Positions 1 through 64,000 of a stretch of 64,000 nucleotides of DNA are shown piece by piece. Positions within the stretch are counted from its first letter, which is position 1; every line of letters starts with the position of its first letter. Source of the DNA: a virus. Below the pieces are notes generated by a model, which was not told where the DNA came from, did no database searches, and worked only from the letters and a program-made list of their open reading frames with translations. A program made the translations under genes and the position numbers. The stretch lies in IMG/VR virus record IMGVR_UViG_3300006802_000089, positions 10,398-74,397 of that record, one strand, 5' to 3'.

Positions 1-266
1 TCTTTAGCTGCAAATTCAGCAAAAATTCTTCTTACCAATGGAAGTGCAACACCAGCCCACTCTTCAGAACCTTCTGCGGTTCCTGTAGCTGAAGCTTCTT
101 TTACCAATTGTCTTGCTTGGTTTTCAAGCAATTGAGCCATTCCGGCCATTTCAGTCTCAGAACGAAGTCCTTCTAAAAGACCTGTTCTTTGCCATTTTTG
201 TACTAGGGGCTTAGCTGCTACAGTTTGGTTTGGAGCTTTGCCGCCTAAAAGACTTTTCATGTCCAT
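1..266 (-). CDS. gp23: Major capsid protein (T4 gp23-like), N-terminal part; runs off the window
   Basis: Manual translation from ATG 266: MDMKSLLGG...QKWQRTGLLEG...LLENQARQLVKE...LPLVRRIF, matching gp23 N-terminal motifs (KW..LLEG, LLENQ, LPLVRR); follows the scaffold gene. Confidence 0.9.
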   Translation of the reverse strand, partial: MDMKSLLGGKAPNQTVAAKPLVQKWQRTGLLEGLRSETEMAGMAQLLENQARQLVKEASATGTAEGSEEWAGVALPLVRRIFAEFAAK

Positions 267-296
267 TTTTATTTTCTTTCTTTTTTGTTTTTAAAA

Positions 297-1295
297 TTAA
301 ATTAAACCTGCTAATTTCTTCCAACGATTTGCAAAAGCTGCGCTTTCAGAAATTATTTCTCGTTTTGGTGCTGTTGAAGCAGTAGGTTTAGAAGCATATG
401 ATTTAGATTCTTTTACTACTTTTTTCTTGTTCACCGGTTTTTTGAAGCTTTCGCTTAAGGTGCTAAATACCAATTTAACTTCTCTGGTGCTTGCTGCTCT
501 GTCAAAGTTTTCAATAACTTTCATTTTTTGTGACTCATTAAGTTCAAAGTTACGGAACAACTTGTTAGTGTAAAGAAGTTTAGCGTTAAGAAGATTCACT
601 TCATTAATAGTATAACGAAGTTGTTTGATAACTGAATAAGCTTCATCTAACTCTTCTTTCATGTTATATGAACCTTCGTTAGTTTCTTCTTCTTCTTTGG
701 CATATTTTTCGCCTTCATCTTCTTCTGCTAGAATCGATTCAATGATAGCATCAATATCTTCAGATACTAAATCCATTCCGGTACCATCTTCAGAAGCAAC
801 TTCCATCATATCTTCTTCTGCTTCTTCTTCCATCATACCTTCTTCTAACTCTGCGATGATTTCTTGCAATTCTAAATCTAGTTCAGAATCCATTTCTTCG
901 TCGCCCATTTCTGGTTCCATGTCCATGTCATCCATTTCTGGTTCCATTTCGTCTTCGGGCGCTTGTTCAATATCACCTTCGTAATCATAAGTTCCATCGC
1001 TATCGATGTCAATACCAACTCCAATAGAGGCAGGCATATCCATACCAGCCATGTCATCTGGCATATCGCCTAATTCTGCAGGAACTTCTTCTTCTTCGCC
1101 TGCTGCCATGTCTAACTCTGCAGTTGCTAATTCGTCTTCTTCGTCGTCAAGCTGCTCAGACAATTGTTTTCCTAGCATGCTTTGCAAACGATTTCCAAAT
1201 GCTTCTTCAAGAGCTATTTTGGCATTTGCGATAGCAGTTTCTTTAACAGCTTTAGCATCAGCGATTGCTTCTTTTAGCAAATCTGTTTTTGCCAT
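297..1295 (-). CDS. Prohead core/scaffold protein (gp22-like)
   Basis: Very acidic helical protein directly upstream of MCP, with many L/I-x-E potential protease sites. Confidence 0.7.
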   Translation of the reverse strand: MAKTDLLKEAIADAKAVKETAIANAKIALEEAFGNRLQSMLGKQLSEQLDDEEDELATAELDMAAGEEEEVPAELGDMPDDMAGMDMPASIGVGIDIDSDGTYDYEGDIEQAPEDEMEPEMDDMDMEPEMGDEEMDSELDLELQEIIAELEEGMMEEEAEEDMMEVASEDGTGMDLVSEDIDAIIESILAEEDEGEKYAKEEEETNEGSYNMKEELDEAYSVIKQLRYTINEVNLLNAKLLYTNKLFRNFELNESQKMKVIENFDRAASTREVKLVFSTLSESFKKPVNKKKVVKESKSYASKPTASTAPKREIISESAAFANRWKKLAGLI

Positions 1296-1434
1296 AGTTT
1301 GTTTCTCCTTAAATTTTTTTTGTGGAAATAAGATTATTTGAAATCTTAATAGAATATTTTTATTTGTTTGTAGACGCTATATAAAGGGTGATAGCGTATT
1401 CTATAATAAATATAGCACCGAACTAAAAAACAGT

Positions 1435-1463
1435 AAAAAAGTCCTAACTTTTTTTGCTAGGAC
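1435..1463 (-). terminator. Intrinsic terminator downstream of bS21
   Basis: Minus strand GTCCTAGC-AAAAAAA-GTTAGGAC-TTTTTT: 8-bp stem with one G.U pair, then a U tract. Confidence 0.7.
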
Positions 1464-1485
1464 CAGTTTCAGGGTGTATTTGTGT

Positions 1486-1719
1486 CTATTGTTCTTTACT
1501 TCGGATGCGCTGTATGAATGCTGCTCTGCTTCGCTCTGCGCGTCTTGTAATGCTCGGTTTTGTAAACTCTGCACGTTCAAATGTTTGTTTTAATACTCCT
1601 GATTTTTTAATTCGTCTTTTGAATTGTTTTAATGCGTAAGCAATATCTCCTTCAATAACCCGTACACCTAATCCGTTGCCTGGTAATGTGGTTTGATGTA
1701 ATTTTTGTTTTTTATTCAT
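1486..1719 (-). CDS. rpsU: Phage-encoded ribosomal protein bS21
   Basis: VRV.EGDIAYALKQFKRRIKKSGVL...RAEFTKPSITRR, the S21 signature; embedded in the head gene cluster. Confidence 0.9.
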   Translation of the reverse strand: MNKKQKLHQTTLPGNGLGVRVIEGDIAYALKQFKRRIKKSGVLKQTFERAEFTKPSITRRAERSRAAFIQRIRSKEQ

Positions 1720-1728
1720 ATGTGTATT

Positions 1729-2199
1729 TTATACGTTTCTGTTTGGTCGTAGCTGAGGATCTTGCATCACTTTGAATCGAAAATATCGTATTTCCGGTTT
1801 CTGTGAAAAGTATCCTTGAAGCTGTTGTGATTCTTTTGCTGGATCATCACCTAATCGAAAATAAAAATATCCTGCTCTGCGACTTTTAGATTTTCGATGC
1901 TTAACCGGATATATTTTTTTCTTGATTGCAAATTGTTTGATTTCTTCTGCTACGTTGTCTGCCATTGCTGGGTCACGAAGCATGTATTGAACGCCTCCTT
2001 GATAGTCTGTGATATTGTTGATGAGCTCTGCTTCTTCGAGTTCATTTTCACCCATCATTTGTTTTTGAATATCTGCGGTTTTTTCTAATTCTTTATTATA
2101 GACTTTTAACGCTTCGATATCATCATCAGTTATTTTACTTCGTTCATTTTGTTCTCGAATGCCGAAGAATTCTTTATATGTATTTCGTTTCTTGCTCAT
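1729..2199 (-). CDS. Hypothetical protein (likely start MSKKRN at 2199)
   Basis: ORF track; the listed upstream extension overlaps a promoter-like sequence. Confidence 0.6.
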   Translation of the reverse strand: MSKKRNTYKEFFGIREQNERSKITDDDIEALKVYNKELEKTADIQKQMMGENELEEAELINNITDYQGGVQYMLRDPAMADNVAEEIKQFAIKKKIYPVKHRKSKSRRAGYFYFRLGDDPAKESQQLQGYFSQKPEIRYFRFKVMQDPQLRPNRNV

Positions 2200-2211
2200 T
2201 ATCTCTTTTCT

Positions 2212-2240
2212 ATAATAATAAAAAAATTGCAAATATCCTA
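2212..2240 (-). promoter_or_regulatory. Early/middle-type promoter TAGGAT-N17-TATTAT upstream of ORF 1729 and bS21
   Basis: Same TWGGAT-N17-TATWWT layout seen upstream of uvsE, the HD gene, the DUF4494 gene and the early cassettes. Confidence 0.45.
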
Positions 2241-2241
2241 A

Positions 2242-2658
2242 TTATTGTCCGTACAATCTTTCTAATTGATATCTTAAATCTTCATAACATCTTTTGGCGC
2301 GCGCTTCTGCTAAAGCAGCTTCTTGACAACTTTTGTCATATAGTTTTGCATCGTCGACAAGTCTTTTAACTTCTCGGCGAATCATTACCTGGTCGACATT
2401 TGATCCTTCTGCTTCAGAAAGTTCTGTGGTTAATCGTTCTGCAATATCAACAACACGATTCACTTCGTTTGCCGATTCCTCATATTTTGAAGGGCCGCCA
2501 TACATTTCATTACACCTATCTTCCATCATGCGCATGTATTCCACCAAATGCCGTTTTTCTTCTTCGGTTAGCGGAAGTTTCTGTTCTGCTTGTTGATTAT
2601 CTAGAACATGTTTTTGTTCTTTGTATATTGATCGTACGTAATCTAAATTGCTTTTCAT
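2242..2658 (-). CDS. Hypothetical head-module protein
   Basis: ORF track; helical; follows the prohead protease. Confidence 0.6.
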   Translation of the reverse strand: MKSNLDYVRSIYKEQKHVLDNQQAEQKLPLTEEEKRHLVEYMRMMEDRCNEMYGGPSKYEESANEVNRVVDIAERLTTELSEAEGSNVDQVMIRREVKRLVDDAKLYDKSCQEAALAEARAKRCYEDLRYQLERLYGQ

Positions 2659-2671
2659 GTTATTTGTTTCT

Positions 2672-3310
2672 TTATATTCTGCATTTTCCGTCTTCGCATA
2701 AAATAGAAGTTATAATTTCATGCACATGTTGATATTTGTTTGTTGGAGCTGCGTGTCCGGCACTTTCGAATTGAAATTGTCTTCCGCCTACTGGTGCAAT
2801 AAAAGCTCCATGGGTTGAAGGATTGGATACTACATCCCAACAAATAAGTTCAAAATCAGGTTGAACTTCCATTAGTCCTTCTTTTAATTCTTTAACACTG
2901 CCTAAACCTCTTGAAGATATTCCTAATTTAATTCCTTCTTTAAACAATGATTTTAATATTTTTCCTGATGGTGTATCTAATACTTGTAAAGCTCCGCATA
3001 AATCGTTGCCTTTCCACCAAATTTTTAAAATGTTATGTGACACATTATTCAGGTTAACAACTTGTGATTCTGGATGATCTAGTTCACCTAATGCTCTGTG
3101 TTGCTGAATGAATTCTCGATCATATTTTTTACATTCTCGTTCTAATATCTTTTTAGGATATACTCGTCCGTTTTGATTTTTAGCATCACATCTTTGCAAC
3201 ACACCTTCTACTACGAATCCTCCAGGTACTCCGTAACGATCTCCGGTTGATTCATTCAATGTGTTTAACGGATTGAATGTTATAAAATCTTGTATAAGTT
3301 GTTTAGACAT
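2672..3310 (-). CDS. gp21: Prohead maturation protease (T4 gp21-like)
   Basis: NQNGRVYP, ALGELDHP, VSH, LGISSRGLGS and WDVVSNPST motifs. Confidence 0.95.
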   Translation of the reverse strand: MSKQLIQDFITFNPLNTLNESTGDRYGVPGGFVVEGVLQRCDAKNQNGRVYPKKILERECKKYDREFIQQHRALGELDHPESQVVNLNNVSHNILKIWWKGNDLCGALQVLDTPSGKILKSLFKEGIKLGISSRGLGSVKELKEGLMEVQPDFELICWDVVSNPSTHGAFIAPVGGRQFQFESAGHAAPTNKYQHVHEIITSILCEDGKCRI

Positions 3311-3314
3311 AATG

Positions 3315-3869
3315 TTATTGATTTAGATTTCTAACTCTTTCTGCAATTGTTTTTAATTTGTTTGACATTTCTGTTAAAGCTTTAACCGCTGATTTATTAA
3401 AAGCTTCTCGTGTCATACCACTTTCAGATTTTAATCTGGTTGCATTATGAACAGCTTCTTCTATTTCACGTAATTTTTTATAAGCTTCTTTAATCGTACG
3501 ATTCACTTTTGCTTCAGCCGACATTTTAGGATTTTCGGTAACATATTGTCCATATCCTTCGATAAGACGCTCATAACGTTTTTCCATTGCTTCAGCAACC
3601 TCATTTTTCTTTAAGAAATACTTTCCTGTTACTGGAGCTACGCCAGCAGATGTAGACATTTCATCTACTTTTTCATGATATCCGTTTCCGTCACACTGTT
3701 CACAACCTTTGCCTTCACATTCGGTGCATTGTTCTGCATTTTCTAAGGCATTAACCATTGGCTCTTCTTTATTTCCATCTCCATCAAAATCTAAATAATC
3801 AGGTTTTGCTTTTTCTGTTAATGGTACACGTTCAAATTTTCTTTTCATTTCCGTAATCAATTGTTTCAT
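3315..3869 (-). CDS. Hypothetical protein with an EF-hand-like loop and CxxCxGxG repeats
   Basis: DYLDFDGDGNKEE; CTECEGKGCEQCDGNG. Confidence 0.6.
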   Translation of the reverse strand: MKQLITEMKRKFERVPLTEKAKPDYLDFDGDGNKEEPMVNALENAEQCTECEGKGCEQCDGNGYHEKVDEMSTSAGVAPVTGKYFLKKNEVAEAMEKRYERLIEGYGQYVTENPKMSAEAKVNRTIKEAYKKLREIEEAVHNATRLKSESGMTREAFNKSAVKALTEMSNKLKTIAERVRNLNQ

Positions 3870-4711
3870 TGGTGAACTCTGTTTAATTCGTCAACTAGGT
3901 CAAAATATCTTAGCAGTGATAATACATGAGACTCTTTTATAACTTTCATGTTTTCCACATTGCAAAGCATTTCTGCTAAATTTTCTATTTTTATACGAGC
4001 AACATCATCTTCAGTTTTTGAAACATGTTCTTTTAGTTGCTGTTTAATTTTTGGTATTTCCGTTTTAATATACCGTTTAAGAGAATCTGTATCATTAACG
4101 TGTGTTATGTATTGATTCAACAATTTTTTCTGAGCTTCTGACAGATTGGTGTATTTTGAATTAAACTTGTCTACCAACAATTTGTATGTTAATAATCGGG
4201 TATCTTTGCTTTGTTTTCTGAATTCTTCGTATAATTCATCCGTTTCCGTTTTTTTAGCTATCATTGTGTGTTCTAGTATCACATCTTTGCATTTAGCAAT
4301 TTGTTGAACGGTAGCTTGATCTGCATATTCAAACAACAGGTATGTAGAAGCTAAAACTTTGTAATTTGATATGCGAGCATTTGATAAAGAATCGAAAGAA
4401 AAATTTTCTTGTATTTCTTTTACCAGATTGTATTTTTGTCTGCGCAATGTGCTTTGATTCAATTTGCGATAAGCTGCTTGAGCTTCTTTAATAAAATCTA
4501 ACGCACGTGCTTCTGATTTGTGTTGTTCTTTGATAATTGAATTATACAAATTTAATTCTTTTGATAATTCCGTGTTTTTGCCGAAATATTTTTTTATAAT
4601 ATCTAATGCAATTGTTTTGTCAGAAGTTAGTGTTTCTGAAGTCAGTTTTCTAACTAACATTTCAAACAATATTCCGGTATTTTTGTACTTCGAATGTTTG
4701 AGTTTTTTCAT
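3866..4711 (-). CDS. Hypothetical head-module protein
   Basis: 281-aa ORF between portal and protease; late motif upstream. Confidence 0.65.
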   Translation of the reverse strand: MKKLKHSKYKNTGILFEMLVRKLTSETLTSDKTIALDIIKKYFGKNTELSKELNLYNSIIKEQHKSEARALDFIKEAQAAYRKLNQSTLRRQKYNLVKEIQENFSFDSLSNARISNYKVLASTYLLFEYADQATVQQIAKCKDVILEHTMIAKKTETDELYEEFRKQSKDTRLLTYKLLVDKFNSKYTNLSEAQKKLLNQYITHVNDTDSLKRYIKTEIPKIKQQLKEHVSKTEDDVARIKIENLAEMLCNVENMKVIKESHVLSLLRYFDLVDELNRVHQ

Positions 4712-4758
4712 TTCTAGTATTCAGTTCTAGATTTATTTATATATAAATATTGTTACGC

Positions 4759-6597
4759 TTATAAAATATTGTTTTCATCTAGCAATGTTCCGCTATCTTC
4801 ATCTTTTTTTGCTGACTCATACAGCATTTGATTTGCTAAACTTTTATTTTTCTTGTTTATTTTTTTCAATACATCAATATTTTCACGTCGCATATTATAT
4901 GGAGAACTTGTGCTAGCTCGGCGACTGCCTCTTGGATCTGGTTGGAATGTTGTTCGTTGATTTTCCGGATCCATGTGTTGTTTGATTTGTTTGATACCCA
5001 GCGGATCCCATCCGAATGCATTCTTGTGTTGTCCAGATTTAATTCCTTCCGGCGGACGACCTCCTGGATCATCACTATCTGTACCCATATGCATTGAAGC
5101 TAAATCATGAGGTGTTCCGTATGAAACTCCTGTTACCGTAGGATCATTTCCTTCTTGTTCAATTTGACTTTGACGGAATCTCAGTTTAAGATCTTCTATT
5201 ACATCGTTCCTTTCTTGCAACCATTGTTCTTCAGACATATTGAATATGTATTCGTATATGAATCTGTCTGAAACTAGTTTAGAATCTTTCATTGCGCCTG
5301 CTAACTGAATTTTTTCATTCATGAGTGCAATTTTTTGTTGATCATAAATAATAGACGGAGCTGTTAATTCTAAATCAAAATTAACTAGATCTGCATCTTC
5401 ATATCCTTGAGTATATAAATGAACTATTGCTATTTTTGCAAGTTCTGATTCTATAATTTTTTGAATACGCTCAATAGTACGTGCAAAACGTATATCCATT
5501 GATGCTAATGTGGATTTTCCTTCTACTCCTTCATCAAATCCTAAAAATGGTTTAGGTATTTTAAGAGCAGCCATCATTTTGTTTTTAACATATTCGATGT
5601 CATCTATACCGGTAAATTCCATTCCCGGCAGTGAAGATATCTCAGTAGATGAATTTCCTCCTCGCACGGGTAAAAAATAATCTTCCAACATGTTGTTCAA
5701 GTTGAACTTCAAATTGTAATTACCTGTTCTTTGATCTACATATGGAACTTTTTTCATTTTGTTGATCATTTGTTCCATGAATGCATCAACTTCGTTAGGT
5801 GGTATATTACCTATATCTACTTTGAATATTCTTTTTTCTGGAGCTCTCATTACACGATGAATAAGCATTGCATCTTCAAGCATTGTTAATTTTTGAAATT
5901 CTTGTCGTGCTCCTTCTAACATGGATCGGCCGTAAGGTAAGAAGTTAGAATCTGAAATTAATCTGAAATGTGCTATTTCAAACACATCATATTTTTCTTC
6001 TGGGTTAGAAACATGATGAAACTCTATTTCATAATCTCCAATATCTTCACGATATTCTTCCCAACGTTCCATTTCATAACTAGAAAATGGTCTAGCATTG
6101 ATAATACCTACTTCATCTGAAATATCTAGTTTTAAAAAGAAATCTCCGTATTTACACATATTTCGAATCCAAGGCCACAAGTTGAATTCTATGTTTAATA
6201 CGTCATAAAACAGGTTGTTTAATATTTTTTGTATTCTGACATCTTCGGTTTTAATTGTTAAGATATCTCCGAACTGATTGGCTAATGTAGATTCATCGGC
6301 ATATATGTCTAATGCAGAACTGATAATAGGATCTTTATCCATCATTTCAAAATCAGTGTATAACTGCATTCTGTTTTGGTGCATATAATAATTTGAATCA
6401 TATCCACCCATACCTCCGACAGCATGACGATTAGTTCCATGCATTCTGGTGTATCTGTCGGCTATTTTGCTTCCTACTAAATTTCCGGATGATTGTAATC
6501 TGTTTGTGTCGACTACACGTAGTTTGTCTTTACCATACGCTCTTACGATAACGTTGGTACGAAACAGATTTCGTAATCTTCTTCTTAATGATGCCAT
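4759..6597 (-). CDS. gp20: Portal protein (T4 gp20-like)
   Basis: LEDAMLIHRVMRAPEKRIFKVDIGN, LEDYFLPVRGG, TEISSLPG, ALKIPK motifs. Confidence 0.95.
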   Translation of the reverse strand: MASLRRRLRNLFRTNVIVRAYGKDKLRVVDTNRLQSSGNLVGSKIADRYTRMHGTNRHAVGGMGGYDSNYYMHQNRMQLYTDFEMMDKDPIISSALDIYADESTLANQFGDILTIKTEDVRIQKILNNLFYDVLNIEFNLWPWIRNMCKYGDFFLKLDISDEVGIINARPFSSYEMERWEEYREDIGDYEIEFHHVSNPEEKYDVFEIAHFRLISDSNFLPYGRSMLEGARQEFQKLTMLEDAMLIHRVMRAPEKRIFKVDIGNIPPNEVDAFMEQMINKMKKVPYVDQRTGNYNLKFNLNNMLEDYFLPVRGGNSSTEISSLPGMEFTGIDDIEYVKNKMMAALKIPKPFLGFDEGVEGKSTLASMDIRFARTIERIQKIIESELAKIAIVHLYTQGYEDADLVNFDLELTAPSIIYDQQKIALMNEKIQLAGAMKDSKLVSDRFIYEYIFNMSEEQWLQERNDVIEDLKLRFRQSQIEQEGNDPTVTGVSYGTPHDLASMHMGTDSDDPGGRPPEGIKSGQHKNAFGWDPLGIKQIKQHMDPENQRTTFQPDPRGSRRASTSSPYNMRRENIDVLKKINKKNKSLANQMLYESAKKDEDSGTLLDENNIL

Positions 6598-6643
6598 ACT
6601 TGATATTATTTTTATATAAATATAACTTAATAAAGATCAGCGG

Positions 6644-8223
6644 CTATTTTATTAACCAAGTTAAATCTTCATCTCCGTAACCGTTATTCCAACTCCATCC
6701 GGTGTCTTGTCTATTCATGCCGCTGGTTGAAATAATTCCATTTGTTCTTGTGAACTGAGAAATTGCTTTTTTATGCAATTCAATACCATGTTGTCTGAGT
6801 TTAACGATGTATCTCTTAACCATAATCCGATACAAAAACTCATAACAAGGTCGTCATTATAACCTATTTCTGCTTGTGCTTTTCCGTTTTGCCATTTAAA
6901 CACAAACATTTCTTGTATTAATCTTTTACTTCGTATTTTAGGAGTTCCTTCTCTCATGTACATTTCAAGTGCAGATATCATCAATGGCCGAGTTCTGCTC
7001 GTGGTAGATACACCCGGAACCATTTTAGTTTTATCTTTTACGTCATATCCTTTCATGAGTTGCACTTCTAAATCTACATATCCATCATCTTTATACGTGT
7101 AAAATAAATTTTCATAGTTTCGGTCTAGTGCTGGTTGTATTGCGGCCCAACCTATGTTTGCATTTTCAATTGCAAGTAACGCATTATTCCATTCTGTTGC
7201 AACCGTTACCAACATGTTGCCGTATTCATTCGGAGGAAGTTTACCTTTATATTCTGCAACTTGAGTTACTGTTTCTACGTCAATAACATGAAACGCAGAC
7301 CAGTCGGCACTATCACCTCGAGCAACGTCAGCTACTACTATATAATTTTTAGAATAATCCGGATACTCCCAAATCCAATAGCCGTTATCATATCCTCTTC
7401 TTTCTAATGGCTCTGAACATTCTTGTTCAAATCGTTGCAGTATAGCACCATCTATTACAGTGTGTCCGGAACTTACAAAGTCACAATCACATTCTTGTGC
7501 TGCTCCTCTTTCTCCTAAAAGTTGTGTTTGTTCATTTCTCCAGGTTTGATCTCGTTCCGGATGCACCGTCCAATGCAGTTTGATGTTATGCCATTGTGTT
7601 TGTGCATTAGTTTCTCCGTCAACCCATGTTTGATGAAACCAGTTACCGATACCGTTAGGAGTAGATAACACAATTGCACCACCACCAGTAGATAGGGTTG
7701 CTTGTGATGCTATCCATATTTCTTCAATGTTTCGAATGAATGCGGCCTCGTCTACTATTAGCAGTGATAAGGCTTCTGAACGTGCTCCTGTGGTTGCTGA
7801 TGATACTGCTTTGATTTGAGAACCATTTTTAAATTTCAGTGATAATTTGTTGTCTGCTTCGATAGTTCCTTTCAACCAACTCGGCAGATTGTCATGCATC
7901 ACACGAACCTTTGTAACAAGATTTTTTGCTACTTCTTGTGTGGTTGCGATAACTAGAGTATTGAAATCTTCATTGAACAACATGCTCCACAGAGCAAACC
8001 CGGCACTAAGAGTTGAAATACCTAACTGTCGAGACTTTAATATAACACTGTATCGGTTATCTCTTAATTCTTCTAGTACCTCTTCCTGAAATTCATACAG
8101 ATTAAATTTAATCTTTCCTCGTTTAGGATGTTGGATAAAACAATAGTTACGCATGAAGAACACAGGATCTTTAGCACACCGAACATATTGCTCCTGGATA
8201 ATCTGTTTTAAGTTTTTTGACAT
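6644..8223 (-). CDS. gp17: Terminase large subunit (gp17-like); the C-terminal tail continues in the -1 frame near 6800
   Basis: KSRQLGIST, IVDEAAF, STPNG, ADVARG, IENAN and NDDLVMS motifs; one extra A joins ...RDTSL to KLRQHGIELHKK...DEDLTWLIK (ORF 6644..6835). Confidence 0.93.
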
Positions 8224-8224
8224 A

Positions 8225-8605
8225 TTATTGTACTACTGCAACTATCATTTTGCCAGTAAACAGTGTTGCTGTTATGCCGGCAGTAAACCAGATTGCAGGA
8301 TGTTGATACCATTTTTGTTGCAACAATTTTTCACGTTTAACGTATATTTCAATATTTTCTTCAAGTATTGCAATTTGTTTTGCGTGATATGATAGTTGCA
8401 ATGAATCTAAATAATTAACCTGTTCTAGTTGAGATATAATCGTTTTCTGAGTGTTAATTATGTGTGTGTTAACTGAATCTATATAATACAATGAATCTAA
8501 TGTTTCTGATATTGCATGTATTTCAGATTCAGTAAAACATGTGTCTGCTTGAGATGTTGCATTTAAACTGTTCAAGAAAAATATCGTATAGATGATATAC
8601 TTCAT
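8225..8605 (-). CDS. Signal peptide + coiled coil + C-terminal TM protein (possibly spanin-like)
   Basis: Hydrophobic N- and C-termini. Confidence 0.45.
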   Translation of the reverse strand: MKYIIYTIFFLNSLNATSQADTCFTESEIHAISETLDSLYYIDSVNTHIINTQKTIISQLEQVNYLDSLQLSYHAKQIAILEENIEIYVKREKLLQQKWYQHPAIWFTAGITATLFTGKMIVAVVQ

Positions 8606-8925
8606 TTGCGTTTAGTTTTATTTATGATATTTTGTTTGCTTTGAGCGGTAGTTCTTTTTTTACGAGGAGTATTTTTCTTTTTGGTTTCTAGATCTGCAAC
8701 TTTCTTTTTGTTTGCAGTTGCTTTTTTCTTAACCGCTTCTTTTTCTTCTGTTACTCGTTCTATTTTACCTTTTAATTTGTTTATTTCCGCATTGTTATCT
8801 TTTAACTTCTCTTCAGTTTTTTCTAGTTTACGTTTACTAGATAATTTGAATACGGAAATAATCAGCATGAATAATCCTATTGCTACTGCAGTTATCACTT
8901 TCCAATATCGTTTAATCGTTTTCAT
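8602..8925 (-). CDS. N-terminal TM + basic coiled-coil protein (possibly Rz/i-spanin-like)
   Basis: TM at about residues 8-28, then a Lys-rich coiled coil. Confidence 0.45.
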   Translation of the reverse strand: MKTIKRYWKVITAVAIGLFMLIISVFKLSSKRKLEKTEEKLKDNNAEINKLKGKIERVTEEKEAVKKKATANKKKVADLETKKKNTPRKKRTTAQSKQNIINKTKRK

Positions 8926-9571
8926 TTGGTTTAGTCCTTTTGTCTAATTCTTGTAAAAATTCTTTTTTATATTCGTCAAATCCTTTTTGCACTTTTTCTT
9001 CGAACTCTTCTGCAGTCATATGTGCTTGTATGTCTTCGGTTAATCCGTCAGAATTAACTACAACTTTAGATGCTTCGGTATAAGCTTTTTTAAGCATTTC
9101 TACATCTTTCTCTGCATCACGAAGCCATGAAAGTGCATTTGCTCGAACTTTGGCTTTTGCATATTCTTGATACTTGCCTTCTTTTTTGAGTTCATGCTCC
9201 ATTTCTATGGTACAATCAAAACACATTCCGTTAGCTTTACGCATTGTTTCATCTAATGGATGTGGTTTTAAGCAAGTGCATGTGTCTTTTCGACAGTTTG
9301 GAAAAGATCTGATATAATCACGTGCTTGTTGCAACGCATCGGAATTTTTTGATTTTCGTATGCGAAATCCGTCTCGTTGTTCTACAATGGTAACTAGTCC
9401 TGTAACTGGATCTGTTTCTTCCCAGATATCTCCAACTGCATGAGTTTCTGCTTTTTTGGCTGCGGATTTTGCGTCTGAAAATCCTATGCTTTTTTTGGTT
9501 TGAAACTTGTGGGTGCCATCAATCATTTGTTGAATGGCTTTGATGTTTTGTAACTTGTTCTTTTTTGCCAT
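8912..9571 (-). CDS. Hypothetical protein with Cys motifs
   Basis: CRKDTCTC and CFDC. Confidence 0.6.
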   Translation of the reverse strand: MAKKNKLQNIKAIQQMIDGTHKFQTKKSIGFSDAKSAAKKAETHAVGDIWEETDPVTGLVTIVEQRDGFRIRKSKNSDALQQARDYIRSFPNCRKDTCTCLKPHPLDETMRKANGMCFDCTIEMEHELKKEGKYQEYAKAKVRANALSWLRDAEKDVEMLKKAYTEASKVVVNSDGLTEDIQAHMTAEEFEEKVQKGFDEYKKEFLQELDKRTKPNEND

Positions 9572-9586
9572 ATATTGTTTTGTTAT

Positions 9587-10527
9587 TTACGCCATATCTT
9601 CTGCAGAGCTTGGATCTACATTTATTTGTTTATTGCTAAACAATCCGTTATTCTGCATCCATATGATAATATCTCTTCTCATATCAGTCTTACTAACTTC
9701 TTCACCAGTTTTAGCTTCAATTTGTTGTATTGTATTTTTTAAAATATTTAACATTACAGCTGTTGCTTTTTCTTCTGGTTGTGGTTGATTAATTAATCGA
9801 CTGATTAATAACTCTTGGAATTGTGCAACAGGTCCTTTTTCTGCTTGTAATTGAGCATCAGGATCTCCTGCTTCACCGGTTTCAGTGCCATCTAGTGTTG
9901 GTGCATCTGCTGGAGCTTCTGGAGTTGGTGCATCTGCTGGTGTTGGTGTTTCTGGTGTTGTTGCGGCTGCGGGTGCTTCTGGAGCTGCAGTTGGTTCGGG
10001 AATCGGCTCTGGTGCAGGTTCTGCTGCTACTGGCTCTTCTTCTGTTTCTTCTGCTTGTTCTCGAATCATGATTGCAATTTTTCTGCGAACATATTCTCTG
10101 ATTAATCGTTCTTTATTTGATTCAGACAAACGATTTACTCGCTCTTGCAATTTTTCTTCATTTTCTGGCTTTACCATGCTATTAGTAATTGCGCCATGAT
10201 CGATTCGTTCTAATTTTTCCAAGAATCCGTCAGTATCTTCAATCTGAAGTTTGTCAAACAATTTTCTTGCATGCTCTGCAGAATATTCTCCTTCTTCTAT
10301 TTTTTTGTATAAACGATCTTTGATTTCTGGTACCATGTTTTCTATGTTGTCAATGACATTAGTAGCATATTTTCTAGGTACATTTGGTTGAACGCCTTTT
10401 ACACCACCAGGAACCATGTTAGGGGCATCTTCTGCTGTGTAATCCTTCATGTCTTTGCGTGTTTCTGCTTTCAGTGACTTTGCCATGTCTTTTGATGCTT
10501 TGTAGTTGCTCTTATGTTTTCAGCCAT
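9587..10527 (-). CDS. Hypothetical protein with Pro/Ala-rich linker; true start probably 10527 (1-nt deletion in an A-run)
   Basis: Late motif at about 10546 precedes ATG 10527; adding one A gives MAEKHKSNYKASKD-MAKSL in frame. Confidence 0.6.
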
Positions 10528-10554
10528 CTTTTTTCTTTATTTTATATATAAATA

Positions 10555-12573
10555 TTACCTACTGTATTTATAGGCTCCTAAAAGTTGATTTACTGGTGCA
10601 AATGATCCGGTTAATTTGTATGTGTTTCCTCCGTATGTGAACACGATACCTTCTAACGGAACAATTTTTTCGAATCCTCCTAATGCTTCTATTCTGCTTA
10701 AATGTTTTTGTAACAAATCCAAATGTTTTATATCATTGCTGGATTTCAACATGTTGATTGCTGCAGTTAGCTCTGAACGTATATCCTGAACTGCTTTGTC
10801 TGGATTAACTGCTAAGAAGTTTTTGACATTCTGAAGTATGAGTGCTCCTAGTTTTAAAAAGATACTTTCGAATGGTTGTATGTTTTCATATTGTATCTTT
10901 TTTAGTTCTGCAGGATTATCCGTTTGAATTACCCATTCTTTGAATGCTTCATTATCAATTGACTTTGTTAGTGCTGTTTTGTTTAATGATTTGTCTGCTA
11001 TAGACCATCTGCGAACAAGTGCATTAACTATGTCTTCTGGAACATCGGCTCCTAACTCTTTTGCTTTAGCTTCAATCAATTCTTTCCACCAGGATCTGTG
11101 ATATTCAAAAACTAAATCAGTTTCTGCTAATCCGTAACGTGTTCTGAGTTGATCAACTTCTTTGAATAACGCATCTTGATAATCTTCAAATTGATCTACT
11201 TGTCCTAGTTTTAATTCGCGAGGTGGTATAATTTGAAATGTTTTTTGCAGATGAGCATTTGCATCTTGTATTGCTCTTTGCAGTTCAGATCCACCTGGCA
11301 TATCAGTCATTACTTCATTTCCGTCGGCATCATATTCTACCAGATTATGAAATTGTAGAACCGCAGTTTCATATGCAATAACATTTTTAGTTTCTGGATA
11401 TATGATTTCCATGTTAGCATACACAGATCCGTTTTTAAATATTTCATTTAAACGAGCTTCGCCTAGTTTCGAAAGTGCTGCATTTAAATCTTGACCGGCT
11501 TCTCGAAATGCATCAGATATAGCACCACGTCCTGCAAATTTTTCTGCTAATGCTTCTGCTGATAAAGGATTTTTTCTTTCTCCCTTATTACGTGCAAATC
11601 CTACTTGTCCGTCTTTGTATGTTACAAATATGTTTTGTCCGTCTGTTTTTTCAGTTACTGCTTGTTCTACGTCTAATCGTCCTGTTAATCCTCGTGCTAT
11701 AATTTCTTTCATGTCGTTGAAAGTTAAATCATAACGATCATAAGGATGATTCATATGTCCACCTAATCCTCCTTCATTCAAAGGAACGCCGAAAATAGTT
11801 TTGCTAAAATTTCCAAAATCATAAACAAATTCTTTGCCACTGTTTTTATTTAAGAATCCTCTTAATTTTTTAATTTTTTTGGCATGAGCCTGTGTTTGTT
11901 TTTTAGTTGGGTATCCTCCACCCATTACTTCATTAACATCTTCTTCAAGTTGTTGTTTCCACCAATTCACAGAAAACAAAGTTTCTGTAATATCTGTTTC
12001 TGGTGTTTCGGGTGTGTCAAATATCTGCCAAACATTTTTTACATAAGCTTCATCATATTGTGGATATTGTTGTGCGAATTTTTCGTAATTTCCAGATGCA
12101 ATTGCTTCACGTGCTGCGGTGGCAGAAATAGGTTTACCATTGCTTGTTAACGGATCTACCATCACATTGAGTTCTTCTGCATTGATATCTGCAGGTATTT
12201 TACGTCCGTTTTTATCTCCAATTTGCTGATATTTTTCTACGTTGCTTATGAATCCTTTTACTCGAACATAGTCGTTATCTTTGTTAGATGCAGCCAATGC
12301 ATATGATCCGCCTGGCGCATTAAACAAGTATTCATATGCTGACAATATTGGACTTGGATATGGAGTTGGTTGTATTTCAATTTTAGAATTATCATTCAGC
12401 AATCTGAAAATATCTATGCTGTTTTCTCTAGTTACTCCTGGTCTTGAATTAGGCCCTATCAGCATGATCACTTTGCTTACTGCCGGATGATTGGCATACT
12501 GATTTGCAAGATGCATATGAGCTCCGGTGATAGGCTTGAACCCTCCAGGAAATAAAACAGTTACGTTGTTCAT
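10555..12573 (-). CDS. Fusion of a HIGH-superfamily (cytidylyl/adenylyl-transferase-like) domain and a ligase-like (KxDG) domain
   Basis: N-terminal FPGGFKPITGAH and ISATAAR; C-terminal HMNHPYD, EKTDGQN, EGIVF, YKLTG. Confidence 0.7.
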   Translation of the reverse strand: MNNVTVLFPGGFKPITGAHMHLANQYANHPAVSKVIMLIGPNSRPGVTRENSIDIFRLLNDNSKIEIQPTPYPSPILSAYEYLFNAPGGSYALAASNKDNDYVRVKGFISNVEKYQQIGDKNGRKIPADINAEELNVMVDPLTSNGKPISATAAREAIASGNYEKFAQQYPQYDEAYVKNVWQIFDTPETPETDITETLFSVNWWKQQLEEDVNEVMGGGYPTKKQTQAHAKKIKKLRGFLNKNSGKEFVYDFGNFSKTIFGVPLNEGGLGGHMNHPYDRYDLTFNDMKEIIARGLTGRLDVEQAVTEKTDGQNIFVTYKDGQVGFARNKGERKNPLSAEALAEKFAGRGAISDAFREAGQDLNAALSKLGEARLNEIFKNGSVYANMEIIYPETKNVIAYETAVLQFHNLVEYDADGNEVMTDMPGGSELQRAIQDANAHLQKTFQIIPPRELKLGQVDQFEDYQDALFKEVDQLRTRYGLAETDLVFEYHRSWWKELIEAKAKELGADVPEDIVNALVRRWSIADKSLNKTALTKSIDNEAFKEWVIQTDNPAELKKIQYENIQPFESIFLKLGALILQNVKNFLAVNPDKAVQDIRSELTAAINMLKSSNDIKHLDLLQKHLSRIEALGGFEKIVPLEGIVFTYGGNTYKLTGSFAPVNQLLGAYKYSR

Positions 12574-12604
12574 TCGTTTTCTTTATATATAAATATTGTT
12601 ATAA

Positions 12605-15187
12605 TTATAATTGCGCAAACTTTCTACCGGTAGTTATTGCTAGATCTTGTATTCTAAAATTAACGCCTGAAGATGCACTTAGTGCTAATCGATATCTAGA
12701 TAATCCTCCGGATCCTATAACAGATCCTGTAATTTGTCCGGTAAACGTAGCATTTAAACTAGCTCCTCCATGTCTTACTTTAAACGCTTCATAATATTGT
12801 AAAGCACTCCATGTACCATATCCAGTACTATTTTCTACTCCGATTAAAACACTTCCAGTTCCCGGTCCTAATGAAAGATTAAATGCGGAATCAATCCTCA
12901 TTACATCTTCACCATTTAAAATTTTTGTAAAAAATATTTCTCCTACATCAGATTGAGTTCCGGTTACTGAAAATATGCTACCCGTTGCATATATATGACG
13001 TCCAACATTGTATCCGTCTGCATATCCGGTTGCTGTATCTAACATTACAAGTCCATTAGTAGAATCTACTGCCATAAAAGCAGATGCGGTTACATCGCCG
13101 GCCGGCGTTAAATGAAATCCACTTCCGGATATTTCAATGTTTCCTCCACTACCAGATATAAATACTGTGTTAGGATCTCCCAGAAAGAAATTTTGTGTTG
13201 CAACATACAATTCATCGTCAGACGTAGAATATCGAAAATAGCTGGATGTATTTAAAAATAATTCTAATCCTACACCGCTGTATGGTATTCCGCCTTTCGT
13301 GTTGAATCCTGGCAAGGCACTTCCGCTCCATAGCAAGAATCCTGGATCTCCAACTTCAAATCCACTATATCCTAGTGATCTAACAAATCCTGTGTCGGTT
13401 AATCCGCTGATTGCGATACCCGATTCCAATGTGTTTGCAACATACAAAGAACCGGTAATCATGGAATAATCGCCGTCTATGTATCTGTTGCCTCCTTGCC
13501 AAGTTAAATTGTTTTTGTAACTGATCAGTTTGCTACGTTCGCCGGCAACGTTGTAATATTCTATTTTAAAAGAAAGCTGATTACCTGATTTGTGTTTGGT
13601 TGGTATTTCGGTTCTAAATCTAGTATAATTTGGTGTATAACCAGGATCGTTGTCTGTTGTGGTTCTGATATCAGAAAAATACCATTCTCCAGCTTCTATA
13701 ACAAATAGCAATACTCCGTTGCCGTTTCGATCTGCACGGAAATAAAAAGTTTGATCGTCTATTCGTTGAGATTCAGATCGTATTTCTAATTCGCCAATTG
13801 GTTTTCCAACTTTAACTGGTAATTCCTGATTATAATAGTCTGCGGTAGCATAATTAAATGCACTACCACTCATGTAAGCATATACTTTTGGATTCTGATT
13901 GTTACTTGTTGCATTGCGAAATGCTCGAGCGTCAAATGTAACTTTGTATTGAGAATCTGCAATAAATTTTCCTGCTACAGATGAAGAAACTTGTAACACA
14001 TACACATCGTTTTTTCTGGGTATATTTACTGCAGGTACAACTCTTATTGAATTATTTAATGATCCGATATTTCTGGCTAATGCAGGTGCAGTAGTTTCAG
14101 TACGTCCTAAGTATGTATGACTTTCCCAATATGTGTCTATAGTAGCTTGATCTACAATTGAACCTATATTAACATATGGATCTACACTTGAAGTTGAAGG
14201 AACAAATATTTGTGTTTCTTCTAATGCTATATCATTTACTAATTCATATGTTCCTACAGTGCCTTTTCCAGAAGCATACACTTTGATTTGACTTACGTCT
14301 CCCGATGCAGGGTCTAATCCTTCTATTTCTACATATGCAAATGATTCAGAATTTTGTGTTGGTGTATACGTCGGAGTAGCTTCATAATCGATAGTATATG
14401 CAGATGGTCCGAAACTATTGTATGTGTGCGAAAATATGCTTTGACTCGAAAATACTGTGTAAGCAGAAGTTAATTCTATTGCAGTCGACGATAACACTTT
14501 TTTAATAGTGCTGGTATAAGTATTATTGCTTATCGAGTATCTGGGTGTAGGAGATGGATTGTTTGGCGAAGCAACTGTGAGTGTGCCTCCTACCATATCT
14601 CCGGTAAATGTTCCTCCGTCTACTACTATCACAGGAGTAAAATTTTGATTGGTAAATGTTATGGTTCCTGCAGAATATGTTGGAAATTGACCGGATGTAT
14701 ATGTTCGATTCAGTTGTACACCTACTTGTTCCGAAATACGTATAGTAGGTTCTGTTTCGAATATTATTTCTGAAACATTAGCAATAGTTGGATTAACTGC
14801 TATGCTTCTGGTCCATTTAACGTTTGGTTTATTGCGCCATTCTGCAGGAACATTTCGAAGTGTGCTTAGTAGTGTTACTGTTGCATCGCCTGGAGAAGTA
14901 TCTTCATAAATATAAATTACTATGACACGTGCTTTGTCTTCATCTATATAATTTGCAAGTATTTCAGAATATATAGGATCGCCGTTATAATCTAAAACTT
15001 CAACTGATATCAAAGAATTAGGCTGAAGAACGTTTTCTCGTCCTCTGAATTTTATAACGTTTTTTCCTGCAGTTAATCTTTCCGGAAATTCTGTTATAAC
15101 AAAAACATCGGGTGACGTTAAGCTGTTGTCGGTTTGAAATGTGGGAGTATTAATAAATCCTCTGTAAACTGCAGTTTTCTGTTGCAT
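12605..15187 (-). CDS. Virion structural protein (tail/baseplate-associated)
   Basis: 860 aa, beta-rich, S/T/G-rich with SGS/TGS motifs; late motif upstream. Confidence 0.6.
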   Translation of the reverse strand: MQQKTAVYRGFINTPTFQTDNSLTSPDVFVITEFPERLTAGKNVIKFRGRENVLQPNSLISVEVLDYNGDPIYSEILANYIDEDKARVIVIYIYEDTSPGDATVTLLSTLRNVPAEWRNKPNVKWTRSIAVNPTIANVSEIIFETEPTIRISEQVGVQLNRTYTSGQFPTYSAGTITFTNQNFTPVIVVDGGTFTGDMVGGTLTVASPNNPSPTPRYSISNNTYTSTIKKVLSSTAIELTSAYTVFSSQSIFSHTYNSFGPSAYTIDYEATPTYTPTQNSESFAYVEIEGLDPASGDVSQIKVYASGKGTVGTYELVNDIALEETQIFVPSTSSVDPYVNIGSIVDQATIDTYWESHTYLGRTETTAPALARNIGSLNNSIRVVPAVNIPRKNDVYVLQVSSSVAGKFIADSQYKVTFDARAFRNATSNNQNPKVYAYMSGSAFNYATADYYNQELPVKVGKPIGELEIRSESQRIDDQTFYFRADRNGNGVLLFVIEAGEWYFSDIRTTTDNDPGYTPNYTRFRTEIPTKHKSGNQLSFKIEYYNVAGERSKLISYKNNLTWQGGNRYIDGDYSMITGSLYVANTLESGIAISGLTDTGFVRSLGYSGFEVGDPGFLLWSGSALPGFNTKGGIPYSGVGLELFLNTSSYFRYSTSDDELYVATQNFFLGDPNTVFISGSGGNIEISGSGFHLTPAGDVTASAFMAVDSTNGLVMLDTATGYADGYNVGRHIYATGSIFSVTGTQSDVGEIFFTKILNGEDVMRIDSAFNLSLGPGTGSVLIGVENSTGYGTWSALQYYEAFKVRHGGASLNATFTGQITGSVIGSGGLSRYRLALSASSGVNFRIQDLAITTGRKFAQL

Positions 15188-15213
15188 CTTATACTTGCAT
15201 TTTTATATAAATA

Positions 15214-18200
15214 TCAAGTATGTAATATATGGCTGAATCCATCAATCTTGTTAACTTCTAACAGATTGTCTACCATATCTCGCATAGAATCTACATGAGA
15301 AATAATAATAGAGAAATCAAATTTGGTTCTGAGATATTCAAACAAATTGATAACTGATGATATGTGTTCTGCATCCAAACTACCCCATCCTTCATCAATT
15401 GCAATGAAATTTGGACGTGGCAGAGCTGAAACATTGATAAGACCGATGCGAATCGCTAGGCTTGAAATAAATCTTTCCATTCCACTGCTTAATTCTAACG
15501 GCCAAGTGTTTTGTTCATCATAAATAATATATCCGTTGATATTTTTACCATCCGTATGCAACACTATGTTAAAATCTACTATCTGATCCAATACATTGTT
15601 TATTTCAGATTCAATTTTTGGAATTGCCATAGCAACTAAATCATATGGAACACCGTTTCGACTAACTGATTTTAAATAGTATTCAAACGCGCGATATTCC
15701 GTTTCCAATATTTTATACTTTTCAAGTTGTTCTAATGCATGTTTCTTTTTGGTTCGAGCAACTTCTATCTCTCCATGCTTAGCTTTTATCTGATTAGCAA
15801 TAGTTTTTAATTGAGTGTTTTTAGTTTCAATTTCAGATTTTATGCTTTGAATCTGTTCGTCTATACGCGCGTTAGTTTCAATAGCCGTTTTATTTTTATG
15901 AAATTGTTCTTGACGTTCATTGCATGTTTCCAATTCAGATTCTTTGGTTTGTAAATCATTTTCTATGATTTGCAGTTGCAATTCTTCTCGTTCTTTTTGT
16001 TGTTTCAATGTAGCAATCTCAGAATGTATGGATTCGGCTGTTTGTAGATCTTCAACATGTTGTTGCAATGCATCAATTGAATCTTGTTGAGTGTTTAATG
16101 TGGTTGTTAGTTCTTGTAATAAACGTTGATCCGCTCCAATTTCACTCTGGGCTTTGTATGCATCTTGAACAAAAACGTTAGATCTGCAGTACTTGCAATC
16201 GGGGTCATATTCATGTTGCGATAAATGTTTGATCTTTTTTTGTTTCGTCTCAATCTCTCTGTTAACATGTTTAATTTTCGTACTTGTTTCATTGTGTTGT
16301 TCCTGCACTTGTTGATATGCTTTTGACTGTGCTGTTAAAAAATTAACATCGAATGTTGCATATTCTGTTTGTTTTGTTTTTATGCTATTGCCGTATGTTT
16401 CAATAGTTGTTTCTTTTTTAGTAATCTGATCTTGTAATGATTCTATGTTTTCAATCAATCCGTTTTCAGTTTCTTCTAGTTTTTTAATACTAGGGCCTTC
16501 ATACGTAGTAGGCAGTTTGGATTCGATCAGTTCTAATATTTTGTTTTGTAAATCATTTCTTTGCTCAGAATGTATAGACTCTGAAGCTTCGCATGAAATG
16601 ATAACATCTTTGTTTTGATTTATTATGTTTTCTGACTGTGTTATTATTTCAGCAAAGTCCGTTTTCTTGTATTCTCGTAATTTTCCTGCAGTTTCTTTGA
16701 TGTCGTCATTTGCTAACTGATATATTTGTTCAAACACAGTTATATCTAAAAACTGAGACAATAAATCTTTTCTTTCTCGCTGAGACTTGTCAATAAAGTT
16801 GTTGCTGTCTGATTGCAATGAAAATGCAGTTAATATAAAATCGTCATATGTTCCAAGATATTTTCTGATATTTTTATTTGTTTCACTGCGCTCTTCTCCG
16901 TTTAAATTTTCTGCATCAGTATAAAAATTAACATTCACTTTAACGTGTCCGTTTTTTTGTTTTATGCCTTCACGTTGTATGGTGTATTCCGTGTTGTTGA
17001 TTGAAAATTTAAATTCTCCTCGAAACCCAGATTTCTGTGTGTTTAACACTTCTCCTGCTTTGCCTGTTTTGCTGCACTTGTCAAATATAGTGTATGTTAT
17101 TGCATCTAATAAACTGGATTTTCCTGATGTGTTTGGTGCAAATAATCCGGTTACATCAGATATTTTTGTGAAGTCAATTGAATTATTTTCTCCGTATGAA
17201 AACATGTTTTCAAACTCAAATGATATCGGAGTCCATGTGACGTGTCTAACAGATTCTAGTGCCGGTAATTTGCTGTTGATTGTTCGATTGATATGTCTAA
17301 CTGCATCTAGTTCTTCAGCGGTAATATCCGGACTATTGTTTTGCAAATAATCAGTTATCAAGGTGTTTTGATATTCAACATCTCGCACATTTCCTATGCT
17401 AATATTTGCAGATCCGTTAGCAGTATTCGCACTGTTGCTGCGTTGAATTGAAATGTCTTGTACTTGATATTTTGAACGCAGAGTTGTTATGAATTTCTTC
17501 ATGTCTGCGGCATCTGTATTGTTGAATTTAACTCGTACGCGTGGTTTATTTGGCATACGTTTTGGTGCTGCAGTTATGCTTGTTCCTTCTGTTTCAAACG
17601 TAACATAACCGTAATCATTATGTATCTGCATGAAGTCGGCTGTTCTGTTTGCCAAGTCCCATCTGAGTATTCCGTGATCCAAAGACTCTCCGTGATTTTG
17701 TTGTATGAGTGACCCTGGATATTTGATTAATGGTTTTTTGACTCCTTCGGCTACGTGATATGTTTGCAACGTTTGATCTGCTTTATGAATATCTCCAAGC
17801 AAAACCAAATCATGTCCGTCAAATATATCTGTTTTTACATGTTCATTGGATATTTCATATCCTATATCAGTTTTAGCAGAATGCACTGCCCCGTGATGCA
17901 ATGCAATTTTATATTTATCAGATTTAATGTCGGCAGCTTTAATGTAATGTTCTGGTGCTACGTCTACTGCCATGTGATTGAACAACACGTTTCCTATTTC
18001 ATATACTGCATTTTCTTTTATGAAATGCACATTAGGATTTTGCAACATGTCCAACACCGGGGACAATGCATCTATTCGGTGCATGTTGTTCAGATTCATG
18101 TCATGATTACCTAGTATAACTATGGTAGGTATAGTAAACATGTTGAAAAATTCAGTTAGCATTTGTATGAGTTCTGGACTCATATCCAATTTGCTGTGAA

Positions 18201-18381
18201 CTATATCCCCGGTAATCACACAACAACTTGTATCAGTTGCGTGCTGTGAAATTTCTATCATCATGTTTTCGAATACTTCTCGATATTCACGATGTCGTTT
18301 AAGTGTGCGGATATGCACATCACTTATATGAAATATATCCGATATTGTTTCTATTCCAATATCTAAACGTTTTATTTCCAT
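15214..18381 (-). CDS. SbcD/Mre11 (gp47)-SbcC/Rad50 (gp46) fusion recombination nuclease
   Basis: SDVH, GDIVH, GNHD, LGDIH phosphoesterase motifs; Walker A APNTSGKSS; zinc hook CKYC; LSSGME; Walker B IAIDEG. Confidence 0.92.
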   Translation of the reverse strand: MEIKRLDIGIETISDIFHISDVHIRTLKRHREYREVFENMMIEISQHATDTSCCVITGDIVHSKLDMSPELIQMLTEFFNMFTIPTIVILGNHDMNLNNMHRIDALSPVLDMLQNPNVHFIKENAVYEIGNVLFNHMAVDVAPEHYIKAADIKSDKYKIALHHGAVHSAKTDIGYEISNEHVKTDIFDGHDLVLLGDIHKADQTLQTYHVAEGVKKPLIKYPGSLIQQNHGESLDHGILRWDLANRTADFMQIHNDYGYVTFETEGTSITAAPKRMPNKPRVRVKFNNTDAADMKKFITTLRSKYQVQDISIQRSNSANTANGSANISIGNVRDVEYQNTLITDYLQNNSPDITAEELDAVRHINRTINSKLPALESVRHVTWTPISFEFENMFSYGENNSIDFTKISDVTGLFAPNTSGKSSLLDAITYTIFDKCSKTGKAGEVLNTQKSGFRGEFKFSINNTEYTIQREGIKQKNGHVKVNVNFYTDAENLNGEERSETNKNIRKYLGTYDDFILTAFSLQSDSNNFIDKSQRERKDLLSQFLDITVFEQIYQLANDDIKETAGKLREYKKTDFAEIITQSENIINQNKDVIISCEASESIHSEQRNDLQNKILELIESKLPTTYEGPSIKKLEETENGLIENIESLQDQITKKETTIETYGNSIKTKQTEYATFDVNFLTAQSKAYQQVQEQHNETSTKIKHVNREIETKQKKIKHLSQHEYDPDCKYCRSNVFVQDAYKAQSEIGADQRLLQELTTTLNTQQDSIDALQQHVEDLQTAESIHSEIATLKQQKEREELQLQIIENDLQTKESELETCNERQEQFHKNKTAIETNARIDEQIQSIKSEIETKNTQLKTIANQIKAKHGEIEVARTKKKHALEQLEKYKILETEYRAFEYYLKSVSRNGVPYDLVAMAIPKIESEINNVLDQIVDFNIVLHTDGKNINGYIIYDEQNTWPLELSSGMERFISSLAIRIGLINVSALPRPNFIAIDEGWGSLDAEHISSVINLFEYLRTKFDFSIIISHVDSMRDMVDNLLEVNKIDGFSHILHT

Positions 18382-19313
18382 AAAATACCCATCTGGTAAT
18401 TAATCATCGACTGAAACGTTAATTTGTCGGTTTCTGCGATTCGTTTCGTTATTTCTTCAAAACCTAACTCCGAAGCATCTTGTTCTTGTAAAGCTACAAA
18501 ATACACATTTAATCCTTCTTTCATGAATGTGTCAGCAATATCCAACGCATTGCGAATGGCATCACTATCCAAACAAATGTATATGTCTTGAACTCTTTTT
18601 TCTATTAATTTTTTTCTTAGTGCCGGTTGTATTATTTTGCCGAACAGCGGCAGTGCATTTCTTTTTATTGCAATTGCATCAAAAGCTCCTTCACACAGTA
18701 CCACCGGCTCATTCCAATTGATCATCATTTCAAAACCTATTATGTCTTTTGACACTTTTGGATTCTTGTGTTTCTGCCAATCTGCCTGATAAAAAGCTCG
18801 ACTAACAAAATAATTTAGTTGTCCGTCGGCATCATAGCTTGGAATAATTATTTTGCCGGAATATGCTCCTTCTTCACAATACCCAATACGATATCTGATA
18901 ATATCAAACACAGAAACGTTTCTGGATTTTAAATATGAAATAGCATTGCGATAATCCGGAGTATTCTTAGTTACCCAAAGTGGACGATATTCTGCCGGCA
19001 GTTGTAATATTTCTTTCTGAGTAACACTGTCGGTGTTTCGGAATTTAGATATTTTAATTATACGTTCTAATTCTTCGAACCTTTGTTTTGGCAGTTTTAA
19101 TCTGGTAAACAAACTGTGAATACTACGACCTTTTTCATCAGAAATCCAACAGTGCCAAGCATTTTCTCCTTTGCTGGTAGTTTTAATATTGATTTCTAAT
19201 TTTGGTTTGTAATGTGATTTGAACGGAGAAAAGAATGCTATGTTATCGCCTGAGGTTGTTTTACCTTTACCTAGAACAGATTCCAATAACTGTAGTAATC
19301 TTTGGTTTGCCAT
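18372..19313 (-). CDS. DNA primase (TOPRIM)
   Basis: WHCW, YLKSR, IIIPSY, CEGAFDA, CLDSDA. Confidence 0.85.
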   Translation of the reverse strand: MANQRLLQLLESVLGKGKTTSGDNIAFFSPFKSHYKPKLEINIKTTSKGENAWHCWISDEKGRSIHSLFTRLKLPKQRFEELERIIKISKFRNTDSVTQKEILQLPAEYRPLWVTKNTPDYRNAISYLKSRNVSVFDIIRYRIGYCEEGAYSGKIIIPSYDADGQLNYFVSRAFYQADWQKHKNPKVSKDIIGFEMMINWNEPVVLCEGAFDAIAIKRNALPLFGKIIQPALRKKLIEKRVQDIYICLDSDAIRNALDIADTFMKEGLNVYFVALQEQDASELGFEEITKRIAETDKLTFQSMINYQMGILWK

Positions 19314-19517
19314 ATTAATATTATAAGAAAAATACTGAAGTATCCAAAGTATATGGCTTTGATATAATTAATATATAATATATGTCAGACACAAACATTT
19401 CATTAATGGTCTAACGATTTCATTTATTAAATAAATTTAATTTCATTCAATCAGTTAAATTAATTAACTTTCATTAATTACAAATAAAATAGTAATTTAA
19501 ATTTTAAAATCCAACCT

Positions 19518-19997
19518 TTATGCAAAAAACTTTTTCGGATTGTTTGCCGTTTCGCCTTGTTTCACACATTCCGATAACCATGCATCAGGTATCTGTTTTT
19601 TTGCTACATGCATGATACCCAGCTTGTTTGCATAAGCTTCATAAGTAGTTTTGCTGTTTTTTGATATGCGTTGATTAGGATTCTGAAACACCATGCGTAT
19701 GTCTATTCCCGGATTAGAAGTCAAAACATGTTTCATTTTTTTGCGATCTGCTACGGTCCAACGACCCTTTGTTTCCACATACATGATTTCGCCGTTGCGT
19801 TTGGTAAATACAAAGTCTGGAGTGTATTTGTGTTTGGTTTCTGGTACTGTATAATTCAGTGTTTCTGTTTCATAATTTAATGGATATGCAGCTTCGGTTA
19901 TTTGTTCTGACACTGATAATTCTAGTCCAGACTTGTAACCATGTTTATATGCAGCTTGTCGTGTTTTACTTGTGGTATTCCAATGATTTTTTCGCAT
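19518..19997 (-). CDS. T7 endonuclease I-like Holliday junction resolvase
   Basis: YKSGLE, YTPDF, ETKGRW...DRKK, IRMVFQ. Confidence 0.85.
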   Translation of the reverse strand: MRKNHWNTTSKTRQAAYKHGYKSGLELSVSEQITEAAYPLNYETETLNYTVPETKHKYTPDFVFTKRNGEIMYVETKGRWTVADRKKMKHVLTSNPGIDIRMVFQNPNQRISKNSKTTYEAYANKLGIMHVAKKQIPDAWLSECVKQGETANNPKKFFA

Positions 19998-20011
19998 AAC
20001 TTAATTTTAAT

Positions 20012-21172
20012 TTACATATAGTCCCATGTTATTTCAATTTCTTTTGATGTTAACGTAGGATTTTCTTCAGTACCTGATTTAATAAGAATAAATGGAAATT
20101 TTATGGTACCTTGATTATCGGTTGTAATTAAATCTTCAACATGTTCATAAACTTTGTCGACAGTTACTCGATTCAATGCTGTAATTTTCGATAATTTTGC
20201 CGTTTCACTAACATTTACACCCATACCTTGTTTTTCGAAAAATTCAACATATGAAGTTGTCAAAAAATCCGCAGCACCAATTTCATCATCGCCGTTTATC
20301 CATCTATCAGCTCTCTTCCATAACGGATCCCAACTTTTAAACTCGCTAAAATAAAATTCTGCATCATCATCTAGTAATTCTTTTAGTTGCTTGCAAATAG
20401 TATATATTTTCGAATTAAATGCAATCTGTTTATCATAATTTTTACTAGTAATACCCAATGTTTCTATAGTAGGCAAATTGTTCTTTAATGAAATTGTATA
20501 ATCACCACCATCTTTAAATCCGGCTTGATCAAAAAACATATTCCAACTGTTATTATCTTCAGTAAATATTAATTGTGTTGTTCCGGCTGAATTATCTGCA
20601 GCTTCCGAATCATCTTTTTTGTCAGTAACAGCGGTTCCTGCTGTATTTGAAACATGTATGTGATTTTCATGTCGATCTGACTCGTTGTCACCACTTTTGT
20701 ACCATAATACAGATTTAGGATTATTTGAGTTTTCTACATTGTGGGTGTACCCCATGCCACTTAGTTGTTTTTGTAATCTATCTCCTAATAGTTTAAATTT
20801 ATCTGGGTTTGACTTATACGTGTATCCGTTAAATGTTGCAATATCAACGGCTGCTCCTGGAGTACGAAAATGTCTTGAGTTATCCGTATGTGGACCTTTA
20901 GTTGTGCTATTGATTACTAACTTCATAGATAGAGCAGATGCAGCTAATTCCAAATCTGCCATAAGTTTTGGATTAACATTAGTATCTAAACCAGATGCAA
21001 ATTCAACACTCCATTTCGGTGCAGATGTATCGTCAGTTGTATCGTCAGATGTAGTTGTAGTGTCAGATGTAGTTGTAGTATCAGATGTAGTTGTATCTTC
21101 ATCGCTCCAAACATCCACTTCTTCGTCTTGTTCTAGTAATAAATTTTTTAATAATAATTGTTTATGTTTCAT
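20012..21172 (-). CDS. Protein with a peptidase M15 (Zn DD-peptidase/endolysin-like) domain
   Basis: SRH...AAVDIA...HENHIHVS Zn-ligand pattern; N-terminal LLLKNLLLE. Confidence 0.7.
   Translation of the reverse strand: MKHKQLLLKNLLLEQDEEVDVWSDEDTTTSDTTTTSDTTTTSDDTTDDTSAPKWSVEFASGLDTNVNPKLMADLELAASALSMKLVINSTTKGPHTDNSRHFRTPGAAVDIATFNGYTYKSNPDKFKLLGDRLQKQLSGMGYTHNVENSNNPKSVLWYKSGDNESDRHENHIHVSNTAGTAVTDKKDDSEAADNSAGTTQLIFTEDNNSWNMFFDQAGFKDGGDYTISLKNNLPTIETLGITSKNYDKQIAFNSKIYTICKQLKELLDDDAEFYFSEFKSWDPLWKRADRWINGDDEIGAADFLTTSYVEFFEKQGMGVNVSETAKLSKITALNRVTVDKVYEHVEDLITTDNQGTIKFPFILIKSGTEENPTLTSKEIEITWDYM
21044..21096. repeat. About three 18-bp tandem repeats encoding (S)DTTTT
   Basis: tcagatgtagttgtagt repeated; protein reads DTTTSDTTTTSDTTTTSDD. 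Confidence 0.8.
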
Positions 21173-21183
21173 ATTTTTATATG

Positions 21184-22737
21184 TTATAGTTTGTTTAAAA
21201 TTGTCAATGGTTTAGTTTTACCGTCGGCTCTTTGGAAATAAAATTTATTATCAGCTGGATTTAAAATAATTTTTTCATATTTATTCTCCGCCTCTGTGGC
21301 CCCTTTTTTCTGTAAAAATCTTAATTCTTTAGTAGTTGGATCTAATGTTATACGAGCTTTATAATCGTCGGAGTCAACCGCTTCTTTTGCGTTTGCTAAC
21401 ATGTCTAAATACACTGCATCGGACCAAGTACCATCATCCTTTTTCAGGAACTCTTTTCCGCTGATATAATACTTAGAATATTCTAATTTTACATTTCCTT
21501 GTGCATCAACCATTGCTATTGGGCCGGATAGCTTCTCATTTGCATTGTAAAATTGTATATTTCCACTGCCATCATCATCCCACCACTGCGTTTTCCGTTC
21601 TATCCCATTCACATAGTTAGTTTTTCGATACACGGATCCATTTTTATTAAAACCAATTTCTTCGCCTTCTTTTTTGTCATTCACATAGTAGCGCTTTTTG
21701 AAAACAGTGCCATCCGAATGGTACTCTATTTCTTCACCTTCTCGTTTTCCATCTACATAATTTCTAATAAATTCTTCTTGTCCAGATGCATAATACTCTA
21801 TTTCTTCACCTTGTAGTATACCATCTACATAGTTTCTGACTGCTTTTTTTGTTTCATTCGAGTAATAATCTGTTTCTATACCTTCTCGTTTACCATTCTT
21901 AACATTGGTTTTCCTGATAATCGTTCCATGCTCACCACGTGTATATGCTGTACCGTTAAATAATTCATCATTTAATTTTAACGTGCCGTCTTCGTCAGTA
22001 AGATCTGACATTGCAACTACTTTATCTTCTGCATCTATAGGTTTTAAACGATTTACAATAGCAACTTGTATTTTCGACAATAACGTCTTAATGTCTTGTT
22101 CAAGAAGTTCAATTTCTTTTATGCGTTCATCATATGATTGTTTAGTCATGAACAAAGAAGATCCGATTACAAATTCATTGGATCTCGGACGCATTCCAGA
22201 TTTAGTTTTTACAGCAACCTGTACAGTTTCAAACGTTTGTACATAACTCTGCCATCCTTGCTGTAGCGCTGCATTCTGTTGTTCATATGACTGTATTGTT
22301 TGTGCGTCGACATCTCGTGTTCCATTTTCAGCATAGTATGCTATATCAGCTTGCAATTGCTTTTGTTGAGTAATTAACGTGTTATATGCCGCTAAAATTG
22401 ATTCTGCTGCCGGAATAATAATAACATCTATTTTTCTGTCGGTAAATGGAACTGTTGCTATGTATACATATGTTCCGTCTGCATACTCGCCGGATGTACC
22501 ATACGTTTCATTGTCTTTTATCGAAGCGATATTTTGCTGCATCGTGCGATTTTTCTGAAATATAGTAAATCCTTGAATATCAATATAATTAACGTTGTAT
22601 ACATCTGCATATTTTTTTTGTTTATTAAGCAGTTGTGTAGATTCCCATCCGGTTAGTTTATATTTTTCGGTGCCTCCTTGCTCAAATAAATTTTCAAGAA
22701 TTATTTGTTCTAACAATATATTATTATCAAATTTCAT
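21184..22737 (-). CDS. MORN-variant repeat protein
   Basis: About four to five repeats of NYVDGKREGEEIEYY.SG. Confidence 0.8.
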   Translation of the reverse strand: MKFDNNILLEQIILENLFEQGGTEKYKLTGWESTQLLNKQKKYADVYNVNYIDIQGFTIFQKNRTMQQNIASIKDNETYGTSGEYADGTYVYIATVPFTDRKIDVIIIPAAESILAAYNTLITQQKQLQADIAYYAENGTRDVDAQTIQSYEQQNAALQQGWQSYVQTFETVQVAVKTKSGMRPRSNEFVIGSSLFMTKQSYDERIKEIELLEQDIKTLLSKIQVAIVNRLKPIDAEDKVVAMSDLTDEDGTLKLNDELFNGTAYTRGEHGTIIRKTNVKNGKREGIETDYYSNETKKAVRNYVDGILQGEEIEYYASGQEEFIRNYVDGKREGEEIEYHSDGTVFKKRYYVNDKKEGEEIGFNKNGSVYRKTNYVNGIERKTQWWDDDGSGNIQFYNANEKLSGPIAMVDAQGNVKLEYSKYYISGKEFLKKDDGTWSDAVYLDMLANAKEAVDSDDYKARITLDPTTKELRFLQKKGATEAENKYEKIILNPADNKFYFQRADGKTKPLTILNKL

Positions 22738-22759
22738 CGTGTATCTTTATATATAAATA

Positions 22760-23302
22760 TTACCAATCTATCATCACTAAATTACCATTCCATGTCATTA
22801 TGTTGTCTGGACGAAAGTCTATATCTAATTCAAATTCCGGCACACCTGTTTTCTGCACATCTGATTCCAATGCATTAACAAAATTAATAATTTTCACGTC
22901 CGTATCTGCAACCACATCCGTTTTAGCAAAATCAAAAACGCTCTGCTCTCCGCCGGTATCTCTTTGCCAACGTTTATATGCATTAAAAAACTGATCAAGT
23001 TGTTGTCGCATAGAACCAGGTAAATCCGAAGCTCGACTCATTATATACATGCGCTGATTGTCATTATAGTAAACAGGAATAAAAGTTGAAAATTCTGCGT
23101 GTCGACCAGTTATAATTTCAGCAACACGGAATTCATCTAGTTCTGTAGTTATTTTAAACAGATAGTCTGTTCCGTTAATTTCATAGATACGACCATTGTC
23201 TCCTTTATTAAAAAACTTGAATTGTTTTTCTTTGATTAAATCCAATAATCGTTCTATCTCACTTTCCGGAGTTTCACGTAATATGTGTGACATTCGTATC
23301 AT
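22760..23302 (-). CDS. Protein kinase-like fold protein
   Basis: KGDNGRIY Gly-loop, LFKIT, helix-C Glu, DFRPDNIM catalytic loop, VMID. Confidence 0.7.
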   Translation of the reverse strand: MIRMSHILRETPESEIERLLDLIKEKQFKFFNKGDNGRIYEINGTDYLFKITTELDEFRVAEIITGRHAEFSTFIPVYYNDNQRMYIMSRASDLPGSMRQQLDQFFNAYKRWQRDTGGEQSVFDFAKTDVVADTDVKIINFVNALESDVQKTGVPEFELDIDFRPDNIMTWNGNLVMIDW

Positions 23303-24924
23303 AAGTTAGGCAAATCCTTATCTAAATCTACACGAACTAAAAAGTTGATATCAACATCTTCTCGTTTTTTAATTGGTTGTGCTAGTTTTGCAACAGCAAT
23401 CATTTCATTGCGATCATTATATAAACCTATAGTTGTGATGTATGGTTGAAAATCACTACCAGTTGCAAACGAAGCTATAGTAATGTCATCGTCTAGCAGT
23501 GTAGTAGGATTAGAAGAAACGTTTAAAGAACCTCTCGGAGCTCGTACAATTACTCCTAACTCGTAAATCGTCATGGTACTTTTGTAACTTGCGGTGTAAG
23601 CCGAATCTAAAACATAACGATATCGATAATCTATGCTAGATAAAACTGCTATTCCTTGTTTTTCAAAAACATTGCCAACATGATTGGTTTGAATGAATCC
23701 CATGGTAGACTCATTACGATCATTTAATGCACTTATATTGCTAGTTGTAAGTGACTGGTTAAATATTCTAATTTCATCCAGATATCCGGTTAAATTAAAA
23801 CTATTACTGTTATAACCACCAATATACACATCATCTGTGTTATTTATAAAAGCACTTGCCGATAATGGATTAGAAACAGGTGTTAACAGACTGCTTGTTA
23901 CTACACTTTCCAACGCACCATCCAAATACAACTGCAAATAACTACCAGATTTATTCAGAACAACATGAGTCCAATCTGTTACTGTAACAGAACTAGTTAC
24001 TTGTGCGATAAAATTAGAAGCACCTGCGGCACTTGCTACGATTTGATTGCTACCACTTAATTCTATTTTGAACGGATACTGTGTGATAGATCCTGATGCT
24101 GCTTTACCGATTATGAGCTGATTGTCTGATCCAGCATTAGAAGCTGAAACAAACAAAGATACTGCATAATTGTTATCTCGATCATACAATCCCGGTACCG
24201 TTTTTCTGATATATCCGCTGCCATTAAAATATGCAGATAATCCTATACTTTCAGATAATCCTGTGTTAGTAGGAACTCCGTTAGCAAATGTTAATCCGGA
24301 TATTTCATAATCAATTCTGCTAGTATCAAAATATTCATTGAATCCTTCGTAATATTTAACGCCAGATACTATAGATGCAGTATCATAAGCAACATCATAT
24401 AAATTGCCATATCTGTCAGCTTGTATGTTAAAATCTGCAACTCCGAATCCATATATACCCGATCCATAAACTGCAGCTCCATATACTCCAGCAGTTAAAA
24501 AATCTCCTTGTATATTAAAAGAAGCTGGTTTTATTCCTTCGCCTATTCTTGGTTGTGGAATTGAAAAAACAGATGCAGATTTAAACAATATCTTTGTAGT
24601 TCGTTCTGCATTGTTTTGTCCGAAAGTATTGTATGGCTCGTCTGCTCTTCGATAAAATAAATGATCTAAAGAATCGTATATAATAAACTGATAAGATCCA
24701 TTTGGGTTAGTAGCATCATTAAACGGCACACTACTGCTTATTGCTGGTAATCCATCTACATGTATCGCACGTAAAGGAGTTACATAACTTGAATCACTAC
24801 CAGAATAAAAAGTCCAAGTACGATATGCCTTAAACGGATTAACAGTAACATCCGATTGCCGTACTCGATTATACGGCGTTGCAAATGTTCTGTCAATTGT
24901 TTCTAATAGATTTATTGTAGACAT
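23299..24924 (-). CDS. Tail/baseplate protein with a LamG-like domain and a tail-collar-like C-terminus
   Basis: WTHVV...LYLDG...YIGG...GYLDEIRIFN; YITTIGLYN...AVAKL. Confidence 0.75.
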   Translation of the reverse strand: MSTINLLETIDRTFATPYNRVRQSDVTVNPFKAYRTWTFYSGSDSSYVTPLRAIHVDGLPAISSSVPFNDATNPNGSYQFIIYDSLDHLFYRRADEPYNTFGQNNAERTTKILFKSASVFSIPQPRIGEGIKPASFNIQGDFLTAGVYGAAVYGSGIYGFGVADFNIQADRYGNLYDVAYDTASIVSGVKYYEGFNEYFDTSRIDYEISGLTFANGVPTNTGLSESIGLSAYFNGSGYIRKTVPGLYDRDNNYAVSLFVSASNAGSDNQLIIGKAASGSITQYPFKIELSGSNQIVASAAGASNFIAQVTSSVTVTDWTHVVLNKSGSYLQLYLDGALESVVTSSLLTPVSNPLSASAFINNTDDVYIGGYNSNSFNLTGYLDEIRIFNQSLTTSNISALNDRNESTMGFIQTNHVGNVFEKQGIAVLSSIDYRYRYVLDSAYTASYKSTMTIYELGVIVRAPRGSLNVSSNPTTLLDDDITIASFATGSDFQPYITTIGLYNDRNEMIAVAKLAQPIKKREDVDINFLVRVDLDKDLPNL

Positions 24925-24984
24925 AGTAAAAACCCGTTACACTTTATTATAAATATAACGGGTTCAAATTGTGATGTTATTTTT

Positions 24985-26136
24985 TTAGTAATCTAATTTA
25001 ACACGAATCAATTGCTCTCTTGCAAAGTTTTTAAGAAGTGGCTTACTCATTTTTGCAACTGCTAACAATTCATTTTTCTCATTATACAATCCTACGGTTG
25101 TGATATAAGATTGCGGATTTCCGATAAATGTGCTTTGCGCAAGTAATCCGTCAGAACCGGTTGTGTAAGAAGGATTGTTTGAGAAATTGTACTGGCCGTT
25201 TTTAACTCGTACAAAATAATTAGCACTAGTTATTTGTTGTGAATTTCGAGCTTGGAATCCGGTTGCAGAACCAGAAATAGAATGGAACAATGCAAAATGA
25301 TTGCTACCTTCTGAATCTGACGTTGTATTAGTACTGAAATTCAATTGTTGATCCAACATTTTTCCGTCTAACACCATTACTCCATAATCTGGATAAAATA
25401 ATCCGTAATAAACCGGAGCTGATGCATTAAAGACACCATTAGCTAATGAGCCAGATACAATATTATATACACGTCCAGATACTCCTACCGTTGCACTAGC
25501 AATTGACGAGTCATCGATCAATGTAATAGATCCGCTATCTGCAGTTACTGTTACAGAACCAGTAGCATTTGTATCTCGTACGTCAATACCTATTAATGGT
25601 AATTCAAAGTTTCCTTCATCTAATCTTTCTTTTACTCTGTTACGTTTAACATTGATAACATAGATTGAATCAGTACTACCAGATCCTGCAGTAACAAATC
25701 TAGATGCTCCTTTTTCTAGTAGTAAATTTTTATATTGTGCATAAATTGCTTTTGACGCTGGATTTTCTTCTGTTCCTAAATCAGATGATCCAGATCCTAA
25801 TGCATGACCATATGCTGCAGCAAATTGAACTGCAGAACCATCGCTGCTAGGAGCATCATCGTAAATGTCGACATAATAACGTCGTTGTGATGTTGTCTGG
25901 GCCGAAGCTGTAAAAAATGTTGTTAAACTACCTACATTGCCTGACCATAATCCTGCAGTCACTGTTTGTTTGCTGTTAGTAACTACGTCATCGGGAGAAA
26001 ATACAGTATATGTATCTGTAGATACTTGTGATGCTAATAAATCAGCTAACGAATTAGTGTTTGTTATTATATTATTAGGATCGGCTATTCGGCCTTGTCT
26101 AGGAAGTTGTTTTAATTTTGAAATCAATGTTTTCAT
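24985..26136 (-). CDS. Tail/baseplate structural protein (C-terminus paralogous to 23299..24924)
   Basis: YITTVGLYNEKNELLAVAK...RVKLD. Confidence 0.7.
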   Translation of the reverse strand: MKTLISKLKQLPRQGRIADPNNIITNTNSLADLLASQVSTDTYTVFSPDDVVTNSKQTVTAGLWSGNVGSLTTFFTASAQTTSQRRYYVDIYDDAPSSDGSAVQFAAAYGHALGSGSSDLGTEENPASKAIYAQYKNLLLEKGASRFVTAGSGSTDSIYVINVKRNRVKERLDEGNFELPLIGIDVRDTNATGSVTVTADSGSITLIDDSSIASATVGVSGRVYNIVSGSLANGVFNASAPVYYGLFYPDYGVMVLDGKMLDQQLNFSTNTTSDSEGSNHFALFHSISGSATGFQARNSQQITSANYFVRVKNGQYNFSNNPSYTTGSDGLLAQSTFIGNPQSYITTVGLYNEKNELLAVAKMSKPLLKNFAREQLIRVKLDY

Positions 26137-26158
26137 ATTTTATTTATTTTTATACGTC

Positions 26159-26794
26159 TTAACTTTGTACAGTAACAACTGTTGCTGGGTTAATCACTAA
26201 ATTAATAGTAGCAGAACCTCCGGTTTCATTACCTATTATAGTAATAGTAGTAGTTTTAGTAGTATTTACTTGTTTTCCAGTTACTTTAAATGCAAATCCT
26301 ACTAATGCAACACTTTGTGCATCCTGATTAACACCCAATTGTGTCGGAGCAATGTTTCCTGCTACTGGTTGGGTTACTTCTAATGTTGCTATGCTAGAAT
26401 TTCCTAGAATTGCAGTATAACCAAAATTAACATTTCCATTCAATGTTGTATTAGGCGTAATATCCGCGGTAGCATTTGGGTTTAATACTATACTAGGGTT
26501 ACCAACACTAACAACAGGAATATACGTGCTTTGTTTCGGTAGTGTAATAAGTTTATATCGAAGAGCTTGTGTTTCATCAGGAACAGCTTCAGTAATAGGC
26601 ATATTCTCTATCAAAGTACCGTAATAGTCAGTACCTAACGGATGTTCCGGATTCCATAAATTATAATCAACTTCATCATCCCCTAATGCAAATTGCACTA
26701 TGTTAAAAGATCCATCTCCTCGTGACAGAAGTTCTCTTCCTTTTAATGTTAAAATAGCATCTACCGTAATAGAACTGTTATCTAAATATCCCAT
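26159..26794 (-). CDS. Tail/baseplate structural protein
   Basis: ILTLKGRELL...QFALGDDEVDY, resembling a tail-collar N-terminus; Ig-like C-terminus. Confidence 0.65.
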   Translation of the reverse strand: MGYLDNSSITVDAILTLKGRELLSRGDGSFNIVQFALGDDEVDYNLWNPEHPLGTDYYGTLIENMPITEAVPDETQALRYKLITLPKQSTYIPVVSVGNPSIVLNPNATADITPNTTLNGNVNFGYTAILGNSSIATLEVTQPVAGNIAPTQLGVNQDAQSVALVGFAFKVTGKQVNTTKTTTITIIGNETGGSATINLVINPATVVTVQS

Positions 26795-26844
26795 ATTCTT
26801 TTCTTTTTATATAAATATATACATGTTTAATTTATTGATTCATA

Positions 26845-29800
26845 TTAACTAGCGCTAGTAGCAGGTCCAGAATTACTAAAGTTTCCTGTAGTCTGATTAT
26901 TAGTAACATTTATAACCTGATTAGGATTTGTAATAGTAGTTTCAACCGGTGGTCCGCCGTCTATGGTATCTTCCGAAGGTATATTAATATCCGGACTCGT
27001 TACTTGTGTTCCATCGTAAAATGAATTATTCATACCATCAGGTAAATAATCTTGTGTATCTGCTGGATTTCCTGCAGGATCTTCAGAATATTCTGATGGA
27101 GTAGATGATTGTGCCGGTGGTATATAAGGTTCATTCGTATTTAATGCATCTTCAATAGCTTCAATCAATCCGTCTATATCTTCATACTCTCCTGATAATG
27201 AATCATCATTAATCACATTTATAACACCATCTAAATCTTCATACTCGCCTGAAACGTTAGTTCCATCATCTGTTAAATCAATTTCAGCTTCATACGTAAA
27301 TGTTTCACGTTCTATAGTAGGTAAAGCAGTGTCTTTGCTACGTTCTAGCAAATTAGGTTGAACTAGAATACCTGTTAAACGATCTACGCGGGCTGGTAAT
27401 AGCTGATTTAATTGTTGAAAGAACGATAAATCATACAAAGTGAATATGCTAATATACGCATTAATATCATTGCTTTGTTCGTATTTCTTCCAGTAATCTA
27501 CTGCAAATTGTGTTAAACGAGGATATGAATATTGTTCAGTATTTCCCGGATCTCCGATATAATCATCTAACACAGTAAATCCTAATTGTGCAATGATATC
27601 TTCATCTATCATTGTTTGTGGAGAAAAATATACTCCTAGTTTTTTACTGTCTATCGGCGCATCATCCGTAGTGCTACGTGTTGCTCTGGTTATTACATCT
27701 AAACTTCCAACTAGTTCATTATCCGTTAAACGTATTTTGTTGTCATCATAAGTGCCGGCAGCAATTGATATGCCATCATAATAATATGTTTCTTCTAAAG
27801 AGTCATAAGGAGTGTCAGTGCTCCAACCTGCAAAAGAAGCCGATATTCCAGACAGATTAGGTTCTACTCCAGATAAACTTGCAGTATCAGTATGATTGAT
27901 TTTTTGTGATAACGGAGTTCTGAATACTAATTCATCATATGCATCCGTATTACCGTCATATGCAGCAGGAGCTTTAGTATGATTTTCAAATGGATCATCT
28001 TGTAATGATGTGTTCCATAATCTTAATTCTTGCACTTGTCCTTGCAAACGAACAGCTCCTGTGCTAGTTCCTCCTATTACCAATGTTCCTGGGTCTGTGA
28101 TAGATGCGGTAGCACTTGCAGAAGTTTCTGCAACAATTTTTCCGTATTTAGAACGTTTTGCTACTACTTCTAACAAACTTCCATTTGTTCTTAGAACCGT
28201 GTTCAACCAACCGCCATCAAACATTTCAATTGCAGCCGACGCAGTTCCGTTAATAAGTATGCTACCATATGTGCCGCTCTGGAAATCTATAGTTACATCA
28301 TTGCCGTCAATTGTATACAAATGCATAGTTCCTGGCAGTGTTGGATTTTCTAAAACGTCATCTGTACGGAAACGAAGTTCTACACTGTTAACAGTTTCGT
28401 CATAATTTACAGTTACTGTTCCTGCAGCATTATTAATTAAATCTAATGCATAATCAAAATTTAATTTTTCATACACAGGTCGCCGTGTGTTTCTTGGACC
28501 TCCATATTCTTTAATAGTTATAAGAGTTTGTGGTATTCCGTAACATGCTAATAAAGATTGTATGCTTCGTTTAGTACCTTTAGATTTAAGTAATCCAGGA
28601 ATATTATTTACGATTCGACGCCATGTTGAAAATGTTAAATCTTGTGTAGGTGTTCCGGTACCGGTAACAGAATTTGAACCGGTATTTGGAGTTCCTGCCT
28701 CGTCTGTTCCGAGCAAATAACTCCAAAGTTCTTCTCCTTGTTTACCATCAATCAGATTCCATCCAAACTGTTTTGCTACTGAATATAATAATTCATTTGG
28801 CATACCAAGTTTAGGATTTTCTTCTCGTTCATGTATTTTAGACATATAATTAATATACGTGTAAAGTATATCATAATGTTGTCCTAACATGTTAACAAAT
28901 GTAATACCATTAACGTTTAATTCATTGAATCTGATATGTTCCGGCAATGCAGTTGCTAATGCATTTTCATTGAATGAATCATAATCTTGTGCGTATGATA
29001 TTAAAGAATTGTACCATTCTGTAAATTGACTGCTAGATACTGCTGCTAATGTATAAGGCTTCGAAGAATTAGTTTTCGGAGCTGGCGCAATATAACTTCC
29101 GGTAACTTGTGGTACTGTTGCATTTGGTCTTGGATATGGATTACTGTAATATACCGATGATGACTCATAGTATAAAAACTTTTCAAAATTATCAAATCCA
29201 CTAATTACAGCTGTTCGTTCTGATTCAAAATCAGATGCATTAGTTGTAGCTACACTTCCACTCAATTGAGATACAGCTGCAGCTTGCGATGTATAAAATT
29301 CTAATAATTCTAATTTGTATTTGAAATTTTCAACTCGTTCAGTTGCTGAACTATAAAATATAAAATTATTAAAATCAGTGTAATCAATATTCAGTTTAAC
29401 ACCTTGTAAACTTCCAGAAAAATATGCATCTATAATTTGTTGAGAAGTCTGTAATCCAGATCCTAAAATTTGTGTCCAGTTTCGGTATTCTGTAGGTGTA
29501 GATAAATTAGCATCTGATATCGCATCCCAATTGGGTCCTGCTAACTGATTAAAGGTAACAACTTGTGACTCCGGACGAATTGATATCTTGTCAATATATG
29601 GCTGTTTTCGTTCTTCCACTACCCATAAACGGAAATCTTTTTCAATTTCATCATCTAACGGGTCAAACAATTTCACATATAAAAATTCTCCTACTACAAC
29701 ACTGTTAACAAAATGTGCTATTTTATTACGGCTGAAGTTTAATAAGAATGTTCGATGCGGAAATGGAGTTTGAAAAAATCCAACTGAATCACTTACATTG

Positions 29801-30312
29801 GTTTGTGCATTTGAATTTTGAAATTGTTCTGCGAAATCTGCCAATTGTTGCAATGCATTAGTATTAGTTGCATCAATCAACCGAAGTTTTAATTCCGTGC
29901 GATCTGGAGATATATCTTCTATTTTTAAATATTGTTCGTCATAACTACCAATTAAATTCTTGAAGAAGTTTAATGCAATTCGATAATTACCAAGATTAAC
30001 TCCTAAAGATTCAAATTGTTGATATATATCAATTGAAACAGGTTGATTCAGTGTAATCTGTGTGCCGGTAGAATCAAAATATGAATTAGTAGGCACATGT
30101 TGTACTTGATGATTACCAGTTATCCAAGTTTCTCCGGAATATATATGAAGTTCTGTACGATAATCGGTATTTTGCAATGCTACTCCAGAATCTCCGGTAT
30201 AGCTATAATAGTTAGTTTCAAATAAATTTAACAGTGTTTGTGGATATCGTTGAGCAGATACCGCACCTTGTGCTGCTAAAATTTGTTCGATATTTTTATA
30301 TTGTGATAACAT
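26845..30312 (-). CDS. Large baseplate wedge protein (gp7-like) with a LamG-like domain
   Basis: AKQFGW...LLKSKGTKRSI...YGIP...IKEYGG; position in the baseplate cluster. Confidence 0.65.
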   Translation of the reverse strand: MLSQYKNIEQILAAQGAVSAQRYPQTLLNLFETNYYSYTGDSGVALQNTDYRTELHIYSGETWITGNHQVQHVPTNSYFDSTGTQITLNQPVSIDIYQQFESLGVNLGNYRIALNFFKNLIGSYDEQYLKIEDISPDRTELKLRLIDATNTNALQQLADFAEQFQNSNAQTNVSDSVGFFQTPFPHRTFLLNFSRNKIAHFVNSVVVGEFLYVKLFDPLDDEIEKDFRLWVVEERKQPYIDKISIRPESQVVTFNQLAGPNWDAISDANLSTPTEYRNWTQILGSGLQTSQQIIDAYFSGSLQGVKLNIDYTDFNNFIFYSSATERVENFKYKLELLEFYTSQAAAVSQLSGSVATTNASDFESERTAVISGFDNFEKFLYYESSSVYYSNPYPRPNATVPQVTGSYIAPAPKTNSSKPYTLAAVSSSQFTEWYNSLISYAQDYDSFNENALATALPEHIRFNELNVNGITFVNMLGQHYDILYTYINYMSKIHEREENPKLGMPNELLYSVAKQFGWNLIDGKQGEELWSYLLGTDEAGTPNTGSNSVTGTGTPTQDLTFSTWRRIVNNIPGLLKSKGTKRSIQSLLACYGIPQTLITIKEYGGPRNTRRPVYEKLNFDYALDLINNAAGTVTVNYDETVNSVELRFRTDDVLENPTLPGTMHLYTIDGNDVTIDFQSGTYGSILINGTASAAIEMFDGGWLNTVLRTNGSLLEVVAKRSKYGKIVAETSASATASITDPGTLVIGGTSTGAVRLQGQVQELRLWNTSLQDDPFENHTKAPAAYDGNTDAYDELVFRTPLSQKINHTDTASLSGVEPNLSGISASFAGWSTDTPYDSLEETYYYDGISIAAGTYDDNKIRLTDNELVGSLDVITRATRSTTDDAPIDSKKLGVYFSPQTMIDEDIIAQLGFTVLDDYIGDPGNTEQYSYPRLTQFAVDYWKKYEQSNDINAYISIFTLYDLSFFQQLNQLLPARVDRLTGILVQPNLLERSKDTALPTIERETFTYEAEIDLTDDGTNVSGEYEDLDGVINVINDDSLSGEYEDIDGLIEAIEDALNTNEPYIPPAQSSTPSEYSEDPAGNPADTQDYLPDGMNNSFYDGTQVTSPDINIPSEDTIDGGPPVETTITNPNQVINVTNNQTTGNFSNSGPATSAS

Positions 30313-31313
30313 TAATTTCCTACTTGTCCACCTTGATTTCCTCCACCAGGATTACTAGGAGGTGTTCCGCCGGTTGTCCCTACGGTTGGAGTAGATGAAG
30401 TGTTATTAGAATTAGGCGGAGTTGTTCCTGTTGCAAAAGTATTATTATCGACTTGAATTGATCCTGTAAATCCTCCAAATAATTCGATATTTTGAGTAGC
30501 ATCTGTAGTTGACCAAGTAGTAAATTCACGTAATATAACATGATCAGCTACGCCAGCATCATATACTCCAGCTAAAGCTGCAATTTGAAAACTGTCTGTA
30601 GATTCAAAATTAGAATTTGGAATTGTTACATCAAAATATGTTTCCCTGATTGTTCCTTCGTCTACCGATACAAAATTATTATCGGGACTTATTTCTATAA
30701 ATTCTCCATTTACAAATTGTGTAGATCCATTACGTTTTAGTATAAAAAATCGTATTCCACTCGAAGAATTCGAATTTGAACTATTTACATATCGGTGTCT
30801 AATTCGTCCTTGCATTCTTAAGTCGTTACCACTTTGTTTTATTACATCAGAAATATAATATTGATTAGTAAAAACTTGCGGTAAGCCTTGTTGTACTATA
30901 TCCATTAATATACCAGTTGAAATTTGTTCAGATTCAATTGTATAATTAGCACTCGGAACATATTGTGCTGTTATAGGATCTATAATATCATCCAAATTGA
31001 ATTCAATATCTGGTACCGCAATATTTTTTGCAGCAAATTTAAAGTATTTAAAACGAGTATCAATGTTACGTACTACACTACGATTAACATAAAACAATGA
31101 CATTGCTTCTAATACTAAATTCTGATTGTCTTCCGATCCTTGATTTATTATGATGTTGCCATTATCATCGCGTTCTACAAAATCTGCATTATTAGATTGA
31201 TATGTCAATCCGTTATCAACATAAGGTTGTGCTGCCGGCGGATATGGCTGTTGAGTTGGAGCAACATTTCCTCCGGGTGTTATAATAGGTGGTAAATTTG
31301 TAGATGCTGGCAT
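30312..31313 (-). CDS. Baseplate-cluster structural protein
   Basis: ORF track and gene context. Confidence 0.55.
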   Translation of the reverse strand: MPASTNLPPIITPGGNVAPTQQPYPPAAQPYVDNGLTYQSNNADFVERDDNGNIIINQGSEDNQNLVLEAMSLFYVNRSVVRNIDTRFKYFKFAAKNIAVPDIEFNLDDIIDPITAQYVPSANYTIESEQISTGILMDIVQQGLPQVFTNQYYISDVIKQSGNDLRMQGRIRHRYVNSSNSNSSSGIRFFILKRNGSTQFVNGEFIEISPDNNFVSVDEGTIRETYFDVTIPNSNFESTDSFQIAALAGVYDAGVADHVILREFTTWSTTDATQNIELFGGFTGSIQVDNNTFATGTTPPNSNNTSSTPTVGTTGGTPPSNPGGGNQGGQVGN

Positions 31314-32467
31314 TATCTAATAACTTTAAAATAATATTCATCGTCAATGCGTTGTTCAGTGAATCCATCTACAATTTTAAATTCTAAACGATAATATCGC
31401 TCAGGCATAAAACTATTCATGTCAATGTAAATGAAGTTACTTGTTTCATCGCAACTAACTTTATTATAAATATTATCAAAAGGAATTATGACTTCATCTG
31501 TGTTAGCATCCAATATAGAGTAATATGTAGTCGTTGGAAAACGTTTTACCGTTTGCAAAGGATATAAATTTGTAGGAGATTTTCTTGGATATCTGTCTCG
31601 GCCGTACAATCTAACTTTTACTATATCCGTATCTCGGTATTCTGCTTTGAGTTTAGTATACATTGAAAATGATTCTAAATCTACTTCTGGCAAAGTGTTA
31701 TCATAAGTAGAATTGTCCCAATACATCACAAGTTTAGGCACATATATAGTATGTGTTTCTCGACTAAAAAATCTGATATATCCTTGTTTGTTGTTATCTG
31801 CTTCATCTGCCTCAGAAAATTTAAGCAAAAATCCGTTGTTTTCTACTTCATTTAAATTAGAGCCAGATATCCACAAACGAACAGCTTCTGTAACATCCAT
31901 GTTAATATCTGTTGGACGATATAAAAATGATTCTGATTCATCCAAACCCGGCTGATAAAAATATGAACTATTAAAAGAAGATGTATTAAATATACCAGAT
32001 CCGCTCTGATACAACCAACTACCTCCTTCTCCAGATCCAGATATATAAAGACTTGTTCCGGGTATATTGATTTGCTGCGAACTAGATATCCATGCAGATC
32101 CACTGAGTGGTTGGTCCCACGCAATACCGTTTGTTACTATTGGATTAGAATTTTCAAATCCGGTACCATTAATCCATTCTTGTCCAACTACTAATGCATC
32201 AATAGTATAATCTGCCGGTAAATTTTTTGCATGTGTTGTAAATAATTGTAAAACAAATTTACACTGATTAATATCTGCACTATACTTTGATAAAGCCGCT
32301 GTTATTTCAGACATATCAAATTTTACAACAGATCTAGATTTTTCTAATGTTTCTCCATCTGTTGCTAAGCGCTTACCTACTTCTAGTATTTCATCTATAC
32401 CGGTATTACGGGTTGGTGATGATTCATATAAAGTAGCATCTGATTCTGCGTAAAATATTCTAAACAT
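31313..32467 (-). CDS. Baseplate-cluster structural protein (DNRLRE-like beta-sandwich)
   Basis: DATLYE...SRSVVKFD...NNGFLLK...FFSRET...PKL. Confidence 0.55.
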   Translation of the reverse strand: MFRIFYAESDATLYESSPTRNTGIDEILEVGKRLATDGETLEKSRSVVKFDMSEITAALSKYSADINQCKFVLQLFTTHAKNLPADYTIDALVVGQEWINGTGFENSNPIVTNGIAWDQPLSGSAWISSSQQINIPGTSLYISGSGEGGSWLYQSGSGIFNTSSFNSSYFYQPGLDESESFLYRPTDINMDVTEAVRLWISGSNLNEVENNGFLLKFSEADEADNNKQGYIRFFSRETHTIYVPKLVMYWDNSTYDNTLPEVDLESFSMYTKLKAEYRDTDIVKVRLYGRDRYPRKSPTNLYPLQTVKRFPTTTYYSILDANTDEVIIPFDNIYNKVSCDETSNFIYIDMNSFMPERYYRLEFKIVDGFTEQRIDDEYYFKVIR

Positions 32468-32477
32468 GTTTTATCTT

Positions 32478-32933
32478 TTATAAAGAACCAGTTCCTAAAC
32501 TGATTTGTAAACAACTTCCACTACGCCATAATTGTCCGTTAACGCCTGGATCAGTCGTAGGTAAAGACGCAGTATAAAATAATATAGTTCCATTTGCTAT
32601 GAATGTTTCTGATACATCTAATCGATTAATCGAAGCGCTTGTTGCAGTAACGGAAGATCCGCTCATATATGATGCAGAAATTGCATTAGCAACATAGCTA
32701 GCAGTTTGAGCTGTTTCTACGTAACTTGCAGTTTGCGATAATGTAACATAACTTGCAGTGTCAGCAGTACCTGTTAAATTGCCAATTAAACTTCCAGTAA
32801 TATTTAAAGATCCAGAAATACTTATATCTTGCAATGTATTTCCAGTTAATACGTCATATAAATCAGAAACAAAACTTGCTGAAATTAATCCACCATTCAC
32901 AATTTGTGAACGATTATCGTCTAATACGCCCAT
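32478..32933 (-). CDS. Short fibre-like protein with TASYV repeats
   Basis: TASYV three times at 9-aa spacing; LPTTDP..GQLW. Confidence 0.55.
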   Translation of the reverse strand: MGVLDDNRSQIVNGGLISASFVSDLYDVLTGNTLQDISISGSLNITGSLIGNLTGTADTASYVTLSQTASYVETAQTASYVANAISASYMSGSSVTATSASINRLDVSETFIANGTILFYTASLPTTDPGVNGQLWRSGSCLQISLGTGSL

Positions 32934-32963
32934 GATATATTCTTTTTAATATAAATATAAGCC

Positions 32964-34847
32964 CTAGTAATTTACTACTCGGCCTTTTATATCTGAATTT
33001 GGGAATTTGATTTCAAAAATACTTGGATCCAATGATGGATATACTATACCGTTACGTGTCGACGCAGTTAAATCATATTGATTTCCAGAATATCCTTGAT
33101 CAGAGTCATATTTGTTATCCATGATTACACTAACAACGTTTTGAACTCCTTTTGTTGCTCCGATAAGATTAACAACTTCTGATTTTATAATCGGTTGATT
33201 TATCTGCCAACGATCTATATTAAAATAATCTTTTAAATTTGCAACACAATCTAATAAAACGGAATTACTATTATAATTAGGCAGTACTGTAATTTCAAAA
33301 TCCAAAGCAATATTAATAACAAATGCATCTTTAATATTGATAGCATCCGTTAAAATACGATAATAACCTAAATAAGTTTGTAAGTTTTCTTTTACTGCCT
33401 GATTCAAGTTCACTAGTTGTTTGTTAGAATTATATCCTAACAGATACAAATTCATTGCAAACGGATTAGGACTATTTTCTTCTATAACTTGCTGTTGAGT
33501 TAATTGATCATCTGGGACTATGTATGCTTTAGCAACACTTCCGAATTTAGCTGGCATTGAATAACATCTAACAACATAATCTTCTATAGTTACAGATCTA
33601 TTCTGTGTTGCAAAATTTGTAACGGCATTAGTTTTAATATCAATGATACTTTCTCGAGACTTAGCTCCAACAGCAGGAGTTGCATTATTTACAGAAAGTG
33701 TTCTTTTTACAAAATTTAAAACTGAAGAAGAAACTCCTGTTGCATTAACATTGTCTACGTATTCAACAAAATCTACTTGCGTTAACGTGTTAGTAGGAAC
33801 ATTATCAGTTATTCCATTTCCAATAGTATATGTAACCGTTAACGTGGTGTTAGACGGTGCTTGTCCATATGCTCTCGTATATAAAAAATTAGATGGATCG
33901 ATATCAACATCAATTGGTCTACGGAAGCCGGCTAATCCATTTCCTACATTGTCGGCATTTGGAATAATTTCTTCATCATTATTATCTGATATGCCTGCTC
34001 CGAATTGTAATTCAGTTTTATTATCACTTCTTAAACGTGTAACATATCGTTTAGCAGTTTTACGAAGTTTTAAGAGTTTAGGAACATTTCCTCGATACTG
34101 ACTCAATACCGGATCATTTTCTACAATATTTTCAATTTCTTCAAATATAGTATCTTGTCCTAAATAAGGTACCTGATACCAATTATCTCCATCTGATTCT
34201 TCAACACTTATAATATCAATAACATTAGTTTCAGGCAAAACTACTTTGTCATATGGTAACGGATCATTAAAAGTATATTCAGATGTTTTTACTTCCCCGG
34301 ATACAGCTTGTACTTGTTTTTTTAATAAATAATATGTTGGTAAATTAGTAGTTTCATCAGATTCATACACAGTAACTTCAGTAGTATTATTTGATCCAGA
34401 TGCAGAAAAGTCTATAGTATCTAATGTTCTGAATTGTGCCGAACCATTATTTTGTTTGATACGCATTCCTGGTTTAACATTTAACGCATATGTATAATCA
34501 GGACGAACATCAGCTCCTGTACCTATAGCCGGGACAAGTTGAAATACATCCAAGGTAACATAAGCAGGAACTGAATTTTTTACGTTATATCCTAATGCTT
34601 TTGATAATTCATAAACATTTGCACGTTCTGTTGCTTGTTGTATGATAGATTCTTTTAGATTAGTATCCGCATAATATGAAAGAACATCTCCAACATATGC
34701 AGCCATTTCTAAAAATATTGATCCTGGCGATGCATCACTAAAATCGGTATAATCATTAGGAAAATACTGTTTAGTAAAATTTATAAGATTCTGTTTGAAT
34801 TGAGCGAAATCTTTTCCTAGGTAAGATATATCTTTTTTTATTTCCAT
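32964..34847 (-). CDS. gp6: Baseplate wedge protein (T4 gp6-like)
   Basis: KDFAQFKQNL, AYVGDVLSYY, LQFG.G, QNRSVTIEDY. Confidence 0.9.
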   Translation of the reverse strand: MEIKKDISYLGKDFAQFKQNLINFTKQYFPNDYTDFSDASPGSIFLEMAAYVGDVLSYYADTNLKESIIQQATERANVYELSKALGYNVKNSVPAYVTLDVFQLVPAIGTGADVRPDYTYALNVKPGMRIKQNNGSAQFRTLDTIDFSASGSNNTTEVTVYESDETTNLPTYYLLKKQVQAVSGEVKTSEYTFNDPLPYDKVVLPETNVIDIISVEESDGDNWYQVPYLGQDTIFEEIENIVENDPVLSQYRGNVPKLLKLRKTAKRYVTRLRSDNKTELQFGAGISDNNDEEIIPNADNVGNGLAGFRRPIDVDIDPSNFLYTRAYGQAPSNTTLTVTYTIGNGITDNVPTNTLTQVDFVEYVDNVNATGVSSSVLNFVKRTLSVNNATPAVGAKSRESIIDIKTNAVTNFATQNRSVTIEDYVVRCYSMPAKFGSVAKAYIVPDDQLTQQQVIEENSPNPFAMNLYLLGYNSNKQLVNLNQAVKENLQTYLGYYRILTDAINIKDAFVINIALDFEITVLPNYNSNSVLLDCVANLKDYFNIDRWQINQPIIKSEVVNLIGATKGVQNVVSVIMDNKYDSDQGYSGNQYDLTASTRNGIVYPSLDPSIFEIKFPNSDIKGRVVNY

Positions 34848-34849
34848 GA

Positions 34850-35302
34850 TTATTCTATATTAACTACACCACTTTCATCAGCCGTTACAGTTACCGTGTC
34901 TGTTTTCAAAGATCCGTTAATTCCAAACGTAATTGATATTTTAACGTTATGTGGTAAATTCGGATCATCTTCTGCAGTTACAATATCAAATTGTTGTATT
35001 TCGATATAAGGTAGCCAAAACGAAATTTCATCTGTTATTAATGTTTCAATTTCTTGTTTTAAATCAGATACATTTGGTTCAAATACTAAATTTAATAATA
35101 ATGTACCAAAATTCACATTATGTAGTCGTTCGCCTTTTCTAGTTAATAATAAATTTTTTAAATTATCACGGGCTTGATCAATTGATAAGTAATTCAAATC
35201 AAATACACCAGGATTATTAAAAATTAATTTAACTCCTAATGCAATTTCTGAAACAACTGAATTTTCAGATTCTTGTTGATTTGATATTATCTGATATGCC
35301 AT
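34850..35302 (-). CDS. gp25: Baseplate wedge protein gp25
   Basis: NLKNLLLTRKGER...FGT...FEP...WLPYI. Confidence 0.9.
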   Translation of the reverse strand: MAYQIISNQQESENSVVSEIALGVKLIFNNPGVFDLNYLSIDQARDNLKNLLLTRKGERLHNVNFGTLLLNLVFEPNVSDLKQEIETLITDEISFWLPYIEIQQFDIVTAEDDPNLPHNVKISITFGINGSLKTDTVTVTADESGVVNIE

Positions 35303-35802
35303 TATTTACCTTTTTTCTTGTCTATTGCTTTCATCAGCGCTGAATAATCTCTGGTGATAGCTTTTGCAACTGCAGGATCTACTTGCATGTTTTTACCAGT
35401 TTCTGGATCCTGCATAACAGCTGGTGCTGCCATGTTAGATTGCATTCCCATTTTTCTGGCCGCGCCGAAATTCATTGCATCTGCAGAAGTCATTGTGATA
35501 TCTTCTGTCATTAATTCTGCATAAGAATTCATTGTTAATGGTGTTTCTTCACGAAGTGAATCGGTATCGTTTAGAATGCTAGAAAATTTATTTTCTTTAA
35601 AATTTACTTTGCGTTTAGGTTTTGTTGGTTTCGGAATAACCGGATTAGACAGTTGTTTATTACTAATAACATCCGTTTTCATTTCATTGATAGTTGATTG
35701 TAACCCTTCTTGTAGTATTTCAGACAGTTCTTCTTTAATTACTTTACGAACTTCTTCGGCTACTACTTGTTTTAAAACTGAAATTAATTTTGATTGACTC
35801 AT
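35302..35802 (-). CDS. Hypothetical protein
   Basis: ORF with late motif upstream; C-terminal RDYSALMKA. Confidence 0.6.
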   Translation of the reverse strand: MSQSKLISVLKQVVAEEVRKVIKEELSEILQEGLQSTINEMKTDVISNKQLSNPVIPKPTKPKRKVNFKENKFSSILNDTDSLREETPLTMNSYAELMTEDITMTSADAMNFGAARKMGMQSNMAAPAVMQDPETGKNMQVDPAVAKAITRDYSALMKAIDKKKGK

Positions 35803-35847
35803 AATTACTTTTTTTATATATAAATATTAATATGTACGATTTATAGG

Positions 35848-36690
35848 TTAAGTCCAAGAGCCATTAGTTGGCTTAGGTCCGAATAATTGATTTGTTTGGG
35901 TATCTATGTAAAAGTCACCTGCTGTTCCAATTGTATTTAATGGAGATCCTTGTCCGGTTAAAACATTGGTAGGTAGTTCTACCAAATTGTTAATAACATC
36001 AAATCCTCCATCTATTAATTCTACTATTTCTTGATACCTAGCATCTAAATCTTCGTCAGACACATTTAGTTCCGTGTAGAATGTGCTTGGAAATTGTTCT
36101 AATAATTCTTCTGCAGTTGGAGGCGTTACTAATGTTACATCAATAGTATCATTTCCTGATAAATTGTTTAAGAAATCATTAACACGATCTGCAGATTCAT
36201 TGCATAAATTATTTAGGAATTGTTGTGCTTGTGCAGCAGATGTTAAAATTGTAGGAAACAATGCTAATAAACGATCGAATATACTAAGCAATATATTAGC
36301 AACCGTTAATGAATTTTGAGCTAATTGTGCGTTAGATTCTCCGGCACTTTGAGCGGCTCCATTAGTAGGAGTTACTAGAGTTGCTGCTAATGCAGCGGCT
36401 TGTCCAACTCTTGCTAATATTTTTAAAACATTCACTACCGTAGATAAAACTGCAATTAAATCATTTATCTTTTCCAAAAAATTTAATAACGCTTCCAGTT
36501 TATTACGTAATTCTCGTACGTCTGCATCGTCGCAAGATACATTGGTAGGGATATTTTCTAACAGATTAGGAATTTGAATTGCTCCTAATTGTTGTAAAGT
36601 TCCGATATACTTGTTAAGTAACGGAAGCAAACGTTCAGCAATTAAAACCGGAGGCGCAGCAATTTGATTGATAGGAAATGGAGATGCCAT
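35848..36690 (-). CDS. Helical virion-associated protein
   Basis: C-terminal GDFYID...LFGPK...W motif typical of tail/collagen-associated proteins. Confidence 0.5.
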   Translation of the reverse strand: MASPFPINQIAAPPVLIAERLLPLLNKYIGTLQQLGAIQIPNLLENIPTNVSCDDADVRELRNKLEALLNFLEKINDLIAVLSTVVNVLKILARVGQAAALAATLVTPTNGAAQSAGESNAQLAQNSLTVANILLSIFDRLLALFPTILTSAAQAQQFLNNLCNESADRVNDFLNNLSGNDTIDVTLVTPPTAEELLEQFPSTFYTELNVSDEDLDARYQEIVELIDGGFDVINNLVELPTNVLTGQGSPLNTIGTAGDFYIDTQTNQLFGPKPTNGSWT

Positions 36691-36692
36691 AA

Positions 36693-37691
36693 TTATTCAG
36701 TTCGTTTATCTTGTTGAATCTTAGGATTAAGAATGTTATTTAATTTACCAGAAGCTTCTAGTAAACTAATCTGATCTACTGCAGATGTTATAAGTGTGTT
36801 ATCTGCAGATTTAAATCCAGATGTTAATACATTTAATATATTATTTAATACATCATGTAATTCTGTAGAATATATTCCATCTTCCTTGTTTATATCAGTA
36901 CCAAATACTACTTTGGCTGTGTTTAACTCAATGTTATTAGGTGCATTAATCGTTACACTATCAGTTTTTGCGTTTAAATTGATTCGGTCTGCAACGCCTA
37001 TAAATTGTGATTGATACCCGTTTTCTTGTTTTAATGATTTAGTAACGGTATATCCGGATATTTCTTGCGTGCTAGTTAAATATATTGAAGAATAATCTGA
37101 GTTTGGATTTTCTGTAATAAACTGACTGTTAGTATTGTTTTTAGTATTTGAAATTATTATTATAGGATCTCCGTCAGATCCATTTTTATTTCTCCAACCC
37201 GGTTGTTTCGAAAAAGTTGTATCCTGTGTTTTCAATGTGCTGCCAAATCGAATTCGATTACCCCATCTTCCTTGAATTATTCGATCACCGGGATATGGCT
37301 GTAATGTTGATATACTTTTTTCTGATATCCGTTTTTGCCAAGCTGTTGATAGTTCTTTGCCTACCGAATTATTTGTTTTATATGTAACTCCTGGTAATAA
37401 ATTATTATTAACAGTTGTTTGTATTGAATATGTAGTTAAAAAATACCAATCATATCTTCTTGTGCTAGTATTAGATTCTTGTCTAAGTCCTTTGAATATT
37501 AAAACATGTTCTCCGGGTATTGGTATTACTAAATCGTGTATATTTGCTGGACGGACATTTTCATACACTCTAACATTAACATCGGATATAGTTCTAACAG
37601 TAATTCTCAATTCATCTGATTCATTATTATTAGAATCATTAAAAGCATTACTAGTGTTTAAAACTTCAGCAATTTTTAATTTAGTTATCAT
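36693..37691 (-). CDS. Baseplate hub/spike (gp5/VgrG-like) protein
   Basis: PIPGEHVLI (OB-fold-like), PGDRIIQGRWGNRIRFGS, beta-repeat C-terminus; context next to gp25/gp6. Confidence 0.55.
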   Translation of the reverse strand: MITKLKIAEVLNTSNAFNDSNNNESDELRITVRTISDVNVRVYENVRPANIHDLVIPIPGEHVLIFKGLRQESNTSTRRYDWYFLTTYSIQTTVNNNLLPGVTYKTNNSVGKELSTAWQKRISEKSISTLQPYPGDRIIQGRWGNRIRFGSTLKTQDTTFSKQPGWRNKNGSDGDPIIIISNTKNNTNSQFITENPNSDYSSIYLTSTQEISGYTVTKSLKQENGYQSQFIGVADRINLNAKTDSVTINAPNNIELNTAKVVFGTDINKEDGIYSTELHDVLNNILNVLTSGFKSADNTLITSAVDQISLLEASGKLNNILNPKIQQDKRTE

Positions 37692-38124
37692 CTGACTTAG
37701 ATACCTTGTTTTTAACTTGATCTACTCGCGATTGCATATTACGCTCTTCGTCATCAATACGTTTTATTTCTTCTATTTCATCTTCTAATTCCGTAACATA
37801 GTTTTGTTCAGCAATAGCTAAAAGTTGTTTCTTTTCTTCATCACTCATTAATCCGTCTGCACCAGAAATAGTTTGTTTGGTAGAAATATAACGCTGCGTA
37901 ATTGCCGCTAATTTAATCAGATGATCATCGTTCTTAACAGATATATCCAGATATTCTTTGATAAGTGGAACAATGATAGTAGCATCAGATGCATTCTTGA
38001 TTAAAGGTTGCAACTGTGCTATCATTTGGCTGATTTGCCGATCTTTCTTTTTGGAATTATGGTATATGTCGGACATCAAGTCCGAGAAAGAAGTATCCTT
38101 GAATAGTTTGTCATCTTTATCCAT
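37681..38124 (-). CDS. Helical hypothetical protein
   Basis: ORF with late motif upstream. Confidence 0.6.
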   Translation of the reverse strand: MDKDDKLFKDTSFSDLMSDIYHNSKKKDRQISQMIAQLQPLIKNASDATIIVPLIKEYLDISVKNDDHLIKLAAITQRYISTKQTISGADGLMSDEEKKQLLAIAEQNYVTELEDEIEEIKRIDDEERNMQSRVDQVKNKVSKSDDN

Positions 38125-38145
38125 AACGCTTTTTAATAATAAATA

Positions 38146-38856
38146 TCAAAAAGGCAATTTCATGAACTCTGATTGTTGATACTCTTCGAATTTGTCTTCA
38201 TATAATCGTTTGATGGTTTTCATTACTCTGGTAATGTAGGTGGTTTGTGCTGGTTCTAGTTTAGCACGTTCCCGTATCAATATGTATAAAGACTTTTTGT
38301 TGTATTCTTCTATATTTTCACGATTTTCAAAAAAGTGTAAAACTGAATCTGCTACATGAATATCTAATGACGAACTAAATATATAATTCAAATTGCGATA
38401 ACAATAATCTACAAATTCGTCCATAAACACTCGCAAATTGTCTTGCATTTCATCATTATCAATTTCAGTCATGACGTTTCGTTGTTCATCTAAATCGAAT
38501 TCTTCTGCTTTTTGTTTTATTTTTTTATATGCTTTTGAATTCTCTGCAATCAGATAGTTCCATGATGTTCTGGTGTAATAAGAATAAGCTTTACCAGATT
38601 CCGGATTGAATTTATCTAAACGAGCAGTTAAATACGTAACTAAATCTGTTTGCAAATCAGAAAACGTAGAATCGATATAGTCAGGTTTCATTTTGTTAAT
38701 TAAATTTTCCGCAAGTTTCATGAATGCAGGAAATATGAATCTGCGATATACTCGTTCTTTAAGAACTGGTCTTTCTTCTAGTTGATTGTATGCTACGATT
38801 GCTGCCTGTGTGATGGATGTAAAATAATTATTACTTTTCTTCCTCTTGCGTCCCAT
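38146..38856 (-). CDS. Late-transcription sigma factor (T4 gp55-like)
   Basis: NYFT...KLAENLI...LDKFNPESGKAYSYYT, resembling the sigma region 2 of gp55 (FDP.K..AF.YFT). Confidence 0.65.
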   Translation of the reverse strand: MGRKRKKSNNYFTSITQAAIVAYNQLEERPVLKERVYRRFIFPAFMKLAENLINKMKPDYIDSTFSDLQTDLVTYLTARLDKFNPESGKAYSYYTRTSWNYLIAENSKAYKKIKQKAEEFDLDEQRNVMTEIDNDEMQDNLRVFMDEFVDYCYRNLNYIFSSSLDIHVADSVLHFFENRENIEEYNKKSLYILIRERAKLEPAQTTYITRVMKTIKRLYEDKFEEYQQSEFMKLPF

Positions 38857-39130
38857 TGAATTCTTCGTTTAAATTGTCTATTACTTCTTTTAATAATTGA
38901 AATGTTGTGCCTGCTTCATCTTCTTTTTCAAATGCACCGAGTCGATCAATTCGCTTCATGTTGCGATGTGCTTCATCAATCATTCTGTACATATATTCAG
39001 AAAGCTGTTCTACTTCATCGGTATAATCTACCTGGTCTGCTAGTAGTCCTGCTAGCACATAAGCTCGATAAGCAAAGTATGCAGCAGCGCCTAATCCTAG
39101 CATACAAAGTATTGTTAGTGATATAATCAT
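38831..39130 (-). CDS. Small membrane-anchored protein
   Basis: N-terminal TM segment. Confidence 0.6.
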   Translation of the reverse strand: MIISLTILCMLGLGAAAYFAYRAYVLAGLLADQVDYTDEVEQLSEYMYRMIDEAHRNMKRIDRLGAFEKEDEAGTTFQLLKEVIDNLNEEFNGTQEEEK

Positions 39131-39132
39131 GA

Positions 39133-39903
39133 TTAATCTTCGTTAAATGAACCGAATATATCTGCGATTGATTTTCCCATATCCGGATTATTTTCTGCTA
39201 AATTCTTTATAGCATTAGTTTTAGTTTCTTTTGATTTAGGAGCAACTACTTTTGGACTCTGATTGTTTCTCCATCTTTCAAATTCAATTTGTGCTGCCAT
39301 GTGGTCTGCATGATGCAATAGCACTGGCAAATTAGTTTTTAATTTAGCCTGAGCACTTCTGGCAACAAAATACGGTTTATTTGCATCGTCATACATTCCG
39401 TCGTGTATTTTTATAGCTTGATATTCCGTCCAAGACATAGGAACATTGTATTTATGCAACAAGAAAATAGAAAGATCTGGAACCATTGTGAAAGGAATGT
39501 TTTCATTGTGTTTGTACATTCGTCCCATGTTTTTTCTGTGCCAATCCGAAGTTTCTACCTGATACACTTCATTGCCATCTCCTGGAAATCCTACTTTGCC
39601 TAAGTCATGATGCATTGCTGCGAAGAGCATTTCCTGCACAGTATATCCAGACATATCCGATCCCATATCTTGCCATGATTCATAAAGTTTTTCTGCACAA
39701 TCCATTACACGAAGCACGTGGTCTACATAACCGCCTGCAAAAGCATTATGATAATGTGCTATACTAGATGCCGGCATCATCATCATTCGATCTTCGAATT
39801 CATCATACATTCGATTCAATTGTTCCGATCTGGAATCAAACAATGAATTAACACGGTCTCTGTAAATATCCCAATTTAATTTTATTTTTTCTGCTTCTAA
39901 CAT
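39133..39903 (-). CDS. HD-domain phosphohydrolase
   Basis: PASS..HYH...GGYVDH...HHDLGK...HDG...HHAD. Confidence 0.85.
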   Translation of the reverse strand: MLEAEKIKLNWDIYRDRVNSLFDSRSEQLNRMYDEFEDRMMMMPASSIAHYHNAFAGGYVDHVLRVMDCAEKLYESWQDMGSDMSGYTVQEMLFAAMHHDLGKVGFPGDGNEVYQVETSDWHRKNMGRMYKHNENIPFTMVPDLSIFLLHKYNVPMSWTEYQAIKIHDGMYDDANKPYFVARSAQAKLKTNLPVLLHHADHMAAQIEFERWRNNQSPKVVAPKSKETKTNAIKNLAENNPDMGKSIADIFGSFNED

Positions 39904-39933
39904 TTATAACTTTTTTTTATATATTATAAGTAA

Positions 39934-40101
39934 TTATTTGCGTTCTTCCAATCGTTGTCCTTCTGCAAGTTTATGTGTGCATCTGAAACAAGTAACTTTG
40001 ACTGAATTCACATCACATCGTTCTACCAATGTGTTGCAATACTTACAATTTAGTGAGTGGAAATTTCCTCCACTGCCTTTTCTGAAACTCTTTTTTCTCA
40101 T
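39934..40101 (-). CDS. Small zinc-ribbon protein (55 aa, not in the ORF track)
   Basis: Manual translation MRKKSFRKG...CKYC...CFRC... Confidence 0.65.
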   Translation of the reverse strand: MRKKSFRKGSGGNFHSLNCKYCNTLVERCDVNSVKVTCFRCTHKLAEGQRLEERK

Positions 40102-40106
40102 GTATT

Positions 40107-41069
40107 TTATTTTTTACGTTTTGCTGATCTCCACACATTGTGTAATGAGTGTGGTTTGAAAGGTTTTGTATCTGTTTCTGGTTTAGCAGGAGATTCCTGA
40201 GTCGGGGCTTCAACCCTCTCGGCTTTACTCTCCTCAGATTTTGAATCTCCTTGAGCTGCTTCCGGAGCAGTATCATGTTTTGTTCGGGTAGCAAGTAATT
40301 TGTTTGCAGATACCAGCAACATTACGGCTAACGGATCAAACACTATTATAAATAATAATATAAACCAATTCACTACCAGATCCATGGATTTGCCAGTAAT
40401 ACCAGAAACATAGGTTAACGGTCCTAACTCTGCAGCTGCTTCATTGTTTATTTGAATGTCAAGTATTTTCATTTCAATTGCACTAACCGAATCTGCTGCA
40501 GCAATTTCTGAATCTGCTAACTGATCTCTTCTGGCAATCTGAGAATCCAATTGTGCCTGCAACACTTTTCTGGTGGCCGTGCTGGTAGTGGTTATTCTGT
40601 TTCCGTCTCGGTCTATGTAGCTTATAACGTTGTTTGATAGCCCTTTAGTTAATTCTGATATATTAGCATTCAGTGATTCTTTTTCAGCTTGTATAGCATT
40701 TAAATTGGTTGTGTATCTTTGTTTTTTCAGATCTAAAACCGATATTTCACTGTCCATTGCATTCATTTTGTATGCAGTATCTTGATATGAAGAAACCAAG
40801 AATCCGTATATACCCAGACTGGTAATTGCCATAAGTATGACCATTGCGGCAGTTAAATAAGTTTTAGCAAACCAATTGATAGTACGCCATCGTGCATGCA
40901 AATAAGAAGCTGTAACTAGTTTAGATGCTTCAAGTATCGAAGCCATAAATATTACCGCAGTTGCTTGAGATGAAAATAACTTGCTTAGTCCAAATATACT
41001 ATAATACGCTGCGGTTGCTGCCAAAGATAATGCTGACAGCAGCATTATGTACGGTAACATCCGTTTCAT
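40107..41069 (-). CDS. Multi-TM coiled-coil membrane protein
   Basis: Three N-terminal TMs, coiled coil, ELGPL and IIVFDPLAV. Confidence 0.75.
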   Translation of the reverse strand: MKRMLPYIMLLSALSLAATAAYYSIFGLSKLFSSQATAVIFMASILEASKLVTASYLHARWRTINWFAKTYLTAAMVILMAITSLGIYGFLVSSYQDTAYKMNAMDSEISVLDLKKQRYTTNLNAIQAEKESLNANISELTKGLSNNVISYIDRDGNRITTTSTATRKVLQAQLDSQIARRDQLADSEIAAADSVSAIEMKILDIQINNEAAAELGPLTYVSGITGKSMDLVVNWFILLFIIVFDPLAVMLLVSANKLLATRTKHDTAPEAAQGDSKSEESKAERVEAPTQESPAKPETDTKPFKPHSLHNVWRSAKRKK

Positions 41070-41073
41070 GTGA

Positions 41074-41253
41074 TTACTCCCGATCGACGAAATACTTTGC
41101 CGACTCTATTTTTTTAAGAGCTCTGGCCAGATTATCTAACGTAGATCTTTTGTCTATTTTTCCTTCCGTAAGCATCTTTCCGACATTTCTTACGATTTCG
41201 TGTGCCTCTGTGAGGTCATCTGTAACTTTTGCTTTGTATCTGTAATACGCCAT
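41074..41253 (-). CDS. Small hypothetical protein (59 aa, not in the ORF track)
   Basis: Manual translation MAYYRYKAKVTDD...YFVDRE fills the gap exactly. Confidence 0.6.
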   Translation of the reverse strand: MAYYRYKAKVTDDLTEAHEIVRNVGKMLTEGKIDKRSTLDNLARALKKIESAKYFVDRE

Positions 41254-41271
41254 AATTTATTTGGTTTTTTA

Positions 41272-41820
41272 TTAATTTACTGATATAGTTACATCAAAAT
41301 TAGAATGTCTATCTGCAGTGCTAATTGTTTTAACTGAGATTAAATATCCGTTTTCTGAATGTATTTCTTTAACTTCAAAATGAGTAGCATATGGTTCATG
41401 AAATTTAATATAACCTACATATACTCCATCACTGTTATGCATTTTGATTTCATAATTTGAATTTTCTCCTGCCCAACAAATACCACTTGATGTTGTGCTA
41501 CAAGTAGTAATTACATCATGGTTTAAAGTACACCATTGAGGATTAATCACTACATCTTTAATACATTGCTCATAATCAGAACTTTTTTGCACATGAATTG
41601 AATCATCTAAATCACTGTTTCTGAATGCTTGGGCATCTAATGAAATTGTTGCTTGCAATGAAGCAGAACTTCCTTTTCTCCAATCACCTACACTGTTGTT
41701 TGGTGCTACTAGGTGTACTAATACTGCTATAGATATTAATAATACCCAAGTAGATTTTTTACTAAATAAGTTTTTAACTCGTTCTAATAAACTTTTAATT
41801 TTTGCAACTGTTGTTTTCAT
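41272..41820 (-). CDS. Membrane-anchored/exported protein
   Basis: Basic N-terminus + TM; late motif upstream. Confidence 0.6.
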   Translation of the reverse strand: MKTTVAKIKSLLERVKNLFSKKSTWVLLISIAVLVHLVAPNNSVGDWRKGSSASLQATISLDAQAFRNSDLDDSIHVQKSSDYEQCIKDVVINPQWCTLNHDVITTCSTTSSGICWAGENSNYEIKMHNSDGVYVGYIKFHEPYATHFEVKEIHSENGYLISVKTISTADRHSNFDVTISVN

Positions 41821-41852
41821 ATTTGTTTCTTTTTTAATTTAATATAAATATG

Positions 41853-42872
41853 TTATACTAGTATTTGCTGCTGGCAACATTCGACACCAATCTGTTGCAG
41901 TGTTAATTCTTTTGCCTTAGCTTCAACCTCGATGTCTAAGTCGTCAACACCATATGTGTTAGGTAGATCGACAATATAGTCGGAATGAGCCTGCTCTTTG
42001 ATCTTGGTGAATGCCTTGTATTCTTTGTGAAATGTAGGCCAATCAGCAATATTGTCCATGCTGATGCCGTTATGCTCGAACATTCGCTCGATAAGCAGTT
42101 GCTGTTCGCGTCTGCGAGACTCACTGTAATGAGTGCACTGAGTAACACCGTGCTTAGTCCATGTCTCACGTGCCATGAAGAATGCCTCCTGCTCGGATAT
42201 GTCGCCGGTATTGAAAGTGTGATGCCAATAGTCAAACGTAATAGGAATATCGGTATGCACATGCACCATCTCATACAATTCACGCACAGAATACAAAGAA
42301 GCCTTGTCGTCATTCTCTAGCACAAGACGTGCACGTAAGCCGTCAGACAATCGTGAATAGTTTTGAAGCCATCGTGCAATAGTGCCGGACTTGTCGCCGT
42401 ATGCTGCGCCTACATGAATATTGATAAGATTGTCAAAACTAGGAGCATAACCCATAAGGTCAAACATTTCGCTGTGTCGTTCGAGACCTATGATGCTGTT
42501 GTCGACAACATCGGCCTTAGGCGAACCTAGTATGTGAAATGGACCTGGGTGTGTAGTTAGACGATGACCATGCGCGCGAGCAAAGTCGCCGGCAGCACGA
42601 AGATGATGTGTAATTTCATCTAGGCCAGGTAAATCTGTTAGCTCGTAATGATTCCAACGTGGAAATATCTCGGAACCGATGCGAAACAATCGTATGCCTT
42701 GCTGTTCGTTCCACTGCAGTATAGGAAGCAAATCTTTTGCATTTTGCAGAGATATGTCAGATGCTAACTGCATACCACCTTGTCGAAATTTGCGATCAAT
42801 CATGGTGCGACCGGTGCGGATGCCCTGCTTGCCGAGCTGCATGTTGATACAACAATAACCAAATCTAATCAT
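41853..42872 (-). CDS. uvsE: UV-damage endonuclease (UVDE)
   Basis: FGYCCIN, LFRIGSEIFP, RLTTHPG, NIHVG, LENDD, FDYWHH, HYSES, AHSDY, EAKAKE. Confidence 0.93.
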   Translation of the reverse strand: MIRFGYCCINMQLGKQGIRTGRTMIDRKFRQGGMQLASDISLQNAKDLLPILQWNEQQGIRLFRIGSEIFPRWNHYELTDLPGLDEITHHLRAAGDFARAHGHRLTTHPGPFHILGSPKADVVDNSIIGLERHSEMFDLMGYAPSFDNLINIHVGAAYGDKSGTIARWLQNYSRLSDGLRARLVLENDDKASLYSVRELYEMVHVHTDIPITFDYWHHTFNTGDISEQEAFFMARETWTKHGVTQCTHYSESRRREQQLLIERMFEHNGISMDNIADWPTFHKEYKAFTKIKEQAHSDYIVDLPNTYGVDDLDIEVEAKAKELTLQQIGVECCQQQILV

Positions 42873-42886
42873 AGTATTTTTTTATT

Positions 42887-42915
42887 AATATAAGTAAAAT
42901 TTTTCAAAAATCCTA
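42887..42915 (-). promoter_or_regulatory. Early/middle-type promoter for uvsE
   Basis: TAGGAT-N17-TATATT, the same layout as the cassette promoters. Confidence 0.55.
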
Positions 42916-42970
42916 ATAACGATGTTTTTTAATTTTCGTATATTTATAATAAATAAAATAGAATGTATAC

Positions 42971-44212
42971 ATGATACGGTTAAAACATTTATTAATTGAA
43001 CAAACACGTGTTTCTCCAACTACTTACAACACTGTGTCTATTGAAACAACGATGCAAACTTTGACAAGGGACATTGCTAATTATAATCCTAATACTGGTT
43101 ATATTGCAATAACCAATGGTAATCTATGGCTAGCAACACAACGATCTAATTCTTTAAGAGATTTATTATTGCAGCCAGAAACACAAGAGAGTATTGGTAT
43201 TACAAGACCCATAAACCCTAATTGGATCCGAATCCAGCCACCTACAGTACAAGGAGAAGGCCAAGCCAATCAGAAAGTTGTAGGAACATTACAAGCTAGA
43301 TTATTTCGTCCGGAGGAAAGACAAGAAGAATATCCGTATCAAATCAATTATGAATGGCATGAAATAAATAATGTTCCTCATATCCTTGTTACAAAACAAG
43401 GATTAGGTGCACCTCAACCGCATAATGTTAATAAAACAGGAGCTAATAGTGAATTGGATGTCAATAAAGATACTGCTGTGTATAATAAAATGAAACAATT
43501 CCAAAACAAAATTCCGGAAAATAATACGAAGATCTTAAGAGCTCTTTCAGGAGCCGGAACAGCACAAGGCCCAGTTTACACGGATACTACATGGGGTATC
43601 ATGATACCAGTACCTCAGGATCTTTATAAATATGTTGCAAAACAAGGAACATTTATATATTTTACAGAAGAACAAAAAGATAGTTATATTAAAACTAAAG
43701 ATATGATAACAAAATATGTAGATAATACAGGAATTAGAACAGGTGAAAACTATACTGATTTTACTCAGGTTCGTGGCAGTGGAGATACTCAGTTTGGAAA
43801 CACAACGGGTAGGTCTGCAACTGCATGGGACAAACAAGGAAATTATAATAATAGTTCACAAGTAAACGTTGTATCATATGATAAATCTACAACTGGTAAT
43901 GTTCCTGGCCAGGTTATATCTGGCAAAGAGGAAAAATGGGAAACATTGGATGTTATTAACTTAGATGAAAATTATTTTATAGCAAACATGATAAGTTTGA
44001 AGCCGGATACATATAATACTATATTTGCAAATATAAAAAATATATTAGCAAACAAATTTGAACAAGAACAACTAGCATTCGTAGATTTAGCAGTTACAAT
44101 ACAAGGATTTGCATCAACAGCCCGTGCTACTAACAGATTATCCGGTGGTCTCACAACTCCTGATCATGATTACGGCGGCCGCGTGCCAGCAAATCTTTGG
44201 ATATATAGGTAA
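42971..44212 (+). CDS. Putative head-packaged protein with split OmpA-like motifs
   Basis: MIRLKHLLIE leader; N-terminal GNLWLATQRSNSL and C-terminal VTIQGFAS. Confidence 0.6.
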   Translation: MIRLKHLLIEQTRVSPTTYNTVSIETTMQTLTRDIANYNPNTGYIAITNGNLWLATQRSNSLRDLLLQPETQESIGITRPINPNWIRIQPPTVQGEGQANQKVVGTLQARLFRPEERQEEYPYQINYEWHEINNVPHILVTKQGLGAPQPHNVNKTGANSELDVNKDTAVYNKMKQFQNKIPENNTKILRALSGAGTAQGPVYTDTTWGIMIPVPQDLYKYVAKQGTFIYFTEEQKDSYIKTKDMITKYVDNTGIRTGENYTDFTQVRGSGDTQFGNTTGRSATAWDKQGNYNNSSQVNVVSYDKSTTGNVPGQVISGKEEKWETLDVINLDENYFIANMISLKPDTYNTIFANIKNILANKFEQEQLAFVDLAVTIQGFASTARATNRLSGGLTTPDHDYGGRVPANLWIYR

Positions 44213-44234
44213 ATACTTAATTCTGTTAAAATTA

Positions 44235-44798
44235 TTAATCAAAAATCGCGGTATAATAATCTTCCCACTCAGTGTAAAAATTTTTTCGGCCAACATAAGA
44301 TCTAAACGCAAATCCGGTACCGATATATTTGTTGTTAGGATCTAAAAGTGCATCTCTGTGAGCATCTGATGTCATCCATTGTCGTACATGTAACTCGGCA
44401 TTATGTTTTACCCGCGTTAGAAAATTTCCATTTCCATAAGTAATTACTTCATCCATTCCGTTACCAGAATGTTGATATTTGTTTTTACTCATCCATACCG
44501 AATGACGTTGAGCTTCTTTCATGAAATCGTCACGAGGAATAAGTGCATTCAATCCTCGTTTCGTTCTTTCATAATTAATGAAACGAATCATGATTTCTCT
44601 GTATGTTTCGATGTGTTGAAGATTTAACTCTGCAACACTGTCTGCGTATAATAAATCAGACAAATCAACTTCATGATAAGTATCACATAAACTATCTAAT
44701 AATTCAAGATGTACTTGTCTTAAAGAATCTCTATACTTAGTTTGGGAATGTGATAAAGTAACAATCGTTACGGCTAGTATTACTAATAACTTTTTCAT
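44235..44798 (-). CDS. CAP (SCP/PR-1) domain protein with signal peptide
   Basis: INYERTKRGL...AQRHSVWM...HS...WMTSDAHRDALL...IGTG. Confidence 0.85.
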   Translation of the reverse strand: MKKLLVILAVTIVTLSHSQTKYRDSLRQVHLELLDSLCDTYHEVDLSDLLYADSVAELNLQHIETYREIMIRFINYERTKRGLNALIPRDDFMKEAQRHSVWMSKNKYQHSGNGMDEVITYGNGNFLTRVKHNAELHVRQWMTSDAHRDALLDPNNKYIGTGFAFRSYVGRKNFYTEWEDYYTAIFD

Positions 44799-44890
44799 GG
44801 CTTTAATTTTTAATTTGTTAACTATTTAATTTTATATATTATATGTAATATTTTTCACAAATCCAAATATCACTGAAATTAAAAACGAAT

Positions 44891-44903
44891 ATATTTATAT
44901 TAA
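44891..44903 (+). promoter_or_regulatory. Late-promoter-like motif ATATTTATA (one of about 20 copies)
   Basis: ATATTTATATTAAATG, identical to the sequences at the starts of ORFs 52522..52824 and 53602..54300 on the minus strand. Confidence 0.7.
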
Positions 44904-46352
44904 ATGATTAGATTAGCCGATATACTGAAAGAATCCGAATATGCTCATTACCGCAATCTGCGTTACGGATTAACGGAACAAGAAGAAGGCAATTGGTTTA
45001 CTAACTGGATAAAAGACGCTGGCCAAGAATATGTTAAATATAAAAAAGCTGAAACTGAAGCACATATGGAACTGGCTCGTAAACTATACGAATATCGACA
45101 TGGCCTTTTAGATATAGCAGAAATAGCAACTCTTTTCTGGCCTCCGGTATCTGCAGCAATAGGTGCCGCTCATGCTGGACTATATTTTTATGAAGGCGAT
45201 CCTGAAATGGGTGTTTTATATTTAGTATTTGCTGGAATGACAGGACTTCCTCCTGCACCAATTAAATGGCTAGCTAAATATATAAAAGCTCTTAAAACCG
45301 GCGATCAAGTCGTAGCAAAAAGTATTGAACAGGGACTAGGACAAACTGAAAAAAAAGCATTAGAAAAAATGTCTGAAATGGGTGCAAGAAAATCAGGAGA
45401 AGAGGTAGTAAAATGGACATCAAAAGGCCTGGCTCAAAACGCTGATTTTTTTGCTAGAGAGGCATTTAGCAATCAAATAGGCAAATTTGCATCTAAATTG
45501 CCAGCACAATCATTAAAACCATCATATGGTCGAGTAGTATTAAATATACTCAAATATATATTCAGATACGCAGGGAAATTTTTGCTCGGTGGATCTAAGT
45601 TTGTCGGCACACTATATGTATTTCATCATATTTTAAAAGTGTATCATTGGTTATGGGAAACGTATTATTACGTCGGACAGAGTCCAGAAGAATTTAGTAA
45701 AGAATTAGGATTAGACAACACAATAAATTGGGATTCAGCAGATCCAATATTAAAACAAGTGATTACTGGTGAGTCTACTGAAAAAAATACTATTAAATTA
45801 TCAAGTTTAATATCAGAAAACTCAAATATGCCTGATTTCCTAGGAAAAATATTCGATGCAGTCGAAGATTGGTCATCACAATTAGATGAAACGTCAAACT
45901 CAATTATTGAACTAATGACAACTAAATCAGAGTTGTCTGACAATGAAATTAAATCGATAGCTAAGACTATACTAAGTAAACACATGGATATGAGCAATGC
46001 GCCTAGAAAAAAACGAGCATATATAGATTCTGGTGATGTTACTCAGTCTGTAGCTGCAACTGATCCAAATGCAAAACAAGCTGCAGCTGCATTATACAAG
46101 TCCATGAAAGGCTTAGGCACCGACGAAACATTGTTGTTTAAAACTTTACAAGACATGATAGATAATCCAACTTGGGGATATCAAGCAGTTGTCGAATTTA
46201 ATAGTAACTCAAAATACAATGAGGGTGATGATTTAAAATCCTGGTTAGAAGGTGATTTATCATTTGGATCAGAACGAAAAGCATTGGAAATGCTTGATCA
46301 GATCATGAATACTGCTAATAATACTAGTAACTCCGGCGGTGGTGGATGGTAA
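44904..46352 (+). CDS. Putative head-packaged protein with a pre-toxin-like hydrophobic hairpin and a C-terminal annexin-like repeat
   Basis: MIRLADILKE; HGLLDIA...AGLYFYEGD; LYKSMKGLGTDE...LKSWLEGDLS. Confidence 0.65.
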   Translation: MIRLADILKESEYAHYRNLRYGLTEQEEGNWFTNWIKDAGQEYVKYKKAETEAHMELARKLYEYRHGLLDIAEIATLFWPPVSAAIGAAHAGLYFYEGDPEMGVLYLVFAGMTGLPPAPIKWLAKYIKALKTGDQVVAKSIEQGLGQTEKKALEKMSEMGARKSGEEVVKWTSKGLAQNADFFAREAFSNQIGKFASKLPAQSLKPSYGRVVLNILKYIFRYAGKFLLGGSKFVGTLYVFHHILKVYHWLWETYYYVGQSPEEFSKELGLDNTINWDSADPILKQVITGESTEKNTIKLSSLISENSNMPDFLGKIFDAVEDWSSQLDETSNSIIELMTTKSELSDNEIKSIAKTILSKHMDMSNAPRKKRAYIDSGDVTQSVAATDPNAKQAAAALYKSMKGLGTDETLLFKTLQDMIDNPTWGYQAVVEFNSNSKYNEGDDLKSWLEGDLSFGSERKALEMLDQIMNTANNTSNSGGGGW

Positions 46353-46371
46353 AATATAAATAATAAAAATT

Positions 46372-47946
46372 ATGATACGATTAAAAAGAATACTAGAACA
46401 AAAATCTTCATATAGTAACATTGATAAGTTAGATAAAAATTTCGAAATTAAATTATCAAGCTTGATATCAGAACAAATCACAGATACAAATCAAGCCGGT
46501 AAAACAGTAGACGCAGCTGCGGCAGATTTACACGATTCAATGGATTGGCTGGGAACAGACGAAGACTTATTATTCGCTACTTTAAAAGCAATGGCTGATG
46601 AACCGGCTTGGGGTCAACAAGTTATCGATCGATTTAATAGTGCTGAGAAATACAGTGAAGGTGATGATTTGAATGATTGGTTGGATGGAGATTTGTCTGG
46701 CAATGATTTGACAAAAGCAAAGGCGTATATAAAGACCATCGAAGCTGTATCGTCCGATCAACAAGAATCGAAATCGATTGATGAAAAATTAATGCTAGAA
46801 ATAAGAGAAAACGCACAACAGCTTTATGGAGCTCCATCTGAAGATTTAGCGGACCAGATATTCGGTTGGCTTTGGTGGGAGAATGGATTAAAGATATTAG
46901 GAGTTTTAACAATTGCGCTGGCTGCAGGTGCTGGCCTGGAGAGGCTGGGGGTGGACCTGAAAAACACTGCCCTAGGTAAGGGTGTTAAAAAGTTACTTGC
47001 AATACCGGGATGGATTTTTAAAAAAGCATGGATTAGTGGAGTGTCATGGCCCTTATTCCGAGGTGTTTTAAGAATTCCTTCAAAATATATGCCATGGCTG
47101 ATCAAATTTTCAAGTAAAACATTTCAACGAAACTGGATTAAAGAATCGTTATTAAAACCATTTCGCAATGTTATGAATAAATACGAAAAAGAATCCTATG
47201 AACATACAAAAATAAAAACATGGATAGACAATATTTCAGTTGCCTTAGATAAAGAATCTGATACTGTAGATGCATTAGTAACCAGTGTATATAATAAACT
47301 AAAAACATCTGCTTATGAAGTATTATATAATCTACGCAATGGAAAGATGTCGCAGTACGCCACCCTGCCGGCCAGCATGGAAGCGGGTTTTGTAGAAATT
47401 TTAGGAGATTTATATCGAATAGATCCAGCAAGATTTGGTAAATCATTTGCAGAAGAGATGATGACAAAATTAGAAGTCACAGCTGAAAGTCGTTCTAAAA
47501 TTTTAGCTGAATTAGAAAAGTTTTATCCAAAAGTTGAAAAAGAATCGGAAACAATAATTCGAGCGTACAAAGAATTGCCTACGGCAGTAAAAGAATTACC
47601 AGGATATGAAAATATATATAACAGATATTCTAACAAAATAGCAAATGCTGAAGAAACAATTGAATTATTATATAATAATATAAAAACTGGAAATTTAGGG
47701 CCTGGTTCCGGACTTCCAAATTACTTTAATCGAATTGCTAACTCGATCGAGCGGCCGTCGACAACCAATCCATCCAAATGGTATAATGAGTTTGGTCAAT
47801 ATTCTGATAACGTTCGTATTCAAATAGGTTGGGATCCTATTAAACAACGGCCGTTTGACCACGCTGTGAAAAGATTTCAAAACGAGATGAACCGAGATCA
47901 GATGTTATGGGATCTTAACAATACCATGAAATCAGCTATTAAATAA
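46372..47946 (+). CDS. Putative head-packaged protein with an N-terminal annexin-like repeat and a TM segment
   Basis: MIRLKRILE; LHDSMDWLGTDE...LNDWLDGDLSG. Confidence 0.65.
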   Translation: MIRLKRILEQKSSYSNIDKLDKNFEIKLSSLISEQITDTNQAGKTVDAAAADLHDSMDWLGTDEDLLFATLKAMADEPAWGQQVIDRFNSAEKYSEGDDLNDWLDGDLSGNDLTKAKAYIKTIEAVSSDQQESKSIDEKLMLEIRENAQQLYGAPSEDLADQIFGWLWWENGLKILGVLTIALAAGAGLERLGVDLKNTALGKGVKKLLAIPGWIFKKAWISGVSWPLFRGVLRIPSKYMPWLIKFSSKTFQRNWIKESLLKPFRNVMNKYEKESYEHTKIKTWIDNISVALDKESDTVDALVTSVYNKLKTSAYEVLYNLRNGKMSQYATLPASMEAGFVEILGDLYRIDPARFGKSFAEEMMTKLEVTAESRSKILAELEKFYPKVEKESETIIRAYKELPTAVKELPGYENIYNRYSNKIANAEETIELLYNNIKTGNLGPGSGLPNYFNRIANSIERPSTTNPSKWYNEFGQYSDNVRIQIGWDPIKQRPFDHAVKRFQNEMNRDQMLWDLNNTMKSAIK

Positions 47947-47951
47947 ATTTA

Positions 47952-48503
47952 TTATTTCTTAACAAATCCGTTCAAAAAGTCTTTTTGCCGTTGAACTGCT
48001 TGATCTAATTCGGTATTTTTTCGTTTAACAGATTTTGATTTTTTCTTAGTGTCATTTGAAGTGCTGCGGTTAGCAGCATTTTTTGTGGCATCAGATTTTC
48101 TTGATGTGCTAGTTGTATTTGAGCGGTCATTGCTATTAGAATCTGATCTAACGCCTGTTGTTTGAGTTGGTATGCTATCAGTTGTCCTTCTGGACTCTGC
48201 ATGTATTGTTCTATCCGCAGTTTCTGGTTTAACTCCTCGGCGGACCGTTTCTGATTCGAGTAGGATACCGTAGTCTGCGTGTTCCGACTTGTAATCACCG
48301 ATTTGAATGCCGCACGTATACGTGAAACCAGCTGCTTTAATTTTGTAACGAACATGTTCATGTGTTTTATATGTTTCTACTAGTTCTCCACGAATAAATT
48401 CGCCTAACCAAGTCATACACACAAAATCTCCAGGATTGAATTGTGGTTTTTTGAATTTTGCCTGTATGTACTTAGGAACTTCTTGTTTTTTCTTTTTTGC
48501 CAT
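47952..48503 (-). CDS. Hypothetical protein (SH3-like N-terminus, disordered basic tail)
   Basis: FNPGDFV...GELV...YKIK. Confidence 0.55.
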   Translation of the reverse strand: MAKKKKQEVPKYIQAKFKKPQFNPGDFVCMTWLGEFIRGELVETYKTHEHVRYKIKAAGFTYTCGIQIGDYKSEHADYGILLESETVRRGVKPETADRTIHAESRRTTDSIPTQTTGVRSDSNSNDRSNTTSTSRKSDATKNAANRSTSNDTKKKSKSVKRKNTELDQAVQRQKDFLNGFVKK

Positions 48504-48504
48504 A

Positions 48505-48990
48505 TCAATTAGGACATAAAACCGGATTGATACCGATTATGCTATAAACTCGTAGATATTTAGTTAATTTGTCTTTGCGAAACACTTTTTCGGTGTTTAA
48601 ATCTCTGCTCAAGATATATCCGTTATCAAAGAAATTGTATACTATGTGACGTAAAGCCTTCAAGCTATTAGATTCCAATAAAACTTGTTCTTCATCTATC
48701 AGTATGTCTACTCGTTTATGAGTTTCGGGTATATCTTCCGATTCAACTTCAAAATACCCTCGTTCTGAATCATCGTCATCGTCTGGATCTTCTTCTAAAT
48801 TTTTAGTTAATTCATCAAAGAAGTCTCCTAGTATTTGCGAAAAGCCATCTTTCTGGATGGCATCATGTGATTCGAATATATCTGCTAGATATTGAAATTT
48901 TTCTGCCGGACTATGTTTCAACATGCTTTGGTATTCTTTTTTGCTAACCTTGATATGTTGAAAAACATTTTTCATTGCATTATACTTCAT
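48505..48990 (-). CDS. Hypothetical protein
   Basis: ORF track. Confidence 0.6.
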   Translation of the reverse strand: MKYNAMKNVFQHIKVSKKEYQSMLKHSPAEKFQYLADIFESHDAIQKDGFSQILGDFFDELTKNLEEDPDDDDDSERGYFEVESEDIPETHKRVDILIDEEQVLLESNSLKALRHIVYNFFDNGYILSRDLNTEKVFRKDKLTKYLRVYSIIGINPVLCPN

Positions 48991-49147
48991 CTGTTACGGT
49001 ATATAGTTTCATGAATTCATTTACGTGCAGATTCTTAATTTTCGCAAAATGTTCTGCTGCTTCGTAAATATTGAAAGCTTTGCATTTTGCTATGATTTCC
49101 TTCGAAGAATCATTGCTAGCATAAAAGCCGAATACTATCTTGTCCAT
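48980..49147 (-). CDS. Small hypothetical protein (55 aa, not in the ORF track)
   Basis: Manual translation MDKIVFGFY...EAAEHFAKIK...; late motif 4 nt upstream. Confidence 0.6.
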   Translation of the reverse strand: MDKIVFGFYASNDSSKEIIAKCKAFNIYEAAEHFAKIKNLHVNEFMKLYTVTDEV

Positions 49148-49150
49148 TTA

Positions 49151-49528
49151 TTATAAATATAATCCAAGTTGGTACTTCCTCTGAATGCTGGTGATAGTAT
49201 CTTCTATAGTTTCATATAATCGATTCAATTCCGTTACATTTAAACGAACATATTTTGACTTAAGTTTGATCTCATGTTCATTCATAGGCAATTGCACTGC
49301 CTCTGCAATAGATGTTTTTAAAACGGTTTGCATGAAAGATAAATCACGCATAGTAACTTCTTCTCGTTGTCCTGCTACTATCAATGTTCCAATCACCGTA
49401 GATTGTGGATTTTCTAAAAAATTCTTTTCTAGTATATCCTTGAATTCGAAATCAATTTCTGCCCAAGTATTGCCATATTTCTCTCGATATTTATCAGATA
49501 TAGCCCAAGGTTGGTTTACGCTGTTCAT
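49151..49528 (-). CDS. Hypothetical protein
   Basis: ORF track. Confidence 0.6.
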   Translation of the reverse strand: MNSVNQPWAISDKYREKYGNTWAEIDFEFKDILEKNFLENPQSTVIGTLIVAGQREEVTMRDLSFMQTVLKTSIAEAVQLPMNEHEIKLKSKYVRLNVTELNRLYETIEDTITSIQRKYQLGLYL

Positions 49529-49617
49529 ATTTGTATTTATTTTATTCGTTTTTGTTTGATTATTGTGTTCATATAACTTATTAGGTAGTTAGATCAGACG
49601 TTGTTATAAGTGCGGTA

Positions 49618-49890
49618 TTACCTAGTATACGGTAATTGTTCATTTTCTAACAATTCGTCATACGGTATCGTGCATTGTATTTCTCCGCTATCTATTAGCA
49701 TCTTAGTTAGATTGCGATCTATAAAAATTCGATTGGATCTTGCAGTGTTCACACAAGTTACACATGACCTGGATTCTAATAGCACATCATAATATGCATT
49801 TTTATGAATTAGAAACTTTTTGATAACTACTCCTACTTCGTTTTTACCTTCGTTATTAACGATAACCATATTTCCTTCTTTGTATGCCAT
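49618..49890 (-). CDS. Small SH3/KOW-like hypothetical protein
   Basis: YKEGNMV...GVV...YDVLL. Confidence 0.55.
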   Translation of the reverse strand: MAYKEGNMVIVNNEGKNEVGVVIKKFLIHKNAYYDVLLESRSCVTCVNTARSNRIFIDRNLTKMLIDSGEIQCTIPYDELLENEQLPYTR

Positions 49891-50099
49891 TATTCGATAA
49901 TTTTAATGATTTTACTTTGTGTAACTCCTTTAACTTCGTAATCAAACCGATAACCTGCAAAGTCTTTTATTACTTTTGATTCTGCTTCTGTAACAGATAG
50001 TGCTTCTACCAAATATGTTTCGGTAATTTTCTTTTCTTTTACTCCTTTTGGAGTATCAATCTCGTCGATTAATTGTACTTTTGCAACATAATATGCCAT
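49890..50099 (-). CDS. DUF4494-like protein (Bacteroidota-associated family)
   Basis: ETYLVEALSVTEAE...SKI motif. Confidence 0.75.
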   Translation of the reverse strand: MAYYVAKVQLIDEIDTPKGVKEKKITETYLVEALSVTEAESKVIKDFAGYRFDYEVKGVTQSKIIKIIE

Positions 50100-50167
50100 A
50101 ACCTTTAAAATTTATTTAGTTTCTATAAATAATATAGAAAATTTACAGGAAATATCCAATCGAATAA

Positions 50168-51127
50168 CTATTTTTTAACAAGATTTTTCAATCTGTTCTG
50201 ACTTCGATAAAAAGTATAAGATCTTAATATTTGATTTGGAGTTAAACCAAAATTATGTGCTAAATTATCTAGTATATCTGCTACTAGGTGCTCTTTATCT
50301 AGCGTATTATATATTTTACCACTTAAATTTTTAATAATTTTTTCTAACAATGTTAAATATCCACCAGGTAACCGATTTAACACTCTAGATTTTGCAACTC
50401 GACCTGAAAATGTTTCATTTCCACGTTGTTCATTAATTATTTTTTGTGCTACTTTTACTGTTTCTCGAAGAATTTGTGGATATGTATATTGCATATGCAC
50501 ATAATCATCAGTTTCCATTATCAAAGTACCATCTTTACGGAAAGATTCTTCAGGACCTTCATCAGGTATATCTGCTCCTTCTTCTGGAACTTCGGCTCCT
50601 ATAGGTTCTGCGCCTGGTTCTCCTCCGGTATCCGGAGCTGGTTCTGGTGCTCCTCCTCCTCCAGTATCTAAATCTGCGGTAGTCATTCCTCCTCCTCCGG
50701 TAAAATCAGAGCCGCCACCGGTATCCATTGCTCCTCCGCCGGCGCTAGCATCTGCACTTTCTTCTCCGTCTGTGCTAAAAGCAGCTAAATCTTCGGTAGG
50801 TACATTGCATTTTATAGTATAATCTGTATTTCTGCTGTAACCAGTATAAGGAACTATACTAATTACTTTGGCTCGTAACAACTGGGTTAATACGTCAGTA
50901 GTTAAATTATACATTGCACCACTTCTGTTTATGAATTCTTGTATGCCGGCTGGCGATAATGAATATAGTATGCCTAATGATTGATTCTGTGTTTTTCCAA
51001 ACTGTCCTAAAAACTTTTGTTGTTCTGGAGTATATACCGATTCTTTCCCGGTAATTTCAATTTCTTTACTGGTATTTTCTGCCTCTGCTAGAATTTCATT
51101 CAATATTTCTTCGAATAACTCTCTCAT
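50168..51127 (-). CDS. Hypothetical protein with Gly/Pro/acidic linker
   Basis: ORF track. Confidence 0.65.
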   Translation of the reverse strand: MRELFEEILNEILAEAENTSKEIEITGKESVYTPEQQKFLGQFGKTQNQSLGILYSLSPAGIQEFINRSGAMYNLTTDVLTQLLRAKVISIVPYTGYSRNTDYTIKCNVPTEDLAAFSTDGEESADASAGGGAMDTGGGSDFTGGGGMTTADLDTGGGGAPEPAPDTGGEPGAEPIGAEVPEEGADIPDEGPEESFRKDGTLIMETDDYVHMQYTYPQILRETVKVAQKIINEQRGNETFSGRVAKSRVLNRLPGGYLTLLEKIIKNLSGKIYNTLDKEHLVADILDNLAHNFGLTPNQILRSYTFYRSQNRLKNLVKK

Positions 51128-51318
51128 ATATCTTTTGCTTCATTTAAACATGCAGTACGATAATTTCCAGATAATTTTTTTAATTCTAAAATAGATTTTC
51201 TCGCACGACTACCTGCAGCTTTCACACGTTTATTGTAAAAACGAGTATGATTTTCTTCAAAAGTTTCCCAAAGCTGTTTCATTTGTGTGTATAATTCTTG
51301 TGAATCCATATCAATCAT
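51124..51318 (-). CDS. Histone H1-like (Hc1 family) DNA-binding protein
   Basis: KAAGSRARKSILELKKL...YR. Confidence 0.75.
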   Translation of the reverse strand: MIDMDSQELYTQMKQLWETFEENHTRFYNKRVKAAGSRARKSILELKKLSGNYRTACLNEAKDI

Positions 51319-51520
51319 TTAAAATTGCGTTTCTTTCTAAATCTACATGTGCAGATGCAATACGTTCTGCTAATGTTATATAGGGCTGAAATGTAATTAT
51401 TTCTAATCCGCTACTAAGTTTTACCGTAGTAGAATTATTATTGTTACAAAGATATACTATATGTTCCGTGTTTACCATGTATTGGTATCCGTCTTCGTCA
51501 GTTATTTGTATGAGCTTCAT
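51311..51520 (-). CDS. Small hypothetical protein
   Basis: ORF track; MVNTEHIV. Confidence 0.55.
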   Translation of the reverse strand: MKLIQITDEDGYQYMVNTEHIVYLCNNNNSTTVKLSSGLEIITFQPYITLAERIASAHVDLERNAILND

Positions 51521-51543
51521 ATATAAACATTTAATCTAATATT

Positions 51544-51969
51544 TTATGCACTAGCAGACCGGTTAGGATTCATTGGATCATATGGACCGGAAACGGTGCT
51601 AGGATCAATTTCTATGTCAGTACCTGTTGGTCTAGATGATGCATCTGCATCAGATCCTTCTAATTCGGCTCTATTGATAGTAGCACCAGGCAACTGATCT
51701 AGTTCTTTTACTAGTCCTTCTAGATATGATTGTGAAGCTCTACCATGTTTCAACCAATCTAATATCTGAAACCAAGTTTTTGTACTACCTCCAGATGTAT
51801 ATGTAAAATCTACTGGAAATACTTCTTTGTTATTTTTCATCCAATCTATAATTTTTACATAATGTAATTGATTTGCTGTAGCTTCTTTGATAATTCGTTT
51901 GGCTCTAGCAATTTCTTCAGCTATAATCTGCTGGTGTCTAGGATTGGTTAAATCTAATAGTTTTATCAT
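51544..51969 (-). CDS. Hypothetical protein
   Basis: ORF track. Confidence 0.6.
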   Translation of the reverse strand: MIKLLDLTNPRHQQIIAEEIARAKRIIKEATANQLHYVKIIDWMKNNKEVFPVDFTYTSGGSTKTWFQILDWLKHGRASQSYLEGLVKELDQLPGATINRAELEGSDADASSRPTGTDIEIDPSTVSGPYDPMNPNRSASA

Positions 51970-52328
51970 TTTAAATTTTCTAGTTTATATATTGTACTAT
52001 AAATTAATTCAATTACTCCATCATATAAATTTTGTAAATATGAATCTTCTGGCAATTTATTGTATGCTTTTTCTGAAAACAATGCTAATCCTTTGAAATA
52101 ATTAACAATATTTTTATCTCCGTAATTTTCAAATTTTGCCGGCGCAGTATAATTCATTAATATGCCATGCTTACCTTGGTACGCTTCGACAATTGCATCT
52201 ATCATATCAACTATACCTTCATAATAACCTTGTAATGCTACATGTTCGGCATAAGATTTTGTTTGCAAATGATAAATATGTGCTTGTGTTCTACTTGCAA
52301 ACAATGTAGATATAAATTTTTCTATCAT
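51966..52328 (-). CDS. Ferritin/Dps-like protein (DUF5856-like)
   Basis: AHIYHLQTKSYAEHVAL..YY...D..VEAYQG...YKL. Confidence 0.75.
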   Translation of the reverse strand: MIEKFISTLFASRTQAHIYHLQTKSYAEHVALQGYYEGIVDMIDAIVEAYQGKHGILMNYTAPAKFENYGDKNIVNYFKGLALFSEKAYNKLPEDSYLQNLYDGVIELIYSTIYKLENLK

Positions 52329-52360
52329 GATTAATATTCTTTATTATAAATATATGTATA

Positions 52361-52525
52361 TTAGTTTTCTGGTACTGTTATAACAATTTCATTGTCTTTG
52401 CGTTTTAGTTTGAAATCACTAGGTATTAATCGTTCAAGATATTCTTGGTAATACTGATTTCGATCGAACCTTGGTTTCTCAGATTTTTTCTTTTTTTCGG
52501 ATATTATGTCTCGTAAACTAATCAT
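52361..52525 (-). CDS. Small protein with the shared N-terminal leader (54 aa, not in the ORF track)
   Basis: Manual translation MISLRDIISEKKKKSEKPRF... Confidence 0.65.
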   Translation of the reverse strand: MISLRDIISEKKKKSEKPRFDRNQYYQEYLERLIPSDFKLKRKDNEIVITVPEN

Positions 52526-52824
52526 GTAATATTCTGATAATCTAAGTAACGTTCAATGAATTTATATGCTTGTGCGGTATCAAACAGTTTATGTCGATAT
52601 TTTAAATAGCCTATGAATTCCTCCGGAGAATCTGAATTGTTTCTCATACTCATTAAAGTGTCATAACGATTCCATGCAGTTATGTCTTCATTATCTACTA
52701 AATCATCAAGTTGATTTTCTAACCATTCTTCATAGTTACCTAGTATGGTTTCAAAATTATCACGAACCAAATCGACCACATCTTCATGTGCTGTTTCTGT
52801 CAATATGTCTCGTAATCGTATCAT
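52522..52824 (-). CDS. Hypothetical protein with the shared N-terminal leader
   Basis: MIRLRDILTE. Confidence 0.7.
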   Translation of the reverse strand: MIRLRDILTETAHEDVVDLVRDNFETILGNYEEWLENQLDDLVDNEDITAWNRYDTLMSMRNNSDSPEEFIGYLKYRHKLFDTAQAYKFIERYLDYQNIT

Positions 52825-52839
52825 TTAATATAAATATGA

Positions 52840-53595
52840 TTACATGTTAGGATCGCCAGGTGTATCTATTCCATCGGTAGTGAATTTGACATCGATTGGT
52901 TTACCTATCGTGCTTTTGCTAGGTACAGGAACGTTGCCTTGCATTATCGGATTAGATTGTGCTTGCAAATCAAACAATACAAACTTACCATGTTTAGTAA
53001 AACCTACGTTACCTCCATGGGCTTCGCTGAAATTTATATTCATAGCACGCACATCTTGTAACACTTTTTGTCGTTGATCAATTATAGTATTTAACTGATT
53101 GTACACATCTTGTGTTATGCTATTTTTAGAAAGATCATAATCAATCGATCTTCGAAGATCACTGTCCGGCCGCGATGACGAAAAATACATATATTTAATT
53201 CCATCCCATGCATCTTGCATTTCTGATGTTAACGGAGTTACGCGATCCATGTATATAGCATATATATGATTATATATAGTTTGAATATCGTTTGAATCTT
53301 CACTAGGAAGACGAAATGCGGCTAAAGGTCTCACACTATATATATTAATCAGATGTGGACGTCTGGCTCTTTTTGATATTCGAGCAGCTAATGCAGCTTC
53401 GTTCTGATCTGCGGTAAATTTAATTACTTTGCCTCGCTGAGTAGCAATTGCTTGTCCATAATATCCGCCTCCTAGCCATTCTGCCGGCGAATCTGCAAAT
53501 TGATCAAATATCATCTTCAGTGTTTCTGGCTGTCTTAATTCACCATACACTTTGGTCAAGTTCGTTTCATTCAATATTTGTTTAAGTAGTATCAT
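52840..53595 (-). CDS. Protein kinase-like protein (leader + GIDTP tail)
   Basis: LGGGYYGQA, VIKFT, EA, EAHGGNVG, VLFD. Confidence 0.75.
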   Translation of the reverse strand: MILLKQILNETNLTKVYGELRQPETLKMIFDQFADSPAEWLGGGYYGQAIATQRGKVIKFTADQNEAALAARISKRARRPHLINIYSVRPLAAFRLPSEDSNDIQTIYNHIYAIYMDRVTPLTSEMQDAWDGIKYMYFSSSRPDSDLRRSIDYDLSKNSITQDVYNQLNTIIDQRQKVLQDVRAMNINFSEAHGGNVGFTKHGKFVLFDLQAQSNPIMQGNVPVPSKSTIGKPIDVKFTTDGIDTPGDPNM

Positions 53596-53601
53596 ATTGA
53601 T

Positions 53602-54300
53602 TTACATATCAGGATCTGCCGGCGTATCGATACCCGACCAATCATATGAAGTGTATTTTTCTTTATAGGTTTTACCTCTCGTATCAGGCCTAGTTAACAC
53701 ATCATTGAGTACTGTTGCTAGTTGATCATACGTTTGAATACTAGAAATACCAGTGTGGTGTTTAGATTCTGCTATCAGATCATAGTTTTCATTTATTAGA
53801 AAATAATATTCACAATCTAATAACACTTCTGAAACATTTCCGCTTGGCCAACTGTCTGTGTATGAATCGATAGGAAATGCATCTAAATTGCCTTGATCTT
53901 TTATCATTCTGCTAGCATTTGCATATACATCTGGTACTTGCGAACTCCATATAATTTTGAATGGATTTTTCGGAACAACTATGTATGAACGTCCGGATAA
54001 TCCGAATTTAGATTTGCCATGCGAACAATAAGTAAAATTAGTTAGACCGTATTTATCTTTAATAATATCAAATAAATTTTTAATTGCTGGTTTAGCCATT
54101 AGTCCTAAAGCATTTTTAGTTCCATATGGTTTATCTGCCTCTGTTGTGACTTTCGCAGCTGCTTTATTTAATCCGGCAAATTCTCTGGTTAATATGGTTT
54201 TGCCGGATAATTCGTTGCATTCATACCGAGCAGCTAGATATATTTCAATCAGAGTGTCTCCGTACTCTACTCCTTCGATTATATGTTTAAGTGATATCAT
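53602..54300 (-). CDS. Possible ADP-ribosyltransferase-fold protein (leader + GIDTP tail)
   Basis: ILTR...FTYCS...GRSYIVVP...IWS...SEVLL..EYY, an R-S-E-like arrangement. Confidence 0.45.
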   Translation of the reverse strand: MISLKHIIEGVEYGDTLIEIYLAARYECNELSGKTILTREFAGLNKAAAKVTTEADKPYGTKNALGLMAKPAIKNLFDIIKDKYGLTNFTYCSHGKSKFGLSGRSYIVVPKNPFKIIWSSQVPDVYANASRMIKDQGNLDAFPIDSYTDSWPSGNVSEVLLDCEYYFLINENYDLIAESKHHTGISSIQTYDQLATVLNDVLTRPDTRGKTYKEKYTSYDWSGIDTPADPDM

Positions 54301-54315
54301 TTAATATAAATATGT

Positions 54316-55077
54316 TTACATATCCGAATCCGGTGTATCTATTCCGTCTGTGGTATATATTGTATCATACAATTCAATTTTACGTAAACGATTTATTAAA
54401 TCTGATTTTTCTCTGCGTTGTATAAGATTAATATTAGAACTATCATGGGTAGTCCACATATCAAACAACGTTATACGTCCATGCTTATCAAAACCTATGT
54501 TTCCGGAGTGTGCTTCTTGTTTTCCAATATTTTTTCTGCGCATTGCTTTGATAATCGAATCACGCTGCATTAATGCTTGAGCAGCAAACTTAGGATCATC
54601 AAATATTTCTCGTGTCAGCATATCTCTCCATCGATCGGTATAATAACGAAGATCGTCTCCTGTCCAATCACCCCAATAGCCGGAGTCATGCAGTCTGTCA
54701 AACGTACGTATTTGCATCGGATTGAGTGGAGTATAATAATTAGTTAAAAGTGCAAACATTGCGCCTTCTGGATCTTCATACACTCGTTCGTCTGCAATAA
54801 TTACTCGTACGTCGGCATAACTAGCAATATGCGGATACACGTCTTTGCGGCGCATTGCAGTAGTAGTTTCAGATGCATCTGTAGTAATTTTTAATACCCG
54901 GCCACTGTTTAATTCATATGCCGTACCAAATCCTCCTTCTCCGATATCATATTTAATAGTTTCACCAAAAGCTGCAGCAACATCCGACGCTCTGTCTAAT
55001 ATATCATCATGCAATTGATTGAGTTCTGCACGATCAAATTCGAAGGATTCTGTTAATATGCGTTTTAATTTGATCAT
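54316..55077 (-). CDS. Protein kinase-like protein (leader + GIDTP tail)
   Basis: IGEGGFGTAY, VLKIT, E, EAHSGNIG, TLFD. Confidence 0.75.
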   Translation of the reverse strand: MIKLKRILTESFEFDRAELNQLHDDILDRASDVAAAFGETIKYDIGEGGFGTAYELNSGRVLKITTDASETTTAMRRKDVYPHIASYADVRVIIADERVYEDPEGAMFALLTNYYTPLNPMQIRTFDRLHDSGYWGDWTGDDLRYYTDRWRDMLTREIFDDPKFAAQALMQRDSIIKAMRRKNIGKQEAHSGNIGFDKHGRITLFDMWTTHDSSNINLIQRREKSDLINRLRKIELYDTIYTTDGIDTPDSDM

Positions 55078-55095
55078 ATAATATAAATATGATTG

Positions 55096-55553
55096 TTAAC
55101 TATTCAATATGCGTTGCAGTTGTATGAGCATTAACAGATGATATATGCATAATGCTACGATAGATACTACTTCGCCCCATAAGAAACTAAACGGCATAAT
55201 TATGATACCTATACCATGCATAAAACAGAAAAACTGATAACGCTTTGAATTCCAAAGATTTCGGAATGTGAATATGAAAAATATTATAGCAAATAAATTA
55301 TGAAGCATCGGATACATGCTCACCGAAAACACAGTTAACAACATCAAGAATACTGCCGGAAGCTTCCATTTAGGCAAAGAAAAAAAGAAATAGCTGGTTA
55401 CTGCGTTAGAAAGTATGAATAAAGGTTGCCACTCAGTTTCCCAATATTTTGATAGCGAAGGCATAGGTCCATATGAAATTATCATGATGAACGGCGCAAC
55501 TATTGCTAATGCTATAGCAGATATTTTTAAATGAAACTCTTTTATTATCCCAT
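55096..55553 (-). CDS. Multi-pass membrane protein; true start probably 55553 (1-nt deletion in a G-run)
   Basis: The frame stays open upstream of 55485 (GIIKEFHLKISAIALAIVAPF); ATG 55553 is in frame if one G is added; late motif at about 55569. Confidence 0.6.
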
Positions 55554-55633
55554 GGCAGATTGCTTTATTATAAATATGTTGTACGCTTGACCGTTAGTAC
55601 GTCCTTCCAGGACCGTACGGTACCGCTGCGAGA

Positions 55634-56173
55634 TTACATGTTGGGATTGCCCGGAGTATCGATACCCGATGCATCGGAAACGTCGTCACGCACTATTTCT
55701 AGTTTGCGATCGGTTTGCAGCACTCGGTAACCTGCCTGCGCAAGTCGTGTGCTATTGCTGCGCAGCAAAGCGGCATATATGCGAGTCTTCTGCGCAGCGC
55801 GTTCCTGATAGTGATCCGATCCCGAAACGTCGATAGCAGCAGGCGAATGCTGATTGATAAAATCCATTATGGCTTCCCATATGGTGTTCATCAAACGAAA
55901 ATAGTTTAGCTGTGCGCTAGCGCTAGCATGCGTGTGTGTGGCTGCTGTGCCCCATCTAGATGGTACTCGATATTCCAAGTCGTATGTGAAACCTTCATAT
56001 CGTCTCACGTTGTACCCTATGAGCTGAATGTCGATCTGTTGCCCGTCTGCTTGGAAACTGGTGCGCCAACTGTTGTGGCCGAATCCCGCGCGCGTCCAAG
56101 CAAACTGCGTGGCATATGGCTGTGCGGTGTCTAGGGTTATTTCTGTTATGAGTGATGTTAATCGCATATGCAC
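55634..56173 (-). CDS. Hypothetical protein (leader + GIDTP tail), locally GC-rich
   Basis: MRLTSLITE ... SGIDTPGNPNM. Confidence 0.7.
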   Translation of the reverse strand: MHMRLTSLITEITLDTAQPYATQFAWTRAGFGHNSWRTSFQADGQQIDIQLIGYNVRRYEGFTYDLEYRVPSRWGTAATHTHASASAQLNYFRLMNTIWEAIMDFINQHSPAAIDVSGSDHYQERAAQKTRIYAALLRSNSTRLAQAGYRVLQTDRKLEIVRDDVSDASGIDTPGNPNM

Positions 56174-56418
56174 AGCTGTGATGGTTTAATATAAATATGG
56201 GCGATAACACGTACGTGAGGAATGTATATACGCGCGTATATCTAATAAAGAGCACCTATATAGCAAAAATCTTACCCGTGCTAGAAAAATTGATATAACC
56301 ACCCTATATCTCCACCTATATACGGGGGTGTTAATGAAACCCTCCCCACCCCCCTATTTGACCCCCTCCTCCCCCCTTGTTCGCACCCTATACGCGACCC
56401 CCTCCCCCGAACTGTTCG

Positions 56419-56442
56419 AAAGGGGGCTATGCGCCCCCCTTT
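56419..56442. terminator. GC-rich hairpin, probable terminator of the cassette array
   Basis: aaagggggc-tatgc-gccccccttt. Confidence 0.55.
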
Positions 56443-56463
56443 GCTTGCGTATACATAATATGC

Positions 56464-56616
56464 TTAACACATTTCTACTTGTGATGGTATTAAAACTAAT
56501 GGAATAAAATCATCTAAATAAGGAATGTGTATTGTAATAAACCCATCTTCATTTTTAACGACGTCGTGTATTGTTCCTTTAAGGCCGAATGCATTTGTTT
56601 TTAATTTCACTTTCAT
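56464..56616 (-). CDS. Cassette ORF (50 aa)
   Basis: MKVKLKTNAFG... directly behind a promoter repeat. Confidence 0.6.
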   Translation of the reverse strand: MKVKLKTNAFGLKGTIHDVVKNEDGFITIHIPYLDDFIPLVLIPSQVEMC

Positions 56617-56691
56617 ATCTCTTTGTTTTTAATTATACTTAAATATAAGCAAAATAATGTTAGGATCCTAGTCTTTTCTTAACTTTTTTTA

Positions 56692-56820
56692 TTAAAAGAA
56701 ATAAGTCCAAACCGGCGCATCCGGATGCTTAAGAGACCACACATGATAGTCCCAATAAACCGATCCGACGGCGATTAACGTTAATCCTAATACAATTGCT
56801 ACGACTTTTAACTTTTTCAT
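56692..56820 (-). CDS. Cassette ORF, small TM peptide (42 aa)
   Basis: MKKLKVVAIVLGLTLIAVG... Confidence 0.55.
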   Translation of the reverse strand: MKKLKVVAIVLGLTLIAVGSVYWDYHVWSLKHPDAPVWTYFF

Positions 56821-56825
56821 ATCTC

Positions 56826-57029
56826 TTATTTTAAGATATTATCGTTTAAATGCTTAATTGCATTTTCTATTTCTTCTTTTGCCACATAATCAAACACACC
56901 AAATTTTAAACCAGTTTCCTCAAAAATTAATTTAACATAATTATGTGCTTCATCATAACTATAACCCTGATTAAATACGTGCCTTTTGCATTCATTAATT
57001 TTTTCACCTAATTTTAAAAATAACTTCAT
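56826..57029 (-). CDS. Cassette ORF
   Basis: ORF track; repeat upstream. Confidence 0.65.
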   Translation of the reverse strand: MKLFLKLGEKINECKRHVFNQGYSYDEAHNYVKLIFEETGLKFGVFDYVAKEEIENAIKHLNDNILK

Positions 57030-57092
57030 GTCTCTATCTTTTTAATTATACTTAAATATAAGAATAATATTGCATAAGTCCTAATCTTTTCT

Positions 57093-57359
57093 TTACTTTT
57101 TTCTTTGACCTAATCTACGTGTACCATGCTCAACGGTAACTGCTGTAAACGAAACTTCATTCTCAAAGTTATACTTATCAAATCTAATAAAACCTTCTTG
57201 TGTCATTCTTTCAACGGTATTTCCTGACAGGATCATGTTAAACATAGCCTCATCAACTACCATCTCATCTCCTACTCGATACTGTACAGCTTGGCTTTCA
57301 TATCCAGCTGATTCGAGTATTTCCTTCTTAACGATCAATTTAAATTCTTTGTGTGTCAT
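57093..57359 (-). CDS. Cassette ORF
   Basis: ORF track; repeat upstream. Confidence 0.65.
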   Translation of the reverse strand: MTHKEFKLIVKKEILESAGYESQAVQYRVGDEMVVDEAMFNMILSGNTVERMTQEGFIRFDKYNFENEVSFTAVTVEHGTRRLGQRKK

Positions 57360-57529
57360 ATCTCTTATTTTTTAATTATACTTAAATATAAGAATAATTT
57401 TGTTAGGATCCTAATCTTTTTTAAACTTTTTTATCAGATATTATCCGATAAAACATAACCACTACTGCTATCATGTACAGTGTCATTACTCCTAATCCTA
57501 TTGCTGCGTTCATCATATCCGTTTTTTGT

Positions 57530-57730
57530 TTAAGGCTGATCCGTGTATGTCGGATCGCAAATCTCCCACATTAAATTTATAACCTTGTCGTATACTCCAT
57601 TCGCTCTGAGTATTTCATCGAATTCGGGGCGGAACATGTAAGCCCAATTATAATACCTTCTAGCCGCTAACACATAATTTTTTTCTGCTATGTCTGCAGC
57701 GAAATCTCTAATTGCAAAATGGTTTATCAT
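57530..57730 (-). CDS. Cassette ORF (start MINHF)
   Basis: ATG directly after the repeat leader; the longer track ORF runs through the promoter. Confidence 0.65.
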   Translation of the reverse strand: MINHFAIRDFAADIAEKNYVLAARRYYNWAYMFRPEFDEILRANGVYDKVINLMWEICDPTYTDQP

Positions 57731-57814
57731 ATCTCTATCTTTTTTAATTATACTTAAATATAAGTAAAAAAAGTGCGCGAACCAAATTATCCACACACTT
57801 TTTTCAAACTTTTT

Positions 57815-58108
57815 TTACTCGTCCCAATTTTCAATACTGTAATCCTCACTTACTAAATCGAGTATTTCGTCATATATTTCAAACCCCTCATATTGCGCAG
57901 TCAAGCCAATTTCCTCTAAATCGTCTTCATCCTCCAAATTTAAATTTTTGCCATCTACTACAACATTAATACGTGTGAAGCCGTCATCCGTCCATAAATT
58001 CCATTCATACTCCGTGTCATTAATAACAATAGTGCCTTCAACTTCTCTACAAAGCTTTTCGTCTAAATCAACCCAACCGTCTAAAATTTCAATTTTTTCT
58101 ACTTTCAT
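57815..58108 (-). CDS. Cassette ORF, acidic TDDG paralog family
   Basis: MKVEKIEILDG...WTDDGFT...YDEIL. Confidence 0.7.
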   Translation of the reverse strand: MKVEKIEILDGWVDLDEKLCREVEGTIVINDTEYEWNLWTDDGFTRINVVVDGKNLNLEDEDDLEEIGLTAQYEGFEIYDEILDLVSEDYSIENWDE

Positions 58109-58191
58109 TTTTCTCTCTTTTTTAATTATACTTAAATATAAGCAAAAAAAGTGTACAAACCAAATTATTTGCACACTTTTTTCAAACTTTT

Positions 58192-58500
58192 TTACAACTT
58201 AAATATTTGCGTAAAATGCCAACCGTCACCATTAACCTCACTCACATAACTTAAAAATTCTCTATTTGAGGGATCGGTTCCATTTTCCTCTACATACTCA
58301 TCTTGCCATTCCTCATAATTATACATTTCTTTAAGAAATGCAAATACACTTTCACCATTACCTTTAAATACCTCAACACCACTACTATAACATCTTTCGT
58401 CTTCTTCAAACACGACAAAATAATTAAGTCCTGGAATTAAGTCCATAATGTCAATACTAATTGCTTCTTCTAACCGAGCTACATTTTTTTCTTTTGCCAT
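58192..58500 (-). CDS. Cassette ORF, acidic
   Basis: ORF track; repeat upstream. Confidence 0.65.
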   Translation of the reverse strand: MAKEKNVARLEEAISIDIMDLIPGLNYFVVFEEDERCYSSGVEVFKGNGESVFAFLKEMYNYEEWQDEYVEENGTDPSNREFLSYVSEVNGDGWHFTQIFKL

Positions 58501-58575
58501 TTTTCTATCTTTTTAAATTATAATTAAATATAAGAATTATTTTTCAATTAAACAACCTTTTTGTTAACTTTTTTT

Positions 58576-58698
58576 TTAAATTATTGTGCAGGATCCAAAT
58601 CCATATACAATACTACATACAATAACGGCTGCGGCACTTACTACTACTAATGCGCATGCGATACTAAATTCTGCGTTTTCTACAATTACTTTTTTCAT
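58576..58698 (-). CDS. Cassette ORF, small TM peptide (40 aa)
   Basis: MKKVIVENAEFSIACALVVVSAAVIV... Confidence 0.5.
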   Translation of the reverse strand: MKKVIVENAEFSIACALVVVSAAAVIVCSIVYGFGSCTII

Positions 58699-58780
58699 TT
58701 TTCTCTCTTTTTTAAATTATTAACTTATATTAATATAACCTCGTTTTTGTGAAAAGATAACCCTTTTTCAGCAACTTTTT

Positions 58781-59035
58781 TTAAACTTTTTTACTCAGGA
58801 AATCCCACCTCCCCACACCGTCTTCAACACAAACCTCAGCCTTGTCATATAAAACACCAACAAGCGTGTCAATTAAGTCACGTGTATCCGCATGATAAAT
58901 AGTTCCACAACCCGCGCCTCCAAATTGATACTCGGCAATTAATTCTCCATTCACAAATATTTGCGCAATGTCGTCAAACTCCTGCATTTCAATTTTACTC
59001 GCATAATTGTCTAACTCAAATGTGTACTTTGTCAT
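58781..59035 (-). CDS. Cassette ORF
   Basis: ORF track; repeat upstream. Confidence 0.65.
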   Translation of the reverse strand: MTKYTFELDNYASKIEMQEFDDIAQIFVNGELIAEYQFGGAGCGTIYHADTRDLIDTLVGVLYDKAEVCVEDGVGRWDFLSKKV

Positions 59036-59119
59036 ATCTCTCTTTTTTAAATTAATACTTAAATATAAGCAAAATAATGTTAGGATCCTAATTTTTTAGC
59101 ATCTTTTTTTAAACTTTTT

Positions 59120-59311
59120 TTACTCAAACTCCCACAGCTTTTTAGTGATAATGTTAACTCGAGTCTGCACTGCACTTATCAAATGCCTTTTAGCATCATT
59201 AGTCGGATCCGCTTTGTGGTCCCTTTTCCTGCGCTCCAGTCTTGCCTTTTGCACCACTAACTCCGACTCCAAGTCTCTTTTCTGTTTTGCCTTTAGTTGT
59301 ACGTGATTCAT
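59120..59311 (-). CDS. Cassette ORF, basic coiled coil (start MNHVQ)
   Basis: ATG overlaps the TGA of the upstream TM ORF. Confidence 0.55.
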   Translation of the reverse strand: MNHVQLKAKQKRDLESELVVQKARLERRKRDHKADPTNDAKRHLISAVQTRVNIITKKLWEFE

Positions 59312-59466
59312 CTTGCTGCTGCTATTACTATTATTGCTACTAATCCTGCACACATTAACAACCCTACCGGCTCCGTTAAGCATGCTATTACTGCTGGCAC
59401 AAATATTGTGAAGAATATTAGTGTCATTATAATCCAACCTATAAAATTTAAAGTGTATCTGCTCAT
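59308..59466 (-). CDS. Small 2-TM protein (52 aa)
   Basis: MSRYTLNFIGWIIMTLIFFTIF... Confidence 0.55.
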   Translation of the reverse strand: MSRYTLNFIGWIIMTLIFFTIFVPAVIACLTEPVGLLMCAGLVAIIVIAAAR

Positions 59467-59467
59467 G

Positions 59468-59626
59468 TTACTTCTTTTTAAATAAAATCCAAACTAATGC
59501 TACTACTGCGGCAATTGCTCCTAGTGTTCCTCCAAAATATGCCGCTATCTTAATTATAAAAGGACCTAATAAAGCAATTATCAATAATGCTATTAAAAAA
59601 CTAAATACGCTTGCTACTTTTTTCAT
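59468..59626 (-). CDS. Small 2-TM protein (52 aa)
   Basis: MKKVASVFSFLIALLII...WILFKKK. Confidence 0.6.
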   Translation of the reverse strand: MKKVASVFSFLIALLIIALLGPFIIKIAAYFGGTLGAIAAVVALVWILFKKK

Positions 59627-59710
59627 CTCTCTATCTTTTTTAATTATACTTAAATATAAGCATTTTTTTTCACTCTGCCAAATCTTTTAGCAACTTTTTT
59701 TCAACTTTTT

Positions 59711-59989
59711 TTAGTTCAAGTTAATTCCGTCAATTCCTTTAAGCAAATCGTTTACTGCGTCGCCTGCCTTTTTGCTGTTGTCAATATTGTGTAACACTAA
59801 TTGAGTTACAGCGCGGGACAATTCTCCTTCGTCGCCTTTCTCATACATATGCAACATTCCTGCCAACATTAAGCCTAATCTTATAATGCGAGTATCCTCA
59901 CATCCTGCATTCATTGCCTGTGCTGTCAAATCCTCAATTTCAGCTACCATTCCCAATAACATTTGTAATAACTCTGCGTCTCTTCTCAT
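59711..59989 (-). CDS. Cassette ORF
   Basis: ORF track; repeat upstream. Confidence 0.65.
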   Translation of the reverse strand: MRRDAELLQMLLGMVAEIEDLTAQAMNAGCEDTRIIRLGLMLAGMLHMYEKGDEGELSRAVTQLVLHNIDNSKKAGDAVNDLLKGIDGINLN

Positions 59990-60061
59990 TTTCTATCTTT
60001 TTAAATTATACTTAAATATAAGCATTTTTCTGTTCGGATCCTAATCTTTTTGAAACTTTTT

Positions 60062-60802
60062 TTAAACGTATTGCAACAAACTTTCGGATCCTGCTACACC
60101 GCGTAACGCCTTTTCTGCTGCGCGGACTAGTTGTCTCGCCCTTTCCCCAGTTACCTCTAATTTTTCAGCAATTGCCTCCATACATAGCGGATACTCCTGT
60201 CCTATGCCGTAAAACAAAACTAATGCCTCTGCCTGCTTAGCGTTAATCTGTTCCAGCAATCGTGCTAACTCGTTTTGGAATTGTTGTCTTTCGAAATCGC
60301 CTTTCACTTCCTCAGCCTGCAAATATCTGCTTCCAAACGTATCTGAGTTTTCCTCATCATTAATTTGCACATCCGTGCTAACCTCACCATACTCCTCACT
60401 GCGTGTTTTGTGGGATGGGATCCGCACTGTGCGAGAAAAATCATTTAACGCTTTCTGTATCTCTGCGCGGATATACCAAACTGCAAAACTAATAAATTTA
60501 ATATTGCGGCTAGGATCGAAACGCGTTGCTGCCTCAAATAAGCCTATATTACCAAAGCCAATTAAATCCTCCATTGCGATACCCATTCCCTGATAGCTTC
60601 GTGCTACTTGTGCTACAAACCTCAAATTAGCTGCCACTAATTCATTTAGTGCCTGTCTGTCGCCTGCCTGGATACGTTCTGCTAGTTTTCGCTCCTTTTC
60701 TTTGTCAATCATTTTAACACGCTTAATGTCCCGCATATATGCTTTTGTGCTATCAGCCGTGCTATTAATTGCTCCTTTCGTAACAAATATATTCTTTCCC
60801 AT
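60062..60802 (-). CDS. RpoD/SigA-family sigma-70 factor
   Basis: LVAANLRFV..VARSYQG, DLIGFGNIGL..AA.RFDP, KFISFAVWYIR, SRTVRIP, region 4 TGERARQ. Confidence 0.93.
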   Translation of the reverse strand: MGKNIFVTKGAINSTADSTKAYMRDIKRVKMIDKEKERKLAERIQAGDRQALNELVAANLRFVAQVARSYQGMGIAMEDLIGFGNIGLFEAATRFDPSRNIKFISFAVWYIRAEIQKALNDFSRTVRIPSHKTRSEEYGEVSTDVQINDEENSDTFGSRYLQAEEVKGDFERQQFQNELARLLEQINAKQAEALVLFYGIGQEYPLCMEAIAEKLEVTGERARQLVRAAEKALRGVAGSESLLQYV

Positions 60803-60839
60803 AACTACTTTCCGTTTATTAAAAAATTAAATGAATATC

Positions 60840-60995
60840 TTACCTTTCTGTTTTCTCCTTTCTGTTCTTCTTGCCTAACGCAATTGCCTGGTGTACTGCG
60901 TCTGTCGTGCTTGCCGGCTTCTTTGCCGTTGCTAATGCGTTGCCTATTAGTCCTGTTTGCGCATAAAATCCTGAGTTTCTTTTTCCTTTTGCCAT
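60840..60995 (-). CDS. Small basic cassette ORF (51 aa)
   Basis: MAKGKRNSGFYAQ... Confidence 0.55.
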   Translation of the reverse strand: MAKGKRNSGFYAQTGLIGNALATAKKPASTTDAVHQAIALGKKNRKEKTER

Positions 60996-61020
60996 TTTCT
61001 ATCTTTTTAAATTATACTTA

Positions 61021-61049
61021 AATATAAGCAAAAAAAGTGCGCGTGTCAA
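61021..61049 (-). promoter_or_regulatory. Near-consensus sigma70-type promoter within a cassette repeat
   Basis: TTGACA-N17-TATATT; a second such copy lies near 63155-63183. Confidence 0.8.
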
Positions 61050-61078
61050 CCTTTTTGCACACTTTTTTTCAACTTTTT

Positions 61079-61297
61079 TTAAAATTCCAAAAAACAATCT
61101 AAATCAGGATCCTCCTCCAATATTGCGGCAATAAGTTGTGGCAATAATTGTTTATCAATTCCATCCACATAGGCACCATAATCGTCTGTCTCCAATTCAA
61201 ATTTGTGCTTTACATTGTCAACCTCTACAGTGCCTTTTATGCGGATACAGCTATCCTCATTAAACGTGTATTGTTTCTCAATAACTAAATTTTCCAT
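61079..61297 (-). CDS. Cassette ORF, TDDG paralog family
   Basis: GTVEVDNV...FELETDDYG. Confidence 0.65.
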   Translation of the reverse strand: MENLVIEKQYTFNEDSCIRIKGTVEVDNVKHKFELETDDYGAYVDGIDKQLLPQLIAAILEEDPDLDCFLEF

Positions 61298-61382
61298 TTT
61301 CTCTCTTTTTTAAATTAATAATTAAATATAAGCATTTTTTTTCACTCTGCCAAATCTTTTAGCAACTTTTTTTAAACTTTTT

Positions 61383-61610
61383 TTAATAGCTATATATTAT
61401 CTCGTCATATATCTCATAGCCATCCTCAATACCAATTTCCTCTAAATCATCATCATCTTCCAAATTGTATCTGTTATCGCCGTCTATCAAATATATACTT
61501 GTCATACCGTCATCTGTCTTCAAGTCAAAATTGTATTCAACACCGTCAATACTAACTACTCCATTTCCATTTCTTCTCCTGCCTTCTAATTTTAAAATTT
61601 CAATTTTCAT
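61383..61610 (-). CDS. Cassette ORF, TDDG paralog family
   Basis: GVVSIDGVEY.F.LKTDDGMT...YDEI. Confidence 0.7.
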   Translation of the reverse strand: MKIEILKLEGRRRNGNGVVSIDGVEYNFDLKTDDGMTSIYLIDGDNRYNLEDDDDLEEIGIEDGYEIYDEIIYSY

Positions 61611-61690
61611 TTTCTCTCTTTTTTAAATTTATTACTTATATTAATATAACCTTATTTTTGCGAAAAGATAACCCTTTTTGTTAACTTTTT

Positions 61691-61909
61691 TTAAACATTT
61701 ATTACTGAGTTTTCATTAAACTCTCTCACGTCAAAATCATAACTGTCATCCAAATCGGATATTTCCACTCCGCAATCAACATAATCTTCTATCAATATTT
61801 CGCGTACTACTTTTTCGGCAACTTCTGTATTTTCCGCCTTAACAAAATACAAATCGGTAGCGTGCATTCTGTCTACGTCATTAACCATTACTGCAAATAA
61901 TTTTTTCAT
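61691..61909 (-). CDS. Cassette ORF
   Basis: ORF track; repeat upstream. Confidence 0.65.
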   Translation of the reverse strand: MKKLFAVMVNDVDRMHATDLYFVKAENTEVAEKVVREILIEDYVDCGVEISDLDDSYDFDVREFNENSVINV

Positions 61910-61993
61910 TTTTCTATCTTTTTAAATTAATACTTAAATATAAGCAATTTTTTTCACTCTGCCAAATCTTTTAGCAACTTTTTTTAAACTTTT

Positions 61994-62299
61994 TTAATCT
62001 TCTTCACCTAATTCAAATCCATTCTCACACACAAAAGTCAATATCTCGTCATATATCTTCTCTCCATCCTCTTCACTAATGTCATACATATCCAAATCCT
62101 CGTCACACTCTAAACTAGCCGGAACCCAATGCCTGTTATCCCAAACTTCATTTTCTTCTTTTTTAATCCAAATGCCCGTCATGCCGTCATCTGTCTCCAA
62201 TTCAAATTTGTATTCAACTCCGTCAATACTAACTACGCCATTTACTTCTCTTTGTCTGCCGTCTACCCAGCCATCCAATTCTAAAATTTCAATTTTCAT
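61994..62299 (-). CDS. Cassette ORF, TDDG paralog family
   Basis: GVVSIDGVEYKFELETDDGMT...YDEIL. Confidence 0.7.
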   Translation of the reverse strand: MKIEILELDGWVDGRQREVNGVVSIDGVEYKFELETDDGMTGIWIKKEENEVWDNRHWVPASLECDEDLDMYDISEEDGEKIYDEILTFVCENGFELGEED

Positions 62300-62377
62300 T
62301 TTCTCTCTTTTTAAATTAATACTTAAATATAATGATTATTTTGTTCGGATCCTAATCTTTTTGTAACTTTTTTTAAA

Positions 62378-62677
62378 TTATTTTTCTAATTCAACACAAT
62401 CAAAATATATATCCTCCGCCAACATTATGCCAAAATCTTTTCCATTTTCACCATCACAAATTAAATCTAACAAAAACTCATCGTCTACTTGTCTATCCCA
62501 ATTATCACTACTCTCTATCCACTCCACTAAATTTTTGTCATCATAACAACGTGTATAAAAACGTCTTCTTATTTTTTTAACTAAGTCTAACTTATCTTCC
62601 GCAAACATTTTAACTCTGTCTAAAACCTCTTCGACTCCTCTAAATGCATAACCCATTTCTACTAAATACAATTTCAT
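62378..62677 (-). CDS. Cassette ORF
   Basis: ORF track; repeat upstream. Confidence 0.65.
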   Translation of the reverse strand: MKLYLVEMGYAFRGVEEVLDRVKMFAEDKLDLVKKIRRRFYTRCYDDKNLVEWIESSDNWDRQVDDEFLLDLICDGENGKDFGIMLAEDIYFDCVELEK

Positions 62678-62743
62678 TTTCTCTCTTTTTAAATTAATAA
62701 TACTTAAATATAAGCATTTTATTTCAATTAAACAACCTTTTTG

Positions 62744-62893
62744 TTAACTTTTTTTACTAGTTAATTTAATAAACGTGGATCCATCATATCCGGATCCGGC
62801 CCATTTCATTCTGTCCTCAAATGATAACATGTTTGCTAAAGACTCCAATTGCTCGATTGACATTTTGTCGATTTGTTTTGCCGTGTAATTCAT
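62744..62893 (-). CDS. Cassette ORF (49 aa)
   Basis: MNYTAKQIDKMSIEQL... Confidence 0.55.
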   Translation of the reverse strand: MNYTAKQIDKMSIEQLESLANMLSFEDRMKWAGSGYDGSTFIKLTSKKS

Positions 62894-62973
62894 TTTTCTC
62901 TCTTTTTAAATTTATTACTTATATTAATATAACCTCATTTTTACAAAAAGATAACCCTTTTCTGTAACTTTTT

Positions 62974-63129
62974 TTAAAATTGTATCAAATCAATTGCCCG
63001 CTCGCCTGTACCTTTGCCATTGCGGGTAATCTCATAATTCGGATCCATCCCGGAGGAAACAACGTCGTCTAGCAACTCTGTTAACGTGTTAAACTTTTTC
63101 TGATAATACTTGCAATCTAAACTATACAT
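62974..63129 (-). CDS. Cassette ORF (51 aa)
   Basis: MYSLDCKYYQKKF...SGMDPNYEIT. Confidence 0.6.
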   Translation of the reverse strand: MYSLDCKYYQKKFNTLTELLDDVVSSGMDPNYEITRNGKGTGERAIDLIQF

Positions 63130-63214
63130 ATCTCTATTTTTAAATTAATACTTAAATATAAGCAAAAAATCAATGCGTGTCAACCTTTTTCCGAAAAAAG
63201 TTTCAAAAAAGTTT

Positions 63215-63314
63215 ACAGTAAGAAAGGAGCCAGGGGAGATAGAGAGAAACCTGACTCCTTGCGATCCGACATATTGACGGTTGCGTTTTCCGCTTGTGTA
63301 CTAATATGTGGATC
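63215..63314 (-). ncRNA. Candidate two-hairpin small RNA / structured 3'UTR with a loop antisense to the cassette leaders
   Basis: Stem 1 GAUCCACAUAUU/AAUAUGUCGGAUC; stem 2 AAGGAGUCAGG/CCUGGCUCCUU with loop UUUCUCUCUAUCUCC, followed by a U-rich tail. Confidence 0.55.
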
Positions 63315-63550
63315 TAATCTTCTTCTTCAACAGTTATATATTCAACATCCGTATCGATATCCTCTAATATGTTAATTGCATCCGTCAAATAATCTATCAT
63401 GTTACTAACGATCCCGTCCAGATCACTAGCCCTTTTGCAATGCTTTATTTCATAGATGTCATGACCTATCTCTTCAATCATTCTGACTGCATCCATCAAC
63501 TCAGGAACGCAGTCCCATCCATCTTCCGTTGTTTTAATTTGTTCCGACAT
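63314..63550 (-). CDS. Hypothetical acidic protein
   Basis: ORF track. Confidence 0.65.
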   Translation of the reverse strand: MSEQIKTTEDGWDCVPELMDAVRMIEEIGHDIYEIKHCKRASDLDGIVSNMIDYLTDAINILEDIDTDVEYITVEEED

Positions 63551-63553
63551 ACT

Positions 63554-63703
63554 CTATTTTTTAAATTCTTTACGTATTAACTCTTGTGCTTTTTTATATT
63601 CTTCTTCAGTAACATCGCCAAAAATTCTCATTGCTTCTAATACCGATCGAGCTGCTTCTGCTTCTGGTGCCTCTTCGATCATTTGTTTAATCTTCTTTCT
63701 CAT
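63554..63703 (-). CDS. Small hypothetical protein (49 aa)
   Basis: MRKKIKQMIEEAPEAEAARS...; degenerate promoter repeat upstream. Confidence 0.55.
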   Translation of the reverse strand: MRKKIKQMIEEAPEAEAARSVLEAMRIFGDVTEEEYKKAQELIRKEFKK

Positions 63704-63739
63704 TCTTTCTATTTATACTTTAAATATAAGAATAATATT

Positions 63740-63876
63740 TCTAAAAAACAAATCTAAATCTAAAAATATTTTTCTAAATATTGCTCTAAAAATAGCCTGG
63801 TATCGATCTAAAAATAGGCTCGACACTGATCTAAAAATAGTCTTCTAAAAATAGTCTGATATTGGTCTAAAAATAA
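63740..63876. repeat. Iteron-like direct repeats TCTAAAAATA(G)
   Basis: Copies at 63759, 63785, 63807, 63830, 63844 and 63866, plus degenerate ones. Confidence 0.8.
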
Positions 63877-63903
63877 CTACCAGCTCCTCCATCCTCTTTA
63901 CGT

Positions 63904-63936
63904 GCTAAAGCCGGATCCGTTAAGATCCGACTTTGC
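63904..63936 (-). terminator. Hairpin after an upstream ORF that enters from beyond the window
   Basis: Minus strand GCAAAGTCGGATC-TTAACG-GATCCGGCTTTAGC. Confidence 0.5.
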
Positions 63937-64000
63937 TATTTGAGAGATATGTTTACGAAACGATAATTTGCTCTGCTACCATTGCCTCCGGGTCTTCAAA

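Follow-up and report, generated by a model that had tools for sequence, protein, structure and literature searches.

Why should four neighbouring viral genes, whose products have different cores, end in the same short peptide? The question is raised by one stretch of 64,000 nucleotides (the window; positions 10,398 to 74,397 of the IMG/VR record IMGVR_UViG_3300006802_000089), in which four neighbouring minus-strand open reading frames end in GIDTP, three or four further residues and M, each followed by a TAA stop codon. These genes, denoted K1, A, K2 and U, and their neighbours are the following.

52840-53595, minus strand: K1, kinase-like, 251 aa; leader MILLKQILNE at 53566-53595
52843-52887, minus strand: C-terminal tag of K1, KFTTDGIDTPGDPNM, then TAA
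53602-54300, minus strand: A, 232 aa; variant leader MISLKHIIEG
53605-53649, minus strand: C-terminal tag of A, SYDWSGIDTPADPDM
54316-55077, minus strand: K2, predicted protein-kinase fold, 253 aa; leader MIKLKRILTE at 55048-55077
54319-54360, minus strand: C-terminal tag of K2, IYTTDGIDTPDSDM, with a short spacer
55634-56167, minus strand, from ATG: U, DUF6934/GNAT-like, 177 aa; leader MRLTSLITE
55637-55681, minus strand: C-terminal tag of U, VSDASGIDTPGNPNM
55096-55485, minus strand: predicted membrane protein inside the cluster, 129 aa; neither leader nor tag
52522-52824, minus strand: p100, leader-only (MIRLRDILTE), directly downstream of the tagged cluster
52361-52525, minus strand: p54, leader-only (MISLRDIISE), directly downstream of the tagged cluster

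The start of U at 56167 is based on the ATG; the list of open reading frames places a GTG start at 56173. A homologue of the 129-aa membrane protein adjoins a tagged kinase at L026. No tRNA genes were found in the window, and a search of 55400-57200 against Rfam gave no match at or above its family's gathering score.

The common C-terminus that had been noted for the four genes is present in all of them. The form given for it, GIDTP-x-x-x-x-M, describes K1, A and U but not K2, which has a spacer of three residues, a rare form. No further open reading frame ending in GIDTP occurs anywhere in the 74.4-kb contig. The synonymous differences pointed out among the four tags are also there: the core codons are GGA ATA GAT ACA CCT/CCG in K1 and K2, and GGT ATC GAT ACG/ACT CCG in A and U. 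The N-terminal leader, said to be carried by all four proteins, follows the pattern M-I-[RK]-L-[KR]-x-[IL]-[IL]-x-E over about 10 residues; K1, K2 and U fit it, with I/L-x-E at the leader end, whereas A deviates slightly, its glutamate being at position 9.

The tag extends far beyond this locus. A search of IMG/VR with a DNA pattern of the tag returned 59 loci, about 55 of which are in-frame C-termini, and a chance origin is thereby excluded. It should be mentioned that this first pattern preset G-I-D-T-P and M-TAA, an ascertainment bias that profile searches relieve in part. A profile of the last 36 residues, run against 1.84e9 proteins, found 34 representatives, 32 of them with the match exactly at the C-terminus. 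The tag is thus not confined to the four genes by a recent conversion of their 3' ends: a word-indexed search found it at the end of at least 226 clusters of proteins from aquatic metagenomes, and in 145 of 147 fetched proteins GIDTP, four residues and M stand at the very end. The consensus is (T/P)-K-Y-D-A-S-G-I-D-T-P-G-D-P-N/T-M, in its degenerate form (T/P)-K-[YF]-D-x-[ST]-G-I-D-T-P-[GN]-[DN]-P-x-M-COOH, a peptide of about 15-16 residues that follows a polar linker rich in T, K, P and N.

At the invariant residues, Ile is encoded by all three of its codons and Gly, Thr and Pro by three to four each, and across hundreds of tags from at least 11 studies the peptide is kept while every synonymous codon is used. 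The kinase cores are 27-37% identical, against a nearly invariant tag. Since synonymous codons vary freely at invariant residues, the tag is, as judged from its coding sequence, under selection as a peptide, in agreement with the original prediction, and recent gene conversion is excluded as the sole cause of its distribution.

Searches among cultured phages and cellular genomes were negative. K2 and a 25-aa piece with the tag gave no tblastn match in 50,697 cultured phage records, and a K2-based search for related loci in IMG/VR gave no confirmed relative. Genomes of 185,579 bacterial and archaeal species, 596 Gb in all, gave 0 matches to the pattern of the tag (TAA form with Pro at -3); no host or prophage copy of that form was therefore present there. 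The cultured relatives Mel-JY01 and immuto are without the tag, the single GIDTP of Flavobacterium phage immuto lying inside NrdA as a chance match. The full tag is also absent from an 83%-complete relative, so the tag is not demonstrably essential.

The search for the pattern and the tabulation of fused domains that had been proposed gave 13-17 cores unrelated by BLAST: kinase-like, two GNAT-like/DUF6934 groups, ParB-like, ART-PolyVal, SET, GNAT and unknowns. Alignments between tagged families by hhalign are confined to the tag. Full-length tagged proteins have about 110-384 aa and mostly a single core, and different cores fill the same hypervariable cassette slot, indicating cassette turnover. 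Contigs from metagenomes link across cassettes at promoter motifs, a fragmentary record with one contig per joint, in which stretches lacking coverage carry no weight. The predicted exchangeable set of enzymes is borne out to the extent that the tag sits on interchangeable enzyme-like cores in hypervariable cassette slots.

The enzyme labels given to the individual genes fared unevenly. K1 and K2 (28% identity) are predicted kinase-fold proteins, as had been claimed. K1 aligns with the kinase family and retains its invariant G-loop, Lys, E-A-H-x-x-N and D; the invariant residues of the family are G48, G51, K63, E70, N193 and D206, and its catalytic loop has E-A-H-x-x-N in place of the canonical H-R-D. 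The AlphaFold2 model of K2 has a mean pLDDT of 79, falling below about 50 at the N- and C-terminus, and the top 500 Foldseek matches in the PDB are all kinases (Ser/Thr) at E of about 3e-6, with TM scores of just 0.30-0.37. Neither K1 nor K2 matched a Pfam kinase at E<=0.1, and the family profile found nothing significant among PDB sequences. The family is nearly restricted to the tag system (43 of 48 known clusters tagged). The ADP-ribosyltransferase label of A, in contrast, is unsupported: A has no match in Pfam or PHROG, and its hhalign alignment to tagged ART-PolyVal proteins covers the tag alone. A search of the ESM Atlas with A was uninformative, and the Atlas model was poor. U, previously called unknown, now appears DUF6934/GNAT-like from matches by family profile, Foldseek and VIA. 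DUF6934 is matched by 10 of 16 members of its family (best E 9.4e-8; U itself E 0.016). The AlphaFold2 model of U has a mean pLDDT of 80 with a disordered tail; its Foldseek matches are dominated by GNAT acetyltransferases (E about 8e-3), and GNATs lead in VIA with Z of 6-7.5, a range that may mirror a mere common arrangement. Among the structural neighbours of U are GNAT toxins and a GNAT anti-CRISPR. In both AlphaFold2 models, K2 and U, the N- and C-terminus are low-confidence, unpacked segments.

The leader has a wider distribution than the tag. It occurs on 6-9 unrelated proteins per genome. Of the 51 tagged proteins found at the loci, 37 have it, as do 47 of 48 kinase-family proteins; the exceptions are mostly truncated fragments, and almost every full-length carrier of the tag begins with the leader. 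Near-complete genomes carry the tag on 0-2 genes, a minority of their 8-9 leader-bearing genes; the window has four. As just 0-2 leader-bearing genes are tagged per near-complete genome, the tag is a sub-address, not a general system. The head genes of the window that bear on the leader, and three large proteins without the tag, are listed here.

2672-3310, minus strand: gp21-type prohead (head maturation) protease, downstream of the portal gene (phrog_207, E 3.9e-55)
4759-6597: portal gene (phrog_213, E 3.2e-63)
3315-3869: core-like protein near the protease, N-terminus MKQLITE
3866-4711: further core-like protein
297-1295: core-like protein near the protease, acidic and scaffold-like, N-terminus MAKTDLLKE
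42971-47946, plus strand: p413 (leader MIRLKHLLIE), p482 (leader MIRLADILKE) and p524, large proteins without the tag

The L/I-x-E end of the leader agrees with the cleavage specificity of the gp21-type prohead protease that these phages encode. The internal proteins of T4 are diverse defence proteins with the CTS as their sole common part, by which they are encapsidated into the scaffolding core (PMC3012670), and T4 gp21 strips the N-terminal propeptides of Alt and the internal proteins, cutting after Glu (PMC5694885). The present leader resembles the T4 CTS (IPI-III, Alt) in being a short peptide that small, rapidly evolving and otherwise unrelated proteins of a T4-like phage have in common, in ending at a Glu-type protease site alongside a gp21-family protease, and in the hyperplastic nature of its loci. 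Unlike in T4, where the signal is N-terminal only, a second peptide is found here at the opposite end of a subset of the leader-bearing proteins; no C-terminal tag of such kind described for T4 was found. The tag is without Glu and hence has no gp21-type site. The leader-only proteins include a lysozyme+LysM protein (endolysin-like) and a protein with a tail-lysozyme domain, so capsid targeting may not be the only role of the leader.

The carriers belong to one lineage of uncultured aquatic T4-like myoviruses with genomes of about 160-170 kb, widespread from freshwater to marine samples, and the earlier assignment to jumbo phages does not hold. A late-promoter-like motif, ATATTTATAWTAA, occurs 17 times in the window, where 2.8 copies are expected, and always on the coding strand; the copies include the following.

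56186-56198, minus strand: ATATTTATATTAA, upstream of U
55565-55577, minus strand: before the gene of the 129-aa membrane protein
55078-55090, minus strand: before K2
54301-54313, minus strand: before A and K1
52825-52837, minus strand: before p100
42940-42952 and 44891-44903: at the p413/p482/p524 gene group

The motif also precedes portal, sheath and tail/baseplate genes, and the tagged genes are putatively expressed late. The RNA data comprised one run, which contained just 5% of the sampled words.

How may the tag act? Our leading reading, tentative and somewhat short of an even chance, is that it is a short linear motif, transferable between proteins and strictly C-terminal, that serves as a docking handle persisting on leader-trimmed cargo. 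The leader would direct the protein into the prohead core during assembly and then be removed, after which the tag would be the sole element common to the mature cargo proteins. The free carboxy-terminus would be recognised at a constant spacing from G-I-D-T-P. The most likely partner would be a conserved phage structural protein (the inner face of the capsid, the portal or a core remnant), and binding to it would keep or place a small group of enzymatic cargo proteins so that they are delivered with the DNA. Loading in T4 requires no more than the CTS, and the need for a second such signal is therefore not obvious. A fuller version close to the original prediction, a bipartite address in which the cleavable leader loads the head and the lasting 15-mer picks enzymatic effectors for ordered exit through portal and tail or for docking to a host hub, is possible but doubtful.

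The motif itself seems, from sequence comparison, to have originated in the near-universal GNAT-like/DUF6934 protein of the lineage. Orthologues of this protein are present in all lineage genomes searched (G001, G002, G009, G010) and in the window; untagged ones end in a short form, D-x-[ST]-G-[IV]-[DEKR], which is found also in genomes without the full tag, and in each of two complete genomes the one tagged gene is GNAT-like. Recombination of cassettes would then have carried the tag from this protein to other cores, among them kinase-like, ParB-like, ART and SET.

No PDZ, S41 tail-specific protease or FHA domains were found in the complete genomes. Genome comparison left 61 candidate families, which both complete genomes with the tag have and the two cultured relatives without it lack; this number is too large to single out a partner. 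A conserved neighbour as adaptor was rejected: a small Cys-rich gene lies upstream of the slot in one clade, and is 88 kb from the tagged gene in G001. Phosphorylation of the T-P of the tag by the phage kinases was weakened as an idea by the two complete single-tag genomes, which have no homologue of these kinases.

Among the other readings, the one that survives best, unlikely as we judge it, places the partner in the host: the injected tag would bind one conserved host machine or nucleoid component (e.g. RNA polymerase or the ribosome) and so steer varied modifying enzymes (kinase, acetyltransferase, ADP-ribosyltransferase, SET methyltransferase, ParB-like NTPase/nuclease) to one substrate. 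All annotatable tagged cores are enzymes modifying macromolecules, and the leader-only proteins are of other kinds (lysozymes, large unknowns). The tag is disordered and exposed in the models, like substrate-recruitment motifs, and with the leader cleaved it alone would reach the next cell. However, 15 near-invariant residues at a fixed distance from the carboxy-terminus are long for a typical recruitment motif, and mimicry of a host C-terminus is made unlikely by the lack of any bacterial or archaeal protein ending in the motif (TAA form, Pro at -3) among the 185,579 species.

The strict terminal position of the tag and its fixed spacing to the free carboxylate are typical of chain-end signals, which raises the possibility of a C-terminal degron or inhibitor handle. 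A host or phage protease/unfoldase, or a phage inhibitor, would read the tag, so that toxic enzymes are destroyed or silenced unless in the capsid, or are only briefly active after injection. The cargo enzymes are likely harmful, as the GNAT toxins and anti-CRISPR among the structural neighbours suggest. We nevertheless consider this improbable: the tag is long, acidic and rich in Pro and Gly, whereas known C-degrons are much shorter and hydrophobic at the end; a phage-encoded tail-specific protease or PDZ domain was not found; and no small neighbour gene is conserved beside tagged genes in both clades.

The presence of the GNAT-like orthologues throughout the lineage, their keeping of the short form even without the full tag, and their being the sole tagged genes of both complete genomes could also mean that the motif is a C-terminal assembly arm of the GNAT-like/DUF6934 protein, borrowed by other enzymes to co-assemble with it. 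We give this little credence, as the tail is unpacked on the GNAT-like core in the monomer model and the tagged proteins have their own leader, which makes piggy-backing seem unnecessary. A role outside the virion has an equally slim chance. Leader and tag would then serve another process (a modifying enzyme, or localisation in the infected cell), or the leader would mirror constraints of leaderless late mRNAs; the promoter-like motif lies 0-13 nt from the ATG of several leader genes, so their mRNAs may be leaderless, and the endolysin-like lysozyme+LysM protein bears the leader. Against this, the leader codons vary synonymously; the L/I-x-E end, the gp21-type protease and the similar N-termini of the core-like head proteins fit the T4 model; and no enzyme gene flanking the tagged genes is conserved in both clades. 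Finally, recent 3'-end gene conversion, or a DNA or RNA element over the gene ends with a functionless peptide, would agree with the two near-identical DNA pairs of tags in the window (K1/K2 and A/U), the promoter-like motif downstream of three of the four (K1, K2, U) and the breaks of assemblies at these junctions, but is effectively refuted by the hundreds of tags that keep the peptide under every synonymous codon and by the quite different sequences after the stop codon in the other clade.

Returning to the docking handle, we have compared it with known systems. In encapsulin cargo-loading peptides, and in the capsid-binding tails of the HK97 protease and of scaffolding proteins of phages, a C-terminal peptide docks cargo to the inner side of an HK97-fold shell. 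The tag is like the encapsulin-type peptides in its conservation, its extreme C-terminal position, its flexible linker and its occurrence on unrelated enzymes. Here it coexists with an N-terminal signal, and the likeness is one of position. Polyvalent proteins of phages and conjugative elements are giant multidomain polypeptides (Iyer, Burroughs, Anand, de Souza, Aravind 2017, PMC5512222). Their domains, which presumably enter the cell together with the invading DNA, overlap with those of the tagged proteins (ART-PolyVal, ParB-like, acetyltransferase), but here each domain is a separate small protein between two short tags. A C-terminal signal common to unrelated effectors also recalls the substrates of type IV (and type I) secretion, where unrelated effectors carry a common uncleaved C-terminal signal for a machine related to DNA translocation. 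Those systems are cellular and their signals are compositional or domains, in contrast to the near-invariant 15-mer, and there is no homology. No described case was found in which proteins with a CTS-like leader bear a further near-invariant tag at their opposite end; the tag looks like an undescribed second address label.

Were the tag to prove a signal for sorting or docking, probably injected enzymes (kinase-like, acetyltransferase-like, ADP-ribosyltransferase, SET, ParB-like) could be catalogued directly from sequence. It would also open a way to study how cargo is kept, ordered or targeted once the leader is gone, and would supply a compact peptide with which to load or direct foreign proteins. 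Should the bipartite address be true, any doubly tagged enzyme would become an injected effector that can be read straight off the sequence.

Four consecutive minus-strand open reading frames of the window end in G-I-D-T-P followed by 3-4 residues, M and a TAA stop codon, in agreement with the original prediction of neighbouring proteins that have a C-terminal tag in common:

52840-53595, minus strand: K1, kinase-like protein, 251 aa, ending in the tag
53602-54300, minus strand: 'A', 232 aa, ending in the tag; leader MISLKHIIEG
54316-55077, minus strand: K2, kinase-like protein, 253 aa, ending in the tag
55634-56167, minus strand: U, 177 aa, ending in the tag; leader MRLTSLITE

The codon differences claimed between the four tags are present at the gene ends, and the predicted N-terminal leader (M-I-R/K-L-K-x-L-L-x-E) is found on all four proteins, those of 'A' and U being mild variants. 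No further GIDTP-ending reading frame occurs in the whole 74.4-kb contig containing the window, a viral record estimated to be 44% complete. Four other window proteins, named by their length (p54, p100, p413 and p482), carry the leader without the tag.

Searching beyond the four genes, as the original prediction had suggested, extended the tag widely. A DNA pattern for GIDTP-x4-M-TAA matched 59 IMG/VR loci, at ~55 of which it forms an in-frame C-terminus with the sequence K-Y-D-A-S-G-I-D-T-P-G-D-P-N/T-M; the majority of these proteins begin with MIRLKNLLxE. It should be mentioned that the pattern imposed only G-I-D-T-P and M-TAA; the K-Y-D-A-S and G-D-P flanks were left free and are nevertheless conserved. 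With a profile built from the C-terminal 36 residues, 34 proteins were retrieved at E<1e-3 from 1.84 billion representatives, the match reaching the last residue in 32 of them. A word-indexed search gave 226 tagged clusters at 90% identity, all metagenomic and none named beyond "hypothetical protein", and GIDTP plus four residues and M forms the end of 145 of 147 fetched proteins. The tag was not found among 50,697 cultured phage records, in phages Mel-JY01 and immuto, or, searched as the TAA form with Pro at -3, in the genomes of 185,579 species of bacteria and archaea. Since the tags keep their peptide while all synonymous codons are used at invariant residues, gene conversion or a nucleic-acid element as the cause of the tag is effectively excluded, including a recent 3'-end gene conversion limited to the four genes.

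The tagged proteins form 13-17 BLAST clusters. These include a ParB-like cluster with a DGHHR motif (Pfam ParBc, PF02195, matched on one cluster), a family of proteins beginning AKQVGxIYHYT, two GNAT-like/DUF6934 groups, a kinase-like cluster, an ART-PolyVal cluster, a true GNAT, a SET-domain protein, the 'A' family and several singletons. In profile-profile comparison, alignment between tagged families is limited to the last 17-25 residues. In a database of 5.8 billion proteins, 48 clusters belong to the kinase-like family; 43 of them bear the tag and 47 the leader, whereas the aligned cores share only 28-37% identity with K2. The family is found almost solely in this phage lineage. The kinase label given to K1 and K2 is upheld by the K2 model (mean pLDDT 79), whose top Foldseek matches are all Ser/Thr kinases (GAK, CDKs, PknB; E ~3e-6, with low TM-scores of 0.30-0.37), and by retention of the G-loop, Lys, Asn and Asp in the family, E-A-H-x-x-N, invariant in the alignment, replacing H-R-D. 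The family's top PDB sequence match, the non-significant chain U3 of 10ll (E 0.39, annotated as an AraC regulator), has the loop E-I-H-D-D-N-Y-G...D in common. For the U model (mean pLDDT 80), the closest folds are tentatively GNAT acetyltransferases (Foldseek E ~8e-3, VIA Z 6-7.5). The 'ART-like' label of 'A' found no support, as Pfam, PHROG and Atlas searches returned no family and the tag alone aligned with ART-PolyVal proteins. Leader and tag are low-confidence, unpacked termini in both the K2 and U models. The tag is a peptide-level, strictly terminal, disordered and portable motif on enzyme-like proteins.

The window and each of the four lineage genomes searched contain GNAT-like/DUF6934 paralogues. 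Paralogues lacking the full tag terminate in short forms (...ADTTGIKD, ...ADSTGIRDTP, ...YDWTGIKDK, ...DADATGIE, ...DADATGVESESR), and the sole tagged gene in each of two complete genomes is GNAT-like/DUF6934. These sequences suggest that the tag probably began as the C-terminal end of this family, was extended by T-P-G-D-P-x-M and was then copied to other cores. Kinase homologues are absent from the two complete tag-bearing genomes; thus the phage kinases are not required for the tag.

By its portal (phrog_213), large terminase and baseplate wedge protein, the phage is classified as a T4-like myovirus. The portal shares 53% identity with its counterpart in Microcystis phage Mel-JY01 and 47% with the one in Flavobacterium phage immuto; portal relatives (E <= 1e-3) lie on at least 320 IMG/VR contigs, the best 80 being 74-96% identical. 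Complete IMG/VR relatives measure 160-169 kb; they are not the jumbo phages assumed originally. Sequence of the cluster region is present in metagenomes from 11 studies (labelled freshwater, estuary, lagoon, marine, marine sediment, seawater and sponge). The gene at 2672-3310, downstream of the portal, encodes a gp21-type head maturation protease (phrog_207, E 3.9e-55), and nearby core-like proteins begin with MKQLITE and MAKTDLLKE, which have the L/I-x-E ending of the leader. In T4, the prohead protease gp21 cuts after Glu and takes N-terminal propeptides off Alt and the internal proteins, whose capsid targeting sequence (CTS) is the sole feature common to these diverse proteins (PMC5694885, PMC3012670). 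The leader, as the N-terminal half of the system, is a member-like variant of the CTS. In complete relatives it is also seen on a protein of 589 aa containing a phage tail lysozyme domain (L080:14548-16314, minus) and on a lysozyme+LysM protein of 259 aa (L085:14470-15246, minus), and is therefore not restricted to small effectors.

A promoter-like motif, ATATTTATAWTAA, has 17 copies in the window versus 2.8 expected, all on the coding strand (across 6611-56198, e.g. 6611-6623, 32946-32958, 44891-44903 and 54301-54313). On the sense strand it reads as the T4 late box TATAAATA in reverse complement. Copies lie upstream of the portal and tail/baseplate genes and of U, K2, 'A' (with K1), p100, p413 and p482; complete relatives and immuto show this arrangement too, Mel-JY01 does not. 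Since it adjoins the ATG of several leader genes (distance 0-13 nt), their late mRNAs may be leaderless. The tag-bearing proteins have a CTS-like leader, and the promoter-like motif is common to their genes and the structural genes.

Leader genes number 8-9 in each of two complete genomes. Tagged genes number 1-2 per genome in five 78-100% complete genomes, themselves found via the tag, and none in an 83%-complete relative; the window's four are the highest count seen. One clade has its slot of tagged genes between ribonucleotide reductase and FolE/QueD-like genes, and the window's clade has them within the leader-gene cluster near a DUF5856 gene. Contigs from other metagenomes bridge cassettes, or exchangeable gene units, at promoter motifs (52824>55564, 55077>56215, 52354<>56220; one contig per joint); they are strain variants without one or more cassettes of 52824-56220, with breakpoints at these motifs. 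Upstream of U lie a strongly G-rich tract (56300-56440, minus, runs of 4-7 G; genome ~34% GC) and, upstream of it, a GC hairpin (~56425-56450); an Rfam search around the tract gave no match at its family's gathering score. At 56468-56835, summed contig depth is 3-10x that of the flanks in four metagenomes, and numerous contigs terminate or diverge there; the promoter/small-ORF stretch thus seems either repeated or common to many related phages. In relatives, a very basic protein of 47-49 aa (MSKVKVNVAKTHLAKPKVKRPG...) is conserved next to the DUF5856 gene and leader-gene cluster (L005:7703-7846, L018:104-250, L046:843-989); it may be a DNA-binding internal protein. An RNA polymerase sigma factor homologue (246 aa, 60062-60802, minus, phrog_351 E 2.7e-39) is encoded ~4 kb from the cluster.

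We propose that the leader would be removed in the prohead and that the tag would be what mature cargo proteins retain in common. The constant spacing between G-I-D-T-P and the free carboxylate points to a pocket in which the chain end would be read. The tag may bind a phage structural partner, leading to retention or positioning for delivery, a reading to which we give somewhat less than an even chance. Domain searches, genome comparison and gene neighbourhoods pointed to no partner. Binding to a host hub is rather unlikely. A role as a degron or inhibitor handle is improbable, and the prospects are slimmer still that the tag is the GNAT-like protein's own oligomerisation arm or that it has no virion role.

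We know of no description of this C-terminal tag. Its closest functional analogues would be encapsulin cargo-loading peptides, the C-terminal tails of scaffold and protease proteins, and type IV secretion signals. Beside the known kind of short address peptides on phage cargo, the tag would be a second address.

Follow-up and report, generated by a model that had tools for sequence, protein, structure and literature searches.

A conserved hairpin with an anti-leader loop at the head of an early gene array in T4-like phages

Control of many genes through their translation start regions has been described for both RNAs and proteins. The c4 antisense RNA of phages P1 and P7 (Rfam RF01695) is a phage-encoded, structured RNA made from the same operon region as its targets. 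Its exposed segments pair with the ribosome-binding region and block translation. It is an immunity RNA of temperate phages with two defined target sites on one mRNA. The multi-target sRNAs RNAIII and RsaE of S. aureus and LhrC of Listeria are host-encoded. They carry C/U-rich seeds in hairpin loops, often repeated in two or more loops, that pair with the ribosome-binding region of many mRNAs at G-rich Shine-Dalgarno sequences. In T4 the collective post-transcriptional shut-off of early genes through their translation start regions is the work of two proteins, the translational repressor RegA and the endoribonuclease RegB (review PMC3014915). Conserved hairpin loops can also be recognized by proteins, as in lambda nut/boxB, where the 5-nt loop is bound by the N protein. 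An intrinsic terminator has a GC-rich stem, a short loop of 3-8 nt and a run of U.

Here we consider a hairpin from an uncultured phage that resembles each of these systems in part. The window analysed is 64,000 nucleotides of IMG/VR record IMGVR_UViG_3300006802_000089 (positions 10,398 to 74,397), and is the last 64 kb of a 74.4-kb contig. Joining the contig ends does not give a continuous ORF, so the contig is a fragment. Most genes are on the minus strand. The terminase is T4-like, with Flavobacterium phage immuto among its closest cultured relatives (55% aa; a Microcystis phage record scored 59%). There is no Shine-Dalgarno (SD) sequence before the genes. The early promoters fit both TTGACA-N17-TATATT and the Bacteroidota -7 element TAHHTTT (PMC6847099), and the host is probably of this phylum. 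No close DNA relative was found in the GenBank phage collection.

The minus strand is read here from the contig end. The end of an ORF is followed by the motif CAUAUCUCUC (63942-63951, -), which lies directly after a stop codon, and by a hairpin with the core CGGAUC UUAA CGGAUCCG (63904-63936, -). Six iteron-like repeats of CTATTTTTAGA come next (63740-63876). They are followed by a promoter-like element, TTATATTTAAAGTA (63716-63729, -), a cassette-type -7 element with one extra A. This promoter precedes a two-gene operon of a 49-aa ORF (63554-63703, -) and a 78-aa ORF (63314-63550, -). The 49-aa protein has no relatives in IMG/VR. The 78-aa gene occurs at 88% DNA identity in two other phage contigs with unrelated flanks, so it behaves as a mobile small gene. 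Its closest homologues (86% aa) lack the hairpin, which means the gene and the hairpin are not a fixed pair. Two hairpins close the operon (63314-63263 and 63260-63224, -), and then the cassette array begins (56600-63163, -). The array holds 19-20 cassettes, each with its own promoter, a purine leader (AAAAAGAGAGAAAAUG, AAAAAGAUAGAAAAUG, AAAGAUAGAGAGAUG and others) and a small ORF. The promoter of the first cassette is at 63155-63183 (-) (TTGACA, 17 nt, TATATT; it also fits TAHHTTT) and its start codon is at 63129. The 51-aa product of this cassette (62974-63129, -) has no match in the GenBank phage collection, but it is conserved (59-84% aa) in 31 IMG/VR contigs, including contigs of 200-290 kb, and is often the first gene after the hairpin element. 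One cassette encodes a sigma factor (60062-60802). A second promoter-like motif, ATATTTATATAT, lies 10-15 nt before the start codons of late genes, upstream of structural genes (e.g. 10559, 22764, 32962), and may be read by this sigma factor. G-run tracts on the sense strand (GGGGGGAGGAGGGGG...) mark the downstream end of the array, both here and in G001, a relative with the array (56340-56382 in the window; 5960-6070 in locus L079).

An earlier note, made from the sequence alone, had described two hairpins on the minus strand just before the array, and had claimed that the loop of the second is complementary to the shared leader of about 18 cassette mRNAs. That observation is confirmed. RNAfold of 63320-63200 (-) gives hairpin 1 (63314-63263), which starts at the stop codon of the 78-aa ORF and has no pyrimidine loop, and hairpin 2 (63260-63224). 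Hairpin 1 is conserved, with one internal-loop change, in two close metagenomic relatives. Hairpin 2 has the stem AAGGAGUCAGG/CCUGGCUCCUU, which is 11 bp with one U.G pair that would be A.C on the plus strand, and an unpaired 15-nt loop UUUCUCUCUAUCUCC (63249-63235). The MFE is -33.6 kcal/mol with z = -3.77, and 0 of 200 shuffles fold as well. Some details of the earlier note must be corrected. The array has 19-20 cassettes rather than about 18, and the U-rich tail is weak (UCUUACUGUAAACUUUUUUG; 63215-63223, -, UCUUACUGU). With a 15-nt loop the site was not listed by a consensus terminator scan.

The complement of the loop, GGAGAUAGAGAGAAA, matches cassette leaders over 7-11 nt. We compared it with the 21 start regions listed for this end of the window, which are 20 cassettes and the first operon. 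The longest Watson-Crick matches are 11 nt (start 59626), 9 nt (ten of them), 7 nt (six), 6 nt (three) and 5 nt (one). Pyrimidine-rich 15-mers are very rare on this strand, with 9 clusters in 74 kb. It had been proposed beforehand that the idea would fail if shuffled pyrimidine loops matched the leaders equally well, and they do not: composition-preserving shuffles of the loop reach the observed mean match in only 0.6-0.7% of trials (p about 0.007). Duplex energies against 102 crude gene starts of the contig put cassettes in the top 9 places and in 14 of the top 16, at -12 to -16.8 kcal/mol against a median of -3.3. However, both partners are low-complexity, (CU)n against (GA)n, and nearly mirror-symmetric. 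A physically meaningless parallel reading matches almost as well, which makes a complement-not-reversed control uninformative, and part of the signal is compositional.

The hairpin is not a one-off. We looked upstream of homologues of the first cassette gene and found two tandem hairpins at the same position in L115, a 140-kb contig. Their stems differ, but both carry the loop UUUCUCUCUCUUAUUU. Surveys of array-bearing loci found many more, and so did a survey of loci collected only by their iteron repeats, which is blind to the loop sequence. In total there are 19 distinct stems with 180 base pairs, 23 of them G.U, and no mismatch. All present loops of the form (U)UUCUCUCU(CU)UAUYU or close variants (UUUAC, UUACU, CUCUU, and the window's UAUCUCC). 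MAFFT alignments of all the hairpins slide along the CU repeat and are not structure-consistent, so a gapless subset of five sequences was used instead. In this alignment 6 of 9 stem pairs show compensatory double changes. The covariation score is 0.689 against 0.285 in shuffles (0 of 500 reach it), and it falls to about 0.2 or below when the 3' partners are slid. A covariance model built from those five sequences (R1), without the window, finds exactly one hit in the 64 kb on both strands. This hit is the flagged hairpin (63258-63226, -; 22.9 bits, E 0.0029). The model finds 22 further hits in related loci. Rfam scans of the window region and of 11 related loci found only tRNAs, and none of the families searched, c4 included, gave a relevant hit.

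The window's hairpin has the features of this family. It is a sense-strand hairpin closed by GG/CC, its loop falls within 13-17 nt and begins (U)UUCUCUCU, and it lies downstream of the iterons and small ORFs and immediately upstream of the first promoter cassette. It is not part of a tandem pair of CU-loop hairpins, but such pairs are common rather than universal, since single-hairpin relatives also exist (loci L058, L236 and L302). The window's single hairpin is a divergent member of the twin-hairpin family. The context is conserved as well. Repeats of CTATTTTTAGA (2-15 copies) come first, then a promoter, then one or two tiny hydrophobic ORFs (in this window the 49-aa and 78-aa ORFs instead), and then a structured non-coding stretch that ends in one or two CU-loop hairpins, the last usually followed by a clean U-run. 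The cassettes follow. The repeat is conserved in sequence across diverged phages (for example loci L247, L240 and L178) and always lies a few hundred bases upstream of the CU-loop hairpins. It is a candidate operator of the promoter that makes the RNA, or a candidate replication origin. In several lineages the non-coding stretch is about 190-300 nt with further conserved hairpins. In nine loci (L235, L214, L236, L164, L058, L115, L120, L232 and L178) it contains further conserved modules, for example CGACGGGGUCCGGGA...CCCGGCGGAUCG and GGGAUCACGACCACAGGAUGC...CUCCGAACAC, and this structured RNA has no Rfam match. The window has a reduced form with one plain hairpin and one CU-loop hairpin. Locus L029 has a tRNA-like gene (3340-3415; anticodon loop CUCAUAA) between the iterons and the hairpin.

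Flavobacterium phage immuto has no CU-loop hairpin; its single pattern hit lies in a coding region, and R1 finds nothing in its first 40 kb. G001 starts inside the array and so says nothing about the hairpin. A scan with AACTTTTTTKAAACTTTT gave mostly random hits. An exact match to both stem arms in locus L096 is an unrelated terminator with a different loop, about what chance would give. A metagenome scan for the exact loop gave two near-identical relatives and four chance hits.

Does the loop have anything to do with the leaders in the relatives? The shuffle test gives p of 0.003-0.047 in four other lineages, so that five of seven are below 0.05, but it is not significant in the remaining two (p 0.12 and 0.16). 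These lineages share ancestry, so the tests are not independent. In L029 the loop has grown to 29 nt (UUUCAUAUCUCUCUCUUAUCAUAUCUCUU) and contains two antisense segments. Three start regions of its own array match it over 12 nt, each across the AUG and the bases after it. This goes beyond a CU-against-GA composition match and fixes the orientation as antiparallel. A second conserved element, the 3'UTR motif UAAACAUAUCUCUCAAYAUAG, follows the stop codons of particular array genes in about 30 contexts, and is itself followed by a hairpin. In L058, L232 and L178 it is part of the same non-coding RNA. The CAUAUCUCUC at 63951-63942 in the window belongs to this motif. It is antisense to GAGAGAUAUG, that is, leader plus start codon, though in the window it can also pair locally with a downstream AGAGGAUG. 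This motif and the hairpin loop are the only two sense-strand sites in the window with an antisense match of 10 nt or more to cassette start regions. Both lie in the 800-nt head region, where 0.013 such sites are expected, against about one in the whole 64 kb, although the region was defined after the fact.

Loop variants tend to follow leader variants. UUAU goes with AUAAGAG: lineages whose loops contain UUAU have arrays dominated by AAAAAUAAGAGAU leaders (40-82% of cassettes), while lineages without UUAU have 0-10%. The window's UAUCU goes with its own AGAUAGA leaders. This covariation is suggestive only. The own loop is the best-matching loop in only 3 of 7 lineages, and the UUAU association has a p of about 0.09 at lineage level. 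A lineage with AAGGUUAUG leaders (G008) could not be used as covariation evidence. The head of its array (locus L313, G008 35000-38185) is about 1.2 kb of non-coding DNA with five copies of ACCTTCC, complementary to GGAAGGU, where about 0.07 are expected, but no fold there is better than shuffles. Anti-leader 5-mers are not specifically purged from the array mRNAs relative to 5-mers of the same composition. The sense strand of the array (56600-63200, -) is very poor in C (10% against 16% elsewhere), and TCT and TCA are its most depleted triplets (O/E 0.27 and 0.35, against 0.84 and 1.01 in late genes). This depletion is strong only in this phage and is much weaker in the arrays of related contigs.

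Closely related sequence occurs in sediment, estuary, freshwater and seawater metagenomes of seven DNA studies. Transcription is supported only by contigs from two metatranscriptome libraries of different studies. One spans 63110-63429. The other spans 63220-63422 and stops 4 nt after the stem of hairpin 2, where a terminated transcript would end. It must be noted that contigs cannot show strand, ends or level and that DNA carry-over is possible, so this is a weak hint only. The parts of the stretch without cover in these contigs, and the read-through contig of one metatranscriptome run (X17), cannot be interpreted.

The earlier note had inferred that one loop-presenting RNA could occlude or coordinate translation initiation of the whole early array, and this interpretation is partly supported. 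The in-silico checks that it proposed mostly come out in its favour. What the analysis establishes is that the structure folds only on the sense strand, that it belongs to a family in which the loop is kept while the stem varies freely, that the family always sits between iterons plus tiny ORFs and the array, and that the loop is antisense to the purine-rich leader just upstream of the start codons of the cassette mRNAs, and in some relatives across them. The rest is inference, including termination, the existence of a stable small RNA, pairing and any effect on translation. We argue that the simplest account of all the features is a terminator or 3'UTR hairpin whose loop is an anti-start seed. 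In this view the hairpin terminates the upstream operon and stays on that transcript, or on a processed 3' fragment, and its exposed CU-rich loop pairs with positions about -3 to -14 of many cassette mRNAs. In Flavobacterium johnsoniae, a Bacteroidota model that lacks SD use, initiation depends on an unstructured A-rich region upstream of the AUG, and structure in the start region tunes it (PMC6847099). A 9-12-nt duplex at this position should therefore matter, and would occlude 30S binding. The result would be a collective damping or timing of early-protein synthesis, or silencing of the same genes of a superinfecting relative. The effect could be repression or protection, and could be exerted in trans or in cis on read-through transcripts. 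The RNA comes from an early-type promoter at the same time as its ~20 proposed targets, so stoichiometry is a problem unless it accumulates. We consider this reading about as likely as not.

One can imagine a scenario where the hairpin is instead recognized by a phage or host RNA-binding protein, working like boxB/N, the T4 gene 43 operator or coat-protein operators, or as a decoy for an RNase. It would then control termination or read-through into the array, or the stability of the transcript, and the complementarity to leaders would be incidental. A conserved loop on covarying stems is what such a hairpin looks like. Its position at the head of the early transcription units, often as a tandem pair with identical loops, fits too, and the depletion of UCU and UCA from the window's array mRNAs could reflect avoidance of a factor that reads such motifs. 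However, this does not explain why the L029 loop and the separate CAUAUCUCUC motif extend the antisense match across the AUG, nor why loop variants tend to follow leader variants. No candidate binding protein was identified, and we regard this scenario as unlikely, though it is the strongest rival. Only slightly less likely is that the hairpin is a plain intrinsic terminator of the operon, with an inherited pyrimidine loop whose match to GA-rich leaders follows from low complexity and shared ancestry. It lies directly after a stop codon and before the next promoter, it has a GC-rich stem and a U-containing tail, the second hairpin of the pair in relatives is followed by a clean U-run, and one RNA-library contig ends just after the stem. 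But loops of 13-29 nt are atypical and costly for terminators. It is the loop and not the stem that is conserved across the 19 stems, hairpins of the family that lack a U-tail carry the same loop, and shuffled loops match the leaders worse.

A DNA-level role is very unlikely. The hairpins could form in single-stranded sense-strand DNA next to the iterons, which lie 300-600 bp upstream in all lineages, and serve replication initiation, priming or packaging, and the window does end here at the contig end. However, 23 G.U (G.T) pairs are tolerated, the position is inside a transcription unit between a stop codon and a promoter, the U-run after the second hairpin in relatives is typical of RNA terminators, and no replication gene is adjacent in the window. 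The alternative raised in the earlier note, a plus-strand decoy that presents AGAUAGAGAGAAA in a loop to titrate a leader-binding repressor, is the least plausible of all. The plus-strand loop would look like a leader, but the G.U pairs become A.C mismatches on that strand, and no promoter or gene is seen on it here.

If the loop really pairs with the leaders, this is a one-to-many RNA switch built into the architecture of a phage early region, in a host phylum that does not use SD pairing and where post-transcriptional control is poorly understood. It would give a compact, sequence-programmable handle on a whole set of host-takeover genes, and an experimentally simple system of one hairpin, one leader and compensatory mutations. 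A bolder reading is possible, but we hold it only tentatively. T4-like phages of SD-less Bacteroidota may carry a widespread, uncatalogued class of anti-start RNAs, made of terminator or 3'UTR hairpins plus the linear CAUAUCUCUC motif, whose exposed pyrimidine sequences pair with the shared leader and AUG of some 10-20 early mRNAs. They would time early-gene shut-off, or exclude superinfecting relatives, under the control of the adjacent iteron-regulated promoter. Whatever the function of the hairpin, the analysis defines a conserved RNA motif, with a covariance model and more than 20 members, that is absent from Rfam. It also defines a conserved head-of-array control region of iterons, tiny ORFs and structured RNA that recurs across many uncultured aquatic phages. 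We found no paper describing this element. The earlier note knew of no phage example of a promoter-cassette array plus a one-to-many antisense switch, but that claim needs tempering, since antisense RNAs that block ribosome binding are known in phages.

The closest mechanistic analogues are the c4 RNA and the multi-target sRNAs with pyrimidine-rich loops, and the closest functional analogues are RegA and RegB. None is a relative by Rfam. Compared with c4, the proposed targets here are ~20 separate mRNAs in a lytic T4-like phage, and there is no sequence or structure similarity. Compared with RNAIII, RsaE and LhrC, the proposed target is an SD-less AGAGA/AUAAGAGA leader of phage early genes, and the element is a 3'UTR/terminator hairpin. 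The proposed role is that of RegA and RegB, but an RNA loop would do the job in place of proteins, as an RNA-only counterpart. Like boxB, the hairpin has a conserved loop on a variable stem at the head of early transcription units, but its loops are 13-29 nt in the family and antisense to the phage's own leaders, and no binding protein is known. Like an intrinsic terminator it has a GC-rich stem after a stop codon followed by U-rich sequence, and it probably does terminate, but the 15-nt conserved loop and the interrupted U-tract are atypical.
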